A stretch of 64,000 bases of DNA from Candidatus Aenigmatarchaeota archaeon (GTDB taxonomy: Archaea > Aenigmatarchaeota > Aenigmatarchaeia > CG10238-14). The number at the start of each line of letters is the position of its first letter. The first letter of the stretch is position 1. A model generated the notes under the pieces. That model did no database searches and was not told where the DNA came from. It saw only the letters and a list, made by a program, of their open reading frames with translations. Below are positions 1 through 64,000 of the stretch, piece after piece. The stretch lies in the NCBI GenBank assembly GCA_018304545.1, contig JAGVVZ010000004.1:9944-73943 (forward strand), read 5' to 3'. The position numbers were made by a program, and so were the translations under genes.

Positions 1-290
1 CCAAAAACATTCTTTTCCTCTAATGCTTTGACAGGAATTCCATGAAGCAACTGATATTTGAAAGTTACATAATCGCCGTAAAAATACATATCCATTCTTG
101 AATTACAGTCTTGTGTAGCGTGCCCATATTGCCTAGCAAAACTGTTGAAATCTAGTCCATTTCTTTCATCTTGTTGCTGATACCATTCGTATGCTATTCT
201 CAATAACCATTCGTTTCTATCTCCTACTCCAGCAGGCAATGCATCGGGAGGCAATATTTCAATAACAACTTGAGCATCCAATTCGGGCAT
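1..290 (-). CDS. hypothetical protein, runs off window start
   Basis: Hand-translated open frame from ATG at 290 (MPELDAQVVIEILPPDALPAG...) with no stop before base 1; TTTTAAAG TATA-like box upstream. Confidence 0.55.
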   Translation of the reverse strand, partial: MPELDAQVVIEILPPDALPAGVGDRNEWLLRIAYEWYQQQDERNGLDFNSFARQYGHATQDCNSRMDMYFYGDYVTFKYQLLHGIPVKALEEKNVF

Positions 291-507
291 AAAATAACTT
301 CAATCCAAACCTTTAAAAGTTTAATTGTTCCTGAGTAGTGAATAAAAAATGATATATATGACATCAAGTATACTCTCAGCATATACAATGCGTGTAGTTC
401 AGGGTGGAAGACCAAGACTCTAAATGGACAAAAGCTTCTTTAGGACATTACTATAGAAATCCTTATATATTAGTCATCATATAGTAGCAAATATATTGTG
501 ATATGTT

Positions 508-753
508 ATGAAAGCCTTACAACTATATTTAAGAGACGTAGGAGATTTGTCTACCGGAAAAGAACCTCTTTATGCATATCTTAGAGAACATGCCGATGCC
601 ATGGTTCAAATTAACATAGAACCTAAACCAGATGAACTGTATGTTGGTCGGAAATTAGTTGGTCAAATAGAAAGAACTCCAGGAACAGGAGAATTATGGG
701 GATATTACACCTTAACTTTTAAACCGATTTCCGAGTCAAGTCAATCTAGTTGA
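508..753 (+). CDS. orphan hypothetical protein
   Basis: 81-aa ORF with TTATATAT box upstream; no family recognised. Confidence 0.55.
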   Translation: MKALQLYLRDVGDLSTGKEPLYAYLREHADAMVQINIEPKPDELYVGRKLVGQIERTPGTGELWGYYTLTFKPISESSQSS

Positions 754-887
754 ATATTGTGTTTTAATAATCTTTCTTTGAATCTTGGTTTAATTCAAAC
801 TATTAATGGTTAAACCAATTAAGATACTTTCTTTTAATCGTTTTGATGACATTAATTGATTAACAACAAGAAAAATTGTAGAATAAT

Positions 888-1079
888 TTATCCAACAAAT
901 AGCGCATATTTCCCTGGTACTGAAACACCAAGAAATTGTGCAATTTCGCTTGTCGTAGCATCGTTAACTACTACTAAACCTTTCCAGCTTGCTGACAAGT
1001 TGCTGGACTTACAGACTACACACTCTTTATTCATAGTAAATCTTCTGCATTGCCTGCACACATAAAATCTCTTTGTCAT
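888..1079 (-). CDS. spt4: transcription elongation factor Spt4 (RpoE'')
   Basis: CxxC...CxxC zinc ribbon, SxxWxGLVVV, PGKYA; directly follows rpoE. Confidence 0.95.
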   Translation of the reverse strand: MTKRFYVCRQCRRFTMNKECVVCKSSNLSASWKGLVVVNDATTSEIAQFLGVSVPGKYALFVG

Positions 1080-1648
1080 TACTTTTTCGCTCCAACAACC
1101 TTTGTTGCTTTTTTCTTTTCATCTTCAATCCAGTTAACAGAACCTAATCCGGGCTGCCTCATGGTTAAACCAATTTTATTCTCTTTTCCGCCGACTAGGT
1201 TCAACGATATTATTCTTCCAATGATAGAGTCACCTTCCTTTAATGTTTTCTTTGTGTCTCTACCACTGAAAATCGAGTTTCTTTCATCATAATTTATAAA
1301 GTCATCCAATATTTGCGACACATGCACTAATCCGTCTAACGGTCCGATTCTTACGAACGCGCTAAATTCTGTATTATCAACCACGTCACCGACCACAACC
1401 TCTTGAATTTCAGGTTTATAGACCAATAAATCAAAGGTAACAGGATAATAAACTGATGCATCGCCTGCGGTTATTTTCCCCTCACCTATTTCGTTTATTT
1501 TTAGAACCACTAGACCCACGCCATATCTCTTGTCAGCAACTCTTTCATATTTTTCTGCAATGCTTTCTTTAATTCCTTTTTGAAGCGGCATTCCAAAACG
1601 TGTCGGAGGCACACCAGCCTTCGTTTTTACTGTGACAATTCTATACAT
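1079..1648 (-). CDS. rpoE: RNA polymerase subunit Rpo7 (E')
   Basis: VPPTRFG, GEGKI, S1 domain GPLDGLVHVSQ, IGLTMRQPGLG. Confidence 0.97.
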   Translation of the reverse strand: MYRIVTVKTKAGVPPTRFGMPLQKGIKESIAEKYERVADKRYGVGLVVLKINEIGEGKITAGDASVYYPVTFDLLVYKPEIQEVVVGDVVDNTEFSAFVRIGPLDGLVHVSQILDDFINYDERNSIFSGRDTKKTLKEGDSIIGRIISLNLVGGKENKIGLTMRQPGLGSVNWIEDEKKKATKVVGAKK

Positions 1649-1656
1649 ATGATCTC

Positions 1657-2181
1657 CTATTTCTTGTTAGATTTCATTGCTGTACTTATAACTTCTCTTG
1701 CTTCTTTAGAACCTTTCCACTCACCCGTTTTAACCCACTTTCCAGGTTCGAGTTCTTTCATATGATCGAAAAAATGCTTGATTTTATCTCTAACGACCTG
1801 AGGCAAATCCTTGACATCTTTTATCTGTCCAAAAACCGGATCTATCTTAGCAGAAGGCACAGCTATTATTTTCGTGTCTATTCCGCCTTCATCCTTCATT
1901 TCTAAAAGACCAATCGGTTGGCTAGGAAGTATAACACCAGCTTGTACTGGCTGAGAAGACAAAATCATTATATCCAAAGGATCGTCATCCTCTCCTTTTG
2001 TTCCGCAGACAAACCCATAATTGAAAGGATAATTCATTGCCGTATAAAGAAATCTATCTACGAACAACGCTCCTGTTTCTTCATCCACTTCATATTTGAT
2101 TGATCCTCCTTGGGGTATTTCTACGAATACGTTAACTTTATCAGGTGCGTCTTTTCCTGTAGGAATGTCATTTGCTTGCAT
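1657..2181 (-). CDS. ppa: family I inorganic pyrophosphatase
   Basis: KYE, DRFL, YPFNYGF, DDDPLD, DEGGIDTKIIAV. Confidence 0.97.
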   Translation of the reverse strand: MQANDIPTGKDAPDKVNVFVEIPQGGSIKYEVDEETGALFVDRFLYTAMNYPFNYGFVCGTKGEDDDPLDIMILSSQPVQAGVILPSQPIGLLEMKDEGGIDTKIIAVPSAKIDPVFGQIKDVKDLPQVVRDKIKHFFDHMKELEPGKWVKTGEWKGSKEAREVISTAMKSNKK

Positions 2182-2294
2182 GATTTACCTCTTAATTAAA
2201 TGAATTTAATGTTTATAAAGTATTATTTGTCCTGTTTAATTATTGTAAGCATTATACTAATTCTTTATGCTTTTTAACATCAGTTTAGTCGACG

Positions 2295-2702
2295 TTACAC
2301 GCTTTTCCAAAGGTGATGAAATCTTTTTAGATATTTTAGATCTTCGGCCAGTTTCGACTCGTCATTGGTCTGGAAAAAACCAGGAAAATTGTCCCATTTT
2401 ATTTCTATCAGTTCTTCAGGTTTTTTAATATCTACCTGACCCCCTGATATCTTGCAAACAACAAATACTCTGTCAGTCTTATTCTCAATAAAAAAGTGGT
2501 TATGAAGTACTCTCTCAACAGTCACTTTAATGCCAAATAGCTCCTGTGCCGCTCGCATGGATGCTTGTTCAGGTGTTTCCCCAGGTCTTAATGGATAAGA
2601 AGGCAGCGTCCAGAGATTAGGCATGACATCTTTCATTTTAGATCTTCTTCCAAATAAAATTCGTTCGTTCTGCTTTAGGATAAGAGCAACTTCTTTTGTC
2701 AT
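2295..2702 (-). CDS. Nudix-fold protein with degenerate Nudix box
   Basis: WTLP..PGETPEQASMRAAQELFGI resembles GX5EX7REUXEEXGU but lacks key Glu residues. Confidence 0.75.
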   Translation of the reverse strand: MTKEVALILKQNERILFGRRSKMKDVMPNLWTLPSYPLRPGETPEQASMRAAQELFGIKVTVERVLHNHFFIENKTDRVFVVCKISGGQVDIKKPEELIEIKWDNFPGFFQTNDESKLAEDLKYLKRFHHLWKSV

Positions 2703-2786
2703 GAATAATCATTAGCAGATAAAATATAATTAGTTTACCTGTTGGAAGAAAAAGAAATTTAAAGATTGTAGTTTACAGTTTGTATT

Positions 2787-3062
2787 ATGGTAACACAAGA
2801 TATTCAACCTCAAACCAGACTAACCCTGAATTTATTATATGCTGCGAGTAAATCTATGACCTATGGATCAGATTTCGGTTCAGGCATTGCTTACTCGATT
2901 TATAATTCAACAATAGTTCAACTATTATTAAGACTCCCAATAGAAATTTCCTTACCTCTTTCTCAAGCATACGCTAGTGGTAGAAATCCTTCTGAAAGTG
3001 CTGAATTTTTATTAAAAGCGTTGAAAGATTATGAAGTTGGCGGAGAAAAACCAAGCAAGTAA
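2787..3062 (+). CDS. orphan hypothetical protein
   Basis: 91-aa ORF, TTTAAAG box about 25 nt upstream; lies antisense within the rps6e-eif2g-PIN-ppa-rpoE run. Confidence 0.55.
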   Translation: MVTQDIQPQTRLTLNLLYAASKSMTYGSDFGSGIAYSIYNSTIVQLLLRLPIEISLPLSQAYASGRNPSESAEFLLKALKDYEVGGEKPSK

Positions 3063-3077
3063 TAAGATTCAATAACG

Positions 3078-3470
3078 TTAAAATATTTCCAACTTCTTTT
3101 TCGACCTCAAATAAATTATTTTAGTGCCTTTGTCTTTCAATTTTTTTTGAAGCGCTTTATCATTGGTTGCAACTATGATATTTTTATCAGCCAAATCTAC
3201 AATTTCTTCATCCGTATTTTTTCCTTTGACATCAGCAATCTCCACATCATTTTTTTCTATCATATCTAAAGCAACTTTCGCCGCAGACGAATCCTTGCTA
3301 TCACCTTTTGTAATTTTTTCCAGTTCTCTTTTGATGGAATTTGTAATAACAAATGTAATTTCGCCTTCAATAATTTCTCTGATTTCATCAAATATGTCCA
3401 CCTTGAATTGGCCTGGAACCAAAAGCATGTTTGTATCTAAAATTATTTTTTTCATTTTCGTCTCGCTCAT
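3078..3470 (-). CDS. PIN-domain nuclease (Fcf1/Utp24-like)
   Basis: IILDTN, REL, DEEI, VATNDKAL; conserved position after aIF2-gamma; start moved to ATG 3470 to remove overlap. Confidence 0.9.
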   Translation of the reverse strand: MSETKMKKIILDTNMLLVPGQFKVDIFDEIREIIEGEITFVITNSIKRELEKITKGDSKDSSAAKVALDMIEKNDVEIADVKGKNTDEEIVDLADKNIIVATNDKALQKKLKDKGTKIIYLRSKKKLEIF

Positions 3471-3514
3471 TGAATTAAGATACCTTCTATTAAAAATAAT
3501 ATTGATAAGATCAT

Positions 3515-4729
3515 TTATCCGATCAGTGTTCCGTGTCCAATTAGTCTCCATCTGCCAAGAACCTGCCTTGAAATGACAACCCTGTCTCCGTCATCACCGC
3601 AAATCGGTATTTTTAAGTTCATTTCTACCTTCCTTCCTTTTATTGAACCAACAATTCCAACAGATCTCATTGAACCAATATTTACCATGAGCATTTCATT
3701 TGGTTTGATTTCTTGTATACCTTCCATTTCTTTTGTTCCAACAACTCTTTCCAAAAGCTTAGAGTCAACTCTGATTTTGTCTCTTACTTTAGGTAGTTTT
3801 CCAGGTAATCCTACAACATTACCTGCGAGGACGTCTGCTTTAGTTACATAAGGATCTAGTTTTGTCATCAAGCCAAGCAACCCACCGGGTCCGGCTTCTT
3901 CTATTTCAAAACTCGCCTTTCTCAACGAAACTATTCTTGTAAATATTGGTTTCCATTCATTATCAATTCTCATCCCGGGTCTTATTTCAATTTCTCCATC
4001 AACCTTCAAAACTCCCTGGACAACAGAACCGCCCAATATGCCACCAACTAACTGGTCGGCAGATGAGCCGGGTTTGTTAATGTCAAAACTTCTTGCAATA
4101 TACATCTTAGGATTTTTTGCCTCATCTCTTTTTGGCGTGGGTATGAATTCATTGATAGCTTCGATTATATATTCAATGTTTATTTTTTGCTGAGCCGAGA
4201 TAGGAATTATCGGTGAATTTTCTGCTATGGTTCCCTTTACAAATTCTTTTATCTCTTCATAGTGTTCTTTCACTCTCTCCTGAGATACCAAATCAATTTT
4301 ATTTTGAATTATAACAATATTTTTTATCCCTACAACTTCTAAAGCAGTTAAATGTTCGCGGGTCTGTGGCAACGGACATTTCTCATTAGCTGCTATTAAT
4401 AGCAACGCACCGTCTAGTATAGCTGATCCTGTCAAAACAGTTGCCATTAGGCTTTCATGTCCGGGGGCGTCAACAAAAGACACTGTTCGTAGAGGTTTTG
4501 TATCAGTGAAACATGATTGACATTTGTTCGTTGACGCGTGTTTTTTACATTTTGGACATTCATAAAAAGTAGCGTCAGCATATCCCAACTTTATTGTAAT
4601 ACCTCTTTTGATTTCTTCAGAATGAGTGTCTGTCCATTTTCCAGTTAAAGCATCAACAAGAGTGGTTTTGCCGTGATCAACGTGTCCTAATAAGCCTATG
4701 TTAACCTCGGGGATAAATTTTAGATTCAA
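3515..4729 (-). CDS. eif2g: translation initiation factor aIF2 gamma
   Basis: GHVDHGKT, RGITI, zinc knuckle, DAPGH, NKID, WRLIG; start probably TTG 4729. Confidence 0.98.
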   Translation of the reverse strand: MNLKFIPEVNIGLLGHVDHGKTTLVDALTGKWTDTHSEEIKRGITIKLGYADATFYECPKCKKHASTNKCQSCFTDTKPLRTVSFVDAPGHESLMATVLTGSAILDGALLLIAANEKCPLPQTREHLTALEVVGIKNIVIIQNKIDLVSQERVKEHYEEIKEFVKGTIAENSPIIPISAQQKINIEYIIEAINEFIPTPKRDEAKNPKMYIARSFDINKPGSSADQLVGGILGGSVVQGVLKVDGEIEIRPGMRIDNEWKPIFTRIVSLRKASFEIEEAGPGGLLGLMTKLDPYVTKADVLAGNVVGLPGKLPKVRDKIRVDSKLLERVVGTKEMEGIQEIKPNEMLMVNIGSMRSVGIVGSIKGRKVEMNLKIPICGDDGDRVVISRQVLGRWRLIGHGTLIG

Positions 4730-4742
4730 CTTTTTATTGAAA

Positions 4743-5159
4743 TTACTCACCTTGTTTAGGTTTTGGTTCGTCTCCACCTTTCTTGCCAAGTAATTCTTCC
4801 AGCGGCTTGTTGCCTTCTTTGATAACCTTTGTGTTTATCTGAGTTATGTCTCTGGATATTGTGTTCCCCCGTATCATCATTCTCTTTCTCTGTCCTTTTA
4901 TTTTCGGGTTGAATCCGGGCGGATGAGATAATACCGTTTTCTTCTTAACTGGCCCATGAACACTCGGAATCATAGGAAAACCGTCTTTATCTGTTCCTCC
5001 AGTTATTTGCAATTCATAACTAGACAAACCCAATATATCTCCATTGAAATTTTCTCCAATTCTTTTTCCTACAATGCCAGCTGCTTTGTCCTGGTCGACA
5101 ATAACTGAATATGATCTCCTTGTTTTTGGATCCGAAACTACAACTTTGAAATCTGCCAT
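4743..5159 (-). CDS. rps6e: 30S ribosomal protein S6e
   Basis: FKVVVSDP, ITGGTDKDGFPM, RGN. Confidence 0.97.
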   Translation of the reverse strand: MADFKVVVSDPKTRRSYSVIVDQDKAAGIVGKRIGENFNGDILGLSSYELQITGGTDKDGFPMIPSVHGPVKKKTVLSHPPGFNPKIKGQRKRMMIRGNTISRDITQINTKVIKEGNKPLEELLGKKGGDEPKPKQGE

Positions 5160-5271
5160 ACTTTCACCTTTTAATATTTCAATATTTTGATTTTTATTCT
5201 TTAATTTTAGAATAGTTAAATCTTACAAACTTAAATGTTTGCTCATATAGGATTATTGTGCTGAATATTTT

Positions 5272-5700
5272 CTATCTATGAATTGGAACTTCACAAACTT
5301 TATTGCCATTAACATCTAGAATTATACCCACATCTGATCCAATAGGAATATACAGTTCATATGTTACTCCTGAGTCATCTTGAAATTGTACAACGGTTTC
5401 TATTGGTGTATTAGGTCCCTGTTGTCTGGCGTATGCATATAAATCATATTTTGAAGGCCTGAACCTACAATTTTCTTCTAATTTTCCCGCGTTTACAAGT
5501 GCACCATCAAGAGATCTCGTATCAATAGTGTCGCCTCCTTCTTGTGGTATGCTATATCGTGTTGTTGCAGCATATGTCGGAGTAGCTGCGACTGTAGTAG
5601 GAGACACAGGAAGTAAAAGACTACATGCATACGTAAACAAAGCTGTTGTTGCAGCAAGTAAAGCATATCTTGTTTTCATATAAACAACGTTAATAATCAT
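5272..5700 (-). CDS. secreted or lipoprotein-like hypothetical protein
   Basis: Signal-like MKTRYALLAATTALFTYAC followed by Thr/Pro-rich linker. Confidence 0.55.
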   Translation of the reverse strand: MIINVVYMKTRYALLAATTALFTYACSLLLPVSPTTVAATPTYAATTRYSIPQEGGDTIDTRSLDGALVNAGKLEENCRFRPSKYDLYAYARQQGPNTPIETVVQFQDDSGVTYELYIPIGSDVGIILDVNGNKVCEVPIHR

Positions 5701-5719
5701 ATAAGAATTTAAATATGAT

Positions 5720-6658
5720 CTATAGTTTTTTGCAAAAATATTCTACAGTCTTATAATAGTTATTGATTGCCAAAATAAGCAGTTTTCTTATAGTTTTTCT
5801 GTCCTTTCCAGATCTTAAATTCATCATATCCTCTATTACTGGTTTGCCGTTTTTTCTAATTACATCAGGAATTTTCATGTTAACCATATTTTTTAATTCG
5901 AGATATCTTTTATTCTGAAACATTTTGAAAGTTACCCATGTCATATTCAATCCTATATATGCTAAAAACGCATCATCCAACACATGTTTTTTGTCCTTTT
6001 TTAGATCATTTAAAATTCCGTTTTCTGTATAGAATATTTTATTAGCATTTTCCAAGACAACTTTATAATTTTCATAAAGCTGATTGTCAAATCCAAAGGC
6101 CATGACACGGGAGTTAGCCAGTATGTCTTTTATAAGTAGCGTCATTGTCGATCCTACTCTTGTAAATGATACCAATAATCTTTCAATCGTAAACGGTTTT
6201 TTCGGTTTATGCCTGTCTAACAAATAAAAAATTCTGTCTGCAGCATTCTCCATCTCTTCATTCAGTATATCTTCTATTCCGTCTTGTTTATTCAACAAGT
6301 GCATCAGCTCATGGGCAAAAAGACCGGATATAGCTTGAATATTATTTGTCCGAAATATTTCCTCATTCGCATTTAACATTATAATGGGCGATTTTCCTTT
6401 CTCCCAGTATGAAAAGTTAGGCTTGTTGCCGCATACCCATTCTCTCATCTCACCGTGTCTCTTTACTTTCAGCCTTTTTCCAGAGTTTAGAATTATTTTA
6501 CAAACAGCAATAGGATTTGTTGTTACATAAACATCTAACTTCTTTAAACTCTTCACATGCGCTCTCTCCTCAAATTCTCTTATGACATTAGAAATAGCAA
6601 TCGATACGATGCCCTTTTGCTTACCCTTAATATCAATGTGTTTTATCACCTGGAGCAT
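5720..6658 (-). CDS. hypothetical protein with zincin HExxH motif
   Basis: GLFAHELMH in a 312-aa ORF. Confidence 0.65.
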   Translation of the reverse strand: MLQVIKHIDIKGKQKGIVSIAISNVIREFEERAHVKSLKKLDVYVTTNPIAVCKIILNSGKRLKVKRHGEMREWVCGNKPNFSYWEKGKSPIIMLNANEEIFRTNNIQAISGLFAHELMHLLNKQDGIEDILNEEMENAADRIFYLLDRHKPKKPFTIERLLVSFTRVGSTMTLLIKDILANSRVMAFGFDNQLYENYKVVLENANKIFYTENGILNDLKKDKKHVLDDAFLAYIGLNMTWVTFKMFQNKRYLELKNMVNMKIPDVIRKNGKPVIEDMMNLRSGKDRKTIRKLLILAINNYYKTVEYFCKKL

Positions 6659-6753
6659 AATAGAATATGGAATATATTTAATAAAACATTTTATTTTGCA
6701 CTTATGGAAATTCGTTTAAAGATTCTTGCTTAAGTTTTCTGCAGAGGAATAAT

Positions 6754-7080
6754 ATGAGCCTGGAGCTAACAGAAGAAATGCTTCTATCCATGAAACCAGA
6801 TGATCTGAAATCAGTTTTAGTGATTTATGCATATGGTATGACGTGTCCTCAAACAACAATTGACAGGTTAAGAGAATACGGTATAGGGGACGTGTATGCC
6901 TTTGAAATAATTCATAACTACTATTTGGCTATTCTTGGATCCGCGTTTCCCCGAGCAAGAGAAGCCATATTGGAAGCATATAAAGAGGGTTATGATAAAA
7001 TTAAAAAACAAATGGTATCAATCGTAGAGTATGAACCAATAAAACCACATATGATAATCAGGCATATTTTGCTTCAATAG
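6754..7080 (+). CDS. orphan hypothetical protein
   Basis: 108-aa ORF, GAGG upstream. Confidence 0.55.
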   Translation: MSLELTEEMLLSMKPDDLKSVLVIYAYGMTCPQTTIDRLREYGIGDVYAFEIIHNYYLAILGSAFPRAREAILEAYKEGYDKIKKQMVSIVEYEPIKPHMIIRHILLQ

Positions 7081-7093
7081 ATTTGCATCGATC

Positions 7094-7110
7094 GAAAGTG
7101 ATTTATAAGT
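7094..7110 (+). promoter_or_regulatory. BRE/TATA promoter of the Trp module
   Basis: GAAAG..TTTATAAG about 30 nt before ATG 7138. Confidence 0.55.
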
Positions 7111-7137
7111 AACAATTGTATAATACTGTTGAGTCAA

Positions 7138-7176
7138 ATGGCTGGCGAAGACGTTTGGACTTTCGAAGTCCGCTAG
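7138..7176 (+). other. uORF MAGEDVWTFEVR (one Trp codon) overlapping the wHTH frame
   Basis: First ATG after the TATA box; stop TAG 7174-7176; wHTH lies in the +1 frame. Confidence 0.4.
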
Positions 7177-7372
7177 AAAGATATTGTTAGTTTTGTCTAG
7201 TTCTGATTCTCATGGTATAAATCAAAAGGAAATTAGAAATAGAACAGGTTTGTCGGTTAGAAATATTAAATATTGCCTTTCTTTTCTTAAACAAAGGAAC
7301 ATTGTTCTTGAAAATCTTGTTTTTAGGGACATGAGATGTAAAACCTATAAATTGAGAGGCGAGTCAGGATGA
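7157..7372 (+). CDS. small winged-helix transcriptional regulator (start ambiguous)
   Basis: GLSKSARKILLVL...INQKEIRNRTGLSVRNIKYCLSFL...DMRCKTYKL; wHTH-like sequence extends upstream of TTG 7184 with no in-frame ATG. Confidence 0.75.
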   Translation, partial: GLSKSARKILLVLSSSDSHGINQKEIRNRTGLSVRNIKYCLSFLKQRNIVLENLVFRDMRCKTYKLRGESG

Positions 7373-7375
7373 CTG

Positions 7376-8083
7376 GTGAACCTGTTTGGAAAGAAAGAGA
7401 AGAAACGGATAGTAGGAATTGTGGGAGGGTTGGGACCAGAGACAACATCCCAATTTTATTTAAAACTCATAGAACTAGCTAGAAAATATGATGACTCATA
7501 CCCCTCTTTGATCATAGATAACGTGGCTTTTCCATTCCGTTTAGAAAGAGAAATAATAATACACTCGAAAAACGAAGAGGAGATATTACCCTTCATAAAA
7601 GATTGCATTATTCGGCTAAACAAGGCAGGCGCAGATTATATAGTGATACCTTGCAATACTGTTCATGTTTTCATAGAAGATTTCAGAAAACTCTCGTCTG
7701 TTCCTGTTATTAGCATAGTCGAAGAATCTGTGAAGGATATAATTTCCCATGATTTTAAAAACGTAGGAATATTGGGCACGACAAAAACAATAGAGAGTGA
7801 AATTTATCAAAAGGAATTAAAAAGAAATGGAATAAAATTCACAATACCACCAACTAAGAGACAAAGAACGCTCTCTTCATTGATAGTAGATATACTTGAG
7901 GGTAAGAAAGATCCAGATTCAATAGATCTGATATGTAGTGAATTAATTTTACAGGGTTCTGATTGTCTCCTTCTTGCATGTACCGAGTTACAACTTGTAA
8001 CATCCGAAATAGACTTTAATGTCAGTGTTTTGGATACAACAAATATTTTGATCAAAAAAACCTTTGAAATTTTGAAAGGATGA
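7376..8083 (+). CDS. Asp/Glu-racemase-family amino acid racemase
   Basis: VGIVGGLGP; both catalytic Cys present (PCNT, ACTEL). Confidence 0.92.
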   Translation: MNLFGKKEKKRIVGIVGGLGPETTSQFYLKLIELARKYDDSYPSLIIDNVAFPFRLEREIIIHSKNEEEILPFIKDCIIRLNKAGADYIVIPCNTVHVFIEDFRKLSSVPVISIVEESVKDIISHDFKNVGILGTTKTIESEIYQKELKRNGIKFTIPPTKRQRTLSSLIVDILEGKKDPDSIDLICSELILQGSDCLLLACTELQLVTSEIDFNVSVLDTTNILIKKTFEILKG

Positions 8084-8087
8084 TTGT

Positions 8088-9065
8088 ATGTCGAATTTTT
8101 TATATGGCTCAATACCATTAATGGCAGAAAAAATTAGCAGGTTACCATTAAGACCAGCAGAAGAATTACCCGATTTGTATAATGAAAGTTTAATTATTAG
8201 AAGAGGGCACTTAATAGGTTACATACCATTCCATCCAGATGCAACAATCCTTACCTGCATGTGTTTTGAAAGTGGTGGTATTGGGTTATCTGTTTACCCA
8301 TCTTTAGAAATAGCAGATTCGTTGAAAAATATTCATCCTGTTAGATTTCTCATACCTACATATGAATACAGAACCTACAGACTACTGCCAGATAAAGATA
8401 TAAAAAGAAATGAAAGGGAAGCAAGAAAGTTACTTAATAACAGAGAATTTGAAGTAATAGATGTTTCAGAAGAACCTTATATGTCTAGAAGATTGAAAAT
8501 GTTTTCGAGAATATTGCCTTACATGAAATATGGAAATTCTCTAAATGCTTATCCTCTTGGAGATGGGTACCTTCAACTTGCATTAGGAGCTTTAGAAATA
8601 TCAGATATCCTTCTATGCGTAGAAGATCATGGAAATACTGTTGTGGTGTCTGATGAAGGATGCGCTGGTCCTGTAATAACAGCTAAAAGAATTGCAAAAT
8701 ATTTTGGATACAAAAGTGAAAATTTAGGAGTATTAGCATACTGCGAAGCTGTGAGTTTGGATGAAGAAAGTACAATGTATGCTGCTAGTGAAACAAATAA
8801 ACTTCATTTAATGAGTGATGATCCTGATAAAATAAAATATTCAATTACAACTGGCGGTAGAACAAAAGAAGAACATGCGTCACAAGGCGGTAAGCCATAT
8901 CAATGTCCAGTACAAGTAGTGCATTCTATGATTGCATATAATGATGCGATACTCGCTACTTGTGCTGAAGAATGTATGAAAGGCACTCTTGGATGTACAG
9001 ATCATAAATCACTAGTTATGGAAGAGTATGGACTCTTTATGCGAGGAACGGAGAGAAGGCCATGA
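8088..9065 (+). CDS. degenerate tryptophanyl-tRNA synthetase paralog
   Basis: Colinear similarity to adjacent TrpRS (IIRRGHLIG/FLRRGIFFA; DDPDKIKYSITTGGRTKEEHASQGGKP/DDPKQ..KYAYSGGQATIEEHRKKGGNP); HIGH, AIDQ and KMSSS motifs are lost. Confidence 0.8.
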   Translation: MSNFLYGSIPLMAEKISRLPLRPAEELPDLYNESLIIRRGHLIGYIPFHPDATILTCMCFESGGIGLSVYPSLEIADSLKNIHPVRFLIPTYEYRTYRLLPDKDIKRNEREARKLLNNREFEVIDVSEEPYMSRRLKMFSRILPYMKYGNSLNAYPLGDGYLQLALGALEISDILLCVEDHGNTVVVSDEGCAGPVITAKRIAKYFGYKSENLGVLAYCEAVSLDEESTMYAASETNKLHLMSDDPDKIKYSITTGGRTKEEHASQGGKPYQCPVQVVHSMIAYNDAILATCAEECMKGTLGCTDHKSLVMEEYGLFMRGTERRP

Positions 9066-9928
9066 AAAAAATAGAAGAATTTAGTTATGCATTCGAAGAA
9101 AAAGAACCTGTAATTACTATAAACCCAGGTGAAATAATAAAGCTCAAAATAGAAGACTGTTTTTCGGGAATGATTAAAAAGAAATCTGATTGGCCAAACG
9201 AGAAAATAATGGAATACGCTAATCCCTGTACGGGTCCTATTTATGTAAATGGGGCAGAGCCGGGAATGAGCTTATCCGTGGATGTATTAGATATAAAAGT
9301 AGGCCATAAAGGGACGAATATAGCAAAAGATTGGGGGATGCTCAATGGTCGTGTATATGGAATAAAGATAATGAAGATTGAAAAAAAGAAGCTCGTACTC
9401 AACGACAAAATAAAAATACAACTAGATCCCATGATAGGATGTATAGGCACCGCACCGAAAAATCCTGTTTCAACACTAAAAGCGGGTTATTTTGGAGGTA
9501 ACATGGACATAAATCTTGTTAGAAAAGGAAGCACCGTTCATTTACCCGTATTTGTTTCAGGTGGATTGCTATATATTGGAGATTTGCACGCATTGATGGG
9601 TGAGAGTGAACCCACGCTTTGTGCTATAGAAACTTATGGCGAGGTTTTAGTTAAAATAAATCTGACCTCACAAAAGATTTTACGACCAAGAATAGAAACG
9701 GGAGAGGAATTTGTAACGGTTGCTATAGAAAAGAATATGGAAACTGCCACTAAGATTGCTGTAAATGATATGTTCGATTTTTTAGTATATGAAGTTGGCA
9801 TTGATAAAATGGACGCTCATGTCTTGATAAGCGCGGCCTGTAATGTGAGATTGGGTGTACATGATGAAGTCGTGGCAATTGCTTTAATTAAGAGGGATAT
9901 CATAAAAAATTATATAAGGAGTGATTAA
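9062..9928 (+). CDS. acetamidase/formamidase family protein
   Basis: NPCTGPIYVNGAEPG, GGNMD, GDLHALMGESE. Confidence 0.92.
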   Translation: MKKIEEFSYAFEEKEPVITINPGEIIKLKIEDCFSGMIKKKSDWPNEKIMEYANPCTGPIYVNGAEPGMSLSVDVLDIKVGHKGTNIAKDWGMLNGRVYGIKIMKIEKKKLVLNDKIKIQLDPMIGCIGTAPKNPVSTLKAGYFGGNMDINLVRKGSTVHLPVFVSGGLLYIGDLHALMGESEPTLCAIETYGEVLVKINLTSQKILRPRIETGEEFVTVAIEKNMETATKIAVNDMFDFLVYEVGIDKMDAHVLISAACNVRLGVHDEVVAIALIKRDIIKNYIRSD

Positions 9929-10597
9929 ATGCAGCTATCAATTAACCAAAATCTAAAGTCCTCCTATCCCGATTTAAAGGTTTCAGTTTTTGAAGCCAAA
10001 ACAAAAAGCAAGTTGGAATTAAATCAGGATCTAATTACAAAGAAGAGAGAATTAGAAAAGATGATAAGAGAGAGCTATAAAGATACAGAAAGATTGGATA
10101 GAATAATAAAATATAACGCATTCTACAAAAAATTTGATTCCAAAGTACCCATGGAGTTTCAAATAAAATCTGTTATAGAAAACAAGGAAATCCCTCTTGT
10201 AAATTCTGTTGTCACTTGTATGTTTATGGCCGAATTGAAAAATATAATTTTAACGGCCGGCCATGATACGGGTAGACTTGGAGAAAAAATAAGAGTTTCT
10301 TGTTCAGATGGCACAGATGAGTATGTAAAAATAAATGGTAAACAGCAAAAACTAAAAAAAGGTGACATATTCGCTTCTGATAACAATGGAATAATATCTA
10401 GCGTATTTTATGGCCCAGACTTAAGAACAAAAATTACAGACGGAACAAAAAATTTTATGTTTATGTGTTACTGCCCATTTAGTATATCAGATAACGAAAT
10501 CAGAGGCCATATGCAAGATATCGTCGATTACTTGAAAATTTTGGGAGAGAACAAATTAGAGTTTGGCGATATTGAAGTTTTTAACGTAAAAAAATAA
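9929..10597 (+). CDS. stand-alone B3/4 domain protein (PheRS-beta editing-domain-like)
   Basis: YNAFYKKF, IPLVNSVV, AGHD, DNNGIISS, GPDLRTKIT. Confidence 0.85.
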   Translation: MQLSINQNLKSSYPDLKVSVFEAKTKSKLELNQDLITKKRELEKMIRESYKDTERLDRIIKYNAFYKKFDSKVPMEFQIKSVIENKEIPLVNSVVTCMFMAELKNIILTAGHDTGRLGEKIRVSCSDGTDEYVKINGKQQKLKKGDIFASDNNGIISSVFYGPDLRTKITDGTKNFMFMCYCPFSISDNEIRGHMQDIVDYLKILGENKLEFGDIEVFNVKK

Positions 10598-10613
10598 TAG
10601 TATAGATGATTAT

Positions 10614-11741
10614 ATGAGAGATAAATTTATTGTCACACCATGGGAAGTCAGAGGAAATATAGACTACAGTAAATTAATAAAACAATTTGGTGTCCAACAC
10701 CTTGACAATAAGCTATTAGAAAGAATGAAGAAACACACTGGAGAGGTGCATTATTTTTTAAGAAGGGGGATTTTCTTCGCTCATATGTACTTTGATGTAA
10801 TTTTAAATGATTTAGAAAAAGGTAAGAAATTTTATTTGTATACTGGAAGAGCACCGTCAGGTCCTGTTCATATAGGTCATTTGATCCCGTGGATATTTAC
10901 AAAATGGCTTCAGGATAAATTTAAAGCAACATTATTGTTTGAAATTCCAGACGAGGAAAAGTTTCTGTTCAAAGATAATTTTTCGATGGATGATGCTAAA
11001 AAATGGGCATATGAAAATATATTGGACATAATTGCTCTAGGTTTTGACCCGAAAAGAACGAAGATATTCCTGAATACCGAGTACGCTAAGACTCTCTATA
11101 AAAACGCATGTTTTGTAGCGAAAAAAATTACTGTTTCGACTGCTAAATCAACATTCGGCTTTACAGACTCTAATAATATTGGAGAGTATTTTTACACATC
11201 CATGCAATCCGTCCCTGCATTTTTGCCAACAATTCTAGAGAAAAGGGAGACACACTGCTTAATTCCATGCGCGATAGATCAAGACGTTCACTTCAGATTA
11301 ACGAGAGACGTTGCCATATCTTTAGGTTATCCAAAACCCGCAACGTTGCTTTGCAGATTTCTGCCAGGTCTACAAGGCATAGAACATGAAGGCAAGATGT
11401 CGTCATCTGAATCACATACTGCAATTTTTACTACTGATGACCCCAAACAAGTGCATGATAAAGTAATGAAGTATGCTTATTCTGGTGGCCAGGCAACTAT
11501 AGAGGAACACAGGAAGAAAGGAGGAAACCCTGATGTAGATGTATCTTATCAATGGCTCACATTCTTCGAAGAGAATGACAAAAAACTAAAGAAAATACAT
11601 GATGATTATAAATCCGGAAAACTGTTAACAGGAGAATTAAAACAGATACTGATAGATAAACTAAACAAATTCTTAAAAGAACATCAGGCAAGGAGAGAAA
11701 AGGCAAGGAATGAAATTGAGAAATTCATGCTTAGAGATTGA
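10614..11741 (+). CDS. trpS: tryptophanyl-tRNA synthetase
   Basis: VTPWEV, YTGRAPS, HIGH, AIDQ, KMSSS. Confidence 0.98.
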   Translation: MRDKFIVTPWEVRGNIDYSKLIKQFGVQHLDNKLLERMKKHTGEVHYFLRRGIFFAHMYFDVILNDLEKGKKFYLYTGRAPSGPVHIGHLIPWIFTKWLQDKFKATLLFEIPDEEKFLFKDNFSMDDAKKWAYENILDIIALGFDPKRTKIFLNTEYAKTLYKNACFVAKKITVSTAKSTFGFTDSNNIGEYFYTSMQSVPAFLPTILEKRETHCLIPCAIDQDVHFRLTRDVAISLGYPKPATLLCRFLPGLQGIEHEGKMSSSESHTAIFTTDDPKQVHDKVMKYAYSGGQATIEEHRKKGGNPDVDVSYQWLTFFEENDKKLKKIHDDYKSGKLLTGELKQILIDKLNKFLKEHQARREKARNEIEKFMLRD

Positions 11742-11997
11742 AACATCGATGATTTTAATCTCTTTAGTTTCATTTTATATTATGACAACTTTGTCCTATT
11801 ATGCTGCTAGAACAGCAGGATGTTTACTTACTTTAGGAGGACTTGGACTTTATACTTTATCTAACGATACATATCATATTATTCCCTTACTATTCGTTGC
11901 TGCTGGTTTGTATGCATTGTTTTGTAAGTTTGAAAATGAGAATAAAAATAAACATCATACCTGGAATCGTGTGGAAAGGGAACTTCGTTCATATTAA
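11710..11997 (+). CDS. small membrane hypothetical protein (true start likely about 11782)
   Basis: Two hydrophobic segments. Confidence 0.45.
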   Translation: MKLRNSCLEIETSMILISLVSFYIMTTLSYYAARTAGCLLTLGGLGLYTLSNDTYHIIPLLFVAAGLYALFCKFENENKNKHHTWNRVERELRSY

Positions 11998-12043
11998 CTA
12001 AGATATCCAAAAAGCAGTTTTAAGCATAAGTTCTATTATATTA

Positions 12044-12355
12044 TTGATGAAACGTAAAAAACCAGAATGGCAATTAGAAATTGCAAAGGAGAGAATAGAG
12101 AAACTCTTCTCTTTAGCTGGATCTACTTACGATTCAACTCCTAATAGAAGCAGAAGATATGTTGAGCTTGCCAGAAAAATAGGTTTGAGGTATAATGTTA
12201 GGCTCGATAAAGAACAGAAAAGGAATTTTTGTAAGAAATGCAATACTATTTTGATGCCTGGCAAAACATCCCAAACTCACTTGGATTCTAGAACAAAGGC
12301 TATAATTATAAAATGTCAGAACTGCAATTATATTTCCAGATATCCATACAAGTGA
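12044..12355 (+). CDS. rnp4: RNase P protein component 4 (Rpp21)
   Basis: IAKERIEKLF, RYVELARKI, CKKC...CQNC...RYPY. Confidence 0.95.
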   Translation: MMKRKKPEWQLEIAKERIEKLFSLAGSTYDSTPNRSRRYVELARKIGLRYNVRLDKEQKRNFCKKCNTILMPGKTSQTHLDSRTKAIIIKCQNCNYISRYPYK

Positions 12356-12359
12356 GTCG

Positions 12360-12608
12360 ATGGCTTTAAGCATAAAAATAATAGCTTTAGGTATTTTAGT
12401 GGTTTTCATATCAACCTTTGCCATATTGTTTATTTTGGATTCTTTATATAAGGCGAAGGCATCATGCGATAAAAATAAAAATATTAAAATATGTAAAATA
12501 GGTACAGCTCAAATAGTCGTTTTGATGCTGATATTATTAGTAGGTGGGTTATTTATAGTAATTATAACCACTGGTTATGTATTAATATCAGGTCAAGAAT
12601 CGGTGTAA
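12360..12608 (+). CDS. small two-TM membrane protein
   Basis: Two hydrophobic helices flanking a Cys-containing loop; within operon. Confidence 0.6.
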   Translation: MALSIKIIALGILVVFISTFAILFILDSLYKAKASCDKNKNIKICKIGTAQIVVLMLILLVGGLFIVIITTGYVLISGQESV

Positions 12609-12611
12609 AAT

Positions 12612-13040
12612 ATGGTAAGAACATTGATAAGAGAAATGGATACGAAAAGCTTCATTGATAAATGTGCAGAAGAATTTTTAAAAATGAAAGAAATGCAGAT
12701 GCCAGAAAATTTTATATATTCAAAAACAGGACCACACAAAAAATATTCGCCAAGCAATCCAAATTGGTGGTATATTAGGGCCGCTTCCTTGCTGAGAAGA
12801 GTTTATTTGAATGGTCCAGTTGGTGTTTCAAGATTAAGGTCATATTATGGTGGTAGGAAAGAGAGAGGTCATAAACCAGAAAAAACAGTTAGATCAGGTG
12901 GCGGATCAATCAGAGAGATACTACAGCAATTGGAGACAGTAGGTTTTGTGGAAAAGAACAAGGGTAAAAAACCGGGCAGAATCATTAGCCAGAAAGGCGA
13001 TAATTTTGTCAAAAAGATTGTCTCTGAGGCCAATAAATGA
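12612..13040 (+). CDS. rps19e: 30S ribosomal protein S19e
   Basis: KTG, WWYIRAASLLR, GPVGV..LR..YGG, LQQLE. Confidence 0.97.
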   Translation: MVRTLIREMDTKSFIDKCAEEFLKMKEMQMPENFIYSKTGPHKKYSPSNPNWWYIRAASLLRRVYLNGPVGVSRLRSYYGGRKERGHKPEKTVRSGGGSIREILQQLETVGFVEKNKGKKPGRIISQKGDNFVKKIVSEANK

Positions 13041-13297
13041 ATGACGAACTGAATGAAGAAGAATCAAGAGAAATGGAAAACTTAAAAAGAACTGTAATGA
13101 ATAGAGTATTGGAAAAAGAAGCGTATGAAAGATTGGCAAGATTAAGACTGGTGAATCCAAATCTGGCAAACCATCTTGAAATGTATTTGCTGCAATTGTA
13201 TCAGAATGATCAAATAAAAGGTATTATAACGGATGATCAACTCAAAAAAATATTGTCTAGTATAAACACAAAAAGAGATTTTAAAATAATAAGATGA
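13037..13297 (+). CDS. PDCD5-like DNA-binding protein
   Basis: [24 protein letters not shown]; conserved after rps19e. Confidence 0.9.
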
Positions 13298-13301
13298 TAA
13301 C

Positions 13302-13532
13302 ATGGGAAGAACAAAAAAAGTTGGAATAACAGGCAGGTATGGCGTCAGATACGGTAGAAAAGTAAAAGTAGCAATAAATAAAATTGAACAAAAACAAAAA
13401 CAAAAACATACATGCCCTGTTTGCAAAAAAGATTCTGTGAAAAGAGTAGTTGCAGGTATTTGGCAATGTAGGAAATGCTCGGCTAAATTTAGCGGTGGAG
13501 CGTATGAGCCTAAAACATCAGGTGATATATAA
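13302..13532 (+). CDS. rpl37ae: 50S ribosomal protein L37ae
   Basis: [30 protein letters not shown]. Confidence 0.97.
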
Positions 13533-13663
13533 TGGGTTTTAAATGCTTAAGCTGTAAAAAAATTATCGAAAAATTAGATAACAGGATAAGATGTCCTTAT
13601 TGCGGGTACAGGATATTTTTAAAACAAAGACCGGTTACCGTTAAAAGAGTCCAAGCAAAGTAA
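13532..13663 (+). CDS. rpoP: RNA polymerase subunit Rpo12 (P)
   Basis: Not in ORF track; MGFKCLSC...IRCPYCGYRIFLKQRP (43 aa). Confidence 0.93.
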   Translation: MGFKCLSCKKIIEKLDNRIRCPYCGYRIFLKQRPVTVKRVQAK

Positions 13664-13704
13664 GCATAATTTATTATAAGTTATAATAATTATCTAGTGA
13701 TTTC

Positions 13705-14301
13705 TTGAAAAAGATAGCAGGATTATTATTGGTTATTTTAGTATTGTACACATTATTGCCAGCAGTTGTTTTTAGTGTTTGCACCAATCACGAAGTCAGG
13801 GTTAATGGGACATCATTTTATTTTTATAACGGGAGTAAAATAAACCTTGGGAATGTTACTGCAATAACTGTTGAAAAACAGGAGAAGAGTATAGGGCTAA
13901 TAAATAATGGTGACTGGTCGCTTGTTTTTAGTGCATGTACTGAAGAATCAGAATCTATAGGATTGAAAGTGACAGACAATTCAAAGGTTGTCGGGTTTGA
14001 TCAGTTAAAAATAGTTACAGATAATCCTTCTACAGCGACAGTCGCGTGTACTGTTCAAAACGTTTCTTTATCTGGATACGGAATAGATGCGGATAACGGA
14101 TCGTTAATAACAGGCGGAGTAGTTAAGACATCAATATCCGATACTGCATACATAAACAGTACGGCATTCACGGGTAGCAATTGGTCTATTGACTTTTATC
14201 CTTGTTTAACGAGCGGCAAGTACTATACATTGCATATAGTATTGTCCAATGCAGGCGGAACAAAGGCAGGAGAATATTCAACAAGTTATTTAGCCGGATA
14301 A
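13705..14301 (+). CDS. secreted protein with two internal beta-rich repeats
   Basis: Signal peptide; repeated NGS.I..G.V...WS..F..C. Confidence 0.65.
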   Translation: MKKIAGLLLVILVLYTLLPAVVFSVCTNHEVRVNGTSFYFYNGSKINLGNVTAITVEKQEKSIGLINNGDWSLVFSACTEESESIGLKVTDNSKVVGFDQLKIVTDNPSTATVACTVQNVSLSGYGIDADNGSLITGGVVKTSISDTAYINSTAFTGSNWSIDFYPCLTSGKYYTLHIVLSNAGGTKAGEYSTSYLAG

Positions 14302-14377
14302 AATATTGATCGAATAAAGATAAACCATTTAAAGACTGTTTCTAATTCATATTTGATATAGTTTAAGAGGCAATCAA

Positions 14378-14719
14378 ATGGCTAACATGGTAACAGCGGA
14401 AGACAGAGATGTTATTAATCAATTTCAAGTATTACAGCAACAATTGCAGGAGATACTTATCCAGAAAGAAAATGTTAAATTGCAAAAATTGGAATTTGAA
14501 AAGGCACTAGAGGAGTTGAATAAAACAGGCTCAAAAGAGGCTTATAAAATCGCAGGACCTATAATGATTAAAAGAAATTCTGATGAAATCAAAAAAGAAA
14601 TGCAGGAAAAACTGGATGATATAGAAATCAGATTAAAAACTTTAAATTCTACAGAAGATAAAATAACGAATAAGTTAAAAGAAATTGAACCAAAGATTAA
14701 AAAGATGATAGGGCAATGA
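14378..14719 (+). CDS. pfdB: prefoldin beta subunit
   Basis: QLQQQLQ-type coiled coil, ALEEL, YKIAGPIMI. Confidence 0.93.
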   Translation: MANMVTAEDRDVINQFQVLQQQLQEILIQKENVKLQKLEFEKALEELNKTGSKEAYKIAGPIMIKRNSDEIKKEMQEKLDDIEIRLKTLNSTEDKITNKLKEIEPKIKKMIGQ

Positions 14720-14989
14720 GTGGCGGTCATTATGGTAGATGTAGAACCTATAGTAAAAATATTATCGGAGATTATAGATGACAGAAGTGTTCCTAGGAAT
14801 ATTCGAACCGCTGCAGAATCAGCTAAAAAAAGTCTGATTGAAGATATGATAAATGAGTGGGATGTTAAATTAAGCTCGGCAATATCCGTTCTTGACGAAA
14901 TTACAAATGATCCCAATATGCCAGGCTATACTAGAACGCAAATTTGGAACGTCGTGAGCATGCTAGAATTGGTGAAAAATAAGCTTTAA
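14720..14989 (+). CDS. UPF0147 family protein
   Basis: DRSVPRNIR, DPNMPGYTRTQIW. Confidence 0.93.
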   Translation: MAVIMVDVEPIVKILSEIIDDRSVPRNIRTAAESAKKSLIEDMINEWDVKLSSAISVLDEITNDPNMPGYTRTQIWNVVSMLELVKNKL

Positions 14990-15835
14990 TTATTTGAATA
15001 TATCCAAACCTGTGTATTTGCTTTCTTCAACAGCTACTAGCCAATCAACACCCTGTGCAACTCTATTTTTTACATACTGATATACAGCATGATATCCTAG
15101 AACATGTTTTACTGATGTTATATGTTCTACTCCAACTACAACAATCAGAACTCTGCCATATGCCCATGAACCGTTTACTGTACGACGATCCGATTTAGAG
15201 ACGATATCCATAGCAGGTTTGTAAGCGTTTATATATGCTAAATGCAGAGATTCTGCATACGTTCGTTCTTCTGCATTACCATTCATCATGCAGTGATTTT
15301 CAATTAGAATAGTTCTGCCTTCTTCTAATGAAATTTCAACATCAGACATTAACGAACCATCGTTTCTGCGTAACTCAGCTTCTCTATCGTGATTAAGTTC
15401 ATGAAGGGCTTTGGCTTTCTCTTCAGCTAAGGTTGTTTCTGATTGTAATAGATATCTGGGATCCACGTTTTGAGTATCCACTTCTTGAGTAATAACAACA
15501 GAATCATAATCAAAGATAATACTACCACCATTTTCAGGAAAATATCTGGCCCCACCACCAGGTTCAGGCTTGACTCTTATTGTTGGTTCAGATTGAAAAT
15601 TATAACCGGTGCAGCTTTCTAAAAATCTAACATAATTAGGAAATCTACCTTTAAGTTCTCTTTGAGCATTTTGGGTTTGAGAAAGCATTACTCTTGAAAT
15701 AGTTTGTGTATCATATCCATTAACGGTATTGTTTATTGGTTTTGAGGATGACGGAGAGAAAATCATAGCTAGAGAAAGTAACGCAAAAACTAATCTAAAA
15801 ATCAATGATTTAGATTTCATAAAGTCTAAAAACAC
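14990..15835 (-). CDS. secreted hypothetical protein with zincin-like HExxH...E
   Basis: Signal peptide; ALHELNH followed by LEEG. Confidence 0.65.
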   Translation of the reverse strand: MFLDFMKSKSLIFRLVFALLSLAMIFSPSSSKPINNTVNGYDTQTISRVMLSQTQNAQRELKGRFPNYVRFLESCTGYNFQSEPTIRVKPEPGGGARYFPENGGSIIFDYDSVVITQEVDTQNVDPRYLLQSETTLAEEKAKALHELNHDREAELRRNDGSLMSDVEISLEEGRTILIENHCMMNGNAEERTYAESLHLAYINAYKPAMDIVSKSDRRTVNGSWAYGRVLIVVVGVEHITSVKHVLGYHAVYQYVKNRVAQGVDWLVAVEESKYTGLDIFK

Positions 15836-16006
15836 AAATAAACTTTAAATTGCTTTCCATTTAGTATCAATATTTTGATAAATATACTGCCATTGATAAA
15901 TCTGCACAATTTTTATCATATCATGCAGTAAAATAAAAGCTTTTTATCTAGATTTACCATAATTATTTAAGTTTAATATACAAAACCTGAATAGAGGTGA
16001 AACTTA

Positions 16007-16357
16007 ATGCCTTTTAGAGGACTTTTTGGGAGAGAAGAGGACGAAGAAGAATTTGTTGAAATAGAAAAAACAGCAGACGACAGCAAAAAAGTACAAGTTA
16101 TGATTGAAAGTTTAGAGGATTATAGAGACGTCGAAAGAGTTCAAAAATTGTTAAGAGAAGGGAATATTGTATTACTGAAAATTAAACCATTGAAAGATAA
16201 AGATTTAGGTGAACTAAAGAGATCTGTTCAAAGACTCAAGAAAACATGTACAGCAATGAACGGCGATATAGTCGGAGTAGACGAACACTTCTTGATATTG
16301 ACTCCCCCGACAGCTTCGGTATATAGAGGAGAACAAGCCAGATTGACACAGGTTTAG
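16007..16357 (+). CDS. sepF: cell division protein SepF
   Basis: LREGNIVLLKI, GDIVGV, LILTP; GAGGTGA RBS. Confidence 0.9.
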   Translation: MPFRGLFGREEDEEEFVEIEKTADDSKKVQVMIESLEDYRDVERVQKLLREGNIVLLKIKPLKDKDLGELKRSVQRLKKTCTAMNGDIVGVDEHFLILTPPTASVYRGEQARLTQV

Positions 16358-16438
16358 ATTTTTTTGTTTTAAATCTAACTTATTTACATACTAATTGTTT
16401 TAAGTTCAATATAACTAGATTAACTATTCTCAAATAAC

Positions 16439-16675
16439 TTATTGTCTTGTTACTCCCCTATCATATTCGTATCCGAATAAAAGACCCAAAGTAATCACAA
16501 ATGGAAGTGTACCCAAATAATTAACAGCATTTATAGAAGGATCTCTACTTACATATCCAATTGCCGCTATAGCTGTTAACATGCAGGTCCCTGATAAGGC
16601 ACCAATAACTCTACCAATATAGAACATAATTATAATTAATATCGGTACCGTAAATACTAATTTATGGTCTAACAA
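16439..16675 (-). CDS. small membrane hypothetical protein
   Basis: Three hydrophobic segments. Confidence 0.5.
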   Translation of the reverse strand: MLDHKLVFTVPILIIIMFYIGRVIGALSGTCMLTAIAAIGYVSRDPSINAVNYLGTLPFVITLGLLFGYEYDRGVTRQ

Positions 16676-17303
16676 TAGGTTTTAATGTTTTCGCCTCAAT
16701 CAAAGACTGATCTTGTATATTTCTCTCAAAAATTTCCGGATTTGCTTTTGTTCCTTTAATAAAATTGAAATGCATGGGAATAGCTATTTTTGGCTGAATT
16801 AGAATTGCCGCATTAGCAGCCTCCTCTTCATTCATAGTGTATGTACCTCCAATCGGAAGAAGTGCTACGTCAGTTTTGTAATTTGCCATTTCTTGTATCA
16901 AGTCCGTATCTCCAGCATGATATATTCTTGTGCCGTCAACATCTATGATAAAACCGATTCCAAACCCCTTTGGATGAAAAGGTTTGCCAACATTATAGGC
17001 GTTTACAGCCCTCACTTTAATACTTTTTTCAATAATTTCTTTACCTTCTTCTATCATCTTGACATTGCCTGATAATTTTTTAGCGCTAGAAACATTAGTC
17101 ACGATGATTGTATCAGACTTATTTATCATATGAACCTTTTCATTGTCACAATGATCAAAATGCTCATGAGTTATTAGTATAAGGTCGGCCTTTTCAGGAT
17201 CTTTATCTAGTATGTATGGATCAAAATAAATTACTGTATTTTTATATTTAATTTTAAACGTTGAGTGACCAACCCATTCAATATTTAAATTGCCGATATC
17301 CAT
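16662..17303 (-). CDS. metallo-beta-lactamase fold hydrolase
   Basis: GHS, THEHFDH, YHAGDT, LPIGG, IPMH. Confidence 0.92.
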   Translation of the reverse strand: MDIGNLNIEWVGHSTFKIKYKNTVIYFDPYILDKDPEKADLILITHEHFDHCDNEKVHMINKSDTIIVTNVSSAKKLSGNVKMIEEGKEIIEKSIKVRAVNAYNVGKPFHPKGFGIGFIIDVDGTRIYHAGDTDLIQEMANYKTDVALLPIGGTYTMNEEEAANAAILIQPKIAIPMHFNFIKGTKANPEIFERNIQDQSLIEAKTLKPIVRP

Positions 17304-17327
17304 TTAAACCTAAAAAGCTTATGTGCT

Positions 17328-17825
17328 TTGAATTATAAAAATATTGAACAAGGAGATGAAATGAATAAACTTAAATTAGATTCAAAGAAAATTCTTGCCT
17401 TATTTTTTATAATAATTATGCTGGGATCTACAGCGACATTTGCTATATTGAGCGTGTTCACTCCTAGACAACAAGTTGAGGATATATTAAAGCAAAAAAT
17501 TGTAAAAACCAAATTTGCTCCTGAGGTTCATGATTATTTACTGCAGAGCGGGTTCACAATGATTGAATATCATTATGGTACTGGTTGCCCGGAATGCGAA
17601 TCAATTAAGAAAGAACTGGAAGACATAACAACAAACAAAGCTGAAGGGCAAATCTATCTTCAGGAAATAGAATCCGTGAAAGAATATGAGAGTAGATTGG
17701 AAATCAGAAATTTCTACACAAAAACTCAAGATTCTCTTAACAACCCGACAATAAATGATATAAATGCAGAAGTTTGCAAGGCACTAACAACAACGCCTTT
17801 TTGGTGCATAAGTGGCGAAATTTAG
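17328..17825 (+). CDS. membrane-anchored CxxC (thioredoxin-like) protein
   Basis: N-terminal TM helix, CPEC. Confidence 0.6.
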   Translation: MNYKNIEQGDEMNKLKLDSKKILALFFIIIMLGSTATFAILSVFTPRQQVEDILKQKIVKTKFAPEVHDYLLQSGFTMIEYHYGTGCPECESIKKELEDITTNKAEGQIYLQEIESVKEYESRLEIRNFYTKTQDSLNNPTINDINAEVCKALTTTPFWCISGEI

Positions 17826-17977
17826 CCCTTTATTTTTTTATCCATTTCTTCTATCTCATCCATGAATCTTTTTACGACTCTTGGAACATCTTTCTCTTCC
17901 ACTCTTAATATTTCAGCTGTTCTTTTAAGCAGCATCTCTTTCCTTTTCAAATCTTTCCATTCCTTTTCTGTTAGCAT
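17822..17977 (-). CDS. 51-aa protein resembling the AlaRS C-terminal helical segment
   Basis: Not in ORF track; GTGAG RBS; LKRKEMLLKRTAEILRVEEKDVPRVVKRF vs AlaRS LKEKSDILKEAADLLKTSEDNVAHNALELF. Confidence 0.7.
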   Translation of the reverse strand: MLTEKEWKDLKRKEMLLKRTAEILRVEEKDVPRVVKRFMDEIEEMDKKIKG

Positions 17978-18007
17978 AAACTCACTTGTAGATATAAAAT
18001 TAAATAT

Positions 18008-18448
18008 CTATTTGACTTCGACTACGTCGCCCATTGTCAGTTCTGCTTTTTTCGTGTCCTTTTTCTGAAGTTTCTGTTCGTTTTTTTCCTTCAGGTTAAT
18101 ATTCAAGAAGATCTCTATTTTATCCAGTAATTTATTATCTGGTTTTAGATCACTCATTTCTATTCTTCTAATAATATTTTCCTTCTCCATTATTTTTTGT
18201 GCAAATTCCGTTCTTGAGAGTTTCATTTTTTCTCTGGTATTTTTTATTATATTTCCATAATTCTCAAGTAAAATGATTTCGTTTAATTCAACTTTAGCTA
18301 GAAGTTTTATGTTTTTCGCTGCTCGTTGAGGCAGATCAATTTTTTCTCCAAAATGAACACATTTATCGCATACGTTGAGTATGCTTTCTTCTATTTTTGC
18401 TTTAATAGGAATGGGGACTTCTTTGCCGCAAATTTCACATTCTGACAT
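18008..18448 (-). CDS. mbf1: archaeal MBF1 (Zn ribbon plus HTH)
   Basis: CEICG...VCDKC, Xre-type HTH, terminal LTMGD. Confidence 0.93.
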   Translation of the reverse strand: MSECEICGKEVPIPIKAKIEESILNVCDKCVHFGEKIDLPQRAAKNIKLLAKVELNEIILLENYGNIIKNTREKMKLSRTEFAQKIMEKENIIRRIEMSDLKPDNKLLDKIEIFLNINLKEKNEQKLQKKDTKKAELTMGDVVEVK

Positions 18449-18573
18449 GTAGGTACCCTTACCTGATATAGAATTAATATGTATTGGAAATTAAAAAAGT
18501 TGTTATTGCGATATTAAACATCACAATAAGGTTTTAATTATTTCAAATACCATTTTTTCTATAAGGTGTTTAT

Positions 18574-21480
18574 TTGGATAACACATCAGAAATAGAAAAG
18601 AAGATAATGAAATTTTGGAAGGACAATAAAATACCCCTAAAAGCCAAGAATTTAAGGAAAGGAAAGAAAAAGTGGTACTTTTTAGATGGTCCGCCTTATG
18701 CAACGGGTTATATTCATATAGGCACGGCATGGAACAAAATTCTCAAGGATACGTACATTCGTCTCATGAGAATGCGTGGTCATGATGTCTGGGACAGACC
18801 AGGTTATGATACTCACGGCTTGCCGATCGAAAATAAGGTTGAACAAAAACTAGGCTTTAAATCTAAGTCAGATATTGAAAATCTAGGTGTTAAGAAGTTT
18901 AATCAGGAGTGTAGAAATTATGTTACCCAATTTATCGGTATTATGAACGAACAGTTCTGGGATTTGGGGGTGTGGATGAACTGGGACAGTCCGTATCTGA
19001 CACTAAACAATGAATATATTGAAGGTGCGTGGCATACGTTCAAGGTAGGGTTTGAAAAGGGCTTCTTGTATAAGGACGTGTATTCTGTTCATGTCTGCCC
19101 GCACTGCGAAACAAGTGTGGCTTATAACGAGATAGAATACACACAATTGAATGATCCTTCTATATACATTAAATTTCCTGTTAAGGGGAGCGATAATGAA
19201 TACTTTCTGATTTGGACAACAACGCCGTGGACTTTGCCATCGAACACAGGTATTATGGCTAAACCAGATGCTGATTATGCATACGTGCAAGTGGAAGGAG
19301 AAGTTTTGATCATGGCTAACAATCTTGTGGAGAAAGTGATGGAAAAGGTAGGCGCAACAGATTACAGAATTATAAGAACTGTTAAAGGAAGGGATCTGGA
19401 GGGCAAGAAATATACACAGCCGTTATCTGACGTTTTTCTGTTTATCGATTCTTTACAGAATGCCCATAGAGTTGTACTCTCAGATCAGTATGTCACATTA
19501 GAAGAGGGAACGGGGTTAGTTCATACTGCTCCCGGTCATGGCCAGGAGGATTATAAAGTAGGTAAAGAGACAGGCCTCCCAATAGTATCGCCTCTCAAGA
19601 TGAATGGAAGATATGATCAGAAATGTGGAAGATTTAGTGGAATGAAGGCTAAAGAAGCGGATAAAGAGATCATTGACGAATTTAAGGCCAAAGGATTGCT
19701 GTTCCATCAAGAAAGAATAGCACATGATTATCCGCAATGTTGGCGTTGTAGCACGCCTTTATTGTTTATGGCTGTTCCACAATGGTTCTTCAAAGTTACC
19801 AAAATCAGGAATAAGCTCATTGAAGAAAATAAAAAAGTGAAATGGTATCCTGATTGGGCTGGAAAGAGAATGGATAATTGGCTGCAGACATTGGGTGATT
19901 GGCCTATATCTAGGCAGAGATACTGGGGTATACCGTTGCCCATATGGGAATGCGAAAGATGCGGTTTACAGAAAGTAATAGGATCAAAAGAAGAATTGCC
20001 TAAACCGGCGCCCAAAGATTTTCACAGACCGTTTATAGACGAAGTCTTACTGAATTGCAAATGTGGAAATAAGATGAAAAGAATCCCGGATGTTTTGGAT
20101 GTGTGGTTTGATGCTGGATTGGCTGGATGGGCAAGTTTGGAATATCCCACAAATAAAGAAACCTTCAAAAGATTTTGGCCGTCAGACCTGCAGATCGAAG
20201 GGCCTGATCAGATTAGAGGATGGTGGAACGCAGAACTTATAACAAGCGTCATAACATTTGATGAGAAACCATTTCAAAGAATACTTTTTCATGGATTTGT
20301 TTTGGATGCGCATGGAAATAAAATGTCAAAAAGTAAAGGTAATATAGTTGAACCGAAAGACGTTGTTCAGAAATATGGCATAGACACTTTGAGATATTAT
20401 TTGCTCTCTAGCCCCGCTTGGGATGACTTTTACTTCAATTGGACTGATGCTGAAAACGTATCAAAAACATTAAATATACTGAAAAACTCTTTTGAATTTG
20501 TAAAAACATATTTAACAAAAATTCCGTCCAAAAGACCCATACTGAAGATTGAAGATAGGTGGATATTGTCAAAACTTAATTCATTAATTTTGGAGTATGA
20601 TATACAATTTAATGAGTATAATCATCATAAAGTTTTGGAAAAACTATCTGATTTCATTTTAAATGATTTCTCAAGATGGTATATAAAATTAATAAGAGAT
20701 AGAGTTTGGCCAACCTATACGGGAAGCGATAAAGATGCGGCTTACTACACTTTATTCACAATTACTGAAAATTTAGTTAAGATGCTGGCCCCAATAACGC
20801 CGGTCATTGCAGAGCATATATATCAAGAAATCGTCAAACCCGTTAAGAAAAAGATAGAATCTGTTCATATGCTCGACCTCCCAGTAGCAGACAAGAAAAT
20901 GATAAACAAAGATTTGGAAGACCAGATGGAATTAGCAAAACAGATGTTTGAAGCTTGCTCATCTGCAAGGCAAGAAGCGAAAATTAAATTAAAATGGCCA
21001 ATCAAAGCAATGCTCTTACAGACAAATGAGAAAAGAGTTAGACAGACTGTAAAGAGTTTGCAGAAAGTTTTATTGTCAATGTGCAATGTAAAGAAAATAG
21101 AATTTGTCAGAAAATTGCCTAAAGGCAAATTTGTAGAAGGCACGTTTGATAAATATAAACTATACCTGAACCTTATAGAAGATGAAGAAATATATCAAGA
21201 GAGACTTTATAGGGAATTGACCAGAGAGATACAAGAAATGAGAAAGAAAGGTAATTTTATTGTTTCGGATGAAATATTTTTAACTTTAAGATCGGATGAC
21301 GAAACGCAGAAGATTTTAAACAAATATTCTAAAAACTTGCAGTTGGAAGTAGGAGCAAATAAAATCCAAATAGGCGAACTGAAAGGCAAACATGCAGGCG
21401 AACTTAATTTTAATAAAAAGAAAATAAGTATAGCTTTTGATAAGGAAACTCCAGCTAAAAAAGTTGAATCAAAAAAATGA
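18574..21480 (+). CDS. ileS: isoleucyl-tRNA synthetase
   Basis: DGPPYA, HIGT, WTTTPWTLP, GTGLVH.APGHG, WPISRQRYWG, KMSKS. Confidence 0.98.
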   Translation: MDNTSEIEKKIMKFWKDNKIPLKAKNLRKGKKKWYFLDGPPYATGYIHIGTAWNKILKDTYIRLMRMRGHDVWDRPGYDTHGLPIENKVEQKLGFKSKSDIENLGVKKFNQECRNYVTQFIGIMNEQFWDLGVWMNWDSPYLTLNNEYIEGAWHTFKVGFEKGFLYKDVYSVHVCPHCETSVAYNEIEYTQLNDPSIYIKFPVKGSDNEYFLIWTTTPWTLPSNTGIMAKPDADYAYVQVEGEVLIMANNLVEKVMEKVGATDYRIIRTVKGRDLEGKKYTQPLSDVFLFIDSLQNAHRVVLSDQYVTLEEGTGLVHTAPGHGQEDYKVGKETGLPIVSPLKMNGRYDQKCGRFSGMKAKEADKEIIDEFKAKGLLFHQERIAHDYPQCWRCSTPLLFMAVPQWFFKVTKIRNKLIEENKKVKWYPDWAGKRMDNWLQTLGDWPISRQRYWGIPLPIWECERCGLQKVIGSKEELPKPAPKDFHRPFIDEVLLNCKCGNKMKRIPDVLDVWFDAGLAGWASLEYPTNKETFKRFWPSDLQIEGPDQIRGWWNAELITSVITFDEKPFQRILFHGFVLDAHGNKMSKSKGNIVEPKDVVQKYGIDTLRYYLLSSPAWDDFYFNWTDAENVSKTLNILKNSFEFVKTYLTKIPSKRPILKIEDRWILSKLNSLILEYDIQFNEYNHHKVLEKLSDFILNDFSRWYIKLIRDRVWPTYTGSDKDAAYYTLFTITENLVKMLAPITPVIAEHIYQEIVKPVKKKIESVHMLDLPVADKKMINKDLEDQMELAKQMFEACSSARQEAKIKLKWPIKAMLLQTNEKRVRQTVKSLQKVLLSMCNVKKIEFVRKLPKGKFVEGTFDKYKLYLNLIEDEEIYQERLYRELTREIQEMRKKGNFIVSDEIFLTLRSDDETQKILNKYSKNLQLEVGANKIQIGELKGKHAGELNFNKKKISIAFDKETPAKKVESKK

Positions 21481-21744
21481 TTAATCCATCATAGATTTCA
21501 TCATAGGACAATCAGTCATGTGCTCTTTCATCTTATCTCGCATTTCTTTATTATTCATCATTTCTTGCATTCTTTCTATCATTCCGTTATTCATATTCCC
21601 ATTCATTTCGCGCATCATTGAATTCATGTTCATGCTATCGTCATTATCATTCGTGTCAGATTGTGCTATAGCAGATCCTGCAGTTAATAATATTATCAAT
21701 CCGACAGAACCGATCAATAGCAATTCTTCTGTCTTAATTTTCAT
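21481..21744 (-). CDS. secreted Met-rich small protein
   Basis: Signal peptide then MNMNSMMREM...HMTDCPMM. Confidence 0.7.
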   Translation of the reverse strand: MKIKTEELLLIGSVGLIILLTAGSAIAQSDTNDNDDSMNMNSMMREMNGNMNNGMIERMQEMMNNKEMRDKMKEHMTDCPMMKSMMD

Positions 21745-21790
21745 AAAATCACCAAAATTAGATAAGTCAGATAGAATATATTTCTTGCCA

Positions 21791-21805
21791 TTTAAACGGT
21801 TTAAA
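21791..21805. promoter_or_regulatory. palindromic operator candidate TTTAAAC-G-GTTTAAA
   Basis: Perfect 7-1-7 inverted repeat between the wHTH gene and the Met-rich gene. Confidence 0.45.
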
Positions 21806-21830
21806 ACTGTATTTTTCTATCTAAATAAAA

Positions 21831-22367
21831 TTATTTTTTGGATAACCACACTTTATACGTTTTACCCTGTCTTTCTCTTTGTATCAAGTTCATCTTATCA
21901 AGATTAGTTAAGATCGTAGAAACTTTAGCTTTGTTCCATTCAAGTCTAAAACGTAAAGAATCCTGTGTTATTTTTCCAGTTTTTCCTATTTCATCTAGCA
22001 TCCTTTTTTCATCATCAGATAAGCTTTTTCTGACTATTTTGAAAGCCATTTCTCTTATATTATCTTTGAGTTTTAATTTTGGTCTTAGTAAGTATGATAC
22101 TATTACACCTACACCGGCAGCAAATATCATAGAAACTAATGCAAGTGTATTAAAATATGAATTTCCGGACATGCCCTGCATCATTCTCATCATATTGTTT
22201 TCTAAGTAATTTGCTGGCTTGAAGAATATTTTTAAAATAAACATGAAAACAACATAGGAGACAAGTATAACAAAAATTACAAATACGAATTTGGTTATAG
22301 GATCTATTTTTTTCAGGTTCATTTTATCTAAAATATGTTTATAGTTCATATATAAGAAATCCGTCAT
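21831..22367 (-). CDS. membrane-anchored wHTH regulator with Met-rich loop
   Basis: Two TMs, NNMMRMMQGM loop, LSDDE..ITQ..KAKVS..RERQGKT wHTH. Confidence 0.85.
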   Translation of the reverse strand: MTDFLYMNYKHILDKMNLKKIDPITKFVFVIFVILVSYVVFMFILKIFFKPANYLENNMMRMMQGMSGNSYFNTLALVSMIFAAGVGVIVSYLLRPKLKLKDNIREMAFKIVRKSLSDDEKRMLDEIGKTGKITQDSLRFRLEWNKAKVSTILTNLDKMNLIQRERQGKTYKVWLSKK

Positions 22368-22420
22368 TATCTGATATACCAGCAGAACATTTAATAATAT
22401 AGACTTCCAGATAATTTGTT

Positions 22421-22855
22421 ATGAATATGCAAGTAAAGGATGTGATGAAGACCCAAGTTGTTATAGCTAGACCAGATGCAAATATAAGAGAAGCTGCAAA
22501 AATAATGACAGATTTGGATATAGGATGTTTAGTAGTTTTAGATAAAGATAAAATAGTTGGCATATTGTCTGAAACTGATGTTTTAAAAAAAATTGTAGCT
22601 CAAGGAGCTGATCCAGAAAAAACAAAGGTAGAAGATATAATGACTAAGGATGTAGTGACGATAGATATGGATAAAAATATAGAAGATGTTGCGGAAATGA
22701 TGGTTGAGAAGAAATTAAAAAGATTGCCTGTCGTAAACGATGGCAAATTGGTTGGCATAATAACAGCTACAGATCTTATTTCTTATGAACCAAAAATGAT
22801 AGAAGCTTTAAGTCAGTTATTCATGTTAAAACAACAGCAAACAGTAGCGGGATAA
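22421..22855 (+). CDS. CBS domain pair protein
   Basis: VKDVM...VGILSETD; KVEDIM...RLPVV..LVGIIT. Confidence 0.93.
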   Translation: MNMQVKDVMKTQVVIARPDANIREAAKIMTDLDIGCLVVLDKDKIVGILSETDVLKKIVAQGADPEKTKVEDIMTKDVVTIDMDKNIEDVAEMMVEKKLKRLPVVNDGKLVGIITATDLISYEPKMIEALSQLFMLKQQQTVAG

Positions 22856-22885
22856 GCTTTTATTTGTTTCCATGTAAATTATTTT

Positions 22886-23068
22886 ATGAGTAATAATTAT
22901 AGGGGAACTATAGGAGATCAACAAGCAAGAATGGGAGCATACTCAAATAGAATATCAGGGAACCCAATACTGAGTGCTTGGTATAATAGTTCAACTTATG
23001 CAAAAATAGGTTTGATATTATCAGGTTTGACAGCTGGTTCTTTAGTGCTTTATGTATTTATTAAATAA
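22886..23068 (+). CDS. small hypothetical protein with C-terminal TM
   Basis: 60-aa ORF. Confidence 0.4.
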   Translation: MSNNYRGTIGDQQARMGAYSNRISGNPILSAWYNSSTYAKIGLILSGLTAGSLVLYVFIK

Positions 23069-23135
23069 ATTTATTTTCTTGTTATTTATACAGTTTATTA
23101 AAAGACAAATTAGATAAATTATAATACGTGATTTT

Positions 23136-25481
23136 ATGTCTATAGATAAAAAGCAAGTGATGAAGAAATTCCAGCAAAATCCAGACAGATATTGGAGAGT
23201 AAAATTATTTGAAGAGAAGGGATTTGTTAGAAAACAATGCAAAAACTGTGGTAAATTTTTTTGGACATTAACACCTGATAAAGAATTGTGTCAGGATCAA
23301 CCATGCCAAACCTATCAGTTTATAGGTGATCCTCCAACAAACAAAAAATTAAGTTACATGGATACGTGGAAAACTGTTGAAAAATTTTTTGTAAAAAAAG
23401 GTCATGCATCTGTCAGGAGATATCCCGTTGTTTGTAGATGGTACCCTCTATTTTTCAACATTGCTTCTATAATAGATTTCTATAGAATAGAAAATGGTAA
23501 TCTGAGTTTTGAATTTCCATCAAATCCGTTAATAGTCCCGCAATTTTGTTTGAGATTCAATGATATACCCAATGTTGGCATTACTGGCAAACATTCAACA
23601 TGCTTTTGCATGATAGGTCAACATAGTCTCTATGATGGTAAAAATGGATACTGGAAAGATAGATGCATAGAATTGGATTTTGACTTGTTGACAAAAGAAT
23701 TTGGGATAAAGAATGACGAAATAATTTTTATTGAAGATATGTGGCTAGGTCCAGCTGCTTTTGGTACATCTTTAGAATATTTTGTCAGAGGATTAGAAGT
23801 CGGTAACGCGGTTTTTACAGAATTCAACGGAACTCCAGATAATTATACTGAAATGAAAGAAAAGGTTATTGATATGGGAGCAGGCTTGGAAAGATTAGCA
23901 TGGATAACTAACGGTACTCCAACACAATATGATGTGGTTTTTGAACCTGTAGTCAAACATTTGATAAATGAATTAAACATAAATCCGGATTGGGAGTTTT
24001 TCAGTAAATATGCAAAGCTTGCGGGCAATCTAAATTTAGATGAAGTAAAGGATATTAAAAAAGCAAGAGATCTGATAGCAAAGCAACTAAACGTCTCTGT
24101 TGATGTTTTGAATCAAAAAGTAAAACCGATGGAGGCAATATACGCAATAGCTGATCACACAATGGCATTAACATTTGCAATATCCGATGGAGCACTACCT
24201 TCTAATGTTGGTGGTGGATATAATCTTCGCGTTATATTAAGGAGAGCTTTCAGCTTCATAGATGAAAACAAGTGGGCATTGGACTTAACAAAAATTTGTG
24301 AGTTACATGCTAAACATTTAAAATATGTCGCACCTGAACTAGTGAATCATATTGATGATATAAACAAGATACTAGATGTAGAAAGAAAAAGATTCAGTAA
24401 TACTAAACAAAGAACCCAAAGAATAGTTGAAGATATTGTCCAAAAAGGTGAAAATATTGATGAAAACAAATTGATTGAGTTGTACGATTCTGATGGGATA
24501 ACACCTGAATTAATAAGAGAATATAATCCTGACATTAAGGTACCGTCTGATTTTTATATTAAAGTTACAAGCAAACACATGAAAGAAGATAAATTTGAAA
24601 AACAGACAGTAGATGTTTCTGGCTTGCCGCAAACACCATTATTATTTTACGATGATCAAAACAAATTTGAATTTAGTGCAAAAATTTTGAAATTTGTAGA
24701 TAATCAGTGGATAGTTCTTGATAAAACATATTTTTATCCTGAAGGAGGAGGGCAAAAATCAGACATGGGATTCATTGGGTCAAATCCAGTTATGGACATA
24801 CAAAAAATAGGAAATGTTGTGTTGCATAAAATAGTTGGCAGCGTAAAAGAAGGAGAAGATGTAAGCTGCAGAATAAATAAAGCTAGAAGAGAAATTCTGA
24901 TGAGGCATCATACAGCAACACACATTATTAACGCAGCTTCCAGATTTGTTCTAGGTTCTCATATATGGCAGCATTCAACAGAAAAAAACACAGATAAGGC
25001 AAGACTGGACATAACACATTACGACAATCTAACAGAACAAGAAATTGAGAAAATAGAGGAGAAAGCGAACGAAATCATGCTGAAAAATTATTCAGTTAAG
25101 ATTGAATGGTTACCTAGAGTCGAGGCAGAGAAGAGATATGGGTTTGGAATCTATCAAGGCGGGGCTGCCCCTAATAAAAATATTAGAGTTGTTTCTATAG
25201 GGAAAGATATAGACGTGGAAGCATGCGGTGGGACACATGTTGAAAAAACTAAAGACGTCGGCTTCATATTAATATTAAGAACGAAACGAATACAAGACGG
25301 GATAGTGAGATTGGAATATTGTTCTGGAGATGTAGCAGAGAAATATTTGAAAGAAAAATCAGATATATTAAAAGAAGCTGCCGATCTGTTAAAAACAAGT
25401 GAAGATAATGTTGCTCATAATGCTTTAGAATTGTTTGAAAAATGGAAAGAAAGAAAGAAAGAATTAAAGAAGATGAAATAA
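23136..25481 (+). CDS. alaS: alanyl-tRNA synthetase lacking the globular C-Ala domain
   Basis: N-terminal CxxC, IDMGAGLER, IADH, GGGYNLR, editing HTATH/CGGTH; ends at 781 aa after a helical segment. Confidence 0.97.
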   Translation: MSIDKKQVMKKFQQNPDRYWRVKLFEEKGFVRKQCKNCGKFFWTLTPDKELCQDQPCQTYQFIGDPPTNKKLSYMDTWKTVEKFFVKKGHASVRRYPVVCRWYPLFFNIASIIDFYRIENGNLSFEFPSNPLIVPQFCLRFNDIPNVGITGKHSTCFCMIGQHSLYDGKNGYWKDRCIELDFDLLTKEFGIKNDEIIFIEDMWLGPAAFGTSLEYFVRGLEVGNAVFTEFNGTPDNYTEMKEKVIDMGAGLERLAWITNGTPTQYDVVFEPVVKHLINELNINPDWEFFSKYAKLAGNLNLDEVKDIKKARDLIAKQLNVSVDVLNQKVKPMEAIYAIADHTMALTFAISDGALPSNVGGGYNLRVILRRAFSFIDENKWALDLTKICELHAKHLKYVAPELVNHIDDINKILDVERKRFSNTKQRTQRIVEDIVQKGENIDENKLIELYDSDGITPELIREYNPDIKVPSDFYIKVTSKHMKEDKFEKQTVDVSGLPQTPLLFYDDQNKFEFSAKILKFVDNQWIVLDKTYFYPEGGGQKSDMGFIGSNPVMDIQKIGNVVLHKIVGSVKEGEDVSCRINKARREILMRHHTATHIINAASRFVLGSHIWQHSTEKNTDKARLDITHYDNLTEQEIEKIEEKANEIMLKNYSVKIEWLPRVEAEKRYGFGIYQGGAAPNKNIRVVSIGKDIDVEACGGTHVEKTKDVGFILILRTKRIQDGIVRLEYCSGDVAEKYLKEKSDILKEAADLLKTSEDNVAHNALELFEKWKERKKELKKMK

Positions 25482-26429
25482 ATGATTCAAATTCAGAAAC
25501 TAATAAAAGGATCTGACAATGCAGTAGTTAATTGCATGGGAGTAAAACAAAACGAACATGTGCTTATTTTAACAGATAAAAACATGCCAGAACAAATAGC
25601 AGAAGCTTTGAAAAAATCGTGTCTAAAAGTAAAGGCAAAACCCGACATTGTATTTATGGAACCATTAAAACAGGATGCAGAAGAACCAAGAGTCGATATC
25701 ACAAAATTGATGATGGAATATGATGTTTATTTTTTTGCGACTTCCAAATCTTTGTCTCATACAAAAGCAAGACGAAACGCCAGTAAAGCCGGTATAAGAG
25801 GGGCGTCCATGCCCCATGTGTTAATAGAATCTTTCACAAGAGGCGGCCTGACCGCTGATTATAATATTGTGAAAAAAAATTGCGAAGGAATGAATAAGAA
25901 AATATCAAATGCAAAAATATTGAATATAACATCTAAAAACGGCACAAATCTAACACTGAATATTGGTAATTATAAATGGGATATGGACACTGGAATATTT
26001 CATGAATGTGGTGATTTTGGAAATTTGCCTGCTGGTGAAACAGAAACTGCGCCAAATTATGGCGAATCTAATGGTATACTGATAATAGATAAATGGGGGA
26101 GATACGGAAACAATATAAAAGTGTTGATTAAAGACGGCTTCGCTATAGAAATAAACGGATCTGAATCTTTAGAAAATGATGTAAATGCTGTTGGGAAATT
26201 TGGCAGAAATATTGCTGAAATCGGTATAGGATGCAATCCCAAAGCATTGCTTATAGGAAATATTTTGGAGGATGAAAAAGTGTTTGGTACAGTGCACATT
26301 GCGTTAGGTAATAACGTGTCATATGGTGGTGATGTAGATGTTCCACTCCATTTAGACGGTATTATTGCTAAACCAACACTGAAAGCCGATAATAAATTTT
26401 TGATTCAAGACGGTAAATGGGTAATTTAA
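25482..26429 (+). CDS. M29-like (thermophilic metalloprotease) aminopeptidase
   Basis: GNLPAGE, IAEIGIG.NP, EDEKVFGTVHIALG, HLD. Confidence 0.88.
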   Translation: MIQIQKLIKGSDNAVVNCMGVKQNEHVLILTDKNMPEQIAEALKKSCLKVKAKPDIVFMEPLKQDAEEPRVDITKLMMEYDVYFFATSKSLSHTKARRNASKAGIRGASMPHVLIESFTRGGLTADYNIVKKNCEGMNKKISNAKILNITSKNGTNLTLNIGNYKWDMDTGIFHECGDFGNLPAGETETAPNYGESNGILIIDKWGRYGNNIKVLIKDGFAIEINGSESLENDVNAVGKFGRNIAEIGIGCNPKALLIGNILEDEKVFGTVHIALGNNVSYGGDVDVPLHLDGIIAKPTLKADNKFLIQDGKWVI

Positions 26430-26460
26430 ACCATAAATAAGAAAAATAGCAATATTAACA

Positions 26461-26952
26461 TTGAACTCATATGATGATATCATGAATGACAATATAATAA
26501 GAGTCGTTAAAAAATTAAAAAAATTAAATATTCCTTATAGAATTATTGAACTTGGCGGAACTGGAAGAACATCACAAGATGTAGCTAGATTAACAAATAT
26601 CAATCTAAGAGAAGTTTGTAAAACGCTTATAGTGAGGGCTGATAACGATACTATGGCTGTGGTTATATTGCCCGGGCCATTCAAAATAGACAATAAAAAA
26701 CTGAAAGAATTGTTAAAAACCAAAAACACGAGATTTCTTAATGAGGATGAATTAAAACAGAACACGCCGTTTTCTCCCGGCGAAGTTTGTCCAATAATTA
26801 TTGAAAAAATTCCTATATACATTGATAAAAGAGTTTTCGATACTAAAAAAGTAAATTTTGGGTCGGGTGATCTTTATTTTGGGATCGAAATAAATTCTAA
26901 TGATATAAATAAATGCATAAAAGGAGAGGTTGTTGATATAGCTGTTGAGTAA
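26461..26952 (+). CDS. YbaK/ProX aminoacyl-tRNA deacylase
   Basis: VCKTLIV with conserved Lys, PGEVCP, FGSG. Confidence 0.88.
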   Translation: MNSYDDIMNDNIIRVVKKLKKLNIPYRIIELGGTGRTSQDVARLTNINLREVCKTLIVRADNDTMAVVILPGPFKIDNKKLKELLKTKNTRFLNEDELKQNTPFSPGEVCPIIIEKIPIYIDKRVFDTKKVNFGSGDLYFGIEINSNDINKCIKGEVVDIAVE

Positions 26953-26953
26953 T

Positions 26954-27907
26954 ATGAAGAAACTGCCAAAAAAATATATAGTTGTATTAGGAGCAATAAA
27001 TTTAGATATTGTGACAAAGGTACCAAGAATACCTAAAGAAAATGAAACAGTGATAAGCGAAGGCCTAAAATTCATTCCTGGAGGTAAAGCTACGAACGCT
27101 GCAGTAACCATGTCAAGACTAGAAGGTAATGCTATACTACTAGGAAAAATAGGTGATGATTCTTTTGGAAAAGAAGTTAAGAAACTGTTGAACGGTGACG
27201 GTATAAACACAGATTTTATTGACATAGATTCGTTTTCTCCAACCGGAACTGTCATCGTCAGCGTAAATCATAAGGGAAAAAATACGATAATAGTGAATGA
27301 AAACGCAAATATTCGAATAACTAAAGATCATATTTCTGATTTTCTGAGAAAGGTTGACAGAAATTTGATAAAGGTTGACTTATTTTATACAACACTAGAA
27401 CCACTACTTGAAATAATAGAATTTGCTATAACGGAATTCAACAAAAGAAATATACCAATTTTTTGTGATGCCGCACCACAAGCAAGGCCTCTTCCAGAAA
27501 ATTTTTATAGGCATATAGATTTTTTATCGTCTAATGAATATGAAATGTCGGCTATGACTGGAATTAACGTAACTGATGTTGAAACTGCAGAATATGCTGC
27601 AAAGCAACTAGTGAAAAAAGGTGCGAATAATATTATTGTAACTTTAGGAAAATTAGGTGCTATTTACCTCAAAAAAAATTCAACTAAATCTACATATTTT
27701 CCAGGTAACAAAGTTAAAGCTATTGACGAAACTGCTGCCGGAGATGCTTTTAGAGGAGCTTTTGTTGTAGAATATTTAAAAACGAGAGATTTGCACAAAT
27801 CAATGGAGTTTGCCAACAGAGCTGGTGCTTTTGCTACAACAAAATTAGGAACCTATAATGCAATGCCAACAAGAAAGGAATTGGATTTCTTAGAAATTTT
27901 AAAATGA
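26954..27907 (+). CDS. rbsK: ribokinase (PfkB family)
   Basis: PGGKATN, GKIGDDSFG, NEYE, VTLG..GA, DETAAGDAF. Confidence 0.9.
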   Translation: MKKLPKKYIVVLGAINLDIVTKVPRIPKENETVISEGLKFIPGGKATNAAVTMSRLEGNAILLGKIGDDSFGKEVKKLLNGDGINTDFIDIDSFSPTGTVIVSVNHKGKNTIIVNENANIRITKDHISDFLRKVDRNLIKVDLFYTTLEPLLEIIEFAITEFNKRNIPIFCDAAPQARPLPENFYRHIDFLSSNEYEMSAMTGINVTDVETAEYAAKQLVKKGANNIIVTLGKLGAIYLKKNSTKSTYFPGNKVKAIDETAAGDAFRGAFVVEYLKTRDLHKSMEFANRAGAFATTKLGTYNAMPTRKELDFLEILK

Positions 27908-28000
27908 TTTATTATGAAACTCATATCACTCTAACTTTTCCTGTACAACAAGCTTAAAAGTTTTCAAACTATTAATTTGATAAAACTTTGATACAAATAA

Positions 28001-28318
28001 AGTGGTTATGATGCCAATCCAATTCAAAAGCCTCTTGTAAATAAGAAAGAGATAATATCTATTCCTGAGTCTGAACTTGTTGAATGTATTAGAAAGTTAC
28101 TTGAAAACAGACTAACAAAAAAACAAAGAAATATATTACAATATTTAAACGAGAATAGAGATGAAAGCGTAACAAGAAGCGTAAAAAATATTTCTTACTT
28201 GCTTAATTGTTCTCAATCATGTATTTGGAACAATATAAATTCCTTGAAAAAATGTGGATTAATTGAGGTAAACGGTTATGTAAGATTATCAAAAATTTTT
28301 AAAGTTCTTATCAGGTGA
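28001..28318 (+). CDS. wHTH regulator with no ATG/GTG/TTG start near its N-terminus
   Basis: Not in ORF track; open frame ...RLTKKQRNILQYL...SVTRSVKNISYLLNCSQSCIWNNINSLKKCGLIE; paralog-like to 28644. Confidence 0.7.
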   Translation, partial: SGYDANPIQKPLVNKKEIISIPESELVECIRKLLENRLTKKQRNILQYLNENRDESVTRSVKNISYLLNCSQSCIWNNINSLKKCGLIEVNGYVRLSKIFKVLIR

Positions 28319-28533
28319 TTCTATTGAGTTTCATTCTTATATGCAGAGAAATAACAGAAGCATATAATCAAGTTGGGATATCGCCTGATGGAAAATTTCA
28401 TCTTGATGTATATAGACTCCTTAAAGGATATGCGAGAGAACTTTATTCTGGTTTTCCACCGTCAGATATGGATCTAAAAAGTGGTGTGGAACAATGTCCG
28501 GGTAATGCGCCGGCATATTTGGTTTATGATTAA
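28315..28533 (+). CDS. orphan hypothetical protein
   Basis: 72-aa ORF overlapping the wHTH stop. Confidence 0.45.
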   Translation: MILLSFILICREITEAYNQVGISPDGKFHLDVYRLLKGYARELYSGFPPSDMDLKSGVEQCPGNAPAYLVYD

Positions 28534-28643
28534 TTTAATATAAAAATTGAATAATTACAATAGATACGTTAACATGTCCAATAGGTTTATATAGTATTCT
28601 TCTATAATAATATCTCTGTGAAAGTGATGCCGATCCAATATGT

Positions 28644-28958
28644 TTGTCAGATCGAAACAGGGAAGACCTGAGGAAAGTATTGGTTAGAGCACTCAATAAA
28701 AATCAGATTCTGATTCTTCAGAGCATTGATCATAATCCTATTTCTCTAAGTTTTGTATTAGCGTCAATATCAAAAGATTTCAATATACCTCTTTCTACTT
28801 TAAAGTTAAACGCACGTATACTGAGAAATTTAAGATTAATTGATTTTGGTAATTCTTCTGATTTTAAAAAGCCATTTGTGACTGAAATGGGAAAGTTGAT
28901 AATTGGTTTAATTTCCACAAATAGGAGTGATACTAATGACGAACGAACAATCAGATAA
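28644..28958 (+). CDS. wHTH regulator
   Basis: LNKNQILIL...ISKDFNIPLSTLKLNARILRNLRLI...VTEMG. Confidence 0.8.
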   Translation: MSDRNREDLRKVLVRALNKNQILILQSIDHNPISLSFVLASISKDFNIPLSTLKLNARILRNLRLIDFGNSSDFKKPFVTEMGKLIIGLISTNRSDTNDERTIR

Positions 28959-29145
28959 AATAACATTATATGAATGGGTTTTAGACAGAATACCGAGGCC
29001 ATATGAGTTGTCCATAGACGTTCCTGGTCATTGGGAACAAATAGAAGTAGCACGAGAAAAAGCCCAGAGATTATTAAGAGGTGGCGCATCATGGAAATAC
29101 AGAACTTCTTTAGAGTTACCACAAAATGGTGTCTATAGTGAATGA
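28936..29145 (+). CDS. orphan hypothetical protein
   Basis: GGAGTGA RBS then ATG 28936; ends 2 nt before tRNA-Tyr. Confidence 0.5.
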   Translation: MTNEQSDKITLYEWVLDRIPRPYELSIDVPGHWEQIEVAREKAQRLLRGGASWKYRTSLELPQNGVYSE

Positions 29146-29147
29146 AA

Positions 29148-29260
29148 CCCGCGGTAGCTCAATCGCAGAGCAGTCGGCTGTAGATGAATACTATGTATTT
29201 GTTACCGGCAGCTGTTCTATAGAGACCGAAAGATTGGGAGTTCAACTCTCCCCCGTGGGA
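29148..29260 (+). tRNA. tRNA-Tyr(GTA) with 41-nt intron (29184-29224)
   Basis: CCCGCGG/CCGTGGG acceptor (C1-G72, A73), CT-GTA-G, BHB helix CTGT/ATAG, T-arm GGGAG-TTCAACT-CTCCC. Confidence 0.9.
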
Positions 29261-29293
29261 TACTTAACCAAAATTGGAAAAATGGTGATTAAA

Positions 29294-30310
29294 ATGAATT
29301 TTTTCAGAGAATGTATAGAAAACAAAAACAGGAAAGAATTTTACTGGATGAAAAGAAAGGGAAAAATTAAGTTAGACATGACTGCAAATCCCATACAACC
29401 AGAAATAAATTGGAACGAAGTAATAAAATTTTCCACTGAAGAACTAAGAAAATATCCAAATAATTCTGAGTTGTATGAATTAAAAAGAGAGATAGCCAGA
29501 GATCATAAGATAGACACTAATAGCATTATGGTAACTACTGGAGCAGATGACGCCATTGAAATAATACTATTGCATTTGTTAAATCCAAAAGATAAAATAG
29601 GTATACACATACCAACCTTTCCTAGATTTCTCATTGTAGCAAAGCAGCTTTGTGATGCAGATGTAATCACATTTAAAAATATAAATGATATACCAGAATC
29701 GAAAGTTGTAGTTTTATGTACGCCAAATAACCCAACAACTAAGGAAATATCAAGAGGTGATTTGATAAAACTGCTCGAGGAAAATCAAAATAAGATGTTT
29801 GTAATTGATTGTGTATTTAGTGATTTTGGCAGATTCGACCCAACATCAATGATAAAAAAGTTCGACAATTTAATTGTAATAAAATCCACATCAAAGATTG
29901 GTATAGCAGGCGTCAGAGTTGGGTTTATTATATCTAAGAGGAAAAATATACGCAGTCTCAGAGAAGGAATATCACCATTTAGCGTGTCATTGGTGAATCA
30001 AAAAATAGCTTTTGAGGCAATAAAGGACAAAGAACATATGAAGAAGAGCTTAAATTTTTTAAAGAAGGAATGGTCCTTCATTAAAAGAAAAATGCCTGAA
30101 GCAGAAAGGGAAACTAACGTGCCGTTTTTCTTAGTAAAGACAAGACAAGATTCGGCAACCGTTTGCAGAAAATTGTTAAGTAGAGGCATTCAAGTAGCAA
30201 ATGGAGAAGATTTCATAGGTCTCGGTAATAATTGGATAAGAGTTTCAATAGGCAGCAGAGAAGAAAATGAAGAGTTTGTAAAAAATTTTAAAATCATCAA
30301 TTGTGATTAA
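29294..30310 (+). CDS. class I/II PLP aminotransferase (HisC/aromatic-type)
   Basis: YP, GADDAI, PNNPT, STSKIGIAGVRVG, IRVSIG; GGTGA RBS before ATG 29294. Confidence 0.88.
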   Translation: MNFFRECIENKNRKEFYWMKRKGKIKLDMTANPIQPEINWNEVIKFSTEELRKYPNNSELYELKREIARDHKIDTNSIMVTTGADDAIEIILLHLLNPKDKIGIHIPTFPRFLIVAKQLCDADVITFKNINDIPESKVVVLCTPNNPTTKEISRGDLIKLLEENQNKMFVIDCVFSDFGRFDPTSMIKKFDNLIVIKSTSKIGIAGVRVGFIISKRKNIRSLREGISPFSVSLVNQKIAFEAIKDKEHMKKSLNFLKKEWSFIKRKMPEAERETNVPFFLVKTRQDSATVCRKLLSRGIQVANGEDFIGLGNNWIRVSIGSREENEEFVKNFKIINCD

Positions 30311-31226
30311 AATGGATAAAGTGAACGAGATTAAGAGGTTCATAGCAAACAAAGGAATTGAAGCTGATATAATAGAGCATAAATTATTAGGATTAAAAAG
30401 TGAGGATGCTGCAAAGGCTACAGGATTTTATATAGGAAACATTATAAAAACACTGCTTTTTGTAAGCGAAGATAATACTATTGTTACTATATGTTTAGGT
30501 GTAGATAAAATTGATATCGAAAAACTTTCCGGAATATCTGGATTAAAAAAACCAAGACTAGCAACAAAAGATGAATTGAAAACTATTTTAAATACAAAAC
30601 CTGGCGGGACCCCTCCTATATGTTTACCAGAAAAAACTGCAGTTTTGATTGATGGAAAAGTGTTAGAAAAGAATTTTGTCATTGGATTTGGGGGATCTGA
30701 GTTTATCGGATTGAAAATTAAACCAAATGAAATAGTTAAACATTCAAATGCTAAAATTGCAGATATAACCATTGATTGTATGAACGAAGAAACAAAAACG
30801 CATACAGCCCTGCATATTGTAAAAGGAGCTACGCAAAAAGTTTTAGGAACAGTATTAACTACAAGCGTTTATGTAGACGATTCTAATGGCAGACTAACGG
30901 TTCAATGTGGTAATAAACCAACAAATGAAGAAATACAAAGAATAGAACTAGAAGCTAATAATTGCATAAACGAGAATAACGAAGTAAAGATTTTAGAAAT
31001 AGATAGAAAAGAAGCGGAAGATATATTTGGTAATATTATATACGACGTCTTTCCAGTGCCATCACATATAACTAAGCTTAAAATCTTAGAAATTGAAAAT
31101 TGGAATATAAATTGTTGTAATAAAGAACATACTAGAACAACTAGAGAAGTTGGGAAAATAGAAATTGATAAGATAAGATTTAGAGATGTTAAACAGTTAT
31201 TGGAGATATCATTTAAGGTGATTTAA
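30303..31226 (+). CDS. YbaK-AlaX-S fusion (two tRNA trans-editing domains)
   Basis: IIKTLLF, PGGTPP (YbaK); HTALHIVKG and WNINCCNKEH (AlaX-S). Confidence 0.88.
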   Translation: MIKMDKVNEIKRFIANKGIEADIIEHKLLGLKSEDAAKATGFYIGNIIKTLLFVSEDNTIVTICLGVDKIDIEKLSGISGLKKPRLATKDELKTILNTKPGGTPPICLPEKTAVLIDGKVLEKNFVIGFGGSEFIGLKIKPNEIVKHSNAKIADITIDCMNEETKTHTALHIVKGATQKVLGTVLTTSVYVDDSNGRLTVQCGNKPTNEEIQRIELEANNCINENNEVKILEIDRKEAEDIFGNIIYDVFPVPSHITKLKILEIENWNINCCNKEHTRTTREVGKIEIDKIRFRDVKQLLEISFKVI

Positions 31227-32308
31227 TGGATCTAGAAAGAAGAATTGACTTAATAAGGGCGCCACCAACAGAAGAAATAATTACTGAAGGAGATCTAAGA
31301 ACGTTATTAGAAACTAAAAGCCATCCCACTGCTTATGACGGGTTTGAAACGTCTGGCCAAATGCATTTAGGCTCCGCTGTTTTACGTGCAATAAAAATTC
31401 AAGACATGCTAGATGCTCAATGCGAATTCATTTTATGGATAGCAGATTGGTTTGCTTACATTAACAACAAAATGGGCGGTAATTTAGATCTGATCAAAAA
31501 GACAGGCGAATATTATCTAGAGGGTTGGAAGGCATGCGGAATTGATATGAAAAAGGTTAAAATTTTATGGACTAGTGATGCTGTTAAAGATTCTGATTAT
31601 TGGAAAGGTGTTATTGACATCGCAAAAAATTCAACAGTGCAAAGAACAATAAGAGCAGCTACAATCATGGGAAGAAAGGAAGCAGAAATGCAATATACAG
31701 CTCAGCTAATCTATCCGATGATGCAGGCGTGGGATCCGTTCTACTTTAAAGCAGACATATTGCAGTTGGGTATGGACCAAAGAAAAGCGACTATATTATC
31801 AAGAGAACTTGCTCCCAAGTTAGAACAATCTACAAGAGTCTGCGTTCATCACCATCTTCTTGCTGGTTTACAAGGTCCTGATGAAGGTAGAATGGGTCAA
31901 GAGACGGCAACGATGCAAATAGAAGCTAAAATGAGCAAATCTAAACCACAAACAGCTGTATTCATTCATGATTCTAGAAGAGAAATAGAAGAAAAAATAA
32001 ACAAAGCATTTTGCCCTGAGAAAATTGTTGACGGAAATCCTATATTGGAAATATGGAAATACATTATTTTAAGAAAATTCAAATCTAGAACAATAGAAAG
32101 GTCTCCAAAATTTGGAGGGAACATGGAAATACATGATTATTCAGATATTGAGCTAGAATTCAAGAACGGTAAACTTCATCCGCTTGATTTAAAAAAAGAA
32201 ACTATTCAGGCATTAGATGAAATATTAAGTCCAATAAGAAGGCATTTTGAGAAAGGAAAGGCAAAAGAACTATTTGATACAGTAAGAAATGCGCAGATAA
32301 CTAGATAA
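31226..32308 (+). CDS. tyrS: tyrosyl-tRNA synthetase
   Basis: YDGFE.SG, HLGS, YPMMQ, GMDQRK, KMSKS, LHPLDLK. Confidence 0.97.
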   Translation: MDLERRIDLIRAPPTEEIITEGDLRTLLETKSHPTAYDGFETSGQMHLGSAVLRAIKIQDMLDAQCEFILWIADWFAYINNKMGGNLDLIKKTGEYYLEGWKACGIDMKKVKILWTSDAVKDSDYWKGVIDIAKNSTVQRTIRAATIMGRKEAEMQYTAQLIYPMMQAWDPFYFKADILQLGMDQRKATILSRELAPKLEQSTRVCVHHHLLAGLQGPDEGRMGQETATMQIEAKMSKSKPQTAVFIHDSRREIEEKINKAFCPEKIVDGNPILEIWKYIILRKFKSRTIERSPKFGGNMEIHDYSDIELEFKNGKLHPLDLKKETIQALDEILSPIRRHFEKGKAKELFDTVRNAQITR

Positions 32309-32368
32309 GAATAAGCTATACAGATAAAGAGCAAAAATTTATATGACCAAGCAACAAAAAACAATACT

Positions 32369-32671
32369 TTAACAAATTTCTCCGTTTTTTTCTTCTAACC
32401 AATTTTTAATACTTTTCTTTATGTCGATTGTTTCAGTACTATTGTCTGGCATGGGTCTTTTTATTGTCATAGGAATTTTTATTTCTTTAAATTCGCTTTC
32501 AGCAATATTTATTGGATCAAAATCGTTCTTTTCTGTTTTTATTAGAATAGGAGCACCTAATGAAATCTGTAAGGCTCTTGCCCCAATAACTCTAGCAACT
32601 TCAAAACGAGTCAATCTATCCTTGGGCCATCCGCTCTTTTTTTCGTCTAAATCTTTTGAAATCTTATCCAT
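32369..32671 (-). CDS. rpoK: RNA polymerase subunit Rpo6 (K)
   Basis: [22 protein letters not shown]. Confidence 0.96.
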
Positions 32672-32702
32672 CTCCTAGAATTGTATTGTTGTATTTATAT
32701 TT

Positions 32703-33164
32703 TTAAGCTTTTAATGCTTTCTTTCTTTTCAACCACATCGGATCAAAAAATATTATGATCAAGTATATCAAAATTATTATCACAATAAAATCATATGTCA
32801 ATCTAGACCAATAATTACACACAAAATTTTCTGAAGTACATGTAAGCAAAAGACCTATTTCATCAGTCATCAAGCCTAATCCTATACCAAACATTACAGA
32901 AGCGAGTTTTATTTTTTTAAGTGTGTGTGATATCAGTGCCGTTATTCCTGCAATTGAAATGAAGGATATACCGAAAAAGAAATGATGAATGTGATAGCCG
33001 TTAATAATTATAATTTTCTGCGGCAAGAATAATGCAAAACCTCTTCCGACAAGAAAAGATGTTATAAACGAAACAAAAATTAAAAACGGCACAATTTTTC
33101 TTTCATGTAAAGAATCTATGTAAAAAAATTCTTTTATTTTGTTTTTTAGATTCAATTCATTCAC
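32703..33164 (-). CDS. membrane protein with HIHH motif
   Basis: Multiple TMs, GYHIHHFFFG, GLGLMTDE. Confidence 0.7.
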   Translation of the reverse strand: MNELNLKNKIKEFFYIDSLHERKIVPFLIFVSFITSFLVGRGFALFLPQKIIIINGYHIHHFFFGISFISIAGITALISHTLKKIKLASVMFGIGLGLMTDEIGLLLTCTSENFVCNYWSRLTYDFIVIIILIYLIIIFFDPMWLKRKKALKA

Positions 33165-33170
33165 TTAAGT

Positions 33171-33362
33171 TTAAGCGAATTTAGATATTTTTTTCAGAAG
33201 ATCCACGTGGGATAAAAGTATTCCTCTGCAGCAATATCTTTGTAACCCAAAATCATTCAGAATCTTTTCTCCACTTTCACCAGTATTTATTCTTCTTTGA
33301 AAATCTTCCCAAAAGTGAGCAACAACCTTTCCACAACTGAAACAGCGAACTGGAATTATTAT
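33171..33362 (-). CDS. rpoN: RNA polymerase subunit Rpo10 (N), apparent ATA start
   Basis: Not in ORF track; (I)IIPVRCFSCGK...RYCCR; GGAGGT RBS 8 nt before ATA. Confidence 0.93.
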   Translation of the reverse strand: MIIPVRCFSCGKVVAHFWEDFQRRINTGESGEKILNDFGLQRYCCRGILLSHVDLLKKISKFA

Positions 33363-33375
33363 TTTAATCTACCTC

Positions 33376-33810
33376 CTATCTCTTCGAACGTTGTTTATGG
33401 CGTCTTGCGCCTTGACTCGATCTAGAGGGTTTATGAGGCTCTGTTCTTCTAGAATCATATACGAGCAAATTTCTGTCATATTCCAAATACTTATCTTTCA
33501 AATTCTTATTATCAAAATATTCTACTAATCCTTTTGCAATTGCTTGTCTAGTAGCATCTGCTTGTCCTGCTATACCTCCTCCTCTTGCATCAACATTTAC
33601 ATCAACTTGATTAATTAAATTTTCAGCTAATAATATTGACTCTCTAATCTTTAATCTGGAGTATTCCGGTTGAACTAAATCGAGTGGTGTATTATTTATT
33701 AATATTCTGCCAGAACCAGATTTGATTCTCGCACGCGCAACTGCGTTTTTTCTTTTACCCACGCCGAATATTATTTTCTCTTTCTTTATTTCTTCCTTTT
33801 GTTTTACCAT
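33376..33810 (-). CDS. rps9: 30S ribosomal protein S9
   Basis: GKRKNAVAR, GGG..GQADA, DSRRTEPHK. Confidence 0.97.
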   Translation of the reverse strand: MVKQKEEIKKEKIIFGVGKRKNAVARARIKSGSGRILINNTPLDLVQPEYSRLKIRESILLAENLINQVDVNVDARGGGIAGQADATRQAIAKGLVEYFDNKNLKDKYLEYDRNLLVYDSRRTEPHKPSRSSQGARRHKQRSKR

Positions 33811-33811
33811 A

Positions 33812-34246
33812 TTACCATCTTTTCTTGGTTCCTAATGCAAGAGATAATTCTCCAATTGTAATATATTTAGTTCTAAGCTTTTTAACGTCTGCATCATCAT
33901 AACTTATTGATTCTATATTTTTTAATTCTTCTGGAACATCTATCCAAACCTTTAATTTGGACAATGCTTTCTTGCCTCTGTTCAACTTGTATGGGATCAT
34001 TCCTCTTGCTATTCTTTTCACTATGCCTTGTGGCGTTTTTGGATAAAATGGTCCGTGATGTTTGTCTCCTCTCTGGACCTTTTCTAAATAATGATTTTTT
34101 GTATATTTAGGATTGCCAGCGATTAAACCCTTTTCACAATTTATTATATGCACCATCTCTCCTTTTAGTAGATCTTTAGTGACTCTTGTTAGTGTCCTTC
34201 CTATTATTTTATTTGAGATATCATAAACTTTCATATTTATCAACAC
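33812..34246 (-). CDS. rpl13: 50S ribosomal protein L13
   Basis: IIGR, NCEK, GPFYPK.P, RGMIPYK. Confidence 0.96.
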   Translation of the reverse strand: MLINMKVYDISNKIIGRTLTRVTKDLLKGEMVHIINCEKGLIAGNPKYTKNHYLEKVQRGDKHHGPFYPKTPQGIVKRIARGMIPYKLNRGKKALSKLKVWIDVPEELKNIESISYDDADVKKLRTKYITIGELSLALGTKKRW

Positions 34247-34605
34247 ACTATTCTAACATTTGTGCCTTTTGGATTATTTTTGACTAATTCTTCAATCGTT
34301 AATACAGTTCCTTTCGCTTGCTTTATTTTGTCTACAGCTGACTTTGAAAATTTCCATCCGCTAACAGTAATAGGCTTGGATAAATCACCATAGCCTAGGA
34401 TAACGCCGGGAACAATAATGGTCTCTCCTTCTTGTGAATGTCTTTCTATGTGCGCTATATTCACTTCTACTCTTTGTCTTCTGGGCTTATTTAATTTTTC
34501 AGCAATATCTCTGAGAAATGGACTTTTATTTTCAAGGGATTGTTTTTTCAAACTTTCTATTAATTTTTTTAATATCGGATTTGTTGGTCCGGTGCGCTTT
34601 GACAT
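34240..34605 (-). CDS. rpl18e: 50S ribosomal protein L18e
   Basis: TNP, PRRQRVEVNI, VPG.ILG.G, NPKG. Confidence 0.96.
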   Translation of the reverse strand: MSKRTGPTNPILKKLIESLKKQSLENKSPFLRDIAEKLNKPRRQRVEVNIAHIERHSQEGETIIVPGVILGYGDLSKPITVSGWKFSKSAVDKIKQAKGTVLTIEELVKNNPKGTNVRIVC

Positions 34606-34710
34606 TCGCTACACCTCTTGTTAACTTACAAATTAACGATGTATAGATTTATAAAGCTTTAAATTTTCTTAAAGGTTAAAGAAAAAAATAAAGAAAAAAC
34701 AAATCAAAAA

Positions 34711-34893
34711 TTACTTGCTCTTTAAGTAAAGTAGTGCACCTAATAGTGCCACCAACCCTCCAGCGATTAAATGCTGCAATTGGTGATAATCGGATAGCAT
34801 AAGAGGACCTCCCGGCATTGCTAATACCACTAAGAGACCTAAAGCTACCAGCACTAAATGGTATACCTTTGTATTCATTTCTTTTTTTGCCAT
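34711..34893 (-). CDS. small two-TM membrane protein
   Basis: 60 aa; followed by long U-rich tract (34680-34710). Confidence 0.6.
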   Translation of the reverse strand: MAKKEMNTKVYHLVLVALGLLVVLAMPGGPLMLSDYHQLQHLIAGGLVALLGALLYLKSK

Positions 34894-34963
34894 TTACATC
34901 TAATAGAATTTGTTTAAGTCTTAATATAAAGATTATTTTGCACTAAGAAGTAGGAAAAAATAA

Positions 34964-35035
34964 TGCGCCAGTCGGGATTCGAACCCGAATAGCTAGCTTG
35001 GGAAGCTAGAATCTTGGCCGTTGGATCACTGACGC
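34964..35035 (-). tRNA. tRNA-Gly(CCC)
   Basis: GCGTCAG/CTGGCGC acceptor, CTAGC-TTCCCAA-GCTAG, GGTTCGAATCC. Confidence 0.95.
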
Positions 35036-35095
35036 ACAAAGATTAATATATTTAATAGAGTGTTTATGTATAACTTTATTCTATTGGCGATTAAA

Positions 35096-36358
35096 TTGAA
35101 AGTTTCATTTTTAGGCGGAGCAAAAGAGGTAGGAAGATCAGCAGTTTTGGTCGATACTAATTCTGAGAGTATCATGATGGATTATGGATTAAAGATAGAA
35201 ACAGAACCTCCGAGATTTCCAAGATTACCTGACACTAAACTATCAGCTGTTATTCTGACGCATGCGCATTTAGATCATGTCGGTGCTGTGCCTTTATTAT
35301 TCAGAAAGGGGCAGAACTGTCCGATCTATTCGATGGAAATAACCTCTCCTTTGTCACGAATTCTTTTCTTTGACTCGATAAAAATTGCAAAGCATGAAAA
35401 TTATTCATTGGGTTACAGCGAAAAAGATGCGAAAGCAGCTTTGAAAAATTTTAAATCGTTCAATTACAGGAAACCTTTCAATATCGGCAATTCAAAGATA
35501 ACTGCATATGATGCCGGTCACATAGCAGGTTCTTCTATGATATTGTTAGAAAATCAGAAAAAACTTCTTTATACAGGCGATTTTAAACTAGAAGACACAA
35601 GATTGATGAAGGGAGCGGATACTGATATTGAAGACGTGGATGCGCTAGTTATAGAAAGTACATACTCGGATAGAGATCACCCAAATAGAAGTGAAGAAGA
35701 AAGAAAATTTATTGAACATATAAGAAGCACGTTAAATAATGAAGGTGTTGCACTCGTCGCCTCGTTTGCAATTTCCAGGTCACAAGAAACACTCTTAGTA
35801 TTAGATGAGTTCGAGGTCAATTATCCTGTATATTTAGATGGGATGTCTGCAAATGCAACGGAAATTTTAGATGCTTATCCGGAACTGCAAAGAGAGTATA
35901 ATATATTGAAAAAAGTGCTGCAAAGAATGAATGTGCAATTTGTTGATAACGTTAATATGAGAAAAAAAATAATAAAAAAGCCGTGCGTCATCATATGTGG
36001 TTCTGGCATGTTATCGGGTGGACCTGTAGTAGGTTACATTAAAAAAATGTTTGGTAGAGAAGACTGTTCTTTATCTCTTACTGGATTTCAAAGCCCAGGA
36101 ACAGGTGGAGCACGTTTACTAGAAACCGGCAAATTTACTGACGAAGAAGTGGATTTGACTGTAAAAATGTCTGTGAAAAGATTCAATTTCAGCTCTCATG
36201 CATCACGAACAGAGTTACTAAAACTTTGTAAAAAAATAAGTCCAGAAAAGATATTCTGTATACACGGAGATAAGACAGAAGAGTTTGCTAATGAGTTAAA
36301 AGAAGTGCACGGATTTGACGCTATTTCTCCTGACATACAAAAGAAATATGAAATTTAA
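35096..36358 (+). CDS. beta-CASP metallo-beta-lactamase ribonuclease (aCPSF2-like)
   Basis: LGGAKEVGRS, THAHLDH, AGHIAGS, YTGD, ESTY, SSHA; no N-terminal KH domains. Confidence 0.92.
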   Translation: MKVSFLGGAKEVGRSAVLVDTNSESIMMDYGLKIETEPPRFPRLPDTKLSAVILTHAHLDHVGAVPLLFRKGQNCPIYSMEITSPLSRILFFDSIKIAKHENYSLGYSEKDAKAALKNFKSFNYRKPFNIGNSKITAYDAGHIAGSSMILLENQKKLLYTGDFKLEDTRLMKGADTDIEDVDALVIESTYSDRDHPNRSEEERKFIEHIRSTLNNEGVALVASFAISRSQETLLVLDEFEVNYPVYLDGMSANATEILDAYPELQREYNILKKVLQRMNVQFVDNVNMRKKIIKKPCVIICGSGMLSGGPVVGYIKKMFGREDCSLSLTGFQSPGTGGARLLETGKFTDEEVDLTVKMSVKRFNFSSHASRTELLKLCKKISPEKIFCIHGDKTEEFANELKEVHGFDAISPDIQKKYEI

Positions 36359-36412
36359 GTTTTTATTGAAAGACTGGGGTAGGATTAAAAGTTTATTGTT
36401 TTATATGGTTTT

Positions 36413-37045
36413 GTGAACCAAAGATCTTACGAATGGAAATCTAAATTTGACAGAATAGACAAGTATCTGACAAATGCTTTAAGATTGCATAGCGGAGATA
36501 CATTTGATCATTCTGAAAGGGTAGAGAGATATTGTAATGAAATAATTTGTTGTTCTGGTTTGAATGTATACAGTCCTATGAATGAGCCACAAAAATATAT
36601 AGTTAAAGAAGTTGCCAGGCTTCATGACATTGGGAAGATTATTATTCCTTCGTCTTGGATAGATAATGATGGGCCTCTAAACCCGTTCCAGCACGCCTGG
36701 ATAAAAACGCATTCTTTTGTCGGATATTTGATTGTAATTTCTTTTGGATACATGCTCTCTAGAGATTTGAATTTTATGAATGATATGGTTTTGCCGATAG
36801 CTCGTGGAGTTTTATATAGTCACGAAACTTATGAAGGAAAAGGTTATCCTAGAAGGTTGAAAGGAGAGGAAATTCCAATAGAAGCAAGAATAGTAAGAGT
36901 TGCAGATGATTATGATGCTTCTGTAACTAGAAAGAATATGTTGGATCGTACTAAGGCTCTAGAAGGTCTTAAAAGTGCTTCCGGAACCAGACTGGATCCT
37001 CGAATCGTCCAGTTAGTATTCGATAACGATTTATTTACTACTTAA
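36413..37045 (+). CDS. HD-GYP domain protein
   Basis: HSERV, LHDIGK, SHETYEGKGYP, EIPIEARIVRVADDYDA. Confidence 0.9.
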   Translation: MNQRSYEWKSKFDRIDKYLTNALRLHSGDTFDHSERVERYCNEIICCSGLNVYSPMNEPQKYIVKEVARLHDIGKIIIPSSWIDNDGPLNPFQHAWIKTHSFVGYLIVISFGYMLSRDLNFMNDMVLPIARGVLYSHETYEGKGYPRRLKGEEIPIEARIVRVADDYDASVTRKNMLDRTKALEGLKSASGTRLDPRIVQLVFDNDLFTT

Positions 37046-37084
37046 TAGTAATGTTTATATATATTGTAACCACTATATAGTAAT

Positions 37085-37363
37085 ATGAAATTAGAACCCT
37101 CTGATATAGTAGCCACTTGCTCTAAACATTACACTGTTTGGAAAGAAGAAGCCCTAAAGGCTAAAAGTACTGAAGATATGAAAAAATACTTAGAAAAGGC
37201 TTTCTTTTGGCTAGAACTCCAGAATAATTTACTTGTTTTATGGACAGTTGAAAAGACAATGGGCAAGGACGAAATAATAAGAGAAAGAATAGAACAAGCT
37301 CATTTGAACATAAATAAGAAAATAGTTGATTATGCCAATAATGTATTGAAAGATTTAGAATAA
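37085..37363 (+). CDS. hypothetical helical protein
   Basis: 92-aa ORF with TATA box upstream. Confidence 0.65.
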   Translation: MKLEPSDIVATCSKHYTVWKEEALKAKSTEDMKKYLEKAFFWLELQNNLLVLWTVEKTMGKDEIIRERIEQAHLNINKKIVDYANNVLKDLE

Positions 37364-37380
37364 TTAAATAGAATGAGAAA

Positions 37381-37599
37381 ATGACTGATGCTAATGACGA
37401 TGCGATTTATTTAAAAGTAATAAATTTATGTGTCGGCAATAATGGCTCTGATGCGTATAATCAAAAAGATCCTGATGGCAAAGGAACATGGTTCTGCCCT
37501 TATACTCAAAGATTGTGTCAACATCAAGTAGATTTAAAACTCAGAAGATATGGTTGCGGATTAAAGACAAATGAAGAAACTGCTCCTGATAAACATTAA
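37381..37599 (+). CDS. small Cys-containing hypothetical protein
   Basis: 72 aa, four Cys. Confidence 0.45.
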   Translation: MTDANDDAIYLKVINLCVGNNGSDAYNQKDPDGKGTWFCPYTQRLCQHQVDLKLRRYGCGLKTNEETAPDKH

Positions 37600-37625
37600 T
37601 ATACTGCCTCGTTTAATTTTATTTC

Positions 37626-38672
37626 ATGATAAAAATTGATGGTTCGAATAGCGGCGGTCAAGTATTAAGAACGGCCATTGCTCTTTCTGCTCTGACGAAT
37701 TATCCTGTTAAAATAATGAATATCAGGAAAGGAAAGATTGATTCTAAGCCGGGATTGAGACCACAACACATGACTGGAATCGAGGTAATGAAAAAGTTTT
37801 GCGATGCAGAAGTGGAAGGTTTGCATGAATGGTCAACAGAAATACTGTTTAAGCCGTCTAAAATAGATGTAAAATCTCATAGAATTGATATAGGAACTGC
37901 CGGTAGCGTTACTCTTTTACTGCAAACACTTTTACCTGTTTTGATTTTTTCCAAAAAATCCTTATCATTAGAAATAATTGGTGGGACAGATGTCAAGTGG
38001 TCGCCCACAATCCATTATACCAGTTCTGTTTTATTACCATTTTTAAAAAAAATGGGTGTCGATGTGCATATAGAAATTGAAAATTACGGATTCTACCCCC
38101 TTGGAGGAGGCAATATAAAAATAGCAGTAAATCCTATAAAAAAACTCGAGTGTGTTAGTTTAGTTCAAAGAGGAAACGTTCTAGGCATAAACATACAGTC
38201 TATTTGTGGAAACTTGCCAGCGGAAATTGCAGAAAGACAAAATAAAACTGCTATGGAAATACTAGCGAAAAAATATCCTAAAGCCAAATTTTCTCTTGTG
38301 AGCACGTCAACCAAATCAAAAAGTCATGGGAGCAGCATAACCTGTATTGGTGTTTGTGAAAAATCGTTACTGGGTGGAAGTGCTTTAGGTGAAAGAGGCG
38401 TAAGAGCTGAAGACGTGGCAACAAACGCCGCTAACGAGCTTATAGAATCTTTGCAGTCAAATAATGCAGTGGACAAATATATGGCTGACCAGCTTTTAAT
38501 TTTCATGGCATTGGCTAAAGGAAAATCAAAGATAACTGTTGAAAAAATAACCGATCACGTGCTTACGAATATAGATGTTATTGAAAGGTTCTTGCCTGTT
38601 AAATTTGAAGTGGAAGGATCAAAAAATCATGAAGGAATCATTTCTGTGGAAGGCGTATACTTTAATCAATAA
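37626..38672 (+). CDS. rtcA: RNA 3'-terminal phosphate cyclase
   Basis: IDGS..GGQVLRTA, PGLRPQH, GGTDV, GFYPLGGG, ADQL, TDH. Confidence 0.96.
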   Translation: MIKIDGSNSGGQVLRTAIALSALTNYPVKIMNIRKGKIDSKPGLRPQHMTGIEVMKKFCDAEVEGLHEWSTEILFKPSKIDVKSHRIDIGTAGSVTLLLQTLLPVLIFSKKSLSLEIIGGTDVKWSPTIHYTSSVLLPFLKKMGVDVHIEIENYGFYPLGGGNIKIAVNPIKKLECVSLVQRGNVLGINIQSICGNLPAEIAERQNKTAMEILAKKYPKAKFSLVSTSTKSKSHGSSITCIGVCEKSLLGGSALGERGVRAEDVATNAANELIESLQSNNAVDKYMADQLLIFMALAKGKSKITVEKITDHVLTNIDVIERFLPVKFEVEGSKNHEGIISVEGVYFNQ

Positions 38673-38703
38673 TACATAGAAGTTAAATCTCTCAATTTTT
38701 ATC

Positions 38704-38946
38704 TTGCATTTAATGGCAAGATATAGCATATCCTCAAACTATATTAAAAACGCAGATTTGCCTGAAGTTTTGAGCAATTACTTGAGACTATTTGGGTTCA
38801 GAGATATGTCAGATGGTGGATTAGGCGATTTTGTGTTTTCTCATGATGAAAAAAGAAATTATGAAATATGCACTTCTAATAGATTGGTATTACTTTTTCT
38901 CTATGTACCTTGTATTTTAGGAAGAATAAATGTAAGTAGAATATAA
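38704..38946 (+). CDS. orphan hypothetical protein
   Basis: 80-aa ORF. Confidence 0.35.
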   Translation: MHLMARYSISSNYIKNADLPEVLSNYLRLFGFRDMSDGGLGDFVFSHDEKRNYEICTSNRLVLLFLYVPCILGRINVSRI

Positions 38947-38990
38947 AATACATTAATAAAACATTTCTTTTGATAAAACAAAATATATTC

Positions 38991-40301
38991 ATGCAAGAAC
39001 TAGAACCCCTTTTCTACCCACAATCTATCTGTCTGATTGGAAATACGAATATAAATGAAAATATTTCGTCTCCAGAAAATTTTGACAACATAAAGAATAA
39101 TCTTTGTGGATTCGGGGGGAAAACATTCTTTGTGGATTTAAAAAAAGGCCAGTATTTTCCTCAAGCAGATTTGTACGTAGTTCTGTTAAATGAAAGAGAT
39201 CTGCTAGAAAATGTAGATAAGTTTTCCTGCAAATTTTGTGTTATATTGCCAGGCAACTACTCCCAAAAAAGACTGATAATTTCAAGGTTCAAGGAGAGAG
39301 GAATAAGGTTTCTGGGACCAAACAGCGTATGTGGCATAATAAATACGGATAATGGATTGAATTTGACCTTTGAAAAAAATGCATTTCCAAGAAGAGGCAA
39401 CCACTCCATAGTTTCGCAATCTGGAGGTGTTGGAGCAGCTCTATTAGATATTGCAAGCCAAAATTCATCTATAGGTGGAATAGGCAAGTTGATTTGGCTA
39501 GGCAATGCATGGGATATAGGATTTTCTGATATAATTCATTTTTTAAACTCAGATAAGCAAACCCGTTCTATTGGTTTATATATAGAAGGCTTGCAAAATG
39601 GAAAGGATTTTATAAACATTGTGAGAAAAATAAAAAAACCCATAGTTGCTCTGAAAAGTGGTATATATCAGCAATCTGCCAAAAGAGCGCTAACTCATAC
39701 ATCAAGCATTGCAGGTGAATCCAGAATCTATTCGTCTGCTTTCAAACAGTTAGGAGTAAAGGAAGTTAATGATATAGACGAACTCTATTACACATCGTAT
39801 TTTTTGTCTTTGAATAATGACGTGAGAGGCAAAAGAGTAGCTATAATTTCAAATGTCGGCGGCCCTTCTATATTGGCAGCTGACATATTACTGGGTTCCG
39901 AATTGGAATTAGCAGAACTTGAAAATAAAACAGTAGAAAGAATAAAGAAAAAATATCCTATGATCTCTGTTTTGAATCCTTTAGATATTATTGCTGATGC
40001 TGACGGATCCAGATTTGAATATTGCCTAACGAGTGTTATAAATGACAAAAACGTCGATGCTGTTTTATTGATAAATATGCTCAAAAGTTGTACATTAAAA
40101 TTGGAAGACGTTAAGATAATATCAGATTTTATTAGAAAAAGCCAAAAACTGATAATTGATGTTGTTCCTGGAATCGGAGATTGGAAAAAGGTCAGAAGCA
40201 TGATGAAGGAGAATGATATATACGTATTTAACAATCTTCACCAAGCCGTAAAAATCATCAAATCTATGTACGATTATTATATTTACAAAAATCGAAAATA
40301 A
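38991..40301 (+). CDS. acdA: ADP-forming acyl-CoA synthetase alpha subunit
   Basis: GPNS, SQSGG, LYIEG, THTSS (phospho-His), NVGGP, NPLD. Confidence 0.88.
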   Translation: MQELEPLFYPQSICLIGNTNINENISSPENFDNIKNNLCGFGGKTFFVDLKKGQYFPQADLYVVLLNERDLLENVDKFSCKFCVILPGNYSQKRLIISRFKERGIRFLGPNSVCGIINTDNGLNLTFEKNAFPRRGNHSIVSQSGGVGAALLDIASQNSSIGGIGKLIWLGNAWDIGFSDIIHFLNSDKQTRSIGLYIEGLQNGKDFINIVRKIKKPIVALKSGIYQQSAKRALTHTSSIAGESRIYSSAFKQLGVKEVNDIDELYYTSYFLSLNNDVRGKRVAIISNVGGPSILAADILLGSELELAELENKTVERIKKKYPMISVLNPLDIIADADGSRFEYCLTSVINDKNVDAVLLINMLKSCTLKLEDVKIISDFIRKSQKLIIDVVPGIGDWKKVRSMMKENDIYVFNNLHQAVKIIKSMYDYYIYKNRK

Positions 40302-40314
40302 CATTTGTGAGACA

Positions 40315-41253
40315 ATGAAGAAAGACTTTCTGACATTGGATGATATAAAAAGATCGAAGATGCTAGAGATATTTGAATTAGCAAGTAAACTAAAAAAGAA
40401 ACCCTTTAGCAAAGTTCTTGCAAATAAGTCCTTTGTTCTCCTATTTTTCAAACACTCAACACGTACCCGTCTTTCTTTTGAAATCGGAATTGAACAATTA
40501 GGAGGAAATAGTTTCTATGTTGACGGCGAAAAAACACAGATGTTCAGAAGCGAAACACCTGAAGATACAGCAAATTCTATAGAAAGATATGTTGATTGTT
40601 TAATTGTTAGACTTTATTCGCATATAACACTTCAAAGAATATCCTCTAATCTAGATAAACCTGTGATCAACGCTCTCAGTGACTTGTCTCATCCCTGCCA
40701 GATTTTATCTGATTTATTTACCATAAGAGAAGTCTTTAAAGATCTGAAAGGATTGAAATTAGCGTATATTGGAGATGGTAATAACGTCTGCAACTCCCTT
40801 CTTCTGGGATGCTCAAAGATGGGCATGGATATAACCGTGGCTTGCCCTCAAGGCTACGAACCTAACGAAGAGATGATTAAAATTGCTAAAGGCTACTCTC
40901 AGATCACGAAATCAAAAATCGAAATTGTAATAGACCCTGAAAAAGCTGTTAAAAATGCGAATGTGGTATATACAGATGCGTTTTATAGCATGGGACAGGA
41001 AGAAGAAAAGGAGAAGAGAATGAAAGTGTTCCTCCCAAAATATCAGGTTAATTTGGAATTAATGGAGAAGGCAGAACCTGGAGCAATATTCATGCATTGT
41101 CTACCAGCGCATAGAGAGAATGAAGTGACGAGCGAGTTGCTAGACAGCAATCGCTCAGTGGTGTTTGACCAGGCCGAAAACCGTCTGCATGTACAAAAGG
41201 CGTTACTAATTAAGATTTTAGGATTAGATAAGGTATATCCTATTTTAAGCTAA
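40315..41253 (+). CDS. argF: ornithine carbamoyltransferase
   Basis: STRTR, HPCQ, GDGNNV, SMG, HCLP, QAENR. Confidence 0.96.
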   Translation: MKKDFLTLDDIKRSKMLEIFELASKLKKKPFSKVLANKSFVLLFFKHSTRTRLSFEIGIEQLGGNSFYVDGEKTQMFRSETPEDTANSIERYVDCLIVRLYSHITLQRISSNLDKPVINALSDLSHPCQILSDLFTIREVFKDLKGLKLAYIGDGNNVCNSLLLGCSKMGMDITVACPQGYEPNEEMIKIAKGYSQITKSKIEIVIDPEKAVKNANVVYTDAFYSMGQEEEKEKRMKVFLPKYQVNLELMEKAEPGAIFMHCLPAHRENEVTSELLDSNRSVVFDQAENRLHVQKALLIKILGLDKVYPILS

Positions 41254-41256
41254 GAT

Positions 41257-42066
41257 TTACTGCTTATATCTCCTTTGGTATATATCTTTCTCAATTGCAA
41301 CATATTTTTCTAAAAACGCTCTACTTATTACTTCTAAGTCTCTTGGTAATGCTTCCCAGTTTGGAAGATCTTCAACTCCTATTCTTAATAGATGTGACTT
41401 TACAAGACCATCCAATTGATCTTTTATTTTACCGCCTATAAGAGGAGTCTTGATCTTACCTGCTAAAAATTGTGTTAAAGATAAAATCAATCGAAATTCT
41501 TGTTGCAATAAGTCGTTAAATCCATTGATATCAGCTTTATATGCAGATTCGGATAACGGCCTAATACTATAGAATCCTTGACCTACAAGACCGCTTTCGT
41601 CAATAGCGGACGAAGATAATGAAAGAAGAGCTTTTGTTTCTCTTTCACCTCTATCTATTAATCCGTTCTTTACCCTGGTGGCCGCTCTAGCTGCTTCATA
41701 AATTTTATCATAGGGCGGATTCATCAATGCAAGTCCCGCAGAAACTCTTACATCAGCAGCTTTCGCTTCTTCTATTGCTCTTCTAATCATTAATTCATAA
41801 TCATGTCGTTTGAACTCTTGTATATCGATACTAGCTTCTCCCAATTTTACGGGATCAAAAGCATCCACATATCTGCTAGCTGCATCCAATGCCCATTTGT
41901 TTGCTATTTGGTCACCATAAGTTTGCTGTACATAAGAAAAGGCTTTTTTAAGATGAGCTGCATATCTAGAAATTAGAACTGCTAATAATTTATCTTGATC
42001 CATCCTCTTTTTATTAAACTTCAAGTTTAAATTTTTGTAGCGAACAGTATTCTCATGAATGGCCAC
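41257..42066 (-). CDS. hypothetical protein
   Basis: 269-aa helical ORF; no family recognised. Confidence 0.65.
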   Translation of the reverse strand: MAIHENTVRYKNLNLKFNKKRMDQDKLLAVLISRYAAHLKKAFSYVQQTYGDQIANKWALDAASRYVDAFDPVKLGEASIDIQEFKRHDYELMIRRAIEEAKAADVRVSAGLALMNPPYDKIYEAARAATRVKNGLIDRGERETKALLSLSSSAIDESGLVGQGFYSIRPLSESAYKADINGFNDLLQQEFRLILSLTQFLAGKIKTPLIGGKIKDQLDGLVKSHLLRIGVEDLPNWEALPRDLEVISRAFLEKYVAIEKDIYQRRYKQ

Positions 42067-42330
42067 ATATATGGAGATGGATCACCTCCTACTATCTGGT
42101 ACATAAACTATGTAGGAAGACCACTATACAGATTAGGAAGAAAGTTAAATATTCCAAAAATAGGCTCATTGGCAATGGCTTGCGCTCCAGGTGCCTTTAT
42201 TCACACTGTTCCTTTTTTATTTTACGGGAACGTAGTTGTAGACTTTTTTGTATTCGCTATTAGCGAACTTATTATAACCGGATTAATTTATTCAAATCAT
42301 AGGACGTATGAAACACGTTTAAGTCAATAA
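42055..42330 (+). CDS. small membrane hypothetical protein
   Basis: 91 aa, two hydrophobic segments; 5' end overlaps divergent ORF. Confidence 0.4.
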   Translation: MNGHIYGDGSPPTIWYINYVGRPLYRLGRKLNIPKIGSLAMACAPGAFIHTVPFLFYGNVVVDFFVFAISELIITGLIYSNHRTYETRLSQ

Positions 42331-42340
42331 AAATAAGTTT

Positions 42341-42718
42341 TTAAGCCATTCCTACAATCAAAACTATACCTAAGAGGCAACGAGCTATACGAGGAACATC
42401 TTCCTTCCAGCTCTTGGTAACAGTCAATTCAAATCTGTGTCTGTAAATAGAATAAAGACCATCTATAGCCAGGAACAATCCCACGAACGCTCCGCTTATT
42501 AGTTTTATAACGAAGGCCAGTCCTATAAACAGTTTCATGAATCTCATCATATGATCTGGAAACTCGTCTGCTATATAACTATCCCAAAAGACAGATGCCC
42601 AAGAAGCAGGTGACTTTAATGCATTAATTATGCATTTTTGGATCCACCCCCTTGCTCCTGCAAAGAGATGTTTTATTTTTTTGAGGACCGGCATTTTCCT
42701 CTCTGGCTTCAGTGCCAT
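42341..42718 (-). CDS. membrane hypothetical protein
   Basis: 125 aa with TMs. Confidence 0.6.
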   Translation of the reverse strand: MALKPERKMPVLKKIKHLFAGARGWIQKCIINALKSPASWASVFWDSYIADEFPDHMMRFMKLFIGLAFVIKLISGAFVGLFLAIDGLYSIYRHRFELTVTKSWKEDVPRIARCLLGIVLIVGMA

Positions 42719-42920
42719 AATACAGAATTCTATATTTTCTGAGTTCTTAAACCTATCTTTTTAGGCACCAAACTAGGAACAAAAGAAGACTTTATATTAC
42801 TTTAAATCATGTTTACAGTGTTTATTTGATCTTTCTTAATTAAAAAACAATATTAAAACTTGTTTTCACTATAAAATAGTTAAATAATTCAACTAAGCAT
42901 AAAAAACGGTATTTAATGAC

Positions 42921-44150
42921 TTAATTAATCTTTTTTATGGCACTCTCTAAAATTCGTATGCCCATGTCCACTTCTTCTTCATTTATAATAAGTGGCGGCA
43001 CTATTCTGATACTTTTAGATCCGCAACCTAGGAGCAGCAACCCGTTCCTAAATGCTCTTTCCTCAACCTTGTCTCTTATCTCAGTTGATTGGAGATCGAT
43101 AGCAAGCATTAATCCCAGTCCTCTTGCGTTAAACACTTTGTCTGGATAAACATTCTCCAACTCCTTTAATCTTGATAAAATGTACTTGCCTGTTTTACTG
43201 GCCTTTGAAATGAGTTTCTCTTTCTCAATCACTTCAATCATTTTCAATCCAACAGCTAGATCTATTCTATCCCCTCCTCCCCAAGTGCTGGATACCGCGC
43301 CTGCCTCATTAGGATCGTATTCTTTGGAGGATATAGTAGCACCTATCTGGAGCGACTTGGCTGAGCCTATTATATCCGGTTTGATATTGTAGTTCTCAAA
43401 GGCCCACCACTTCCCTGTTCTTCCTATGCCCGACTGCACCTCGTCTATGATTAACGGTACGTCATACTCTCTCGTCGTTTCTCTTAGGTTCCTTATGAAT
43501 TTTTGGCTGGCTATATTATAACCGCCTTCCCCTTGAACTATTTCTGTCATTACAAATGCTACTTTTCTTTTAGCCAGTAAATCTTTGATGTCATCTATTT
43601 TCGGGTCGGAATCACTAGTACAAAAATTTATCCTAATATGAGGTAGCTCGGGATAATTTTTCTTCTGTACAGGTTTGCTGAAAGTGTAGGTTAAAGCTCC
43701 AAGAGTCCTGCCATGAAAAGCACCGGTACAAGAAATTCCTGACAAAGGGCCTTTCTTCCTATAAGCAAATTTTATTGAGTTTTCCATCGCTTCTGCGCCC
43801 GAGTTGCTAAGAAAAACTTTTGTTAGGTTTGAGGGTGTTATTTTGATCAGTTTTTCAGCCATTTTCATTTGTTCTTCAGAATAGAAGTCTTGACCAGCAA
43901 TTTTATGAGCACTGGAAGAACAATATTCTTTCAATACTTTTGCAATTTCCGGGTGATTATATCCAATATTAGCACTGCAGACATTAGAGTTGAAATCCAA
44001 ATACCAGTTATTGTCAACGTCCTGAATAAAAACGCTCTTTCCGCTCTTTATAACTAGTGGATAGGTGAACGTGCCCTTGACAACGTATCTATTGGTTTTA
44101 TCAACTATTTTTTTAGACTTAGAAGTCAGTTTTATTGGTTTTATTTGCAT
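42921..44150 (-). CDS. class III PLP aminotransferase (ornithine/GABA/lysine type)
   Basis: NSGAEA, AFHGRT, QGEGG, DEVQSGIGRTG, SAKS, STWGG. Confidence 0.93.
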   Translation of the reverse strand: MQIKPIKLTSKSKKIVDKTNRYVVKGTFTYPLVIKSGKSVFIQDVDNNWYLDFNSNVCSANIGYNHPEIAKVLKEYCSSSAHKIAGQDFYSEEQMKMAEKLIKITPSNLTKVFLSNSGAEAMENSIKFAYRKKGPLSGISCTGAFHGRTLGALTYTFSKPVQKKNYPELPHIRINFCTSDSDPKIDDIKDLLAKRKVAFVMTEIVQGEGGYNIASQKFIRNLRETTREYDVPLIIDEVQSGIGRTGKWWAFENYNIKPDIIGSAKSLQIGATISSKEYDPNEAGAVSSTWGGGDRIDLAVGLKMIEVIEKEKLISKASKTGKYILSRLKELENVYPDKVFNARGLGLMLAIDLQSTEIRDKVEERAFRNGLLLLGCGSKSIRIVPPLIINEEEVDMGIRILESAIKKIN

Positions 44151-44237
44151 ATAATAATAAAGGATTTTGTAATTGAAAAGATTGATATCACTACCATCCG
44201 ATAGAAATATTTATATATTCAAAATAGCTACTATACA

Positions 44238-45065
44238 GTGACTAAAATGATTACACGAGCAGATTTAACAATGGGACTAAGTGAAGTTCTGGAAGCTTCT
44301 CATCCAACAGCGAGTTATTTTTTAAGAAGAACTGTACCAGAATCACAACAAACTACATACGACGCGTGGAGAAATTATAGAGAGACTCGTGCAACTGTTG
44401 ATAAATATTTAGATTATGGTAAATTTGATAAAGATGGTCTTCCTCAAATAATTGGAATTGCGTTTGATGATAAATATGATCTTCCACAACAACCAGTTAT
44501 TCTAGATTTAACAAGTGTCGGTGGAAGGTTAGACAGAATTGGGAAATCTAACAGATTTGTTGAAGAAGATAGAAAAAGAGATATTAGAAGTGGTTATGGG
44601 AATATGAAGGAAGGCGGATTCGATGTCTATGACTTATACAAAAAGGTTTTGAGCACCTTCGTAATACGTCATTCAGGAGATTTATATTCGATGATTGTGG
44701 ATGGACCAGATATTGGAAGAGAACCCTCATCTGCAGCAGAATTTATTCGTTATTCAATGCCAAGTAGAATCGACGCTCTTTTAGGATTTACTAGCAGAGT
44801 TTTTGCATATCTAGATACGCGTGAATCCATTGTGTTGAGTAATATTCGAAGATCAGCTATCCAAAATGTAAGTAATGCCTGTTATAAAAAAGTAGAGGCG
44901 ATGGTTAATGACCCGCTTGCTACCGAACAATTACCAACTGCTCTGGATTTGATAAATGCTGCATTAGATTTGGCAAATACACATAAAGTTGAATTAAGAA
45001 ACAGAGAAAGTTTTGAGGAACTAAGAGCAAAGGTAGAAACAGAGAAACGACGCTTATTGGGGTAA
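44238..45065 (+). CDS. orphan hypothetical protein
   Basis: 275-aa ORF, TTTATATA box upstream. Confidence 0.65.
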   Translation: MTKMITRADLTMGLSEVLEASHPTASYFLRRTVPESQQTTYDAWRNYRETRATVDKYLDYGKFDKDGLPQIIGIAFDDKYDLPQQPVILDLTSVGGRLDRIGKSNRFVEEDRKRDIRSGYGNMKEGGFDVYDLYKKVLSTFVIRHSGDLYSMIVDGPDIGREPSSAAEFIRYSMPSRIDALLGFTSRVFAYLDTRESIVLSNIRRSAIQNVSNACYKKVEAMVNDPLATEQLPTALDLINAALDLANTHKVELRNRESFEELRAKVETEKRRLLG

Positions 45066-45073
45066 ACTGCTTT

Positions 45074-45556
45074 TTAATCTTGAATTTTAATGATTCTATC
45101 CAGTATCAAATGCGAGCTATAACAAACGAACAATATAATAAAAGTCATAAAAGAGGTCAAAATATCTGTTCTAAGAAAGAAGTAAGTAATAAAAAACAAA
45201 ATAAGAGAGAGGATAAAGGAAAAGTTTAGAGTATGAGTAAAGCCTCTATGATGCGTCGGGAAGAATCTTATTACGCAGTAAGAAACAGTAAAAAATAATG
45301 CTACGCTGTACCATTCACTTAGATTGAAATTTATTAAATATAGGATCGTCATCATCACAGCTAAAATTAATGCCAACCAGTTCCTTACCCTGCTTTTGTT
45401 CGTGTCAATATCAGGAAAAACCGATACTATCACCGCAAATAATGAAATCACAACAACATAAAAGATGCCAGTCTCTGGTCTTAAAAGGAACAACAACTTC
45501 AGCCAGAAAAGAAAGATGATAAGATTAATGAATATGTGCGTTTTCCAAGATGGCAT
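45074..45556 (-). CDS. membrane metal-dependent hydrolase (YdjM-like)
   Basis: THI, PDID, HRGFTH, SHLILD. Confidence 0.85.
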   Translation of the reverse strand: MPSWKTHIFINLIIFLFWLKLLFLLRPETGIFYVVVISLFAVIVSVFPDIDTNKSRVRNWLALILAVMMTILYLINFNLSEWYSVALFFTVSYCVIRFFPTHHRGFTHTLNFSFILSLILFFITYFFLRTDILTSFMTFIILFVCYSSHLILDRIIKIQD

Positions 45557-45560
45557 CAGT

Positions 45561-46253
45561 TCACTCTATAATTATTCTTGCATCCGTTGCTATCGCTCCT
45601 TGACTCATTGCGAAGACGGGATTGATATCTAATTCCCTGATCTCCGGATTTTCTTGGAGCATTTTAGAAGTTTTCATTATTATATCAACTAGCGCAGGTA
45701 TATCAGCAGGCTTCTTGCCTCTATATCCTTTCAATATCTTAACTGCCTTCACTTCCTCAATCATATCCTCTGCATCGTTTTTTGAGATCGGCACTATCCT
45801 GAAGCTTATATCGTCATACACTTCAACAAATATGCCGCCAAAACCAAACGCCAAAACTTGACCGAACGTCTGATCGTACTTGCCACCTACTATTACTTCA
45901 TATCCACCACTAAGCATCTGCTGAACTAGAATCCCGTCTAATACAGCATCCGGTCTTTTTGATTTGACATTTCTAAGAAGCTGATGATAGGCCAGTCTCA
46001 ACTCTTTGTCATTTCTTACGTTTAATATCACGCCGCCTGCTTCTGTTTTATGTATTATCTGAGGGGAAATGGCTTTCAAAACCAGTGGATAGCCGATCCT
46101 TTCGCCAAACCTTAAGGCATCTTCAAAACTTCTGACAAGCTCTGCCTTGGCAACAGGTATTCCATAATGGATAAGGACTTCTCTTGCCTCTGCCTCAGTG
46201 AGATTGTTTCTATTTTGCAATTTCAGTTTTGCAAAAATTTCCTTTGGTTTCAT
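45561..46253 (-). CDS. acdB: ADP-forming acyl-CoA synthetase beta subunit (ATP-grasp)
   Basis: GYPLVLK, HKTEAGGV, FGFGGIFVE, ELDINP, DARI. Confidence 0.93.
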   Translation of the reverse strand: MKPKEIFAKLKLQNRNNLTEAEAREVLIHYGIPVAKAELVRSFEDALRFGERIGYPLVLKAISPQIIHKTEAGGVILNVRNDKELRLAYHQLLRNVKSKRPDAVLDGILVQQMLSGGYEVIVGGKYDQTFGQVLAFGFGGIFVEVYDDISFRIVPISKNDAEDMIEEVKAVKILKGYRGKKPADIPALVDIIMKTSKMLQENPEIRELDINPVFAMSQGAIATDARIIIE

Positions 46254-46289
46254 ATATTAATTAATATACTTCTACAATAAATTAATTTT

Positions 46290-46883
46290 ATGTTTGAGAG
46301 CATAGTTGCCAGCTTGGAAACTTTCTCATTAGCATTTGGTCCTCTAGGAATTTTCATTGGAATGGCTTTAGAATCCAGTATCATACCTGTTCCTGCTGAA
46401 GCTGTTTTAGCAGCAGCCACTCTACTAGGATATACACCTTTAGAAGTGGCTATATGGGGCGGCTTAGGTGCGACATTTGGCGGAGTAATAGGATATTATA
46501 TAGGCAGTTTGGGCGGGAGACCTATACTCAACAAATACGGCAAATATATCTTTATAACAGAAGAAAAATTGAACGGGCTCGATAGTCTTTTCAAGAAACG
46601 CGGCAACTTTGTCGTTCTGGCAGGAAGGTTAATACCATTTATTCCATTCAAAATATTTTCAATAACAGCCGGGATAGCAAAAATGGATATTAAAGGATTT
46701 ACTCTGTTCACCCTAATAGGATCTATACCCAGAGCATTCATGCTTTCTTATCTCGGATACAAGCTTCTAGAGATAGGCAATGTGCCATTGATGATCTTAT
46801 CCATGTTCTTGCTGTTGATAATTCCTTTTGCTGTTGAAGGATGGATAACACGAAAAGGAAAAAAAGACAAAAACAACAAATAG
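46290..46883 (+). CDS. DedA family membrane protein
   Basis: LESSIIPVPAE, YYIG..GGRP, GRLIP. Confidence 0.92.
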   Translation: MFESIVASLETFSLAFGPLGIFIGMALESSIIPVPAEAVLAAATLLGYTPLEVAIWGGLGATFGGVIGYYIGSLGGRPILNKYGKYIFITEEKLNGLDSLFKKRGNFVVLAGRLIPFIPFKIFSITAGIAKMDIKGFTLFTLIGSIPRAFMLSYLGYKLLEIGNVPLMILSMFLLLIIPFAVEGWITRKGKKDKNNK

Positions 46884-46968
46884 CCCCGCCCAGATTCGAA
46901 CTGGGGTCTAGAGCTCCAGAGGCTCTTATGCTTGACCATTCTGCGTTTGCACTCTACACCACGGGGCT
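46881..46968 (-). tRNA. tRNA-Gln(CTG) with 15-nt D-loop intron (46939-46953)
   Basis: AGCCCCG/CGGGGCT acceptor, AGAGC-CTCTGGA-GCTCT, T-arm CCCAG-TTCGAAT-CTGGG; extra AGTGCAAACGCAGAA after position 15. Confidence 0.9.
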
Positions 46969-47008
46969 ATGACTAGAATTGGGATTTTGAAAATTAAAAT
47001 GATGTGAT

Positions 47009-47218
47009 TTATTTAGCTTCCTTAATGCCTTTCTGCGTAATAGCAAAAGTAGTATGCGAGCCATATAAAGGTGTTATAAGTTCGTTTTCAACTAACGAAC
47101 TAATGGCATTATCTATATTTCCATTATCTTTAGCTACTTCAATCAACTCTGATCTATTAGCCACTAAAGATTCGCTTAATTTCTTCAATATCTTTTTTTC
47201 AGTATTCCCGTTTTTCAT
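47009..47218 (-). CDS. small wHTH-like protein
   Basis: EKKILKKL...AISSLVENELI...AITQKG. Confidence 0.6.
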   Translation of the reverse strand: MKNGNTEKKILKKLSESLVANRSELIEVAKDNGNIDNAISSLVENELITPLYGSHTTFAITQKGIKEAK

Positions 47219-47747
47219 GTATAGCTAACTCCTTCTTTAACCTTAATACTTCATTATCACCCTTAAGCTTTTTAACTATTGCTAATGCAAACTCCAAGGC
47301 AGTTCCAGGTCCTTGTGAAGTTATGAGGTTGTCCACTATCACTACGGGTTGGTCTCGAGGATAATCTAAAAGCTTCTCCATGCCAGGAGTTATTGTAGCC
47401 TTTTTACCTTCCAGTAAACCCAAGTTAGCTAATATAGAAACAGACTCGCCTATCGCCGCAATATTTCTTCCGGCTTGGGAGAATCGTTTGATAATCTCAT
47501 TTATAGTGGCGGTTTTAGATAAAATATTATATCCGGGGCCGCCCGGCAAGACTATAGTTGTATATTCAGAAGGATTTATTTGTGGGAGTCTTTTATCAAC
47601 ATGAATCTTAATCCCGCTCTTACTTGTAATCATCGAGCCTATGACACCAACTGCATCCACGGGAACATTTGATCTCTTTAAAACATTAATAATCGTGAAT
47701 GCTTCGATTTCGTCAAAACCGTCTGCCAACATAAGTAAAGTTTTCAT
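47199..47747 (-). CDS. DJ-1/PfpI (ThiJ) family protein lacking the catalytic Cys
   Basis: GFDEIE, LPGG, AAIGES (normally AAIC), ITSQGPGTA. Confidence 0.88.
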   Translation of the reverse strand: MKTLLMLADGFDEIEAFTIINVLKRSNVPVDAVGVIGSMITSKSGIKIHVDKRLPQINPSEYTTIVLPGGPGYNILSKTATINEIIKRFSQAGRNIAAIGESVSILANLGLLEGKKATITPGMEKLLDYPRDQPVVIVDNLITSQGPGTALEFALAIVKKLKGDNEVLRLKKELAIHEKREY

Positions 47748-47818
47748 GTAATCACCTAATTAATATAATCTTAAGAAAAAGATATATACAATTATTGCAA
47801 GCTATTAATAGTGATTTA

Positions 47819-48169
47819 ATGGATACAGAATACAAGCAAGTAATTGTGCTGAGAACGGATATAGAAATGAGCGATGGAAAAAAGTGTGCGCAATCCTGCC
47901 ATGCTAGCTTGGGATCATATAAAACTGCAAAAAAGATTATAGCCAAGAAATGGGAAACAGAAGGCTGCAAAAAAATAGTGTTGACGATTTCTTCAGAAAA
48001 AAAGTTATTGACATTATATGAAAAGGCAAAAGAGCTAAAGCTGCCATGTTATTTAGTTAGAGATGGCGGTCACACAGAAGTTCCTGCTGGCACTCTGACG
48101 GCACTGGGCATAGGTCCGGAAAAAAATGAAATAATAGATCAAATAACAGGCAGATTACAGTTATTATAA
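47819..48169 (+). CDS. pth2: peptidyl-tRNA hydrolase Pth2
   Basis: YKQVIVLR.D, GK..AQ..HA, KIVL, D.GHTEV, GIGP. Confidence 0.95.
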   Translation: MDTEYKQVIVLRTDIEMSDGKKCAQSCHASLGSYKTAKKIIAKKWETEGCKKIVLTISSEKKLLTLYEKAKELKLPCYLVRDGGHTEVPAGTLTALGIGPEKNEIIDQITGRLQLL

Positions 48170-48193
48170 TTAATAAGAAACACAACAATTGTT

Positions 48194-48718
48194 ATGAAAA
48201 AAATCACATTATATATTGCAATAAGTCTCGACGGTTTTATAGCAAGAAAAGATGGTAGAATTGACTGGTTGTCTCCTTTTGAAAACAGCGAAGAAGATTA
48301 TGGATATAAAGAATTTTACAAAAACGTAGACACAGTAATAATGGGAAATAAAACATACAAACAAACTTTGTCCTTTTCTGAATTTCCGTTCAAAGACAAA
48401 AAATGCTATGTATTTACTAGAGACAAGAAAAAAACAAAGGATGAAAATGCGATTTTTGTAAATAAGAAAACAAAGAATTTTATAAAAAAACTAGATAAAG
48501 AAGATAAAAACATGTGGCTTGTTGGCGGCGCATCAATAGTAAAAGAATTTTTAAAACTGGATTTGATAGATGAATTCATAATAAGCGTGATACCTATTTT
48601 GCTCGGTGATGGCATACGTCTTTTTAATGGAAAGTTAAATGAAAAAATATTGAGATTAATAGATATCAAATCATTTGATTCTGGGTTAGCACAGATATAT
48701 TATAAAAGAATTAGATAG
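48194..48718 (+). CDS. dihydrofolate reductase/RibD C-terminal family protein
   Basis: YIAISLDGFIA, MGNKTY, WLVGG, PILLGDG. Confidence 0.9.
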   Translation: MKKITLYIAISLDGFIARKDGRIDWLSPFENSEEDYGYKEFYKNVDTVIMGNKTYKQTLSFSEFPFKDKKCYVFTRDKKKTKDENAIFVNKKTKNFIKKLDKEDKNMWLVGGASIVKEFLKLDLIDEFIISVIPILLGDGIRLFNGKLNEKILRLIDIKSFDSGLAQIYYKRIR

Positions 48719-48734
48719 GGCGATTATATTTTGC

Positions 48735-49310
48735 TTAGGTAACTAGTTCATACTTCCGCATTGCTGTCAATATTGTCTTGATCACAGCGAGGTCAAAATC
48801 CCTGTAATTCTTTGCATATATCCAGATCCTGTTTCCACCGACTCTGACATAAGTTTCGTTTGCCAAACCTGGGGGAACAAATATTATCTTTAATACTTCA
48901 TCCTCTCTTGTTACATTTTCAAAAGAAGTTATCTGCTCAGCATCAAAATTCTTCACAATGATTATGGGTCTTCTGGTGTTATACATCTGTGTTAACTTGT
49001 TCGTCAGCTCAAATATCTCTACTTTGTAATATCCGTTAGTTTTAGCATCAAGGGGTGCATAATAATAAGTTATATTCGTCATCCGATAATTCCAGAATGC
49101 CTTATTCAATTGGCTTTCATCAGGAACTATTTTTATTTTCTCTGCGTCTCTTACATTGTCTCTGAATGTGAATATAGATCTGTGGTGTTTTACTTGTGTT
49201 ATAGGTTTATTTTTGATCGTCAAATACAAAAATCCAGATAACAAAGCTATAATTATTACAGTGATAAGAATTGGTTTTATAAATTTTTTTGGTTTTAAAA
49301 CAACTTTCAT
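48735..49310 (-). CDS. membrane-anchored hypothetical protein
   Basis: N-terminal TM, 191 aa. Confidence 0.65.
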   Translation of the reverse strand: MKVVLKPKKFIKPILITVIIIALLSGFLYLTIKNKPITQVKHHRSIFTFRDNVRDAEKIKIVPDESQLNKAFWNYRMTNITYYYAPLDAKTNGYYKVEIFELTNKLTQMYNTRRPIIIVKNFDAEQITSFENVTREDEVLKIIFVPPGLANETYVRVGGNRIWIYAKNYRDFDLAVIKTILTAMRKYELVT

Positions 49311-49341
49311 AAACGCTCACAATTCTCTTAGAATTTTATAT

Positions 49342-49386
49342 AAAAATAAAAGAAAAAAGAAGGCCTAAAGTCCGTAAGACTTCAGC
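49342..49386 (-). terminator. hairpin plus U-tract terminator of the S-layer gene
   Basis: CTGAAGTC-TTACG-GACTTTAG stem-loop then TTCTTTTTTCTTTTATTTTT on the minus strand. Confidence 0.7.
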
Positions 49387-49390
49387 TTCC

Positions 49391-51649
49391 CTAAGCACCG
49401 GAAACTACAGGAGATGTAGCACTTCCAGTAACTTTGACTGCTGTTTGTCCGTCCAATTTACTTACGAATGAAGCAAATTGTTGTAAGACGGATGCTGCGG
49501 CTCTTGTATTTTCAGCGGACCATCCTTGAACTGTTACAACATCTTGTCCGGTTGCAAAACCATTTGCATGGTAAGATACGTAACCTTCTCCCTCAGCGTA
49601 TGGCAATCCACCTTGTCCACCGTAGTGCGGGAAAGTTAATCCCATGACTTGAGCTGTTAATCTGTTAACAGCCGGTCCACCTACTAAGACTAGGTCTTTA
49701 CCAACTGATGCTGGGGCAGGTACTTCTGTATCTAATTTGGCAACTGCACTTGTAACAGGAACGACTTGTTTAACTTTGCCGCCTGTTCCAGATGTTGCTG
49801 TTGTTCCAGGACCGTATGCTACTACTGTAACCTCGAAATCTGTACCGAAATCTGCTGGTAGTTTCAATTTGTATGTATCACTTGGGGAGTTTGAATCTGG
49901 ATCGAGTAAAACGACACCGTCACCGGTTCTTACATCTTCTTCGTAACCAGATACGTCTCTCTCTGCACCTGCTGTATCACCGTATAATAGATCACTTGCT
50001 TGTGTTGAATCGCTATCAGAGTGGCCTACATATGTAAATCCACTTGATGTAGCAGAACTCTCTTCAAAGTAGAATAAAACATCGTCACCTGTATCAGATT
50101 CCAATGTTAAATTCATCTTCAATTGAGATGTACCTGCTAGGTTTGTTGTTGTTACTGTTAATGTTGGTTGTGCATCTTGGTAGTTTAATTTAAGAGCACC
50201 TGAACTTGTTACGTTGTTCAAAGCTTTCTTAAATTTGTTTCCGTTCTCGTGGTCTTTGTAGTAAACATTTACACCAGAACCACCGGAACCACTGTTGTTG
50301 ACTTGTATTGCTACTTGGTCAGATTCGTATGTAGTAGATCCTACTGTCAATTTGAAGCCATCTTTTGTTCCACCCATAGATTTTAACAATACTACGGATG
50401 CAGATGAACTCAAAGTAACGCTTCCACCTTCATCAAACAATTCTTCTGTAGAGTCTTTAAACTCGTATGTTTGATAGTCTGTCGTGGATACTTTGTCTAG
50501 GCAAACTTTTGCGAAATCGTTGGGGAAGTGGTAGCATGGATCTGATCCACCTAACATTGGAGCACCATCTTCAGGATCATCTTTATTTTGATCCCAAAGT
50601 ATACCCAATCTTGGTGAAGCGCCGTTTAAACTGGCTAAATCCCATACCCAATCTGGATCGTCTTCGTCTTGGCCGATGTATTCATCACCATCTGAATAGG
50701 TTTTTGTTGCATCTACACCTACTATTAAAACAGCTTGTCTCTCTGAGAATGTATCAGAGTAGAAAGTGTCTTTGTTTTTAACTTCGACACCATTAACTGT
50801 TTTAGATGAGTCTGCACCTATTGTGGCTGTAACACCGTCAACACTGACCAATACAGATCCACCAGAACCTACGTTTTCTAATTTCACTGCCTTTGAACCA
50901 ACTGTGACAGAGTCACCTGCGTTCAAAGATACTTCATCTCCTACTTGTGCAGTAAGAGATGTTGCTGTTGCTGCTGTTATTTCTAATGTTTTACCTAAGA
51001 AGTCCAGTGTTATTGGATCATCTTCTGTTGCGTTAGCTAAATAGTTACCTGCTACTAGTGTGTCATCGAATACATAGTAATATCCCATGGAACCAGATTT
51101 AGAAGCCAAGACAACACTGTCTTTCCAATCTTCATCTACACTTGCTACTGCACCGGTTAATGCTGTGTCCACTGCCAGTAAAGCAGTTACAGGACTACCT
51201 GCATTATTACCAAGTCTAACTTCATCGTGAACGTCGTAGTCATTATCTACGCTTCCGATATCGATTGTTACTTGTGCATCTTGAAGACCTGCTAAATCAT
51301 CGTCCTCTAGAGTGTTCCCAAAATTATCGGTGTCATTTAATCTGTCACCTAAATCCAAATCTTGAGATTCACCGCCGGATACAGATGTTCCACCAGAAGT
51401 TGAAACTTCTGTGTAGGATTCACCAGCGAGTCTTACTGCTATGTCGATAGCTCCTGCAACATCAGAAGCTAAACCAGCAGCATCTGCGCCAGCTGCACCT
51501 GTACCAACGACTACATATGCATCTAGATTACCTTTTTCAAATAGGAAACTTGGATAGTCTCCTAGATCTACTGCCATCGCTATTGGTCCTAAAAGAGCCA
51601 TCACAGTCAAAAATGCTGCAATGACTTTTTGTTTCATAATTTTTTTCAC
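49391..51649 (-). CDS. S-layer protein
   Basis: Signal peptide, DL.DYP..VVVG N-domain, LVLVGGPAVN C-domain; acidic, Ser/Thr/Gly-rich. Confidence 0.9.
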   Translation of the reverse strand: MKKIMKQKVIAAFLTVMALLGPIAMAVDLGDYPSFLFEKGNLDAYVVVGTGAAGADAAGLASDVAGAIDIAVRLAGESYTEVSTSGGTSVSGGESQDLDLGDRLNDTDNFGNTLEDDDLAGLQDAQVTIDIGSVDNDYDVHDEVRLGNNAGSPVTALLAVDTALTGAVASVDEDWKDSVVLASKSGSMGYYYVFDDTLVAGNYLANATEDDPITLDFLGKTLEITAATATSLTAQVGDEVSLNAGDSVTVGSKAVKLENVGSGGSVLVSVDGVTATIGADSSKTVNGVEVKNKDTFYSDTFSERQAVLIVGVDATKTYSDGDEYIGQDEDDPDWVWDLASLNGASPRLGILWDQNKDDPEDGAPMLGGSDPCYHFPNDFAKVCLDKVSTTDYQTYEFKDSTEELFDEGGSVTLSSSASVVLLKSMGGTKDGFKLTVGSTTYESDQVAIQVNNSGSGGSGVNVYYKDHENGNKFKKALNNVTSSGALKLNYQDAQPTLTVTTTNLAGTSQLKMNLTLESDTGDDVLFYFEESSATSSGFTYVGHSDSDSTQASDLLYGDTAGAERDVSGYEEDVRTGDGVVLLDPDSNSPSDTYKLKLPADFGTDFEVTVVAYGPGTTATSGTGGKVKQVVPVTSAVAKLDTEVPAPASVGKDLVLVGGPAVNRLTAQVMGLTFPHYGGQGGLPYAEGEGYVSYHANGFATGQDVVTVQGWSAENTRAAASVLQQFASFVSKLDGQTAVKVTGSATSPVVSGA

Positions 51650-51739
51650 CTAATATATATTGTGTCCGTATTGCTACAGACTTAATAGGCTCTACTGCCT
51701 ATTTTCTTAAATTACTATGATTTGACTACGTATATATAT

Positions 51740-51758
51740 GTTTCATGAAACTGTTTCA
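51740..51758. promoter_or_regulatory. overlapping palindromes GTTTCATGAAAC / TGAAACTGTTTCA upstream of the S-layer gene
   Basis: Adjacent to TATATATA run; near-identical element at 52771-52789. Confidence 0.55.
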
Positions 51759-51887
51759 CAGCGAAATAAACACATATAAAAACATAGTTTTTTTTGATAA
51801 ACAAAACATAATAAGTTAGATAATTGTTCCAATAAGATTTAACAGCCTTATTTTTTAAAACAGAACGTTTAAAATTTATATAGAAAG

Positions 51888-52784
51888 TTATCCTTCTACA
51901 AATTTCTTTTTTAGAATAATTTTATTTTTTCTACCAGTTCTTTCGCTTTCAATCAATCCTCTTTCTTCAAGACTTCTAATAACCCTACTTACCTTTGCTT
52001 TTGAGAAACCAGAATTGCCAACGATTAATCTTTGATCTACTTTCTGATCGCCTTGTGATCTTATGATATCAACCACCATTCTTTCACTTTCATTCAATAC
52101 GGACAACACAACAGGCTTGCCTTTACTTACCTTCCAATAAACAAGTGCAACTAAAAATACGATTGATATTAATATAACTATGATAAGAGGCGAATAAACT
52201 TTTTGTATTATAGTTCCTCCGCTTAATGATTCGAAATAAACTCTTACCGGTATAATATTCTCTGGTTCCATATCCCTAAAATTCCATTTCAGAATGATTT
52301 TTCGCCCATCGCTAACTATGTTTACATCTGAAGGTGAAACTGGCAGAACAACATCACTCGATATTGCCATGCCTTCTGGTAATTGCAGGACTACTACTAC
52401 ATTATCCGTCAACCATAGAACAGGGATATCGAAAAATACTTTGCTGACATTCCTTTCTTTAACTATGAAATCTCTTGTTGTGAACTGAATTTTAATTTCT
52501 GTTTCTCCGACTAAGAATGGTGATGAAGGTTTGCACAACAAATACTGCTGTATGTCTTTTTTTACAATACATGATCCGTTGTCTACATTAAGATTATTGA
52601 GAGCGTACTGAAATGGGAATCTTATTTCTCTGATTTCTTCAGCATCATATTTAAAATATAAGTTTACCTGTGCTTCATTTTGATTTTTCATATTTATGTT
52701 TACATCCATGTTTCTCATTGGAGAATAGGATAAAACAATAGGCAAGCTAAACAATAGAAATACCAAAATTATGAAACGTTTCAT
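51888..52784 (-). CDS. single-pass membrane protein with extracellular domain and cytoplasmic wHTH
   Basis: Signal peptide, TM, LNESE..DQ..SKAKVSR..LEERGLI..ERTGRKN. Confidence 0.88.
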   Translation of the reverse strand: MKRFIILVFLLFSLPIVLSYSPMRNMDVNINMKNQNEAQVNLYFKYDAEEIREIRFPFQYALNNLNVDNGSCIVKKDIQQYLLCKPSSPFLVGETEIKIQFTTRDFIVKERNVSKVFFDIPVLWLTDNVVVVLQLPEGMAISSDVVLPVSPSDVNIVSDGRKIILKWNFRDMEPENIIPVRVYFESLSGGTIIQKVYSPLIIVILISIVFLVALVYWKVSKGKPVVLSVLNESERMVVDIIRSQGDQKVDQRLIVGNSGFSKAKVSRVIRSLEERGLIESERTGRKNKIILKKKFVEG

Positions 52785-52789
52785 GAAAG
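52771..52789. promoter_or_regulatory. palindrome ATGAAACGTTTCAT / TTTCATGAAA over the regulator's own start codon
   Basis: Perfect 14-bp inverted repeat. Confidence 0.5.
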
Positions 52790-52816
52790 TTAGTTATATT
52801 CTGGTTTTAAAAAGCT

Positions 52817-53800
52817 TTACTCTAACACTAAATTTAGCTTAAACCCACAACCTGGACATCTGTCTTTCTCGAGACTGATTTTTGATACTAAACCATGATC
52901 TCTTACAATCATCGGTTGCATGCAGTTGTAGCAGAACGTGGTTTCGTATTCAGGTTCAACTTCTCCATGAATATAAGGGAATCTCAAGCCAACTCTTTGG
53001 GCTTCATTCGCAAAATGTTCTAGTGTTTTTGCAGGCACAGGCACACTTCTCAATTTATCGTTAGGTTTGAAATCCATCAAATGAAAAGGAACACTGGAAT
53101 CCAAGTTGTTAACTACCCAATCTGTTAGACGACGATAAGCATCTTCATTATCACCATAATGAGGAATAATTGTATTCGTGATCTCAATAAATACCCTGTG
53201 TTTTTTAAAATTTTTTAAAGCATGAAAAATGGGAGATGAATCAGGTGCGTCAAGATATTTCTTGTAAAGTTCATTATCTCCGGAACCAACAAATTTCACA
53301 TTAACTGCATCTAGATATTTTCCTATCTTTTTTATTCCTTCGGATGTTATATAACCGTTTGTTGATAGAACAGTTTTAATGTTATATCTTTTTGCAACCC
53401 TGGCCAGTTTGTATGCAAACTCAAAAAACATTGTTGGCTCATTTCCAGAAAGAGCAATTATTCTGATTTTCTTTTTGTTAACCATCTTCACAACATCTTC
53501 AGGTGTGGCAGGATCCCCTTTGATTTTATCCGTTCTTCCTTCATCCCAGTCAAAATTGTTTCCGTTAGATTTAATAAATAAAGCTTGCGCCCCAGGAAAG
53601 AAATGATACAACGGCATCTTCTCTATATTATTGATCTTTGTTCCGATTACTTTTCCATAACTTTTCGACTTTAATGATCCCTTTTCGTTTACTCTGACCT
53701 TGCATACTCCACTCTCTCCCTCAGCAATTAAACAATTATAAGCACAAAGAAAACATCTTATCTTCTTTCCTTCTCTAGACCATAACAAAGCTTCTTCCAT
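52817..53800 (-). CDS. AmmeMemoRadiSam/PflX-like radical-SAM homolog lacking CxxxCxxC
   Basis: CFLCAYNC..G.C.VR.N, IEK.PLYHFFPG, NEPT, EITN..IP, C-terminal Zn ribbon; GNNFDWDEG replaces GCNFxCxxC. Confidence 0.85.
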   Translation of the reverse strand: MEEALLWSREGKKIRCFLCAYNCLIAEGESGVCKVRVNEKGSLKSKSYGKVIGTKINNIEKMPLYHFFPGAQALFIKSNGNNFDWDEGRTDKIKGDPATPEDVVKMVNKKKIRIIALSGNEPTMFFEFAYKLARVAKRYNIKTVLSTNGYITSEGIKKIGKYLDAVNVKFVGSGDNELYKKYLDAPDSSPIFHALKNFKKHRVFIEITNTIIPHYGDNEDAYRRLTDWVVNNLDSSVPFHLMDFKPNDKLRSVPVPAKTLEHFANEAQRVGLRFPYIHGEVEPEYETTFCYNCMQPMIVRDHGLVSKISLEKDRCPGCGFKLNLVLE

Positions 53801-53868
53801 GTAGTTATTCATATTGTATTCCAGAGTATTAAACTTAAGTTTACATAAAAAAGAAAATTTTTTATTAT

Positions 53869-53952
53869 GCCTCGATAGCTCAGTTGGTAGAGCACCTGTC
53901 TCGTAAGTTGCAAGAAAACAGGAGGTCACGAGTTCGATCCTCGTTCGAGGCT
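53869..53952 (+). tRNA. tRNA-Thr(CGT) with 11-nt intron
   Basis: GCCTCGA/TCGAGGC, CCTGT-CT-CGT-A[AGTTGCAAGAA]A-ACAGG, canonical D and T arms. Confidence 0.93.
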
Positions 53953-54010
53953 CATATTAACTTTAAAGTGATAACTTTATATATAATAATTCTTTATAGG
54001 AATAGATTAA

Positions 54011-54241
54011 GTGAGGATAATGGTAAAATATAATGACCCAAATCAAACTGTGATTGTACATCCGACATGTACTGGTGCTGCTGCTTATGGTAGTGGAGAT
54101 GGAAGCGAAGTTGCCATAATACCAGAATCCGCATATCAACAAGTATTTGGATATCAACCTAGAGATGATATTGAAAGAATAATAATGTCTGAAGCTATTT
54201 TAGCAAAAGCTGCCGCTGAAGAAGCTATATCAAAAAGATAG
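54011..54241 (+). CDS. orphan hypothetical protein
   Basis: 76-aa ORF with TATA box. Confidence 0.5.
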   Translation: MRIMVKYNDPNQTVIVHPTCTGAAAYGSGDGSEVAIIPESAYQQVFGYQPRDDIERIIMSEAILAKAAAEEAISKR

Positions 54242-54280
54242 ACAAGAATAATTATTTAAATCTAAACTTTGTTCTAAAAA

Positions 54281-54574
54281 TTGATGGTAACATATATTGC
54301 TGATGATATCAAAAAAATAGAACCAGATTATATGCCTCTTATTGAAAGAGGAGATATAATAACAGGTTTAAGTGTAACTGGTTACATGCCATTTAGCAGT
54401 TTCACAGGACTGCCTTGTTATAGAATGAAAGCGCAAGATGGCCGAGATATAACTATAGTACTTGGTGGTTCCAATAGAGATTTGAAAATAGGAAACGGTC
54501 CTTATTCTATCACTGTTCAAAGATCAGTACACAGTCTTATAGCTGGACTTGTAATAGAAATTTCAAAAAACTGA
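54281..54574 (+). CDS. orphan hypothetical protein
   Basis: 97 aa; LIERGD and PYSI shared with next ORF. Confidence 0.55.
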   Translation: MMVTYIADDIKKIEPDYMPLIERGDIITGLSVTGYMPFSSFTGLPCYRMKAQDGRDITIVLGGSNRDLKIGNGPYSITVQRSVHSLIAGLVIEISKN

Positions 54575-54664
54575 TGAATCACAATTTTCTGATATTCGGT
54601 TATTTAATCTCTGTTCTTGTGTGCTAGATAAAAGCTTTTATTTTAATTAGAAATATGGAGACAA

Positions 54665-54955
54665 ATGGAAGAGTTATACGCAACCGTATATGGATACGTA
54701 AGATGTCATATGATTGTATACCTAGTAGAATTTGACTTGCGTCTAGAAGATGGTCTATACTTGTTAAGGGATCATAGATTGATAGAACGTGGAGACTTGG
54801 AACATATAAGATTAGTAGGTATAGAAAGAGATGTCATCACTTCGATGAAACCGTATTCGATTGAAATCACCGGCGCTATTGAAAGAGGAACAAGAGAAAT
54901 GATACCTGTCAAAGAAATATCTGCTGTTTTAGTAGAATATATACCAACAAGCTGA
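54665..54955 (+). CDS. orphan hypothetical protein
   Basis: 96 aa; GGAG RBS. Confidence 0.55.
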   Translation: MEELYATVYGYVRCHMIVYLVEFDLRLEDGLYLLRDHRLIERGDLEHIRLVGIERDVITSMKPYSIEITGAIERGTREMIPVKEISAVLVEYIPTS

Positions 54956-55033
54956 TTCTAGTATTGTTAGATGATTTTGTTGATATCATTCTTTTTTAAA
55001 TATTATCGCATCCTATTTAGATAAAGTGATAAT

Positions 55034-55330
55034 GTGGATTTTTTATTAAAGTTTGAACGAAGTAAATTAGAAGAAATAAAAAGAATCCTATTAGCAGATG
55101 ATATGGTTTCAAGAGGAAGTCTGATATTTAAGGACTCTATTGGCTTAGGGTTCAAAGAAGATGTTTATTATTGCTACATTTCTGCAACTGAAGAGATTTG
55201 CAAAAAAGCAAAAGAATTAGTTGGAAAAATTACAAAATTTGTTGAAGGTAAAGAAAAACAAGAAGTGATTGAAAAAATCAAGAAAGAAGAGGAAACGGCA
55301 GCAGAAGGATTCGGTGCTATATTCGGATAA
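55034..55330 (+). CDS. hypothetical protein
   Basis: 98 aa ending AAEGFGAIFG, abutting tRNA-Gly. Confidence 0.7.
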   Translation: MDFLLKFERSKLEEIKRILLADDMVSRGSLIFKDSIGLGFKEDVYYCYISATEEICKKAKELVGKITKFVEGKEKQEVIEKIKKEEETAAEGFGAIFG

Positions 55331-55402
55331 GCGTCGGTGATCTAGTGGCTATGATTGGGCCTTGCCAAGGCTCCCACCCGGGTTCGAATCCCGGCCGACG
55401 CA
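55331..55402 (+). tRNA. tRNA-Gly(GCC)
   Basis: GCGTCGG/CCGACGC, GGGCC-TTGCCAA-GGCTC, GGTTCGAATCC. Confidence 0.95.
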
Positions 55403-55452
55403 TCTGTTTAGTTCTGTAAAGGTTTAAATAATTATTCCCCGTACAATCTCAG

Positions 55453-55821
55453 ATGACAACTTACATTTTAATGACTAGTGATAATATTGGACCTTATCTT
55501 CATAGAGCTTTACAAGTTGGTGCAGACACAATTATAGATAAAGGTGATGCTACAGAAGGACTGAAACCATATAGAAGTGAACTTGGAACAATCATGATCG
55601 TGGATGACACCCAGTTAACTATTAGCGCAGTGTCTCAAGTTTTAAGAGGACTCGACTGTGGATCAATATATACATATACTGATCCTAACTCTGCTTTGCA
55701 AGCTTATAGATCAGGAGAAGTGAGACCGACTCTAGTCCTATCTGATCTAAATATGCCGGGTATGAACGGCTTTGAATTAGTAAAAGAAATGAAAAAAATC
55801 GATGATCGATCTACAGAATGA
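55453..55821 (+). CDS. circularly permuted response-regulator receiver domain
   Basis: ILMTS..ALQVGADTIIDK (b4-a4-b5) precedes IMIVDD...LVLSDLNMPGMNGFEL (b1-a3). Confidence 0.85.
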   Translation: MTTYILMTSDNIGPYLHRALQVGADTIIDKGDATEGLKPYRSELGTIMIVDDTQLTISAVSQVLRGLDCGSIYTYTDPNSALQAYRSGEVRPTLVLSDLNMPGMNGFELVKEMKKIDDRSTE

Positions 55822-55897
55822 TTCATCCTTTCTAATTGATGATGTGATTTTTCTATTTTAAAGTAAACTTTAATTAAAAGAATGTCTATATTGAATA

Positions 55898-56407
55898 TTG
55901 AATAACATGGTATTTTTCAGGAAAAAAACGAGTTTAGAAGAAAAACCATCACAACCTCAGAAAGTTGAAGAAATACCTAAACCAGTAACAGAAACAAAAA
56001 CTAAAGCAGAAGAAACTATGCCTCAGCATAAAGAGGAACCTGTGAAGGAAGAAGAATATCAGCAAGAAGAAAAAAGAGAAGGCATACCACTTTTCGTCAA
56101 ACTCGACAAATACCAAACCGTTCTTTCTCTTGTAAATGAATTAAAAGCAACTGTTTTTATGATGAAAAATGCTTTGGCAGTTCAGAAAAAGTTGGAAGAG
56201 TTGACGCATGAAAATATTACTATAATAGCCGATGCATTAGGCAAATTAGAAGAAAGAGTTGTTGCTATGGATGCTGAATTCACTAAACCTCCCGGATATG
56301 AAGAAGAGTATGTGGAAATGGGAGAGGATCAAAATATTGAATATGCTATTTCTGATCTGAAACAGAAATTAAGTGATTTGAAATCCGATATTAAGCAGAT
56401 GATTTGA
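55898..56407 (+). CDS. acidic coiled-coil hypothetical protein
   Basis: Glu/Pro-rich N-terminus, PLFVKLDKY, coiled coils. Confidence 0.75.
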   Translation: MNNMVFFRKKTSLEEKPSQPQKVEEIPKPVTETKTKAEETMPQHKEEPVKEEEYQQEEKREGIPLFVKLDKYQTVLSLVNELKATVFMMKNALAVQKKLEELTHENITIIADALGKLEERVVAMDAEFTKPPGYEEEYVEMGEDQNIEYAISDLKQKLSDLKSDIKQMI

Positions 56408-56732
56408 TTCTCAATCCACACATAGGACAATAGTTGGAACCTTTTTGCAACTTTCTGCCGCAATCACTGCAATAGCTCATCCTCTCTCTTATCCCTCTCT
56501 GAACTTTTCTTTCCACGATGTGAGCCGCTCCACTTGCAAATCCACCGATTCCGATAATTTTTATGGACAGGAAGAAAATTATCAATCCTATGAATATCAA
56601 TGGTACACCTAGAATCGCTCCTATAATGGTAGAAGTCAACCCTATACCCAATATGATTAATGCTAATCCAATACAAGCGATAAATATTCCAAGCATAGCA
56701 AAAATGTAAAAGATTATTTTACCTATAGACAT
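56391..56732 (-). CDS. membrane protein with C-terminal zinc ribbon
   Basis: Two TMs, YCSDCG...YCPMCG. Confidence 0.75.
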   Translation of the reverse strand: MSIGKIIFYIFAMLGIFIACIGLALIILGIGLTSTIIGAILGVPLIFIGLIIFFLSIKIIGIGGFASGAAHIVERKVQRGIRERMSYCSDCGRKLQKGSNYCPMCGLRIKSSA

Positions 56733-56789
56733 AATATTTATTCCAGTAGTTGCATTTAAAAACTCTCCTTGATTATTATTTTAAGTTAT

Positions 56790-56909
56790 GCAGGAGTTGC
56801 CAAGCCTGGTCAACGGCACAAGACTCAAGGTTCATTGAGTATTGATAAAATATGATATAAGAAATCTTGTCCCTTAGTGGGTTCGCAGGTTCGAATCCTG
56901 CCTCCTGCA
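56790..56909 (+). tRNA. tRNA-Leu(CAA) with 34-nt intron (56830-56863)
   Basis: GCAGGAG/CTCCTGC, CAAGA-CT-CAA-G..A-TCTTG, long variable arm, GGTTCGAATCC. Confidence 0.93.
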
Positions 56910-56929
56910 ATTTTAGTCATAAGATATGT

Positions 56930-58075
56930 TTACAACATACCCATTTCTCTTCCGATTTTTAACATGGATTGCAAGAGTTCATTTGCTCTTACAGATCTTA
57001 GATTTCCAGCTGACGTTAAATGATCATATCCTTGTTGATATAAGGGATAATTTCTTACTTCAAAACTACTTCTGATGCAATATTCACCTAATCTGGCCAA
57101 AATACTTCTTTCAAGAATGTGTTCTGGATCAATAGGTTTTCTAACCTGAAACTGATCAAGCGCCTTCTGAAAAATTCTTGCTATTTCTTCTAAACTCATT
57201 CGTGATTTTAGATCACGCAATTTTGATCCGTGGTGTCCGTTCGGCTCGGTTATTGATTTGTTTCTACCGCCATTTATCACCCCAAATAACGAACAATATC
57301 TCATACCCAAGAAATATAACTCTCTAGGATCTTTGCTAAGCATTGCCTGAGTTCTTATTTCAGCCAGTTCTCTTGCGCTTAAATCAACATAAAACCCAAA
57401 TTTTCTTTCAATATTGTCCAAAGAATTATTAGCGGCTTTAGCTTCATGCCCACCTTTGATAGCTAATCCGAGTTTCCATAATGCAGCTTGCGGCGTATAA
57501 TTATCATGATGTTCAATTTCAATTTCCGGTACAACTAATGATCTGTCATCATAAACTGAAGGTATTTCCCATACCCTGCCTATATATTCTACATCATCAC
57601 AAACTCTAATTATTCTGAGGATTCTAGTTCTCCCGTTTTCTTGATCAATTTCGTGCCGTCTGTATCTTAGACCAAAAACATCATATTCATTCATTTCTGA
57701 TAATCTTCTCAACTCATCTCTTACCAAATTTGGATCACAGTACTCCTCATCTCTGTCCAAAGTTACTAGTAAATCAATACCCGTTTTGCGGGCTTGTTTC
57801 AAATAACGATTTCTGAATTTCGAGAAACTACCCGGCCATTCATACCTAACTACAACGCCTTTGTCTTTGCAGCATGCCTTTGCTATTTCAAATGTTCTAT
57901 CACTCGATCTACCGTCAACAACAACTATTTTATAATCAACTCCAACTCCATCAAATTGATACAGCCAATCCCCCAATCTTGCAATTTTTCCTCCATTCTC
58001 TAGATATTCTCCATCTTTAATAATACAACCCATTGCAATTGATGCCATTCCAATCGTAAAGGAGTAGTTAAACAA
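56930..58075 (-). CDS. GT2-family glycosyltransferase with C-terminal helical region
   Basis: IVVVDGRSSDRTFEIA, SFSKFRN, LDRDE, YIGRVWE. Confidence 0.8.
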   Translation of the reverse strand: MFNYSFTIGMASIAMGCIIKDGEYLENGGKIARLGDWLYQFDGVGVDYKIVVVDGRSSDRTFEIAKACCKDKGVVVRYEWPGSFSKFRNRYLKQARKTGIDLLVTLDRDEEYCDPNLVRDELRRLSEMNEYDVFGLRYRRHEIDQENGRTRILRIIRVCDDVEYIGRVWEIPSVYDDRSLVVPEIEIEHHDNYTPQAALWKLGLAIKGGHEAKAANNSLDNIERKFGFYVDLSARELAEIRTQAMLSKDPRELYFLGMRYCSLFGVINGGRNKSITEPNGHHGSKLRDLKSRMSLEEIARIFQKALDQFQVRKPIDPEHILERSILARLGEYCIRSSFEVRNYPLYQQGYDHLTSAGNLRSVRANELLQSMLKIGREMGML

Positions 58076-58166
58076 TAAAATTGATAAGTGTTATGTTGAG
58101 TTAATAATAGACATATTAGAAAAAAATAATACCATGTAAATCAAAATAATATCAACAGCTGATAGA

Positions 58167-58916
58167 ATGAATAAAATCAAATTTTTAGGTATAGGTGCGG
58201 GAGATATATCAATGGTCCTGCAGATGGTTCCGACAAGTTCGATATTTTGCGAGTTAGACGGCATAAAATTTTTAATCGATCCGGGTCCGGGTACTTTAAT
58301 CAATGCGAGGAGGCACAAAATAGACATTACTGAACTGAACGGGTTGCTCGTTTCCCATCTGCATACAGATCATGCAGGAGATGCGAATGCTGTACTAAGC
58401 GGAATGAATAAGAATTCTTTTTTGATCGCCGAAAAGCACTGCTTAAAACCATCGGAAAAATATTACCCTGCGATAAGCAGATATCATCAGGAGATACCAG
58501 AAGCCGTATTTGCCGTTGAACCTGAAGGAAAAGTTATTATAGGATCATTAAATTTTGAAATAACACCAACCAAGCATTACGATCCCGCTGTCGGCTTTAA
58601 AATTATTGGCAGCAAGACTATTGGCTATGTGGGCGATGGCATATATTTTAATGGGCAGGAAAAATATTTTGCCGGATGCGACTTAATGATATTCAACACA
58701 CTAGTGATGCATTCCGACAAGCCAAACGAGACTTTGCAAATGAGCATAAACGATGCGACAGAACTTGTGGAAAAATGCAAGCCAAAACTGGGTGTGATAC
58801 AGCATTACTCATATCAGATGATAAGAAACGATCCTATAGAACAGGCAAGAATAATACAAGATAAAACGGGCGTGAGGATACATGCTGCGATGGATGGGAC
58901 AGAAATAGAATTATAA
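58167..58916 (+). CDS. metallo-beta-lactamase fold hydrolase
   Basis: IDPGPG, SHLHTDH, GYVGDG. Confidence 0.9.
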   Translation: MNKIKFLGIGAGDISMVLQMVPTSSIFCELDGIKFLIDPGPGTLINARRHKIDITELNGLLVSHLHTDHAGDANAVLSGMNKNSFLIAEKHCLKPSEKYYPAISRYHQEIPEAVFAVEPEGKVIIGSLNFEITPTKHYDPAVGFKIIGSKTIGYVGDGIYFNGQEKYFAGCDLMIFNTLVMHSDKPNETLQMSINDATELVEKCKPKLGVIQHYSYQMIRNDPIEQARIIQDKTGVRIHAAMDGTEIEL

Positions 58917-58947
58917 AACTATTTAACGATGCTATAAAATAAGTGTT

Positions 58948-59724
58948 TTGATGGTCAAAAGAAAGGGATTACCTGAAATCGATGATAACGTATTGGTTAC
59001 TATTAGTAACATCACACCTTATTCTGCTACCTGCACTCTGGATGAATATGGAAATGCTGAGGGAATGATACATGCGTCGGAAGTGTCTGGAAAATGGATA
59101 AAGGACATAAGAAAATTCATAAAAACTGGCAGGCAGTATGTAGGTAAAGTTCTAGATGTTGATACAAGCAAAAATTTTGTTACTCTTAGTTTGAAAAGGC
59201 TTTCTAAAAGAGCAAGGGAAATGAAGATGGAGGATTACAAAAAAGAGCAGAAGGCAGAAAAGATTCTTGAACAAATTGCGAAGAAGAAAGGCATCAAACT
59301 AAATGAGGCTTATGAGAAAATAGGGTATCTGCTGCAAGAGAAATACGGAGATATGTTCATTGCATTCGAGCAAGTAACTAAATCACCTGATCTGCTGATA
59401 GATAAAGGGATATCCAAGGATTGGGTTCAGATAATAAAAGAAGTGACTGAGGAAAACACACAAAGAAAGGAAGTGAAAATCAAAGCTGAAATAGAAATGA
59501 AATTTTACACTCCTGACGGGATTGACAGAATTAAAAAGATTTTAACTGATCTAACAAATAAATATAAATTTAACGTAAAGTATATCAGTGCGCCTCTATA
59601 TATAATAGAAGTAAAAACAGATAATCCAAAATTGGCACAAAAAAATCTCCGTGAACAGTTGACCACGGCCTTTGCTGGCATAAAAGATGGCGAAGTGGCG
59701 TTCAAGATAATTGGTGAAAAATAA
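58948..59724 (+). CDS. eif2a: translation initiation factor aIF2 alpha
   Basis: S1 domain LDEY..EGMIH.SEVS..WIKDIR, LSLKR, ISAPLY. Confidence 0.96.
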   Translation: MMVKRKGLPEIDDNVLVTISNITPYSATCTLDEYGNAEGMIHASEVSGKWIKDIRKFIKTGRQYVGKVLDVDTSKNFVTLSLKRLSKRAREMKMEDYKKEQKAEKILEQIAKKKGIKLNEAYEKIGYLLQEKYGDMFIAFEQVTKSPDLLIDKGISKDWVQIIKEVTEENTQRKEVKIKAEIEMKFYTPDGIDRIKKILTDLTNKYKFNVKYISAPLYIIEVKTDNPKLAQKNLREQLTTAFAGIKDGEVAFKIIGEK

Positions 59725-60531
59725 ATGGAAACAACAATAAAAGAATTGAAGAAACCTCCTAAATTGAACAATCCTCTTTTTATTGAAGGGTTGCCCGGGG
59801 TTGGCAATGTTGGAAGAATATCAGCTGGATATTTATCTGATGAGCTGAAAGCGGTTAAATTTGCAGATTTATTTTCACCTCATTTTTATCCTTTCGTGCT
59901 ATTAAATCAGGAATCAGAAATTCATATTTTAAAAAATGAATTCTATTACTGGAAAGCAACAAAAAAGGGACAAAGAGATTTGATAATTCTAGTCGGTGAC
60001 AGCCAGAGCATTGATCCTATGGGCCATTATGAAATTGTAGAGGCTGTGTTGAATTATATCCAAAAACTCGGCGTCAAAGAAATGGTTACGATAGCTGGTT
60101 TGAATGTCGGCAATTTGGAAAGAGATCCAAAGGTTGTGGGTGCAGTAAGCGATGTTGATCTGATTAAAAAATACAAAGATCTGAATATAGATTTTAATGC
60201 AGGAAATAAAGTAGGAACCATAGTAGGTGCTGCTGGGCTTTTTGTTGGTCTGGGCCAATCAAGAGGCATGAAAGGCATATGCCTTCTGGGCGAAACTTCT
60301 GGATTGCCTGAAATTCCTGATCCAAAAAGCGCTGAGATCGTATTGAAAACTTTAACAAAAATGCTGAATGTCGATTTAAACATGTCAAAACTCCAAGAGA
60401 AGATAAAAGAAATGAATAATTTCATGAAGAAGATAAACAAAGTCCAAGACAAGGCATTGAAGCAATTGATGACACAGCAAACGAAGAAAGACCAAAAAGA
60501 CGGGGATGACGAGTTAAGATATATAGGATAA
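59725..60531 (+). CDS. proteasome assembly chaperone PAC2 family protein
   Basis: EGLPGVGNVG, GDSQ, IVGAAGL, CLLGET, YIG terminus. Confidence 0.93.
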   Translation: METTIKELKKPPKLNNPLFIEGLPGVGNVGRISAGYLSDELKAVKFADLFSPHFYPFVLLNQESEIHILKNEFYYWKATKKGQRDLIILVGDSQSIDPMGHYEIVEAVLNYIQKLGVKEMVTIAGLNVGNLERDPKVVGAVSDVDLIKKYKDLNIDFNAGNKVGTIVGAAGLFVGLGQSRGMKGICLLGETSGLPEIPDPKSAEIVLKTLTKMLNVDLNMSKLQEKIKEMNNFMKKINKVQDKALKQLMTQQTKKDQKDGDDELRYIG

Positions 60532-61142
60532 TGTTTAAATATTTTGCTTCTAAAGGTGTTTCCATGAATGAACCTTTAATACCGAAAAAAGATTATCTCT
60601 CTGCTGGAATTCATATCGGCATGAAGTCAAAAAACAACGATATGAAGAGATATATATACAAAGTAAGAGAGGACGGCTTAGCTGTTCTAGATCTGAAGAT
60701 ACTTGATGATAGGATAAGAATAGCTTCTGAATTCTTGGCAAGAACGAACAAAATTCTGGTTGTCGGCAGAAAAACCGGTGCTCATTATCCAATAGCAAAA
60801 TTTGTTGAGACAGTCAACGGGACGTGCATCATCGGGAGATTCATGCCTGGCACTTTGACGAACCCCAAGTATGAAAATTTTGTTGAGCCTGATGTGATTG
60901 TTTTAACTGATCCTTTGTCTGATTATCAAGCATTAAAAGAGGCGACGGACAGTAGAATACCCGTTGTTGCGTTGTGCGATACGTTCAACGAGACGAAGAA
61001 CATTGATTTTGTAATTCCTTGCAATAATAAAGGCAAGAAGTCTCTGGCATTGATTTTCTGGCTTTTGGCAAAAGAAGTAAACAAACTAAGGGGAAGCGAG
61101 TTCAGCGGCAAGCTGGAAGATTTTGACAAAGGGGAAGAATGA
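60531..61142 (+). CDS. rps2: 30S ribosomal protein S2 (start likely about 60564)
   Basis: YLSAGIHIG, GRFMPGTLTNP, IPCNNKG. Confidence 0.97.
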   Translation: MFKYFASKGVSMNEPLIPKKDYLSAGIHIGMKSKNNDMKRYIYKVREDGLAVLDLKILDDRIRIASEFLARTNKILVVGRKTGAHYPIAKFVETVNGTCIIGRFMPGTLTNPKYENFVEPDVIVLTDPLSDYQALKEATDSRIPVVALCDTFNETKNIDFVIPCNNKGKKSLALIFWLLAKEVNKLRGSEFSGKLEDFDKGEE

Positions 61143-61218
61143 TAACTTTTCCTTAAAAGTTTCATAAATTAATTATATTTTGATTGATAGTCTGTGATTT
61201 AATCACTACACAAATTAT

Positions 61219-61719
61219 CTAAATCAAGCGTTTTATCAGTATAAAAGAACCCAAAGCCAGCCAACTCAACATGAATGTTCTTCTGTGAGTAACCCAGCTT
61301 TTTCCTCCAATTGAAAATTCAGAAAGAGGATAAAACGGTTGAAGAGAATATTCCTTTTCATGAGTGTATGAATCAAAAAACAAGTGGGATAAATAAGCTA
61401 AAGACAGTGGCAAAAAAATCTTTGGAAAAACAAAATATGAAAATACTGAGCTAATGCCCCATGCAAACAGATTATGAGTGCTCTTATAAAAGATTTTATC
61501 GATACGGCGAGTGAAATAGTTTCTTCTCGTATATTTTATCATATCTCTCATAAATGCCCTGAAAGATTTTTTTGATGCCTTTTTCAGTTTATACAATTCA
61601 GACGGCATATCTCCTATTAAATCTGGCAATAGCGAAAATATAACCGGTAAAAGAAAATATCCGTTGATAAACTGTTTGGATATTATTAAACCTGCAACAA
61701 TATGAAAAAGCAAATCCAT
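61219..61719 (-). CDS. membrane metal-dependent hydrolase-like protein
   Basis: H, LPDL, STH, SHLFFD..TH, PFYPL. Confidence 0.75.
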   Translation of the reverse strand: MDLLFHIVAGLIISKQFINGYFLLPVIFSLLPDLIGDMPSELYKLKKASKKSFRAFMRDMIKYTRRNYFTRRIDKIFYKSTHNLFAWGISSVFSYFVFPKIFLPLSLAYLSHLFFDSYTHEKEYSLQPFYPLSEFSIGGKSWVTHRRTFMLSWLALGSFILIKRLI

Positions 61720-61723
61720 AAGC

Positions 61724-61996
61724 TCACTTTAAGTACCAAAGTTTTGCTCCTTGGTGCAAAAGTTTTGATGCATGTTGTTGGCCCTCTTTAGTTAATTTAT
61801 ATTTTTGCTGCTTTTTATCTTTTTCTAAAAGATTGGCTTTAGTCAAATCTTTCAATGCTTCTCTTACAAGTATTTTTTTTCTTATCGGAAATTTTACAGT
61901 TAATTGCTGTTCGGTTATATAAGTGGTTAACGAACCTTTAGCGAATACCAACACTGCTAATAGAACAGTTTTCTCTAATTCAGTTAATGTAAACAT
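61724..61996 (-). CDS. small wHTH protein
   Basis: LTELEK, VREALKDL..NLL, YKLTKEG. Confidence 0.7.
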   Translation of the reverse strand: MFTLTELEKTVLLAVLVFAKGSLTTYITEQQLTVKFPIRKKILVREALKDLTKANLLEKDKKQQKYKLTKEGQQHASKLLHQGAKLWYLK

Positions 61997-62076
61997 ACAA
62001 CATATGTTGTTTTTTGGAAATTTAATATTACGGGTAAAAAGGAAAGATATTTAAAATCTTCCTCGATATAAGAACA

Positions 62077-62373
62077 ATGGTGGCATATAAAAAAATGAAA
62101 AAAAACAATACCGAACACATAGTCTATTGCACGATATGCAGCAATCCTGGAATGAATACTTACGAATTGTCAAAAAAACTAAACATGACTGGCGGGAGAG
62201 TGAGGCATGCTATTTCTAAATTAAAAGAAGACGGCTTGGTGAAATTCAAAATAGAACGGAGAACAGCAAGATTGAAAAAACTGGTTTATCCCATAGAAGT
62301 CTGGAGACTACTACCAAGAAAAATTAAATATCAAATGAAGAAATTGTTAGGATACAAAGCTAATGGTTCGTGA
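62077..62373 (+). CDS. wHTH transcriptional regulator
   Basis: NPGMNTYELSKKL..GRVRHAISKLKEDGLV. Confidence 0.8.
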   Translation: MVAYKKMKKNNTEHIVYCTICSNPGMNTYELSKKLNMTGGRVRHAISKLKEDGLVKFKIERRTARLKKLVYPIEVWRLLPRKIKYQMKKLLGYKANGS

Positions 62374-62420
62374 TCTTTCTCAATAGGAAAGTTTAAATAT
62401 TGGCTAGTATTATCATTCTT

Positions 62421-62670
62421 AGGGTGGGTTGGTAAGATAGCTTCGCCTTTCCGTCAAAGGAAAAGGTGAGGAAGTTCCATCCATTGAAAGAAGTTAGCTG
62501 AAAAGCTAGTTTTCAATATCAGAAACGATACTTCACAACTGAAATGGGATGATATATTGACGTCAGGTTGTGAAGATGAAACGGATTGGAAACCTTGATG
62601 AGATGCAAGCTTTGTGCGCTTAGACGGATGCTATCTGAAAAACAGAAGATGGACTATGCCACTACACCCT
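62421..62670 (+). ncRNA. rnpB: RNase P RNA (compact, type-M-like)
   Basis: P1 AGGGTG/CACCCT; CR-I GAGGAAGTTCCATC pairs with CR-V AACAGAAGATGGACTA; AGAAAC and TGAAAC flank P12; GCAAG and CGCTTAG present. Confidence 0.93.
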
Positions 62671-62683
62671 TTTTAATTTTATA

Positions 62684-62923
62684 TTGTTTAATGTAAAAAT
62701 ATTTCTTATGAGTTATTCACAAATCCAACGTGTGAGAGACCCTCAAACAGTTAGAACAGGCAATTACATACTGATGATTGGAGCTATAGTAGCTGTTTTA
62801 AGTGGGCTTATAGTAACAAAAGTATCACCTATGATACAGAACGAACTCCAAAAACTTGATAGAGCATATATTTACCGACCAGAACCTATAAACACGAGCT
62901 ATTTCTTAGAAGGTTATAAGTGA
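62684..62923 (+). CDS. small single-TM hypothetical protein (start likely 62708)
   Basis: One TM helix. Confidence 0.5.
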   Translation: MFNVKIFLMSYSQIQRVRDPQTVRTGNYILMIGAIVAVLSGLIVTKVSPMIQNELQKLDRAYIYRPEPINTSYFLEGYK

Positions 62924-62997
62924 TTGCAGTAAAAAGTTTTCATAGACAACATTCAGTAACTTTTTATATCTTTTTGCACAATTATTGATTGAATTAA

Positions 62998-63156
62998 ATG
63001 ACGAAAAAGGATAATACGAGAATTCCTGTTGGTATGGCAGGCTTGGTCAGATATGGGGATGAGCCCAAAGAAGGAATAAAAATAAAGCCTGAACATATCG
63101 TGGCTTTCACTGTCGGGATTATTGTCCTGGAAGTTATATTGAAATTCTTGGGTTAA
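62998..63156 (+). CDS. secG: preprotein translocase subunit Sec61-beta (SecG)
   Basis: Not in ORF track; MAGLVRYGDE..GIKIKPEHIV plus TM. Confidence 0.92.
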   Translation: MTKKDNTRIPVGMAGLVRYGDEPKEGIKIKPEHIVAFTVGIIVLEVILKFLG

Positions 63157-63208
63157 TTGTCAACAGAAACATTTATATATTAATTTCTATTTAGTAGTAA
63201 ATGGTTGT

Positions 63209-64000
63209 ATGTACTCCTATAGAATACCTGTAATTCTTGATACAGATATAGGAACTGATATAGATGATACATGGGCATTAGTTATGTTGTTAAAATCACC
63301 TGAATTAGATGTTAAACTAATTACTACCACAACAGGGGATACTCTATATAGAGCAAAAATAGTTGCTAAAATGTTAGAAATCGCTGGTAGAACAGATATT
63401 CCTATTGGAATAGGTTTAAATTCAGGTGAATTTCCTAGATTTCAAGAACAGTGGGTTGATGAATATGATTTATCACGCTATCCTGGAATAGTTTACGAAG
63501 ATGGTGTTGGTGCTTTAACAGATACTATAATGAAATCTCCTATACCTATAACTCTTATTGGCATTGGACCTGTACCTAATATTGCTACCGCTCTAGAAAA
63601 AGAGCCCAGAATTGTTAGGAATGCTAGATATGTTGGCATGCAAGGGTATATAAGAACTGAGGGAAATGTTCCATCCAGAGAGTATAATGTAGCTACTTTT
63701 CCTGCAGAATGCAAAAAAGTATTCGGTGCTCCGTGGGATGTTACAATCACACCCCTAGACACATGTGGATATGTTATGCTTGATGGACAAAGATATAATG
63801 CTATACGTGATTCTGATGATCAACTTGTAAGAGCGTTGGTAGACAATTACAGAATATGGGCGAATAATAGAGGCTTGCATGATATATGTGAATATAGAAG
63901 TACTGGTCTTATGGATACTGTGGCTGTTTATTTATCGTTCTCGGATGATCTTCTATATATGGAAAGATTAGGCATCAAAGTAACAGATGATGGACATACT
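63209..64000 (+). CDS. IU-type nucleoside hydrolase (runs off window end)
   Basis: Not in ORF track; VILDTDIGTDIDD, IGPVPNIA, EYNV, PLD. Confidence 0.9.
   Translation, partial: MYSYRIPVILDTDIGTDIDDTWALVMLLKSPELDVKLITTTTGDTLYRAKIVAKMLEIAGRTDIPIGIGLNSGEFPRFQEQWVDEYDLSRYPGIVYEDGVGALTDTIMKSPIPITLIGIGPVPNIATALEKEPRIVRNARYVGMQGYIRTEGNVPSREYNVATFPAECKKVFGAPWDVTITPLDTCGYVMLDGQRYNAIRDSDDQLVRALVDNYRIWANNRGLHDICEYRSTGLMDTVAVYLSFSDDLLYMERLGIKVTDDGHT

Follow-up and report, generated by a model that had tools for sequence, protein, structure and literature searches.

The gene of release factor 2, prfB, has an autoregulatory +1 frameshift at CUU UGA C, and hungry-codon frameshift sites are known from Ty1. 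Bacterial sensors of charged tRNA(Trp) include trpL attenuation, the rtpLP/anti-TRAP and tnaC leader peptides, and T-box riboswitches. HisZ and the HisRS-like domain of Gcn2 are synthetase paralogs without catalytic activity that serve as sensors or adaptors. For TrpRS, we know of no editing function. CtdA, a free-standing B3/B4 protein, is a canavanyl-tRNA(Arg) deacylase according to the sections of PMC12449066 used here, and the TrpRS of Thermotoga maritima carries a [4Fe-4S] cluster in its anticodon-binding domain (PMC2954223, in part).

The window, the whole 64,000-nt stretch of DNA analysed, comes from a DPANN (Aenigmarchaeota-type) organism, a small symbiont-type archaeon, and the locus is a trpS operon with these features:

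7102-7108, + strand: TATA-like box TTTATAA, read from the sequence, ~30 nt 5' of ATG 7138
7138-7176, + strand: leader reading frame of 12 codons; codon 7 is UGG (7156-7158), stop at 7174-7176
7153-7159, + strand: candidate +1 shift site GTT TGG A; P-site GUU could re-pair on UUU, with UGG in the A site
7157-7372, + strand: winged-helix regulator body, read in the +1 frame
7376-8083, + strand: Asp/Glu-type (PLP-independent) amino-acid racemase of the TIGR00035 subfamily, from profile matches
8088-9065, + strand: TrpRS-like paralog; residues 222-321 resemble TrpRS models (5e-10, a score well short of the cut-off)
9062-9928, + strand: short acetamidase/formamidase-family hydrolase, 288 aa; its start overlaps the paralog stop by 4 nt
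9929-10597, + strand: free-standing B3/4 protein of a clade adjoining or fused with TrpRS (Pfam, fusions, clade profile)
10614-11741, + strand: canonical archaeal-type TrpRS, with HIGH as HIGH and KMSKS as KMSSS

The six ORFs (7184-7372, 7376-8083, 8088-9065, 9062-9928, 9929-10597 and 10614-11741) lie on the same strand, in the 5' to 3' order winged-helix regulator, racemase, TrpRS paralog, FmdA/AmdA amidase, B3/4 and TrpRS. Spacings of 3, 4, -4 (overlap), 0 and 16 nt confirm the sequence-only reading of six co-oriented genes with gaps of at most 16 nt. The TATA box it had placed 5' of the operon is present as the TATA-like TTTATAA, a stretch that is retained in both sister species in the alignment and may act as a promoter element. 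The synteny check it proposed recovered all six genes, in unchanged order, in two other species of the genus (G001 and G002), with paralogs 88% and 72% identical to that of the window. Chance placement in one assembly thus does not explain the order. Neighbouring genes of the window are likewise tightly packed.

One detail of the first reading does not hold: ATG 7138 is out of frame with the regulator. The ATG opens a 12-codon ORF, and the regulator sits in the +1 frame, a frame change at a Trp codon that the first reading overlooked. The +1 frame is not open until 7133 and, from there to the site, has no ATG, GTG or TTG; a CTG is present at 7142. Six leader codons (7138-7155) plus the +1-frame body give a predicted product of 78 residues, and the ORF from TTG 7184 gives 62 aa, with a weak HTH_24/MarR-like winged-helix match for the family. 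TTG 7184 is a CTG in G002, and the open part of the regulator frame in that species has no ATG, GTG, TTG or CTG. Between the window and G002, nine codons differ within 7154-7204, eight of them synonymously in the regulator frame (alignment read by eye). Judging from these frames, the regulator gene is apparently readable only with a one-base ribosome slip at the Trp codon.

Searching the phylum's 371 genomes and 40 additional stretches with a profile, we found this Trp-type layout in 26 loci (L015 and L088 taken as one). In 22 of the 26, trpS followed 0.24-3.5 kb downstream on the same strand; in L092 the next gene is NosD-like, with no trpS within 7 kb. The arrangement of ATG, 15 nt, TGG and a +1-frame regulator was seen for example in the window, G001, G002, L015 and L017, and this spacing is kept in three species of the genus and 14 further loci. 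Six loci had no in-frame start 5' of the site. Three of these (G015, G018 and G020) have a TAG stop immediately 5' of TTT, and in G015 nine codons further, beyond the TAG, are without any start. In eight loci the coding sequence of the winged-helix domain itself is spread across two or three frames, each junction falling at a UGG. Six of the eight need two successive shifts (CTT TGG twice, CTT TGG plus CCC TGG, or CCC TGG twice), and the other two contain just one site, located past helix 1. One rule, +1 at in-frame [C/G/T]TT TGG or CCC TGG, decodes 16/16 genes from ATG into winged-helix proteins of 68-89 aa, one of these hexamers being present at each frame junction. Most loci have a Shine-Dalgarno-like GGTGA/GGTGG 3-4 nt 5' of the slip codon, which may play a role. 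The shift hexamers occurred 162 times in 542 long ORFs of this genome, against 175.7 expected; they are not avoided in ordinary genes, so the site alone is not strongly shift-prone.

Ten paralogous regulators carry (C/G)TT TG(C/T) at the equivalent site and are decoded by a like rule. The site codon is UGC or UGU, and a CysRS gene lies 0.26-1.7 kb downstream in all seven that were tested; at L099, also Cys-type, no CysRS-sized ORF was found within 5 kb. In the +1 frame the residue after the site is either Ala or Val, a switch that leaves Cys unchanged in the leader frame. Genomes G018, G020, G180 and G248 have copies of both the Trp and the Cys type. Where the regulator frame has a Phe codon and then a codon beginning with G, the overlapping leader codon has to be Trp, Cys or stop; the match of codon to synthetase is by itself worth only ~1 in 8.

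The sequence and its comparison across loci establish this layout. It is best read, by analogy, as a sensor of charged tRNA that would work by an RF2-like +1 frameshift. As in prfB, there is a short leading frame, an XUU P-site codon able to re-pair on UUU, and a slow A-site codon whose decoding factor is a product of the regulated pathway, and the full-length product would arise only after a +1 slip. In contrast to prfB, what occupies the A site is a sense codon, UGG (UGC/UGU in the cysS relatives), so that the level of charged tRNA would be gauged instead of that of a release factor. A DNA-binding regulator, not a decoding factor, would be made, some genes need two shifts, the hosts are archaea, and the shift is a prediction from the genes. 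With the bacterial sensors of charged tRNA(Trp) the layout would share a cognate-specific coupling of Trp-gene expression to Trp-codon decoding in a short leader. Unlike in those sensors, the read-out would be a frame change that makes a transcription factor, not terminator/antiterminator folding or tRNA-mRNA binding.

The TrpRS scored 535 bits with its model, above the cut-off, and no second one was found in the genome of 0.96 Mb. The racemase matched Asp_Glu_race (2.4e-37) and TIGR00035 (150 bits, cut-off 93), and its translation has PCNTVH and ACTEL motifs, which we take to carry the catalytic Cys pair. Homologues between regulator and trpS in 12 of the 22 trpS-linked loci, from several families, establish a linkage to trpS at the level of gene order.

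The 8088-9065 protein had no Pfam match, and a fold search returned eukaryotic/archaeal TrpRS (4e-10). Its description as a dead TrpRS paralog holds: it matches TrpRS models and, having neither HIGH nor KMSKS, is not a synthetase. Its anticodon-binding domain carries C273-x22-C296-x6-C303-x2-H306-K307. In a comparison of motif positions with PMC2954223 and PMC1538984, K307 aligned with K431 of human TrpRS, the anticodon-binding lysine, and Cys273/296/303 plus His306 aligned with human D397/Y420/T427/L430, the T. maritima [4Fe-4S] ligand positions. As in T. maritima TrpRS, to the extent of the portions of that source used, C-x22-C-x6-C-x2- stands at the same alignment positions, with the universally conserved C35-reading lysine directly after it. 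Unlike there, the fourth ligand is mostly His (Cys in P0006), and the metal could be zinc. The phylum also has a canonical TrpRS that carries C-x23-C-x6-C-x2-C-K. The equivalents of Tyr159 and Glu199 are kept (Y70, E93), and that of Gln194 is hydrophobic, the MAFFT alignment of the AIDQ motif being off by two residues. The paralog is rare, with five real clusters among 1.84 billion representatives and presence in 5/371 genomes. The sequences are 25-35% identical, with 27 invariant columns and intact frames. The expected synteny with trpS was borne out: trpS, of two different types, lies 0-3 genes downstream in 8/8 loci having enough flank. Like HisZ and the Gcn2 domain, the paralog has a synthetase fold that lost the aminoacylation motifs and kept ligand- or tRNA-binding parts. 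Unlike them, it lacks their partner enzyme or kinase and is found with a small hydrolase of varying family in a trpS operon.

In the window this hydrolase is the amidase (FmdA_AmdA, 2.3e-26; PDB 3tkk, 1e-44), which also follows the paralog in L012, L013 and L014. A 4-nt overlap of the paralog with the next gene recurs in L015 and L016. Other lineages have a C39-like peptidase or a NIF3 protein in the amidase position, the partner families being FmdA, DUF3335 and NIF3. As a partner of trpS, which the first reading had made it, the amidase is not conserved; it accompanies only the paralog.

The B3/4 protein scored 30.4 bits with B3_4 of Pfam, barely above the cut-off of 29.3. A PDB search with the single sequence gave no match, and the clade profile matched the PheRS-beta editing region (3pco_B residues 264-335, 6e-4). 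Fusion N-terminally to TrpRS in five of the 371 genomes (G020, G297, G298, G325 and G326) and in proteins P0040 and P0041, spanning two families, establishes its link to TrpRS at the level of genes. The domain is also inserted in MetRS, beside other tRNA-binding modules. For CtdA, PDB 9mkl and 9f7e were found, and the true CtdA-like gene of this genome lies directly 3' of ArgRS. The window protein shares with CtdA a single B3/4-fold domain of ~220-235 aa, the same overall architecture and a position beside the synthetase whose tRNA would be cleared. It differs in having TrpRS as partner, in its 21% identity to the CtdA homologue of the same genome (full length, 3e-9), and in the replacement of N105, G116, C166 and Q173 by F, A, S and P. 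At the pocket positions, members of the clade share conserved motifs of their own, MFMAELKN..LTAGHD and IISS.LYGPD.RTKIT; D113 is invariant. That free B3/4 proteins deacylate tRNA, as the first reading stated, is proven for CtdA in the passages of PMC12449066 drawn on. By its sequence relatives, the window protein is probably an aminoacyl-tRNA(Trp) deacylase, with D-Trp or a Trp analogue as candidate substrates; it could be merely a tRNA-binding add-on. Neither DTD1 nor DTD2 was found in this genome, in line with a need for editing. DTD2 was found in only one of the 371 genomes, and its absence therefore does not single out those having B3/4-TrpRS.

Conventional translation of the regulator, from a GTG three codons before Phe, a TTG two codons after it or a non-canonical start, is rather unlikely. 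The ATG frame would then be a separate leader peptide or functionless, and any regulation would act, as in attenuation, through ribosomes stalled at UGG, which would block or unmask the start close by, instead of through a shift of frame. An in-frame GTG or TTG near the site makes such translation possible in principle in 12 of the 26 loci; GTG stands at -9 in L015, L017, L091-L097, L069 and L073, TTG at +6 in L063 and L090. The window frame has its CTG, and ordinary genes often contain XTT TGG pairs. Against this stand the eight loci with a split winged-helix domain and a UGG site at each junction, the TAG-bounded frames of G015, G018 and G020, the start-less open frame of G002, and the synonymous evolution of the stretch 5' of TTG 7184 in the regulator frame. 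It is also somewhat improbable that B3/4 is no hydrolase and instead an added domain by which class I synthetases (TrpRS, MetRS) of these reduced genomes bind tRNA more tightly. The MetRS insertions, the lost CtdA pocket residues and the marginal Pfam score are in line with this, but the pocket-position motifs are clade-specific and strongly conserved, and hydrolysis is the activity of the PheRS editing domain and of CtdA, the two branches of the fold that have been characterised (PMC12449066).

A slim chance goes to a tRNA-dependent biosynthetic or transfer module, akin to the alternative of the first reading, in which the paralog would bind Trp-tRNA(Trp) from the neighbouring TrpRS and pass the tryptophanyl group to an acceptor, in the manner of cyclodipeptide synthases, and the hydrolase would process the product. 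Cyclodipeptide synthases are synthetase-like (class I), without ATP motifs, and use aminoacyl-tRNAs (PMC3105412, in part). The paralog keeps Y70, E93 and the anticodon-binding lysine, and it overlaps the next gene. However, no other biosynthetic, export or immunity genes were found nearby, the partner family varies by lineage, and cyclodipeptide synthases are not known to have an anticodon-binding domain. That the accessory genes are unrelated to TrpRS, packed together by a small dense genome with the paralog a decaying duplicate, is very unlikely. The rarity of the paralog, the lack of the amidase at trpS loci outside paralog loci and the tight packing of neighbouring window genes would agree with it; the B3/4-TrpRS fusions in two families, the racemase retained in trpS operons of several families, and a paralog with invariant columns and intact frames always adjoining trpS would not.

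We therefore favour, with moderate confidence, a sole TrpRS together with accessory proteins that would guard the quality of amino acids and tRNA(Trp), all controlled by a regulator gated by a +1 frameshift at a Trp codon. The TrpRS-centred quality-control unit proposed earlier thus gains comparative support from the fusions, the racemase and the paralog; D-Trp racemisation, de-formylation of Trp derivatives and D-Trp-tRNA deacylation found no direct support. Given the TATA spacing, transcription would begin just 5' of ATG 7138, where ribosomes would initiate. With UGG codon 7 read as Trp, they would stop after 12 codons. With Trp-tRNA(Trp) scarce, the empty A site would allow a +1 slip of the P-site tRNA from GUU to UUU, and the slipped ribosome would read the 72-codon winged-helix body; the slip and its dependence on Trp-tRNA are suggested by prfB and the Ty1 sites. 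The regulator would then adjust transcription of its own operon, activating or repressing it. TrpRS would charge tRNA(Trp), B3/4, distantly related to CtdA and the PheRS-beta editing domain, would hydrolyse wrongly made aminoacyl-tRNA(Trp), and the racemase would interconvert the D and L enantiomers of an amino acid that matters for Trp supply. The paralog, presumably unable to activate Trp with ATP and keeping the anticodon-binding lysine and metal-cluster motif, would most likely form with its translationally coupled hydrolase a second trans-acting module, rare and aimed at tRNA(Trp), which is the weakest step of the scheme. If the slip occurs, the regulator gene would be a built-in gauge of charged tryptophan tRNA.

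Between 7138 and 11741 the sequence-only reading had described six co-oriented genes separated by small gaps. This unit was confirmed, with spacings of 3, 4, −4, 0 and 16 nt, but the start assigned to its first gene was wrong. All genes are on the forward strand:

7138–7372, forward: small winged-helix regulator, with a leader ATG at 7138, a proposed shift site GTT TGG A at 7153–7159 and the body at 7157–7372
7376–8083, forward: racemase
8088–9065, forward: TrpRS-like gene without HIGH and KMSKS (the paralog)
9062–9928, forward: amidase
9929–10597, forward: B3/4 protein
10614–11741, forward: TrpRS (trpS)

The same six genes, in the same order, were found in two sister species of the same genus (G001 and G002), so the arrangement is not limited to one assembly.

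In profile searches, the small winged-helix protein had weak HTH_24/MarR matches. The racemase gene matched PF01177 (2.4e-37, 129 bits) and TIGR00035 (150 bits, cut-off 93), and scored under the cut-off of the cysteate-racemase equivalog (151 vs 190 bits). Its translation contains PCNTVH and ACTEL, which we take to be the two catalytic Cys motifs. The amidase is a short FmdA/AmdA protein (FmdA_AmdA 93 bits, Pfam gathering 27), with PDB matches to 3tkk (1e-44) and 2ii1 (6e-43) by sequence search. The gene at 10614–11741 was assigned as canonical TrpRS on scores above the curated equivalog cut-off (NF008927, 535 bits vs 478; TIGR00233, 287 vs 177) plus the HIGH and KMSKS signatures, present as VHIGHL and KMSSS. 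No second TrpRS was found in the host genome (0.96 Mb, 92% complete). A hydrophobic-looking ORF of 95 residues (11710–11997) overlaps the final 32 nt of trpS. G001 conserves this ORF (~78% identity), tblastn gave no match in G002, and the ORF may or may not be an operon member.

Synteny across genomes, on which the sequence-only reading depended, was upheld in part. In 12 of 22 trpS operons, the place between the regulator and trpS is occupied by a racemase homologue, and trpS, of either TrpRS type, lies within three genes 3′ of the paralog in all eight loci with enough flank (the database paralogs P0005 and P0008 were left out of the context data). The partner of the paralog, however, varies by locus. 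Four loci have an FmdA amidase as the next gene and three a DUF3335 C39-like peptidase; in the remaining one a 127-residue protein without assignment is followed by NIF3. The next gene overlaps the paralog by 4 nt in the window and in loci L015 and L016. Taken together, these genes make up a trpS operon of variable composition with editing-type accessories; we regard the finding as real, and as more unusual than the sequence-only reading supposed.

The sequence-only reading took ATG 7138 as a conventional start of the regulator. We rejected this, as that frame ends in a stop once 12 codons have been read. The winged-helix regulator is encoded in the +1 frame relative to this ATG; that frame opens only at 7133 and has no ATG, GTG or TTG ahead of the junction. 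The TTG at 7184 is CTG in G002. Just past the junction, eight of the nine codons differing between the window and G002 are synonymous in the regulator frame (compared by eye), indicating that this stretch is translated in the regulator frame. In the window, G001, G002 and two distant loci (L015 and L017), the ATG is followed by exactly 15 nt and then TGG, and the junction reads (C/G/T)TT TGG. GTTT is also present in frame within the regulator body.

With a regulator profile we searched the 371 genomes of the phylum set and fetched 40 stretches, from which 26 loci with UGG at the leader site (Trp-type) were classified (L015 and L088, on the same contig, were counted once). In 22 of the 26, trpS was found 0.24–3.5 kb downstream on the same strand, and in three (L073, L098 and L109) the sequence ends before trpS could be judged. 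In L092 (G248:C1:776700-784700) there was no trpS within 7 kb, and a NosD/beta-helix-like gene follows the CTT TGG regulator; in this exception the regulator may serve another target, or trpS may have moved elsewhere.

A nearby in-frame GTG or TTG, from which the regulator could start conventionally, was present in 12 of the 26 Trp-type loci. The other 14 had no conventional route: six lacked any in-frame start, and in eight the frame break falls inside the winged-helix domain, which is thereby split. L113, L114 and L109 require two shifts, each at CTT TGG. L110 requires the first at CTT TGG and the second at CCC TGG, and L102 and L103 need the CCC TGG shift twice. L104 and L107 have one CTT TGG only, located after helix 1. 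In G015, G018 and G020 the junction TTT comes immediately after a TAG stop. Because of the split-domain genes and the in-frame stops, we hold conventional translation of the regulator to be untenable. A single rule, +1 at an in-frame [C/G/T]TT TGG or CCC TGG, decoded 16 of 16 genes into winged-helix products of 68–89 residues with an ATG start and the expected stop. Slip-type hexamers were not clearly avoided in ordinary genes, where the deficit is weak (162 observed vs 175.7 expected; slip-type codon pairs 0.92 vs 1.04–1.39 for eight other T-initial codons).

Ten paralogous regulators have (C/G)TT TGC or TGT at the matching site and decode likewise. A CysRS gene (ORFs of ~450–480 residues) lies downstream in all seven loci tested (L100, L105, L106, L108, L119, L121 and L123). 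Two of the remaining Cys-type loci are on short stretches, and L099 had no CysRS-sized ORF within 5 kb. Trp-type and Cys-type copies occur together in four genomes. Between regulator and CysRS there is sometimes another gene, namely a PALP enzyme (L100), a HAD hydrolase (L105) or an ATC_hydrolase (L123). In L120 (G097:C29:349600-357600) the leader of a more distant relative reads GAA AAG C at the corresponding position. Downstream of this regulator come a class I LysRS (561 aa) and then a CtdA-like B3/4 gene. L120 is a possible Lys-type member, as a single case in which an in-frame GTG is also present.

Known parallels are the +1 frameshift of prfB and the hungry-codon sites of Ty1. As sequence criterion for this type we used a product needing a +1 change at a conserved re-pairable P-site codon followed by a slowly decoded A-site codon, and all 16 genes decoded by the single rule fit this layout, with UGG as the presumed slow codon. 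From the gene layout, and by analogy, we interpret the junction as a site of programmed +1 frameshifting like that of prfB or of hungry codons, and synthesis of the trpS-operon regulator appears to depend on a +1 shift at its cognate codon. The match between codon and synthetase, taken alone, is only a ~1 in 8 coincidence, due to the constraint of Phe plus a G-initial codon in the regulator frame.

On balance we favour the reading that a family of small archaeal winged-helix regulators gauges charged tRNA through one or two +1 shifts at the cognate codon, in operons that add proofreading to TrpRS. In every regulator mRNA the shift or shifts would take place at a codon for the amino acid of the synthetase encoded next, with UGG ahead of trpS, UGC/UGU ahead of cysS and, as a possible third type, AAG ahead of class I lysS. 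Under shortage of the matching aminoacyl-tRNA, the A site would remain empty, the P-site tRNA would re-pair one base forward, and the regulator would be made. For UGG, such slow decoding under Trp-tRNA shortage is inferred from the analogous systems. Scarcity of an aminoacyl-tRNA would thus bring about synthesis of the factor that controls transcription of the matching synthetase operon, a circuit that would extend the RF2-like loop to sense codons. The proofreading modules joined to TrpRS would be B3/4, YbaK-like proteins, or a dead TrpRS with a hydrolase. To our knowledge, little is known about the regulation of synthetase genes in archaea. No matching description of frameshift-controlled synthetase regulators was found in the literature searched, and in a term search of the available text of a 2021 review on archaeal recoding 'tryptophan' and 'transcriptional regulator' were absent (PMC8211752).

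The window B3/4 protein is a marginal family member (30.4 bits vs the PF03483 gathering of 29.3), while its fused relatives score 32–42 bits. A PDB search with the single sequence gave no match at E up to 1. The profile of its clade, which comprises 29 database proteins with clade-specific conserved motifs at pocket positions, weakly matched the editing region of PheRS-beta (3pco_B residues 264–335, 6e-4). B3/4 is fused to TrpRS in five of the 371 genomes and adjacent to it in three. In G020, of the same family as the host, a racemase, a YbaK-like editing protein and a 602-residue B3/4-TrpRS fusion follow in order, on a contig that also carries a Trp-type regulator. Four further fusions occur in another family, with a TrpRS type ~30% identical to that of the window, and two more were found in the protein database. 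These fusions and the neighbourhood of the clade show, at the level of gene arrangement, the link of B3/4 to TrpRS. In L029 (G326) and L032 (G325) a TyrRS-like gene of 361–362 residues abuts the start of the fusion.

A free-standing B3/B4 deacylase has been proven in the case of CtdA, according to the available portion of PMC12449066. The window protein was 21% identical over the full length (3e-9) to the CtdA-like protein of the host genome. At the CtdA pocket columns N105, G116, C166 and Q173/E (S. enterica CtdA as reference, chain numbering offset +2) it has F, A, S and P, and so lacks the pocket residues of this canavanyl-tRNA deacylase. The ArgRS-adjacent protein of the host genome has N, G, C and E. 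We infer from its gene context that the window protein may deacylate aminoacyl-tRNA(Trp). TrpRS is not known to need proofreading.

Neither DTD1 nor DTD2 was found in the host genome, and no trpB above cut-off. DTD2 was absent from 370 of the 371 genomes, and its lack is therefore a background condition and no specific correlate; we rejected it as a marker of genomes with B3/4-TrpRS. A candidate role of the operon in D-Trp salvage and chiral proofreading would be coherent.

The paralog (325 residues) had no Pfam match, and its last 100 residues matched TrpRS models far below cut-off (best model 38.9 bits vs 478). In an alignment with five TrpRS, the HIGH helix is replaced by a ~16-residue-shorter stretch (..LSVYPSLEIA..) and the KMSKS position reads TMYAA. 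With both signatures absent, an active-type TrpRS was rejected. Using an AlphaFold model (pLDDT 72, pTM 0.69), the top 30 or more Foldseek matches were eukaryotic/archaeal TrpRS (4e-10, TM 0.44–0.52), and in the model the class Ic fold and the anticodon-binding domain are predicted to be kept. A cyclodipeptide synthase would consist of a class-Ic-like catalytic domain alone, without anticodon-binding domain. This identity was rejected, as the C-terminal helical domain is kept and the top fold matches are full TrpRS.

Several TrpRS positions persist in the paralog. K307, G256/G257 and G267/G268 are invariant with TrpRS, an SGG-like loop is retained, Y70 and E93 are the equivalents of Tyr159 and Glu199, and K307 is the equivalent of human K431, which reads C35 (residue roles from PMC1538984). 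C273, C296 and C303 are invariant in seven of seven paralogs, with His at the fourth position in six and Cys in one. Cys273, Cys296, Cys303 and His306 fall exactly at the [4Fe-4S] ligand positions of T. maritima TrpRS, as set out in the accessible part of PMC2954223. The motif sought for this cluster type was C-x(21-24)-C-x6-C-x2-C in the anticodon-binding region. In L131 (G221:C1:136082-139450) the canonical TrpRS of 374 residues has the [4Fe-4S]-type motif, as C-x23-C-x6-C-x2-C-K, in its anticodon domain; the paralog may plausibly descend from a TrpRS of this type.

The paralog is rare, with five real clusters among 1.84 billion representatives (exhaustive HMMER) and presence in five of the 371 genomes. 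The seven-sequence alignment was too divergent for locus scanning; four distant members, used in its place, gave one genome locus and two metagenome loci. No TrpRS paralog of this kind was found described in the literature searched. A predicted complex of paralog and amidase was unsupported, which counts neither for nor against binding. From the retained residues and the neighbouring genes we infer, least securely of our assignments, that the paralog may act as an adaptor that binds tRNA(Trp) and has a hydrolase as its partner. A second paralog-amidase pair, ~70% identical to that of the window, lies on a 2.6 kb contig of G001 (L014, G001:C76), where its neighbour is the other TrpRS type (32% identical) and B3/4 is missing. 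This pair may belong to another organism that was binned into G001 (contamination 3%).

Editing modules were also found with other synthetases. The window contains a unit of three genes that overlap or abut (29126–32308):

29126–30310: aminotransferase
30303–31226: YbaK/ProX-type tRNA_edit protein of 307 residues
31226–32308: TyrRS-like gene

This unit shows the same design for the other class Ic synthetase. The host genome (0.96 Mb) has five tRNA_edit matches, and one more is at 26461–26952 of the window. Its three other B3/4 copies are a CtdA-like protein after ArgRS, a MetRS-B3/4-AlaX-like fusion, and PheRS-beta. The first (L018, G000:C4:49795-53256) is a 234-residue CtdA homologue 9 nt after ArgRS (9mkl, 7e-27) that retains the pocket N, G and C; another genome of the phylum has an ArgRS and CtdA pair within 0.6 kb (L042). 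The available sections of PMC12449066 place archaeal CtdA members only in the uncharacterised CtdA-2 clade, which may already include relatives of the trpS-linked B3/4 clade. MetRS with an inserted B3/4 domain was found in at least nine genomes/loci of the phylum (L019, at G000:C7:23328-26681; L017, at 11628-14324; L035, L037, L039, L040, L045, L048 and L050), followed by an AlaX-like editing domain in the host genome and by a Trbp111-like tRNA-binding domain in L017. A tRNA-like gene at 46880–46969 (minus strand) was rejected as a special tRNA(Trp), as its anticodon loop CUCUGGA reads CUG (Gln). It was left unnamed by ARAGORN, has a 14-nt insert in the D region, and its Rfam tRNA score is 26.2, under the gathering of 29.

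B3/4, YbaK-like and AlaX-like modules are thus repeatedly paired with TrpRS, TyrRS, MetRS, ArgRS and LysRS. Together with the B3/4-TrpRS fusions, these pairings suggest that tiny scavenging genomes without the usual D-aminoacyl-tRNA deacylases may invest unusually heavily in trans-editing. The rare paralog would be a naturally occurring example of a synthetase that has become a tRNA-specific adaptor with a putative metal centre. In annotation, the regulators are called truncated or missing, and split ones would pass as pseudogenes. Should the frame change be real, cells would have a new way of sensing charged tRNA. A slip-prone codon pair, ahead of a regulator gene or within it, would then suffice for sensing, with no riboswitch and no terminator, and the sensor would be retargetable to another amino acid through one codon change.

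Follow-up and report, generated by a model that had tools for sequence, protein, structure and literature searches.

A tryptophanyl-tRNA synthetase paralogue without HIGH and KMSKS signatures, retaining Fe-S-type ligand spacing, is encoded shortly upstream of TrpRS in small-genome archaea

The window analysed here is a 64,000-nt stretch of archaeal DNA, in which a 325-aa protein derived from tryptophanyl-tRNA synthetase (TrpRS; class Ic, EC 6.1.1.2) is encoded upstream of the genuine enzyme. The paralogue and its four neighbours are arranged as follows:

7376..8083, + strand: gene of the Asp/Glu/hydantoin racemase family (PF01177, E 2.4e-37)
8088..9065, + strand: TrpRS-derived paralogue, full length (N-terminal region, Rossmann/CP1 domain, anticodon-binding domain), 325 aa (hhalign, AF2, Foldseek, dN/dS)
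9062..9928, + strand: small acetamidase/formamidase-family protein, FmdA_AmdA (PF03069, E 2.3e-26; PDB 3tkk, E 1.2e-44)
9929..10597, + strand: stand-alone B3/4-domain protein, with the fold of the PheRS beta editing domain (PF03483, E 3.5e-7)
10614..11741, + strand: genuine archaeal TrpRS with HIGH/AIDQ/KMSSS and no Cys motif (NF008927, 535 bits against a cutoff of 478; PDB 3jxe, E 1e-117)

The racemase-family gene ends 4 nt before the paralogue, a placement seen in genus g1 only, and the start of the FmdA_AmdA gene overlaps the paralogue stop codon (ATGA). Database gene calls put the start of the paralogue at M12 (8121); position 8088 is the likelier start, because the 11 residues ahead of M12 are conserved at the protein level in relative G002, as MS(N/S)FLYGS(I/V)PL. 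The FmdA_AmdA gene was found in 3 of 41 relatives, which are exactly those with the paralogue. Here the B3/4 domain makes up a protein by itself; relative G020 has it as a fusion to TrpRS, and elsewhere it occurs as an insertion within a MetRS. The TrpRS at 10614-11741 is the only canonical one of the genome, in which a PF00579 search finds just this protein and TyrRS and misses the paralogue. A PADLOC search matched neither the paralogue nor its four neighbours to a defence system. That the paralogue has a private substrate, in the form of a suppressor tRNA or an additional tRNA(Trp), was considered and rejected: aragorn reported a single tRNA-Trp(CCA), with an intron, and none of the anticodons UCA, CUA and UUA, in a search that is weak owing to a noisy intron mode and a genome 92% complete.

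At all eight loci examined a genuine TrpRS gene follows the paralogue on the same strand, one or two genes downstream. The adjacent TrpRS are of two types, with a mutual identity of only 34%. At 7 of the 8 loci an amide or peptide hydrolase, of different families, stands between paralogue and TrpRS: the intervening gene is FmdA-like at four loci and encodes a DUF3335 C39-like peptidase at three, and the remaining locus has an unknown 127-aa protein together with NIF3. A fixed two-enzyme pathway is not established, since the intervening genes vary by lineage and one locus is without a recognisable hydrolase.

In a pairwise BLASTP comparison, similarity between the paralogue and the neighbouring TrpRS was limited to the C-terminal 100 residues (25% identity, E 2e-7). 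The best NCBIfam score (NF008927, 38.9 bits against the cutoff of 478) also covers only the C-terminal 100 residues, no Pfam model matched at E<=0.1, that of the cyclodipeptide synthases (CDPS) included, and phmmer against PDB sequences returned 3jxe as its sole match (E 0.17). Profile-profile comparison with hhalign aligned the paralogue with TrpRS colinearly and nearly end to end (98.2%, E 5e-14, 258 columns), and a second comparison matched residues 23-314 to residues 46-361 of archaeal TrpRS (98.0%, E 1.7e-13, 283 columns). These alignments bear out the colinear, full-length similarity to TrpRS that the original prediction, made from the sequence alone, had claimed. An ESM Atlas search with the paralogue retrieved TrpRS-like clusters (PF00579 on 29 of 30 matches) and one unnamed cluster, but no more specific match. 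The origin of the paralogue as a full-length, TrpRS-derived protein is supported.

The fold, which had been named as a point on which this claim could fail, came out as that of TrpRS. The AF2 model (pLDDT 91.3, pTM 0.90) shows a Rossmann domain with CP1 and a helical anticodon-binding domain, a result that is partly built in, as the input alignment included 22 genuine TrpRS; a single-sequence AF2 run was unusable (pLDDT 32). The best Foldseek matches of the model were all TrpRS, at TMq 0.75-0.82 (E 6e-15 for TMq 0.82).

Alignments place the following motifs within the paralogue:

8262..8270, + strand: Cys-x-Glu (C59-F-E61), at the end of the strand before the HIGH helix, invariant in all full-length family members
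8277..8294, + strand: GIGLSV at the site of the HIGH signature, without a His
8352..8369, + strand: IPTYEY in place of TrpRS (Q/E)I(T/P)D(D/E)EK
8595..8606, + strand: E170-I-S-D173 in the specificity helix
8649..8663, + strand: SDEGC in place of AIDQD
8769..8789, + strand: STMYAAS in place of the KMSKS loop (TrpRS GKMSSS)
8850..8897, + strand: TGGRTKEEH and GGKP of the anticodon domain, retained
8904..9008, + strand: metal-ligand motif C273-x22-C296-x6-C303-x2-H306, followed by K307 (PMC2954223; PMC1538984)

The replacement of HIGH, AIDQ and KMSSS, noted in the original prediction, holds for all three. The HIGH segment of TrpRS (VHIGHL) aligns with GIGLSV/LSVY, and His is absent from the HIGH positions in every member of the family alignment. 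Residue roles are those described for P. horikoshii TrpRS (PMC2831299; P numbering). PCAIDQD aligns with VVSDEGC, in which the ribose-binding Asp216P is retained as D189; most other family members have IADQGS at this site. Of the KMSKS loop (KMSSS or KMSAS in archaea) only the Met is kept (M230), within a family pattern x-M-Y/F-x-A/G. The alpha-amino-binding Glu116P is retained as E93, and the alpha-amino binder Gln198P aligns with E170, a position that is Glu or Gln in the family (Gln in 3 of 9 full-length members); D173, three residues further on, is nearly invariant. Lys431H (K307) and the S/T-G-G anticodon loop are retained as well. The residues that are gone are the phosphate and indole binders, namely Tyr77P (Thr56 in the paralogue, Gly in the other subfamily), Gln111P (an indole binder, now Leu88), Arg80P, HIGH, and the KMSKS Lys and Ser; Lys117P is replaced by Tyr. 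C59-F-E61 aligns with Arg80P/Gly81P-Pro82P. Family invariants around the old active site are C59, E61, Y70, E93, D173, D189, Y218, E220, Y231 and K238, all of them family-specific except E93 and D189, and because so many of these residues are polar and invariant the pocket appears re-tooled rather than dead.

The [4Fe-4S] motif of Thermotoga TrpRS is described as C-x22-C-x6-C-x2-C (T. maritima TM0492; PMC2954223), as the original prediction had stated, with C-x(21-24)-C-x6-C-x2-C as the motif definition for the anticodon-binding domain, and P. horikoshii TrpRS (3jxe) has the same four Cys. The paralogue reads CPV...C-AEE-C-MKGTLG-C-TD-H-K across this region, so the Fe-S-type spacing with His as last ligand was read correctly, as were the absence of Cys from all four motif positions of the neighbouring TrpRS and the retention of GG.T.EEH...GG.P in the anticodon domain. 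C273, C296 and C303 are invariant in the family and spaced as in Fe-S-type TrpRS; nine of ten rows have His as fourth ligand and the tenth has Cys. An additional Cys (C292), four residues before the second ligand, is specific to genus g1. The TrpRS loci retrieved with a profile of the family C-terminus carry the four-Cys motif in 25 of 25 cases, and SufB/D genes are present in the genome. Judged from the alignments, the Cys3-His site is probably the homologue of the [4Fe-4S] site in Fe-S-type TrpRS. It may hold a cluster and could equally bind zinc. K307 is invariant in the family and aligns with human Lys431, which binds anticodon base C35 (PMC1538984). The anticodon-wrapping loop is 1-2 residues shorter than in TrpRS, and the equivalent of His387H is retained in genus g1 only, being Phe in other family members; these differences may alter the specificity for tRNA or weaken its binding.

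The family is rare. Only 5 relatives at E<1e-10 were found among 1.84 billion (1.84e9) representatives, full-length copies are present in 5 of 371 genomes of the phylum, and the narrower family alignment, used to search for related loci, yielded two metagenome loci. In the tree the family appears as one old clade outside the sampled TrpRS (SH-aLRT 100), on a stem of 2.9+2.4 changes per site from 22 TrpRS. Identity between subfamilies is 25-36%, and 18 columns are invariant and 17 nearly invariant. We found no description of the family in print.

We favour, at a probability of about 0.4, the reading that the paralogue is a non-adenylating tRNA(Trp)-binding enzyme acting on the aminoacyl end. 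It would no longer form an aminoacyl-adenylate, as it has lost HIGH, the KMSKS Lys and Ser, and the Arg that binds the alpha-phosphate; the pocket keeps its residues for the alpha-amino group and for the adenosine ribose and base. tRNA(Trp) would be bound, most likely as Trp-tRNA(Trp) supplied by the TrpRS of the same operon, and the re-tooled active site would act on its aminoacyl-A76 end; the candidate for a catalytic pair is the invariant Cys59-x-Glu61. The reaction may be aminoacyl transfer or deacylation, similar to that of cyclodipeptide synthases but tRNA-specific, and the intervening amide/peptide hydrolase may handle the product or the reverse step. A bolder version of this proposal, which we regard as doubtful, is that the paralogue is the first full-length aminoacyl-tRNA synthetase to have become a tRNA-specific consumer of aminoacyl-tRNA. 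Its Fe-S anticodon domain would select Trp-tRNA(Trp) coming from the TrpRS nearby, the Cys-x-Glu would accept the tryptophanyl group in thioester linkage and either pass it to an unnamed acceptor or release it by regulated hydrolysis, a dedicated amidase/peptidase would reverse or trim the product, and the Cys3-His cluster would provide a response to redox state or iron.

Alternatively, the paralogue may be a non-catalytic subunit or tRNA(Trp) handler, forming a dimer with TrpRS through the class Ic interface or simply holding tRNA(Trp), and lending an Fe-S redox-sensitive anticodon reader to a TrpRS without one; we consider this possible, if on the unlikely side. The linkage at eight of eight loci would fit, as would the invariant anticodon Lys, a CP1 dimerisation region kept in outline, and the binding of tRNA across the TrpRS dimer (described in PMC2954223). 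All eight adjacent TrpRS are also without the Cys motif that the paralogue carries. We rejected this complementarity as evidence, however, as it is not significant: most TrpRS of relatives are Cys-less even where no paralogue is present (motif in only 3 of 31). A pure scaffold would moreover not need the invariant polar residues around the former active site in so divergent a family, the CP1 region is ~9 residues shorter, and the C-terminal tail, which in archaeal TrpRS reaches into the dimer interface (PMC2831299), is absent in all paralogues, which end ~15 residues earlier. Complex modelling of TrpRS and paralogue with separate alignments scored 0.00 in both runs, which were made without controls, and speaks neither for nor against binding.

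The original prediction had also raised the option of a neofunctionalised ligase. Taken as a neofunctionalised enzyme, it is the better supported of the options raised there, given the invariant polar residues of the pocket; loss of the equivalents of HIGH, the KMSKS Lys and Arg80P speaks against an ATP-dependent ligase. Such a ligase would use a non-canonical nucleotide site and activate Trp or a related amine-bearing acid for a non-tRNA acceptor, as do MshC or amino acid:carrier-protein ligases, and ligases of this synthetase-like kind are known (PMC9437257). In its favour are the conserved alpha-amino Glu, the Met of KMSKS and the ribose Asp (D189, which most members have within IADQGS), but all the phosphate binders and stabilisers, i.e. 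both HIGH His, the KMSKS Lys and Ser, and Arg80P, have been lost together, and the conserved anticodon domain with its key Lys would be needless in a non-tRNA ligase. We therefore hold it to be improbable.

There is likewise little to recommend a sensor for a ligand or for redox state, or a carrier for Trp, that works independently of tRNA. Such a protein would bind free Trp, or a Trp derivative that the amidase or peptidase encoded nearby releases, and would supply or control TrpRS. Amino-acid scavenging is necessary in small-genome archaea, and this idea would draw on the hydrolases and racemase encoded nearby, on the retained alpha-amino binders, and on the Asp (D173) gained by the pocket at a TyrRS-like or bacterial-TrpRS-like specificity position. 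It leaves the invariant metal motif and anticodon Lys unexplained, and the two residues that bind indole in archaeal TrpRS, Tyr77P and Gln111P, are missing.

The remaining reading, a decaying TrpRS duplicate, has next to no probability and is refuted as far as sequence allows: both class I signatures are gone, Pfam matches are lacking and dN/dS (0.21-0.27) exceeds that of neighbouring genes (0.04-0.18), but the copies of all five genomes are free of internal stops and frame breaks, the overlap between the paralogue stop and the following start codon is maintained, the divergence is old and confined to one clade, and 18 columns are invariant and 17 nearly so between subfamilies. The dN/dS values, which had been proposed as a check on neutral decay, instead indicate purifying selection. 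The locus is best explained by a paralogue that is functional, is kept by selection and belongs to a rare TrpRS-derived family of small-genome (DPANN-like) archaea that had not been described before.

Non-aminoacylating synthetase paralogues have repeatedly uncovered new chemistry, as in CDPS, MshC, GluQRS and HisZ. The present family retains the entire architecture of a synthetase, down to the enigmatic Fe-S-type site in its anticodon domain, and has discarded the ATP chemistry. It stays linked to genuine TrpRS in genomes of <1 Mb, in which little is retained unused. The family offers a natural experiment on the role of the TrpRS Fe-S cluster, as the cluster domain here outlives charging catalysis, and on what may be a novel reaction that depends on tRNA, or a step of quality control, in DPANN-like archaea. 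The B3/4-domain genes suggest that there is a wider uncharted set of synthetase accessories in this group.

Compared to Fe-S-type archaeal and eukaryotic TrpRS, the paralogue has a colinear N-terminal region (RRGH.IGY against LRRG.FF.H), Rossmann/CP1 and anticodon-binding domains, the same predicted fold, the ligand spacing C-x22-C-x6-C-x2-X, and the anticodon Lys, alpha-amino Glu, ribose Asp and KMSKS Met. It differs from them in the loss of HIGH, the KMSKS Lys and Ser, Arg80P, Tyr77P and Gln111P, in the His as last ligand, in the absence of the C-terminal dimer tail, in the anticodon loop shortened by 1-2 residues, and in scores far under the family cutoffs. Known second TrpRS copies, such as TrpRS II and the indolmycin-resistant TrpRS, are active synthetases with intact motifs. 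As a duplicated synthetase with a new role, often found beside its functional partner, the paralogue resembles HisZ, YadB/GluQRS, AsnA, MshC and the amino acid:carrier-protein ligases, which are treated in a 2022 review whose Table 1 gives no paralogue function for TrpRS (PMC9437257). In the catalytic domain there is a parallel with cyclodipeptide synthases, which are described as class-Ic-like users of aminoacyl-tRNA without HIGH and KMSKS, with a catalytic Ser in the corresponding loop (PMC3105412). The paralogue shares with AlbC and Rv2275 the class-Ic catalytic scaffold minus both signatures and a retained aminoacyl pocket. A nucleophile-capable residue lies in the loop before the HIGH helix in both, Ser37 in AlbC and Cys59 in the paralogue; this putative equivalence was drawn through two sequence alignments, which differ by one residue in where they place C59 (at Arg80P or at Gly81P). 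An S37C variant of AlbC is reported to behave as wild type does, and in cyclodipeptide synthases a Glu stands in place of the TyrRS Gln (PMC3105412); Glu likewise occupies the TyrRS/TrpRS alpha-amino Gln position in the paralogue, with Gln in three members of its family. [quoted passage not shown]

The TrpRS-derived paralogue (325 aa) is the second of five genes in a head-to-tail array on the + strand at 7376-11741:

7376-8083, +, Asp/Glu racemase family gene
8088-9065, +, paralogue
9062-9928, +, small acetamidase/formamidase-family (FmdA-like) protein, whose ATG overlaps the paralogue stop (ATGA)
9929-10597, +, B3/4-domain protein
10614-11741, +, canonical archaeal TrpRS

The host genome is archaeal (0.96 Mb, 11 contigs, 92% complete, GC ∼34%), and archaeal ribosomal protein genes lie close by in the window. 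PF00579 detects just two proteins in the genome, the TrpRS of the window and TyrRS. The sole tRNA-Trp(CCA) found by aragorn, which detected the tRNA set incompletely (19-25 tRNAs depending on mode), has a 38-nt intron and lies outside the window (contig C10, 163573-163685). A separate ORF of 312 aa (5720-6658, −) contains the HExxH-like motif HELMH, has no Pfam match at E≤0.1, and may encode an uncharacterised metallopeptidase.

The original prediction described full-length colinear similarity to the neighbouring TrpRS. BLASTP between the two proteins matches the final 100 residues alone (25% identity, E 2e-7), Pfam gives no match to the paralogue, and the NCBIfam TrpRS models cover residues 222-321 alone, at 38.9 bits against a cutoff of 478. 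The similarity was upheld by profile-profile comparison of the paralogue family alignment with 31-34 TrpRS from related genomes (98.2%, E 5e-14, 258 columns; in a second run 98.0%, E 1.7e-13, 283 columns, paralogue 23-314 against TrpRS 46-361). A joint MAFFT alignment also lined up the archaeal N-terminal motif (RRGH.IGY vs LRRG.FF.H). The predicted replacement of the signature motifs was borne out, with GIGLSV/LSVY opposite HIGH, SDEGC (IADQGS in the other subfamily) opposite AIDQD, and STMYAAS opposite GKMSSS, as was retention of the anticodon-domain signature (TGG...EEH...GGKP). AlphaFold2, given 10 family members and 22 TrpRS, predicted a TrpRS fold (pLDDT 91.3, pTM 0.90), for which the best Foldseek matches were yeast, human, and archaeal TrpRS (E down to 6e-15, TMq 0.75-0.82); because TrpRS were in the input alignment, the model indicates fold compatibility rather than independent proof. 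The paralogue is a TrpRS by fold and ancestry alone, and by no other defining criterion.

Downstream of the anticodon-domain signature lies C273-x22-C296-x6-C303-x2-H306-K307 (8904-9008), the Cys3-His motif as originally claimed; in the neighbouring TrpRS the four ligand positions read D, Y, T, and L, without such Cys, as stated. The parallel drawn with Thermotoga agrees with the literature: T. maritima TrpRS binds a [4Fe-4S] cluster in its anticodon-binding domain through C-x22-C-x6-C-x2-C (PMC2954223). The paralogue may carry a metal cluster, and since SufB/D are encoded in the genome, Fe-S assembly is available. By profile match, Fe-S-type TrpRS are common in the phylum (at least 52 of 371 genomes). 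All 25 TrpRS inspected (L045-L068, L007), pulled from these genomes by the paralogue C-terminal profile, have the full C-x(20-24)-C-x6-C-x2-C; in a sample from the window's own order, only 3 of 31 TrpRS do.

The 10-row family alignment has 18 invariant and 17 nearly invariant columns, with 25-36% identity between subfamilies. We numbered the window TrpRS against P. horikoshii TrpRS (3jxe; suffix P, with H for human) and took residue roles from PMC2831299 and PMC1538984. The indole binders Tyr77P and Gln111P become T56 and L88, the alpha-phosphate binder Arg80P becomes C59 by hhalign (MAFFT puts C59 under Gly81P), Lys117P becomes Y94, and both HIGH His as well as the KMSKS-loop Lys and Ser are absent. 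Retained are Glu116P of the alpha-amino salt bridge (E93), Asp216P of AIDQ at the ribose 2'-OH (D189), the KMSKS Met whose main chain contacts adenine N6 (M230), and the S/T-G-G turn; the alpha-amino residue Gln198P is E170, and E or Q across the family. The anticodon-C35 binder Lys431H (K307) is invariant in both families. Family-specific invariants in or beside the former active site are C59-x-E61, Y70, D173 (three residues past E170), Y218, E220, Y231, and K238. By alignment, the parts that would hold an adenosine-esterified alpha-amino acid persist, and the Cys/Glu pair is new. In the genuine TrpRS, codon 110 (∼10941-10943) is Glu (FEIPDEEK) here and in the congeneric G001, and Gln in the congeneric G002 and most relatives; this is the indole-N-binding Gln111P/Gln194H of the P. 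horikoshii and human enzymes.

In all eight loci with visible neighbours, from about five lineages, the paralogue lies on the same strand as a genuine TrpRS, one or two genes upstream; the neighbourhoods of the database relatives P0004 and P0007 are not included.

Gene order at the eight loci
Host genome, G001 (contig C29), G002: racemase, paralogue, FmdA-like, B3/4, TrpRS
G001 (contig C76): paralogue, FmdA-like, TrpRS of another type, 34% identical
Related genomes G204 and G213, metagenome locus L072: paralogue, DUF3335 C39-like cysteine peptidase, TrpRS; stops and starts overlap
Locus L073: paralogue, 127-aa unknown, NIF3, TrpRS

Among 41 relatives, the FmdA-like gene is confined to the 3 that have the paralogue, and its nearest solved relatives are structural-genomics entries named 'predicted acetamidase/formamidase'. 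According to a papain-like peptidase survey (PMC10318531), frequent fusion partners of DUF3335 are GNAT domains that may be peptide ligases. The C76 pair (L039, 221-2611), on a short contig, is a second G001 paralogue and FmdA-like pair, 70% identical; it adjoins a TrpRS 34% identical to the window's, and TrpRS of each type are spread through the order. The contig may stem from a contaminating relative; if not, a single organism carries two such operons and both types of TrpRS. The B3/4 gene of the window stands alone, but its homologue in the related genome G020 (35% identical) shares one 604-aa frame with TrpRS (L023, contig C79, 805-2616; Pfam B3_4 and tRNA-synt_1b), and the MetRS at L072 (9637-12333) has B3_4 between its anticodon and tRNA_bind domains. 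In these archaea, B3/4 modules seem to recur as add-ons to synthetases, perhaps with a part in editing or in handling tRNA.

The residue pattern, the synteny, and a likeness to cyclodipeptide synthases (CDPS) favour an enzyme that would bind tRNA(Trp) and, without forming an adenylate, act on the aminoacyl end of Trp-tRNA(Trp), a tentative reading to which we give a probability of roughly 40%. The co-encoded TrpRS would supply Trp-tRNA(Trp); since the anticodon-binding domain is kept, the substrate would be chosen via the tRNA, presumably tRNA(Trp). The chemistry and acceptor are conjectural; processing of the product would fall to the amide or peptide hydrolase encoded alongside. Possible at lower probability is a protein without catalysis that partners TrpRS or handles tRNA. 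Two features speak against a tight dimer of the TrpRS kind: every paralogue is missing the C-terminal tail (∼15 residues) by which archaeal TrpRS extend their dimer interface, and CP1 is shortened. An enzyme that is still an ATP-dependent ligase is unlikely, every part that handles the ATP phosphates being gone. A tRNA-independent sensor of Trp or redox state is likewise improbable.

A word-indexed search of 5.8e9 proteins returned the paralogue itself and two orthologues (88% and 71% identity), and an exhaustive HMMER scan of 1.84e9 representatives gave five relatives at E<1e-10 (P0002, P0004-P0007); a sixth match (E 1.7e-5) was a spurious repeat protein. Full-length paralogues occur in 5 of the 371 phylum genomes (the host, G001 with two copies, G002, G204, and G213), the remaining 52 matching genomes doing so solely via the C-terminal domain of genuine TrpRS, and a single metagenome scan added two loci. 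For the three orthologues of one genus, NG86 dN/dS was 0.21-0.27 (FmdA-like 0.11-0.18, B3/4 0.07-0.12, racemase 0.12-0.14, TrpRS 0.04), which indicates purifying selection, looser than on the neighbours, and makes the neutrally decaying pseudogene envisaged at the outset very improbable. In a quick ML tree, which left out the fragmentary C76 copy, nine paralogues formed a single clade (SH-aLRT 100), split into a genus-g1 and an 'ADQGS' subfamily and separated from 22 TrpRS by a stem of 2.9+2.4 changes per site; the family is old and of single origin, not a recent copy of the adjacent TrpRS. At L069 (6998-8010, −; G204) and L072 (6001-6990, +), the N-terminal 90-110 codons of the paralogue frame contain no ATG, GTG, or TTG, yet are conserved and align with other members, and the database gene call P0006 is correspondingly shorter; a non-canonical start codon or unusual gene structure could be involved.

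The family is genuine, under selection, very rare, and linked to TrpRS; its function is a proposal. We found no description of such a TrpRS-derived family in full-text literature (supplements outside scope), and Table 1 of a 2022 review of aaRS duplications (PMC9437257) includes no TrpRS paralogue function. The protein belongs to a known kind, the aaRS-derived paralogues. CDPS are class-Ic-like enzymes without HIGH and KMSKS, in which a Ser of the loop ahead of the HIGH helix accepts the aminoacyl group from aa-tRNA; an S37C variant (S37 being the catalytic Ser of AlbC) is active, and Glu occupies the position of the TyrRS alpha-amino Gln (PMC3105412). The residue losses and retentions of the paralogue and its gene context resemble this pattern. 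Unlike CDPS, however, the family keeps an entire anticodon-binding domain and a metal site, and neither sequence nor architecture makes the paralogue a CDPS.

Follow-up and report, generated by a model that had tools for sequence, protein, structure and literature searches.

Does the open reading frame at 55453..55821 (+) encode a receiver (REC) domain that was circularly permuted in nature, and if so, is the product still in use? The frame lies in a stretch of 64,000 nucleotides from a Candidatus Aenigmatarchaeota genome (G000), which we call the window. It starts with ATG and codes for 122 amino acids followed by TGA, the same domain-sized frame that was described in the initial annotation. 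On its 5' side a tRNA-Gly(GCC), detected with ARAGORN at 55331..55402 (+), ends 50 nt before the start codon, and an unrelated gene follows on the 3' side. A TATA-like box, TTTAAATA, is found at 55423..55430 (+), centred about 26 nt 5' of the ATG, and the distance suggests a leaderless-type spacing. Both orthologs, G001 (TTTAGATA) and the divergent G002 (CTTAAATA), keep the box at the same place, which agrees with the earlier proposal that the gene has a TATA box of its own.

The protein can be divided into two pieces. The N-terminal piece (aa 1-45, 55453..55587, +) was delimited by DSSP, a REC profile, Pfam and hhalign, and contains b4 (aa 3-8, including T8), a4 (13-21), b5 (26-29, followed by K30) and a5 (30-43). 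The C-terminal piece (aa 46-122, 55588..55818, +), defined by the Pfam alignment and by structural matches, contains b1 (46-50, followed by D51 and D52), a1, b2, a2, b3 (94-98, including D98), a MPGMNG loop and a3 (106-120). D98 is the predicted phospho-acceptor; its codon is at 55744..55746 (+) and LVLSD98LNMPGMNG aligns with the REC profile.

In the C-terminal piece the receiver is easily recognised. PF00072 matches aa 47-117 with an E-value of 1e-15 and 58.3 bits (the gathering cut-off is 30.2 bits), and the match is confined to positions 1-68 of the 111 in the profile, i.e. the frame ends after a3. In the whole-genome search the match passes through the TGA and reaches profile position 77 in G000 and 78 in G001. 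There a possible remnant of b4, FILSN, lies in frame past the stop codon (55822..55836, +); this candidate is seen in G000 and G001 and is absent from G002. An alternative genetic code for TGA was considered and dropped, as readthrough gains few residues before two further TGAs. The element order is b4-a4-b5-a5-b1-a1-b2-a2-b3-a3 and the canonical order from b1 to a5 is not found; since the order is rotated, we regard the protein as a permuted derivative and not as a member of the canonical receivers. The old termini are joined, with a5 running into b1. By sequence, all five active-site residues (the acidic pair, the phospho-Asp, T/S and K) are present as D51, D52, D98, T8 and K30, as had been claimed, with the three aspartates in the half that is aligned by Pfam.

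The locus itself is real. The earlier worry that it could be a misassembly or a piece of a longer REC gene can be dismissed: the gene arrangement is the same in all three genomes of the genus, a 658-nt contig from run X4 spans 55338-55995 with zero differences, and the flanks are a tRNA and an unrelated gene. An identical protein, called from M7, is found on 6 contigs. The organism shows up in runs X1-X6; in X5 and X6 a part of the gene lacks cover, and we draw no inference from these. In X17, the only RNA run listed, 0.04 of the words were present.

Comparison with relatives reveals a genus-specific insertion. The 444-bp cassette (55404..55847, +) consists of an archaeal-type promoter, the permuted gene and 26 nt; it is single copy in the genome and has a GC content of 0.36, against 0.345 for the window. 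In a contig from run X7, position 55403 is joined directly to 55848, so that 444 nt are skipped and the site is empty. The same tRNA-Gly precedes the homolog of the downstream gene in other genera, and there only about 50-140 nt separate the two. The tRNA is thus the left landmark of the insertion site. To the right, 55848..55897 (+) is an older intergenic stretch that holds the downstream gene's promoter, identified by its conservation in a three-way alignment of all three species and by the empty sites elsewhere. The right landmark is a conserved gene of unknown function with 169 aa (55898..56407, +), present in 21 of the 23 genomes of the family and without any Pfam family match; the ATG at 55907 is probably where it truly begins.

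Where could such a cassette come from? We searched 1.84 billion representatives, and among the best 150 rows eleven, besides the permuted family, span the query from residue 10 or earlier to at least residue 114. These proteins are 240-1045 aa long with 2-4 matched stretches each, and the four that were inspected are all tandem REC proteins. Junctions of hybrid kinases likewise align along the whole frame, both with HMMER and with tblastn. Because the frame is collinear with junctions in natural proteins, a tandem REC-REC junction is a plausible source, and so is the trimming from a tandem gene that was suggested from the start. The donor gene was not found; canonical RECs from the family share 26-40% identity with the C-terminal piece.

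The same order of elements was found within the genus only, in G001 and G002. A word-indexed protein search gave 8 candidates, two of them at E<=0.001: the query itself and the C-terminal part of the G001 protein. Among the matches listed for the 1.84 billion representatives, the family consists of P0001, P0003 and P0002 only. Among 79 loci on genome contigs only L022 is permuted, and it is identical to the G002 protein. For metagenome contigs, 80 loci were kept; none of the six with a match starting before query residue 30 (L125, L136, L138, L148, L165 and L196, all inspected) is permuted, and for the remaining 74 the match table was the basis of the judgement. P0070, a protein of 132 aa, was considered as a further permutant and rejected: it is the first half of a canonical REC with an unrelated N-terminus. 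In these protein, genome and metagenome searches, homologs with the same order were found inside the genus and not beyond it.

No kinase had been noticed in the window, and this extends to the assembled genome. G000 is 960 kb and 92% complete (relatives are listed at 0.3-1.3 Mb), and we found no HisKA, Hpt or acetate kinase in it. For HATPase_c, topoisomerase VI B is the sole match, and with this and the absence of Hpt no chemotaxis partner of the CheA/CheW type was found for a CheY-like protein. Apart from the permuted frame, the genome has no REC match. In other genera of the family, CheY-like genes are found beside a kinase (L006).

Taken together, we favour a genuine orphan receiver, circularly permuted and specific to this lineage, that derives from a tandem-REC junction and probably acts without a kinase, and we would give this reading a probability of roughly 0.6. 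The cassette would be a captured or trimmed junction, consisting of the second half of one receiver and the first half of the next, and this fragment would then have adapted to fold on its own. The new chain ends would lie in the former a3-b4 loop, with a5 running almost directly into b1. The N-terminal b4 and b5 may join the edge of b3 and restore the 2-1-3-4-5 sheet, which would bring T8 and K30 back to D51, D52 and D98. The most likely conserved role would be to bind a partner protein independently of phosphorylation, in the manner of pseudo-receivers and of orphan receivers with a single domain, since the searches of the genome for a histidine kinase, Hpt and acetate kinase found none and the ortholog in a sister species lacks the Asp. 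In the G000 species, where all five catalytic residues are kept, phosphorylation by a small-molecule donor may persist.

The orthologs show how the gene is maintained. The permuted family has three members only, all from assembled metagenome genomes. In G001 a 1-nt deletion at site 55555 splits the gene, the same deletion is carried by a contig from run X7, and the two halves (47 and 74 aa) overlap as ATGA. In G002 the frame is intact and the protein is 29% identical, but the phospho-Asp is gone: D51 and the T/S are kept, while position 52 is V, D98 is replaced by G and K30 by R. Between G000 and G002 50% of the 345 aligned nucleotides differ, and still both frames are open from the same start with every gap in frame. 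Under neutral mutation to this distance only 26 of 20000 copies stay open. The reading frame is clearly kept open by selection. In addition, the similarity between N-terminal pieces and between C-terminal pieces is in each case above all 5000 shuffles, and the 33 invariant residues include buried strand positions. The dN/dS ratio between G000 and G001 is 0.26 for the C-terminal piece and 0.84 for the N-terminal piece, the latter from 8 changes only. Between G000 and G002, pN/pS is 0.46/0.47 for the N-terminal piece and 0.50/0.62 for the C-terminal piece, compared with 0.15/0.82 for the neighbouring gene. The evolution of the permuted frame is thus very fast and looks relaxed. Of the original idea of a functional permutant, the permutation stands; for the function, the frame is kept by selection, yet the fast evolution, the frameshift in G001 and the residue losses in G002 leave this part weaker.

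These observations bear on an alternative that we consider unlikely, namely that the gene is a decaying relic: a tandem-REC fragment that landed beside a tRNA, happens to be transcribed, has no function and is being lost. The restriction of the insertion to one genus (it is missing in sister genera and in the X7 relative), the G001 frameshift, the loss of catalytic residues in G002, the near equality of pN and pS, the small genomes and the lack of a detected kinase, Hpt or acetate kinase in G000 are all consistent with such a decay. Against it stand a frame that is open from the same start at 50% divergence, gaps that are all in frame, a conserved promoter box, the low dN/dS of the C-terminal piece and the buried strand positions among the invariant residues. 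The predicted fold is also confident, unlike that of a raw junction fragment. Finally, the split halves of G001, besides their ATGA overlap, are predicted to bind each other. This is a weak pass: the halves score 0.36, where the highest of 3 controls has 0.02. Of 157 solved complexes 116 reach the mark, as do 2 of 215 mismatched pairs, but with values up to 0.60 only 18 of the 157 and both of these mismatches do so, and split-domain halves can also pass through their likeness to solved receivers. The contact agreement of the halves is at least 92% and the partner pLDDT at least 61.

A bolder reading of the same orthologs goes beyond the kinase-independent orphan receiver that we prefer. Here the sister species would represent stages in the birth of a gene from a domain joint (intact, split and Asp-less), and the intact form would be a working phospho-acceptor charged by a small-molecule donor or by the kinase of another organism, i.e. 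a kinase-free permuted signalling module made of one protein. We find this doubtful.

Next, the fold. With AlphaFold2 on a 4-row alignment the protein is predicted as five strands and five helices with a mean pLDDT of 92 and a pTM of 0.87; the five models have pLDDT values of 92.0, 91.3, 90.0, 71.6 and 71.2. DSSP assigns E3-8, H13-21, E26-29, H30-43, E46-50, H54-66, E71-75, H78-87, E94-98 and H106-120, which together with the profile alignments bears out the rotated order. The ESM Atlas model of the same sequence has a pTM of 0.84 and a pLDDT of 0.85. According to both predictors the window protein is, with confidence, one compact (beta-alpha)5 domain; structure prediction was among the checks proposed in the initial annotation. 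As a control we took from a natural hybrid kinase with three RECs a junction fragment of 117 aa that has matching boundaries. It obtains a pLDDT of 47 and a pTM of 0.42, with its first 46 residues below 50 pLDDT; its alignment is nearly invariant (97-98% identity) and therefore holds less information than that of the query.

Solved receivers superpose on aa ~42-120 of the model with Z-scores of 7-9.7 and rmsd values of 1.4-2.7 A. The top structural match has Z 9.7 over 81 residues at 2.6 A. In the structural searches and among the ESM Atlas neighbours only aa ~38-122 align to receivers, and no full-length neighbour with the same order was found. A Foldseek search of the Protein Data Bank gave no match at E<=0.001, which is expected for a permuted chain and is uninformative about the N-terminal piece. 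From the prediction confidence together with sequence logic, b4 and b5 would dock on b3 and the active site would be closed, with T8 and K30 beside D98.

The self-closed monomer that we favour could instead be a domain-swapped dimer or oligomer, in which b4-a4-b5-a5 of one chain completes b1-a3 of another, the a5-b1 connection being not long enough for self-closure. Only about 2 residues (44-45) between a5 and b1 are neither helix nor strand in the model, and the spacing from K to DD is 21 residues, compared with ~25-27 in tandem REC proteins. The swapped receivers 7p8d, 7p8e and 1dz3 are among the structural matches, and PMC9815098 reports that C-terminal elements are swapped in CheY and in the CRE1 receiver. 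However, both monomer predictions are confident throughout (pTM 0.84-0.87), including the block of aa 41-50 with a pLDDT of 91, and we give the swap only a slim chance.

The N-terminal piece is where the sequence evidence is most delicate. Alone, aa 4-31 match positions 73-100 of PF00072 weakly (E 0.17), and this is the sole Pfam family listed. With our own REC profile, built from 264 canonical receiver domains, the piece from G000 aligns to positions 79-106 with 5.9 bits, a score reached by 1 of 2000 shuffles; the pieces from G001 (4.4 bits) and G002 (1.0 bit) are reached by 7 and 66 of 2000, respectively. All three fall at positions 79-106 or 84-104 of the profile, and T8 and K30 align with its conserved T and K. 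Using hhalign, the piece is placed on columns 79-112 of an alignment of 7 canonical RECs (P 0.013), and BLASTP against a canonical REC of the same family gives a second segment at the permuted position, with aa 15-40 aligned to 87-108 (E 0.33). A profile of the three pieces, when run against Protein Data Bank sequences, lists no receiver among 20 matches at E<=10 and has a zinc alcohol dehydrogenase as its best match (E 0.0023). For this reason we grade the receiver signal in the piece, at the level of sequence, as real but modest. In the G002 ortholog ADH_zinc_N (E 0.00094, aa 14-67) outscores REC (E 0.0069), both below the cut-offs; PF00072 obtains 17 bits there, below gathering. It is nevertheless very improbable that the N-terminal beta-alpha-beta is a generic Rossmann-like 'lGAD' unit capping a truncated REC, as the two dehydrogenase matches could suggest, given the shared b4-a4-b5 positions, the placement of T8 and K30, the Pfam, hhalign and BLASTP results and the collinearity of the whole frame with tandem-REC junctions.

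Receiver domains are among the commonest signalling modules, and for switching they rely on the connection of the phospho-Asp of b3 to the b4-a4-b5 face. A natural cut between a3 and b4, rejoined via a5 and b1, would test how important that covalent link is. We found no natural permuted receiver in the literature (open-access papers and preprints). The case would document a natural route to circular permutation by tandem duplication and then truncation, with the empty site, the split form and the Asp-less form all available in close relatives. It covers three members from uncultured archaea with a predicted function, and offers a rare natural snapshot of the rewiring of a protein fold, apparently born from the joint of two neighbouring receiver domains.

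Among known systems, the aspartate-less pseudo-receiver, the orphan receiver and the five active-site residues are defined in PMC12632262, where a pseudo-receiver is a recognisable receiver without at least one of the five residues. By that definition, the G002 ortholog, which lacks the D site, is an aspartate-less pseudo-receiver, while the G000 protein keeps all five residues and is not; with no partner kinase found, the latter fits the orphan receivers in the sense of that paper. The stem 'permut' has 0 occurrences in PMC12632262, so that it does not present its pseudo-receivers as permuted. Flavodoxin-like (beta-alpha)5 units with a rearranged order are also found among PBP-like chimeras and the engineered permuted lobes of ribose-binding protein (PMC9815098). 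From this group, chain 8q52_A aligns with 94 residues of our model spanning 11-119 (Z 8.3, rmsd 2.7 A); these proteins are designed, belong to another superfamily and lack the receiver active site.

Compared with canonical receivers (PF00072; CheY, Spo0F), the G000 protein has the same ten secondary-structure elements and the DD, D, T and K, and its b1-a3 half superposes on them at 1.4-2.7 A over ~70-80 residues. It is also a stand-alone single-domain protein, as CheY is. It differs in starting at b4 and ending after a3, with a single Pfam stretch (positions 1-68), in that K30 precedes G and not the usual P, and in that the search of its genome turned up neither a kinase nor Hpt nor a chemotaxis partner. 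Circular permutants of CheY were reportedly engineered by Nobrega and colleagues in 2014, and the CheY fold is said to tolerate new termini; those are laboratory constructs, whereas the window protein is natural. The closest likeness in linear order, with nearly the same spacing, is to the junctions of tandem REC-REC proteins and multi-REC hybrid kinases (P0009, P0017, P0028, P0105; L024, L030, L034), but there each half is part of a complete domain of its own. A junction fragment with these boundaries is not predicted to fold (pTM 0.42), whereas the window frame stands alone, with its own promoter and a predicted closure.

The ORF at 55453..55821 (forward strand) starts with ATG and encodes a protein of 122 residues. 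In a Pfam scan of the whole ORF, the receiver family PF00072 (REC, cut-off 30.2 bits) covers residues 47-117 with an E-value of 1e-15 and 58.3 bits, leaving residues 1-45 outside the match. The matched span reaches from b1 to a3 and includes the pair D51 D52, which follows b1, and D98 within LVLSD-LNMPGMNG; the ORF ends a few residues past a3. When residues 1-45 are scanned alone, PF00072 is the sole Pfam family listed, with a weak E-value of 0.17. The initial annotation described a domain-sized ORF in permuted order, and this is borne out: the C-terminal piece (residues 46-122) matches profile positions 1-68 of 111, the N-terminal piece (residues 1-45) positions 73-100, and the AlphaFold2 model has the same order of elements.

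To identify the N-terminal piece, we compared it with canonical receivers. Using hhalign, columns 5-36 of the N-pieces from the window's genome (G000) and the other two genomes of the genus (G001 and G002) align on columns 79-112 of seven canonical receivers drawn from related genomes (P 0.013). An independent profile of 121 positions was built from 264 unique full-length receiver domains, whose loci were fetched by peptide patterns from the C-piece alone, so their second halves were not picked for likeness to the N-piece. On this profile the N-pieces fall at positions 79-106 or 84-104, with 5.9 bits for G000 (reached by 1 of 2000 shuffles), 4.4 bits for G001 (7 of 2000) and 1.0 bit for G002 (66 of 2000). 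The alignment places YILMTSDNIGPYLHRALQVGADTIIDKG over vivltakaekedkekaleagaddyltKP, with T8 as the conserved Thr and K30 as the conserved Lys. Together with D51, D52 and D98 in the Pfam-matched part, the acidic pair, phospho-Asp, Thr and Lys are all retained, as was claimed. However, none of the 20 Protein Data Bank sequence matches of the N-piece profile at E<=10 is a receiver; a zinc alcohol dehydrogenase ranks first (E 0.0023), via the common 'lGAD-vI' helix-strand motif, and in the G002 ortholog ADH_zinc_N outscores REC in Pfam, both being under their cut-offs. These two results count against a receiver identity, and the signal is significant and positioned as expected, but modest.

The structure prediction proposed in the initial annotation agrees with the permuted order. 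AlphaFold2, using an alignment of four rows (the ORF, the G002 ortholog and two G001 pieces), gave a mean pLDDT of 92.0 and a pTM of 0.87, and the five models score 92.0, 91.3, 90.0, 71.6 and 71.2. The model contains five strands and five helices (E3-8, H13-21, E26-29, H30-43, E46-50, H54-66, E71-75, H78-87, E94-98, H106-120) in the order b4-a4-b5-a5-b1-a1-b2-a2-b3-a3, and if it closes as a receiver does, T8 and K30 would be expected beside D98, completing the active site. The exact same sequence is present in the ESM Atlas, with a single-sequence model of pTM 0.84 and pLDDT 0.85. VIA-align matches the model to receivers at Z 7-9.7 from about residue 38/45 to 118/122; eight of 48161 chains have Z>=8, and the top match is 7p8d_A (Z 9.7, 81 residues, rmsd 2.6 A). 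The structural neighbours in the ESM Atlas cover residues of about 41-118 with TM 0.55-0.58, and Foldseek gave no matches to the model at E<=0.001. As expected for a permuted chain, sequential aligners reach the C-piece only. To see if AlphaFold2 would close any such fragment, a 117-residue fragment cut at equivalent points, from b4 of one receiver to a3 of the following one, was taken from a natural three-receiver hybrid kinase and modelled with its three orthologs. It obtained a pLDDT of 47 and a pTM of 0.42, with residues 1-46 below 50 and the b4 and b5 strands absent; this control is suggestive, not strict, because its alignment is 97-98% identical and poorer than that of the query.

Upstream of the ORF, a tRNA-Gly(GCC) found by ARAGORN on the forward strand ends at 55402. 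The TATA box claimed for the ORF is seen as the TATA-like TTTAAATA at 55423-55430 (forward strand), its centre about 26 nt upstream of the ATG, a spacing that would fit a leaderless archaeal transcript. Downstream, at 55898-56407 (forward strand), is a gene of 169 residues without a Pfam family, present in 21 of 23 genomes of the family (loci L096-L117); its protein has an N-terminal part rich in lysine and glutamate and a conserved, coiled-looking C-terminal part, and probably starts at the ATG at 55907 (MVFFRKK...) rather than the TTG at 55898. Among 19 loci of this gene fetched from other genera, ARAGORN finds tRNA-Gly(GCC) immediately upstream in eight, gives an odd tRNA call at that position in two, and nine are without such a tRNA. 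The gap between the tRNA and the gene is about 50-140 nt in most and about 366 nt in locus L099. A 98-residue ORF upstream of the tRNA-Gly (55034-55330, forward strand) has a homolog at the same position in another genus (G008, L110), so the block of 98-residue gene, tRNA-Gly and 169-residue gene predates the insertion. On the other side of the 169-residue gene, each of the three species of the genus has a conserved small membrane protein whose C-terminal part is a zinc ribbon (56391-56732, reverse strand; Pfam Zn_Ribbon_1, E 8.9e-06).

A misassembly can be dismissed: a 658-nt contig of sequencing run X4 spans 55338-55995 with zero differences, and the permuted gene lies between tRNA-Gly and the 169-residue gene in all three genomes of the genus. 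In a contig of run X7, 55403 is fused directly to 55848, skipping 444 nt; this is a relative's empty site. The locus is an insertion confined to this genus. The inserted cassette has one copy in the G000 genome and the local base composition (GC 0.36 vs 0.345). This genome (960 kb, completeness 92%) is marked as archaeal by aIF2-alpha, PAC2, ribosomal protein S2 and an S-layer protein in the window, and by topoisomerase VI B elsewhere.

Some side observations concern tRNAs. The contigs G001:C36 (L003) and G002:C36 (L005) end at the identical base within the tRNA-Gly gene, and in run X7 the middle part of this tRNA is common to many other contigs, with a depth up to 292; the assemblies seem to have broken where the tRNA sequence is repeated. 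The tRNA at 46880-46969 (reverse strand, 90 nt), for which ARAGORN gives the undetermined two-base anticodon '(ca)', may be an archaeal intron-bearing tRNA. A tRNA-Thr(AGT) at 53869-53953 (forward strand) overlaps the 5' end of the longest radical-SAM ORF call (52817-53929, reverse strand), so the true start of that gene is probably a Met further downstream.

The family of the permuted protein has three members, all from metagenome-assembled genomes. The G001 ortholog (76-85% protein identity) is missing 1 nt in the part that encodes a5, giving ORFs of 47 and 74 residues that overlap as ATGA. The same deletion, at 55555, is found in a 1458-nt contig of run X7 together with a 3-nt deletion at 55716; this run is not necessarily the source sample. 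In a binding test the two G001 halves score 0.36 vs 0.02 for the best of three controls (contact agreement >=92%, partner pLDDT >=61), with the verdict 'weak support'. Among solved complexes 116 of 157 reach the pass mark, and among mismatched pairs 2 of 215; passes at 0.60 or under comprise only 18 of the 157 plus both mismatches. Halves of a split domain can pass on account of their likeness to solved receivers. The G002 ortholog is an intact ORF of 115 residues with the same start and element order and 29% full-length identity. In it, V replaces D52, G replaces D98 and R replaces K30, and it cannot take phosphate at the usual Asp. The catalytic set is complete in the G000 and G001 lineage, where the C-piece scores 58 bits against the family profile vs 17 in G002.

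The protein is evolving very fast. In the comparison of G000 with G001, the C-piece has a dN/dS of 0.26 (17 synonymous and 18 non-synonymous changes) and the N-piece one of 0.84, the latter from just two synonymous and six non-synonymous changes, vs 0.09 in the adjacent gene. Over 345 aligned nucleotides the G000 and G002 genes differ by 50.4%, and pN/pS for this pair of genomes is 0.46/0.47 for the N-piece, 0.50/0.62 for the C-piece and 0.15/0.82 for the neighbour. Neutral drift does not account for the ORF, since after random mutation to this distance it stays open in only 26 of 20000 copies, all gaps are whole codons, and both pieces resemble their counterparts above 5000 of 5000 shuffles (N-piece 45 vs 19.3 +/- 3.9, C-piece 71 vs 21.7 +/- 3.9). 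A young gene whose constraint is weak or shifting would fit this pattern.

A trimming from a tandem REC-REC gene, as proposed initially, agrees with the collinearity to tandem junctions, but no donor gene was found. A profile search of 1.84 billion representatives matched 8619 proteins at E<=0.001, the only close relatives being P0001 (the window's protein), P0003 (G002) and P0002 (the G001 C-part). Among the best 150, eleven others have matches that reach from query residue <=10 to >=114; they have 240-1045 residues and 2-4 matched stretches each. The four that were read (P0009, P0017, P0028, P0105) are tandem receiver proteins in which the match crosses the joint between two receivers, as it also does in multi-receiver hybrid kinases (genome_contigs), and the ORF is therefore collinear with a tandem junction. 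The K-to-DD spacing is 21 residues in the ORF, whereas it is about 25-27 in tandem receiver proteins. L015, a receiver gene from the same family, likewise has the uncommon K-G and a 'KPY' following b5, but the second BLASTP segment between it and the ORF (E 0.33) is non-significant by itself. L015 (G007:C3:15301-18495) is the canonical receiver most like the N-piece; unlike the family's other loci it has long ORFs on both strands, and the stretch may be a foreign or contaminant contig. In another genus, two CheY-like genes of 121 and 119 residues on G018:C64 (L006/L014) overlap by 1 nt; a histidine-kinase-like gene precedes them and a CheC-like ORF follows. An adjacent pair of this kind could become a tandem REC by one frameshift. 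The in-frame 'FILSN' past the ORF stop, absent in G002, could be the start of a next b4.

The lack of a kinase, noted before for the window, extends to the assembled G000 genome, where no HisKA, Hpt, acetate kinase or second receiver was found and the sole HATPase_c match is topoisomerase VI B. In G002, locus L118 (G002:C56:384-3417) has a histidine kinase (466 residues), a 120-residue receiver and a HisKA-containing ORF in series, a canonical kinase-receiver pair; none like it was seen in G000 or G001, and the contig may be foreign, since the stated contamination of G002 is 6%. Because no kinase or donor genes were found in G000 and G002 lacks the Asp, we think that the conserved activity is most likely to bind a partner protein with no signal from a kinase, as orphan receivers and pseudo-receivers (as defined in PMC12632262) do. 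The whole catalytic set and the C-piece nearer to the family profile leave room for phosphorylation by a small donor in the G000 and G001 lineage, which is speculative.

Nobrega et al. reportedly described engineered circular permutants of CheY in 2014. No natural circularly permuted receiver, CheY or response regulator was found in the open-access papers and preprints covered; the permutation in PMC2829493 concerns operon order, and that in PMC9815098 engineered ribose-binding protein lobes. The protein lacks the element order that defines a canonical member, and is most suitably classed as a circularly permuted derivative of the receiver domain, resembling a single-domain receiver in its predicted mode of working.
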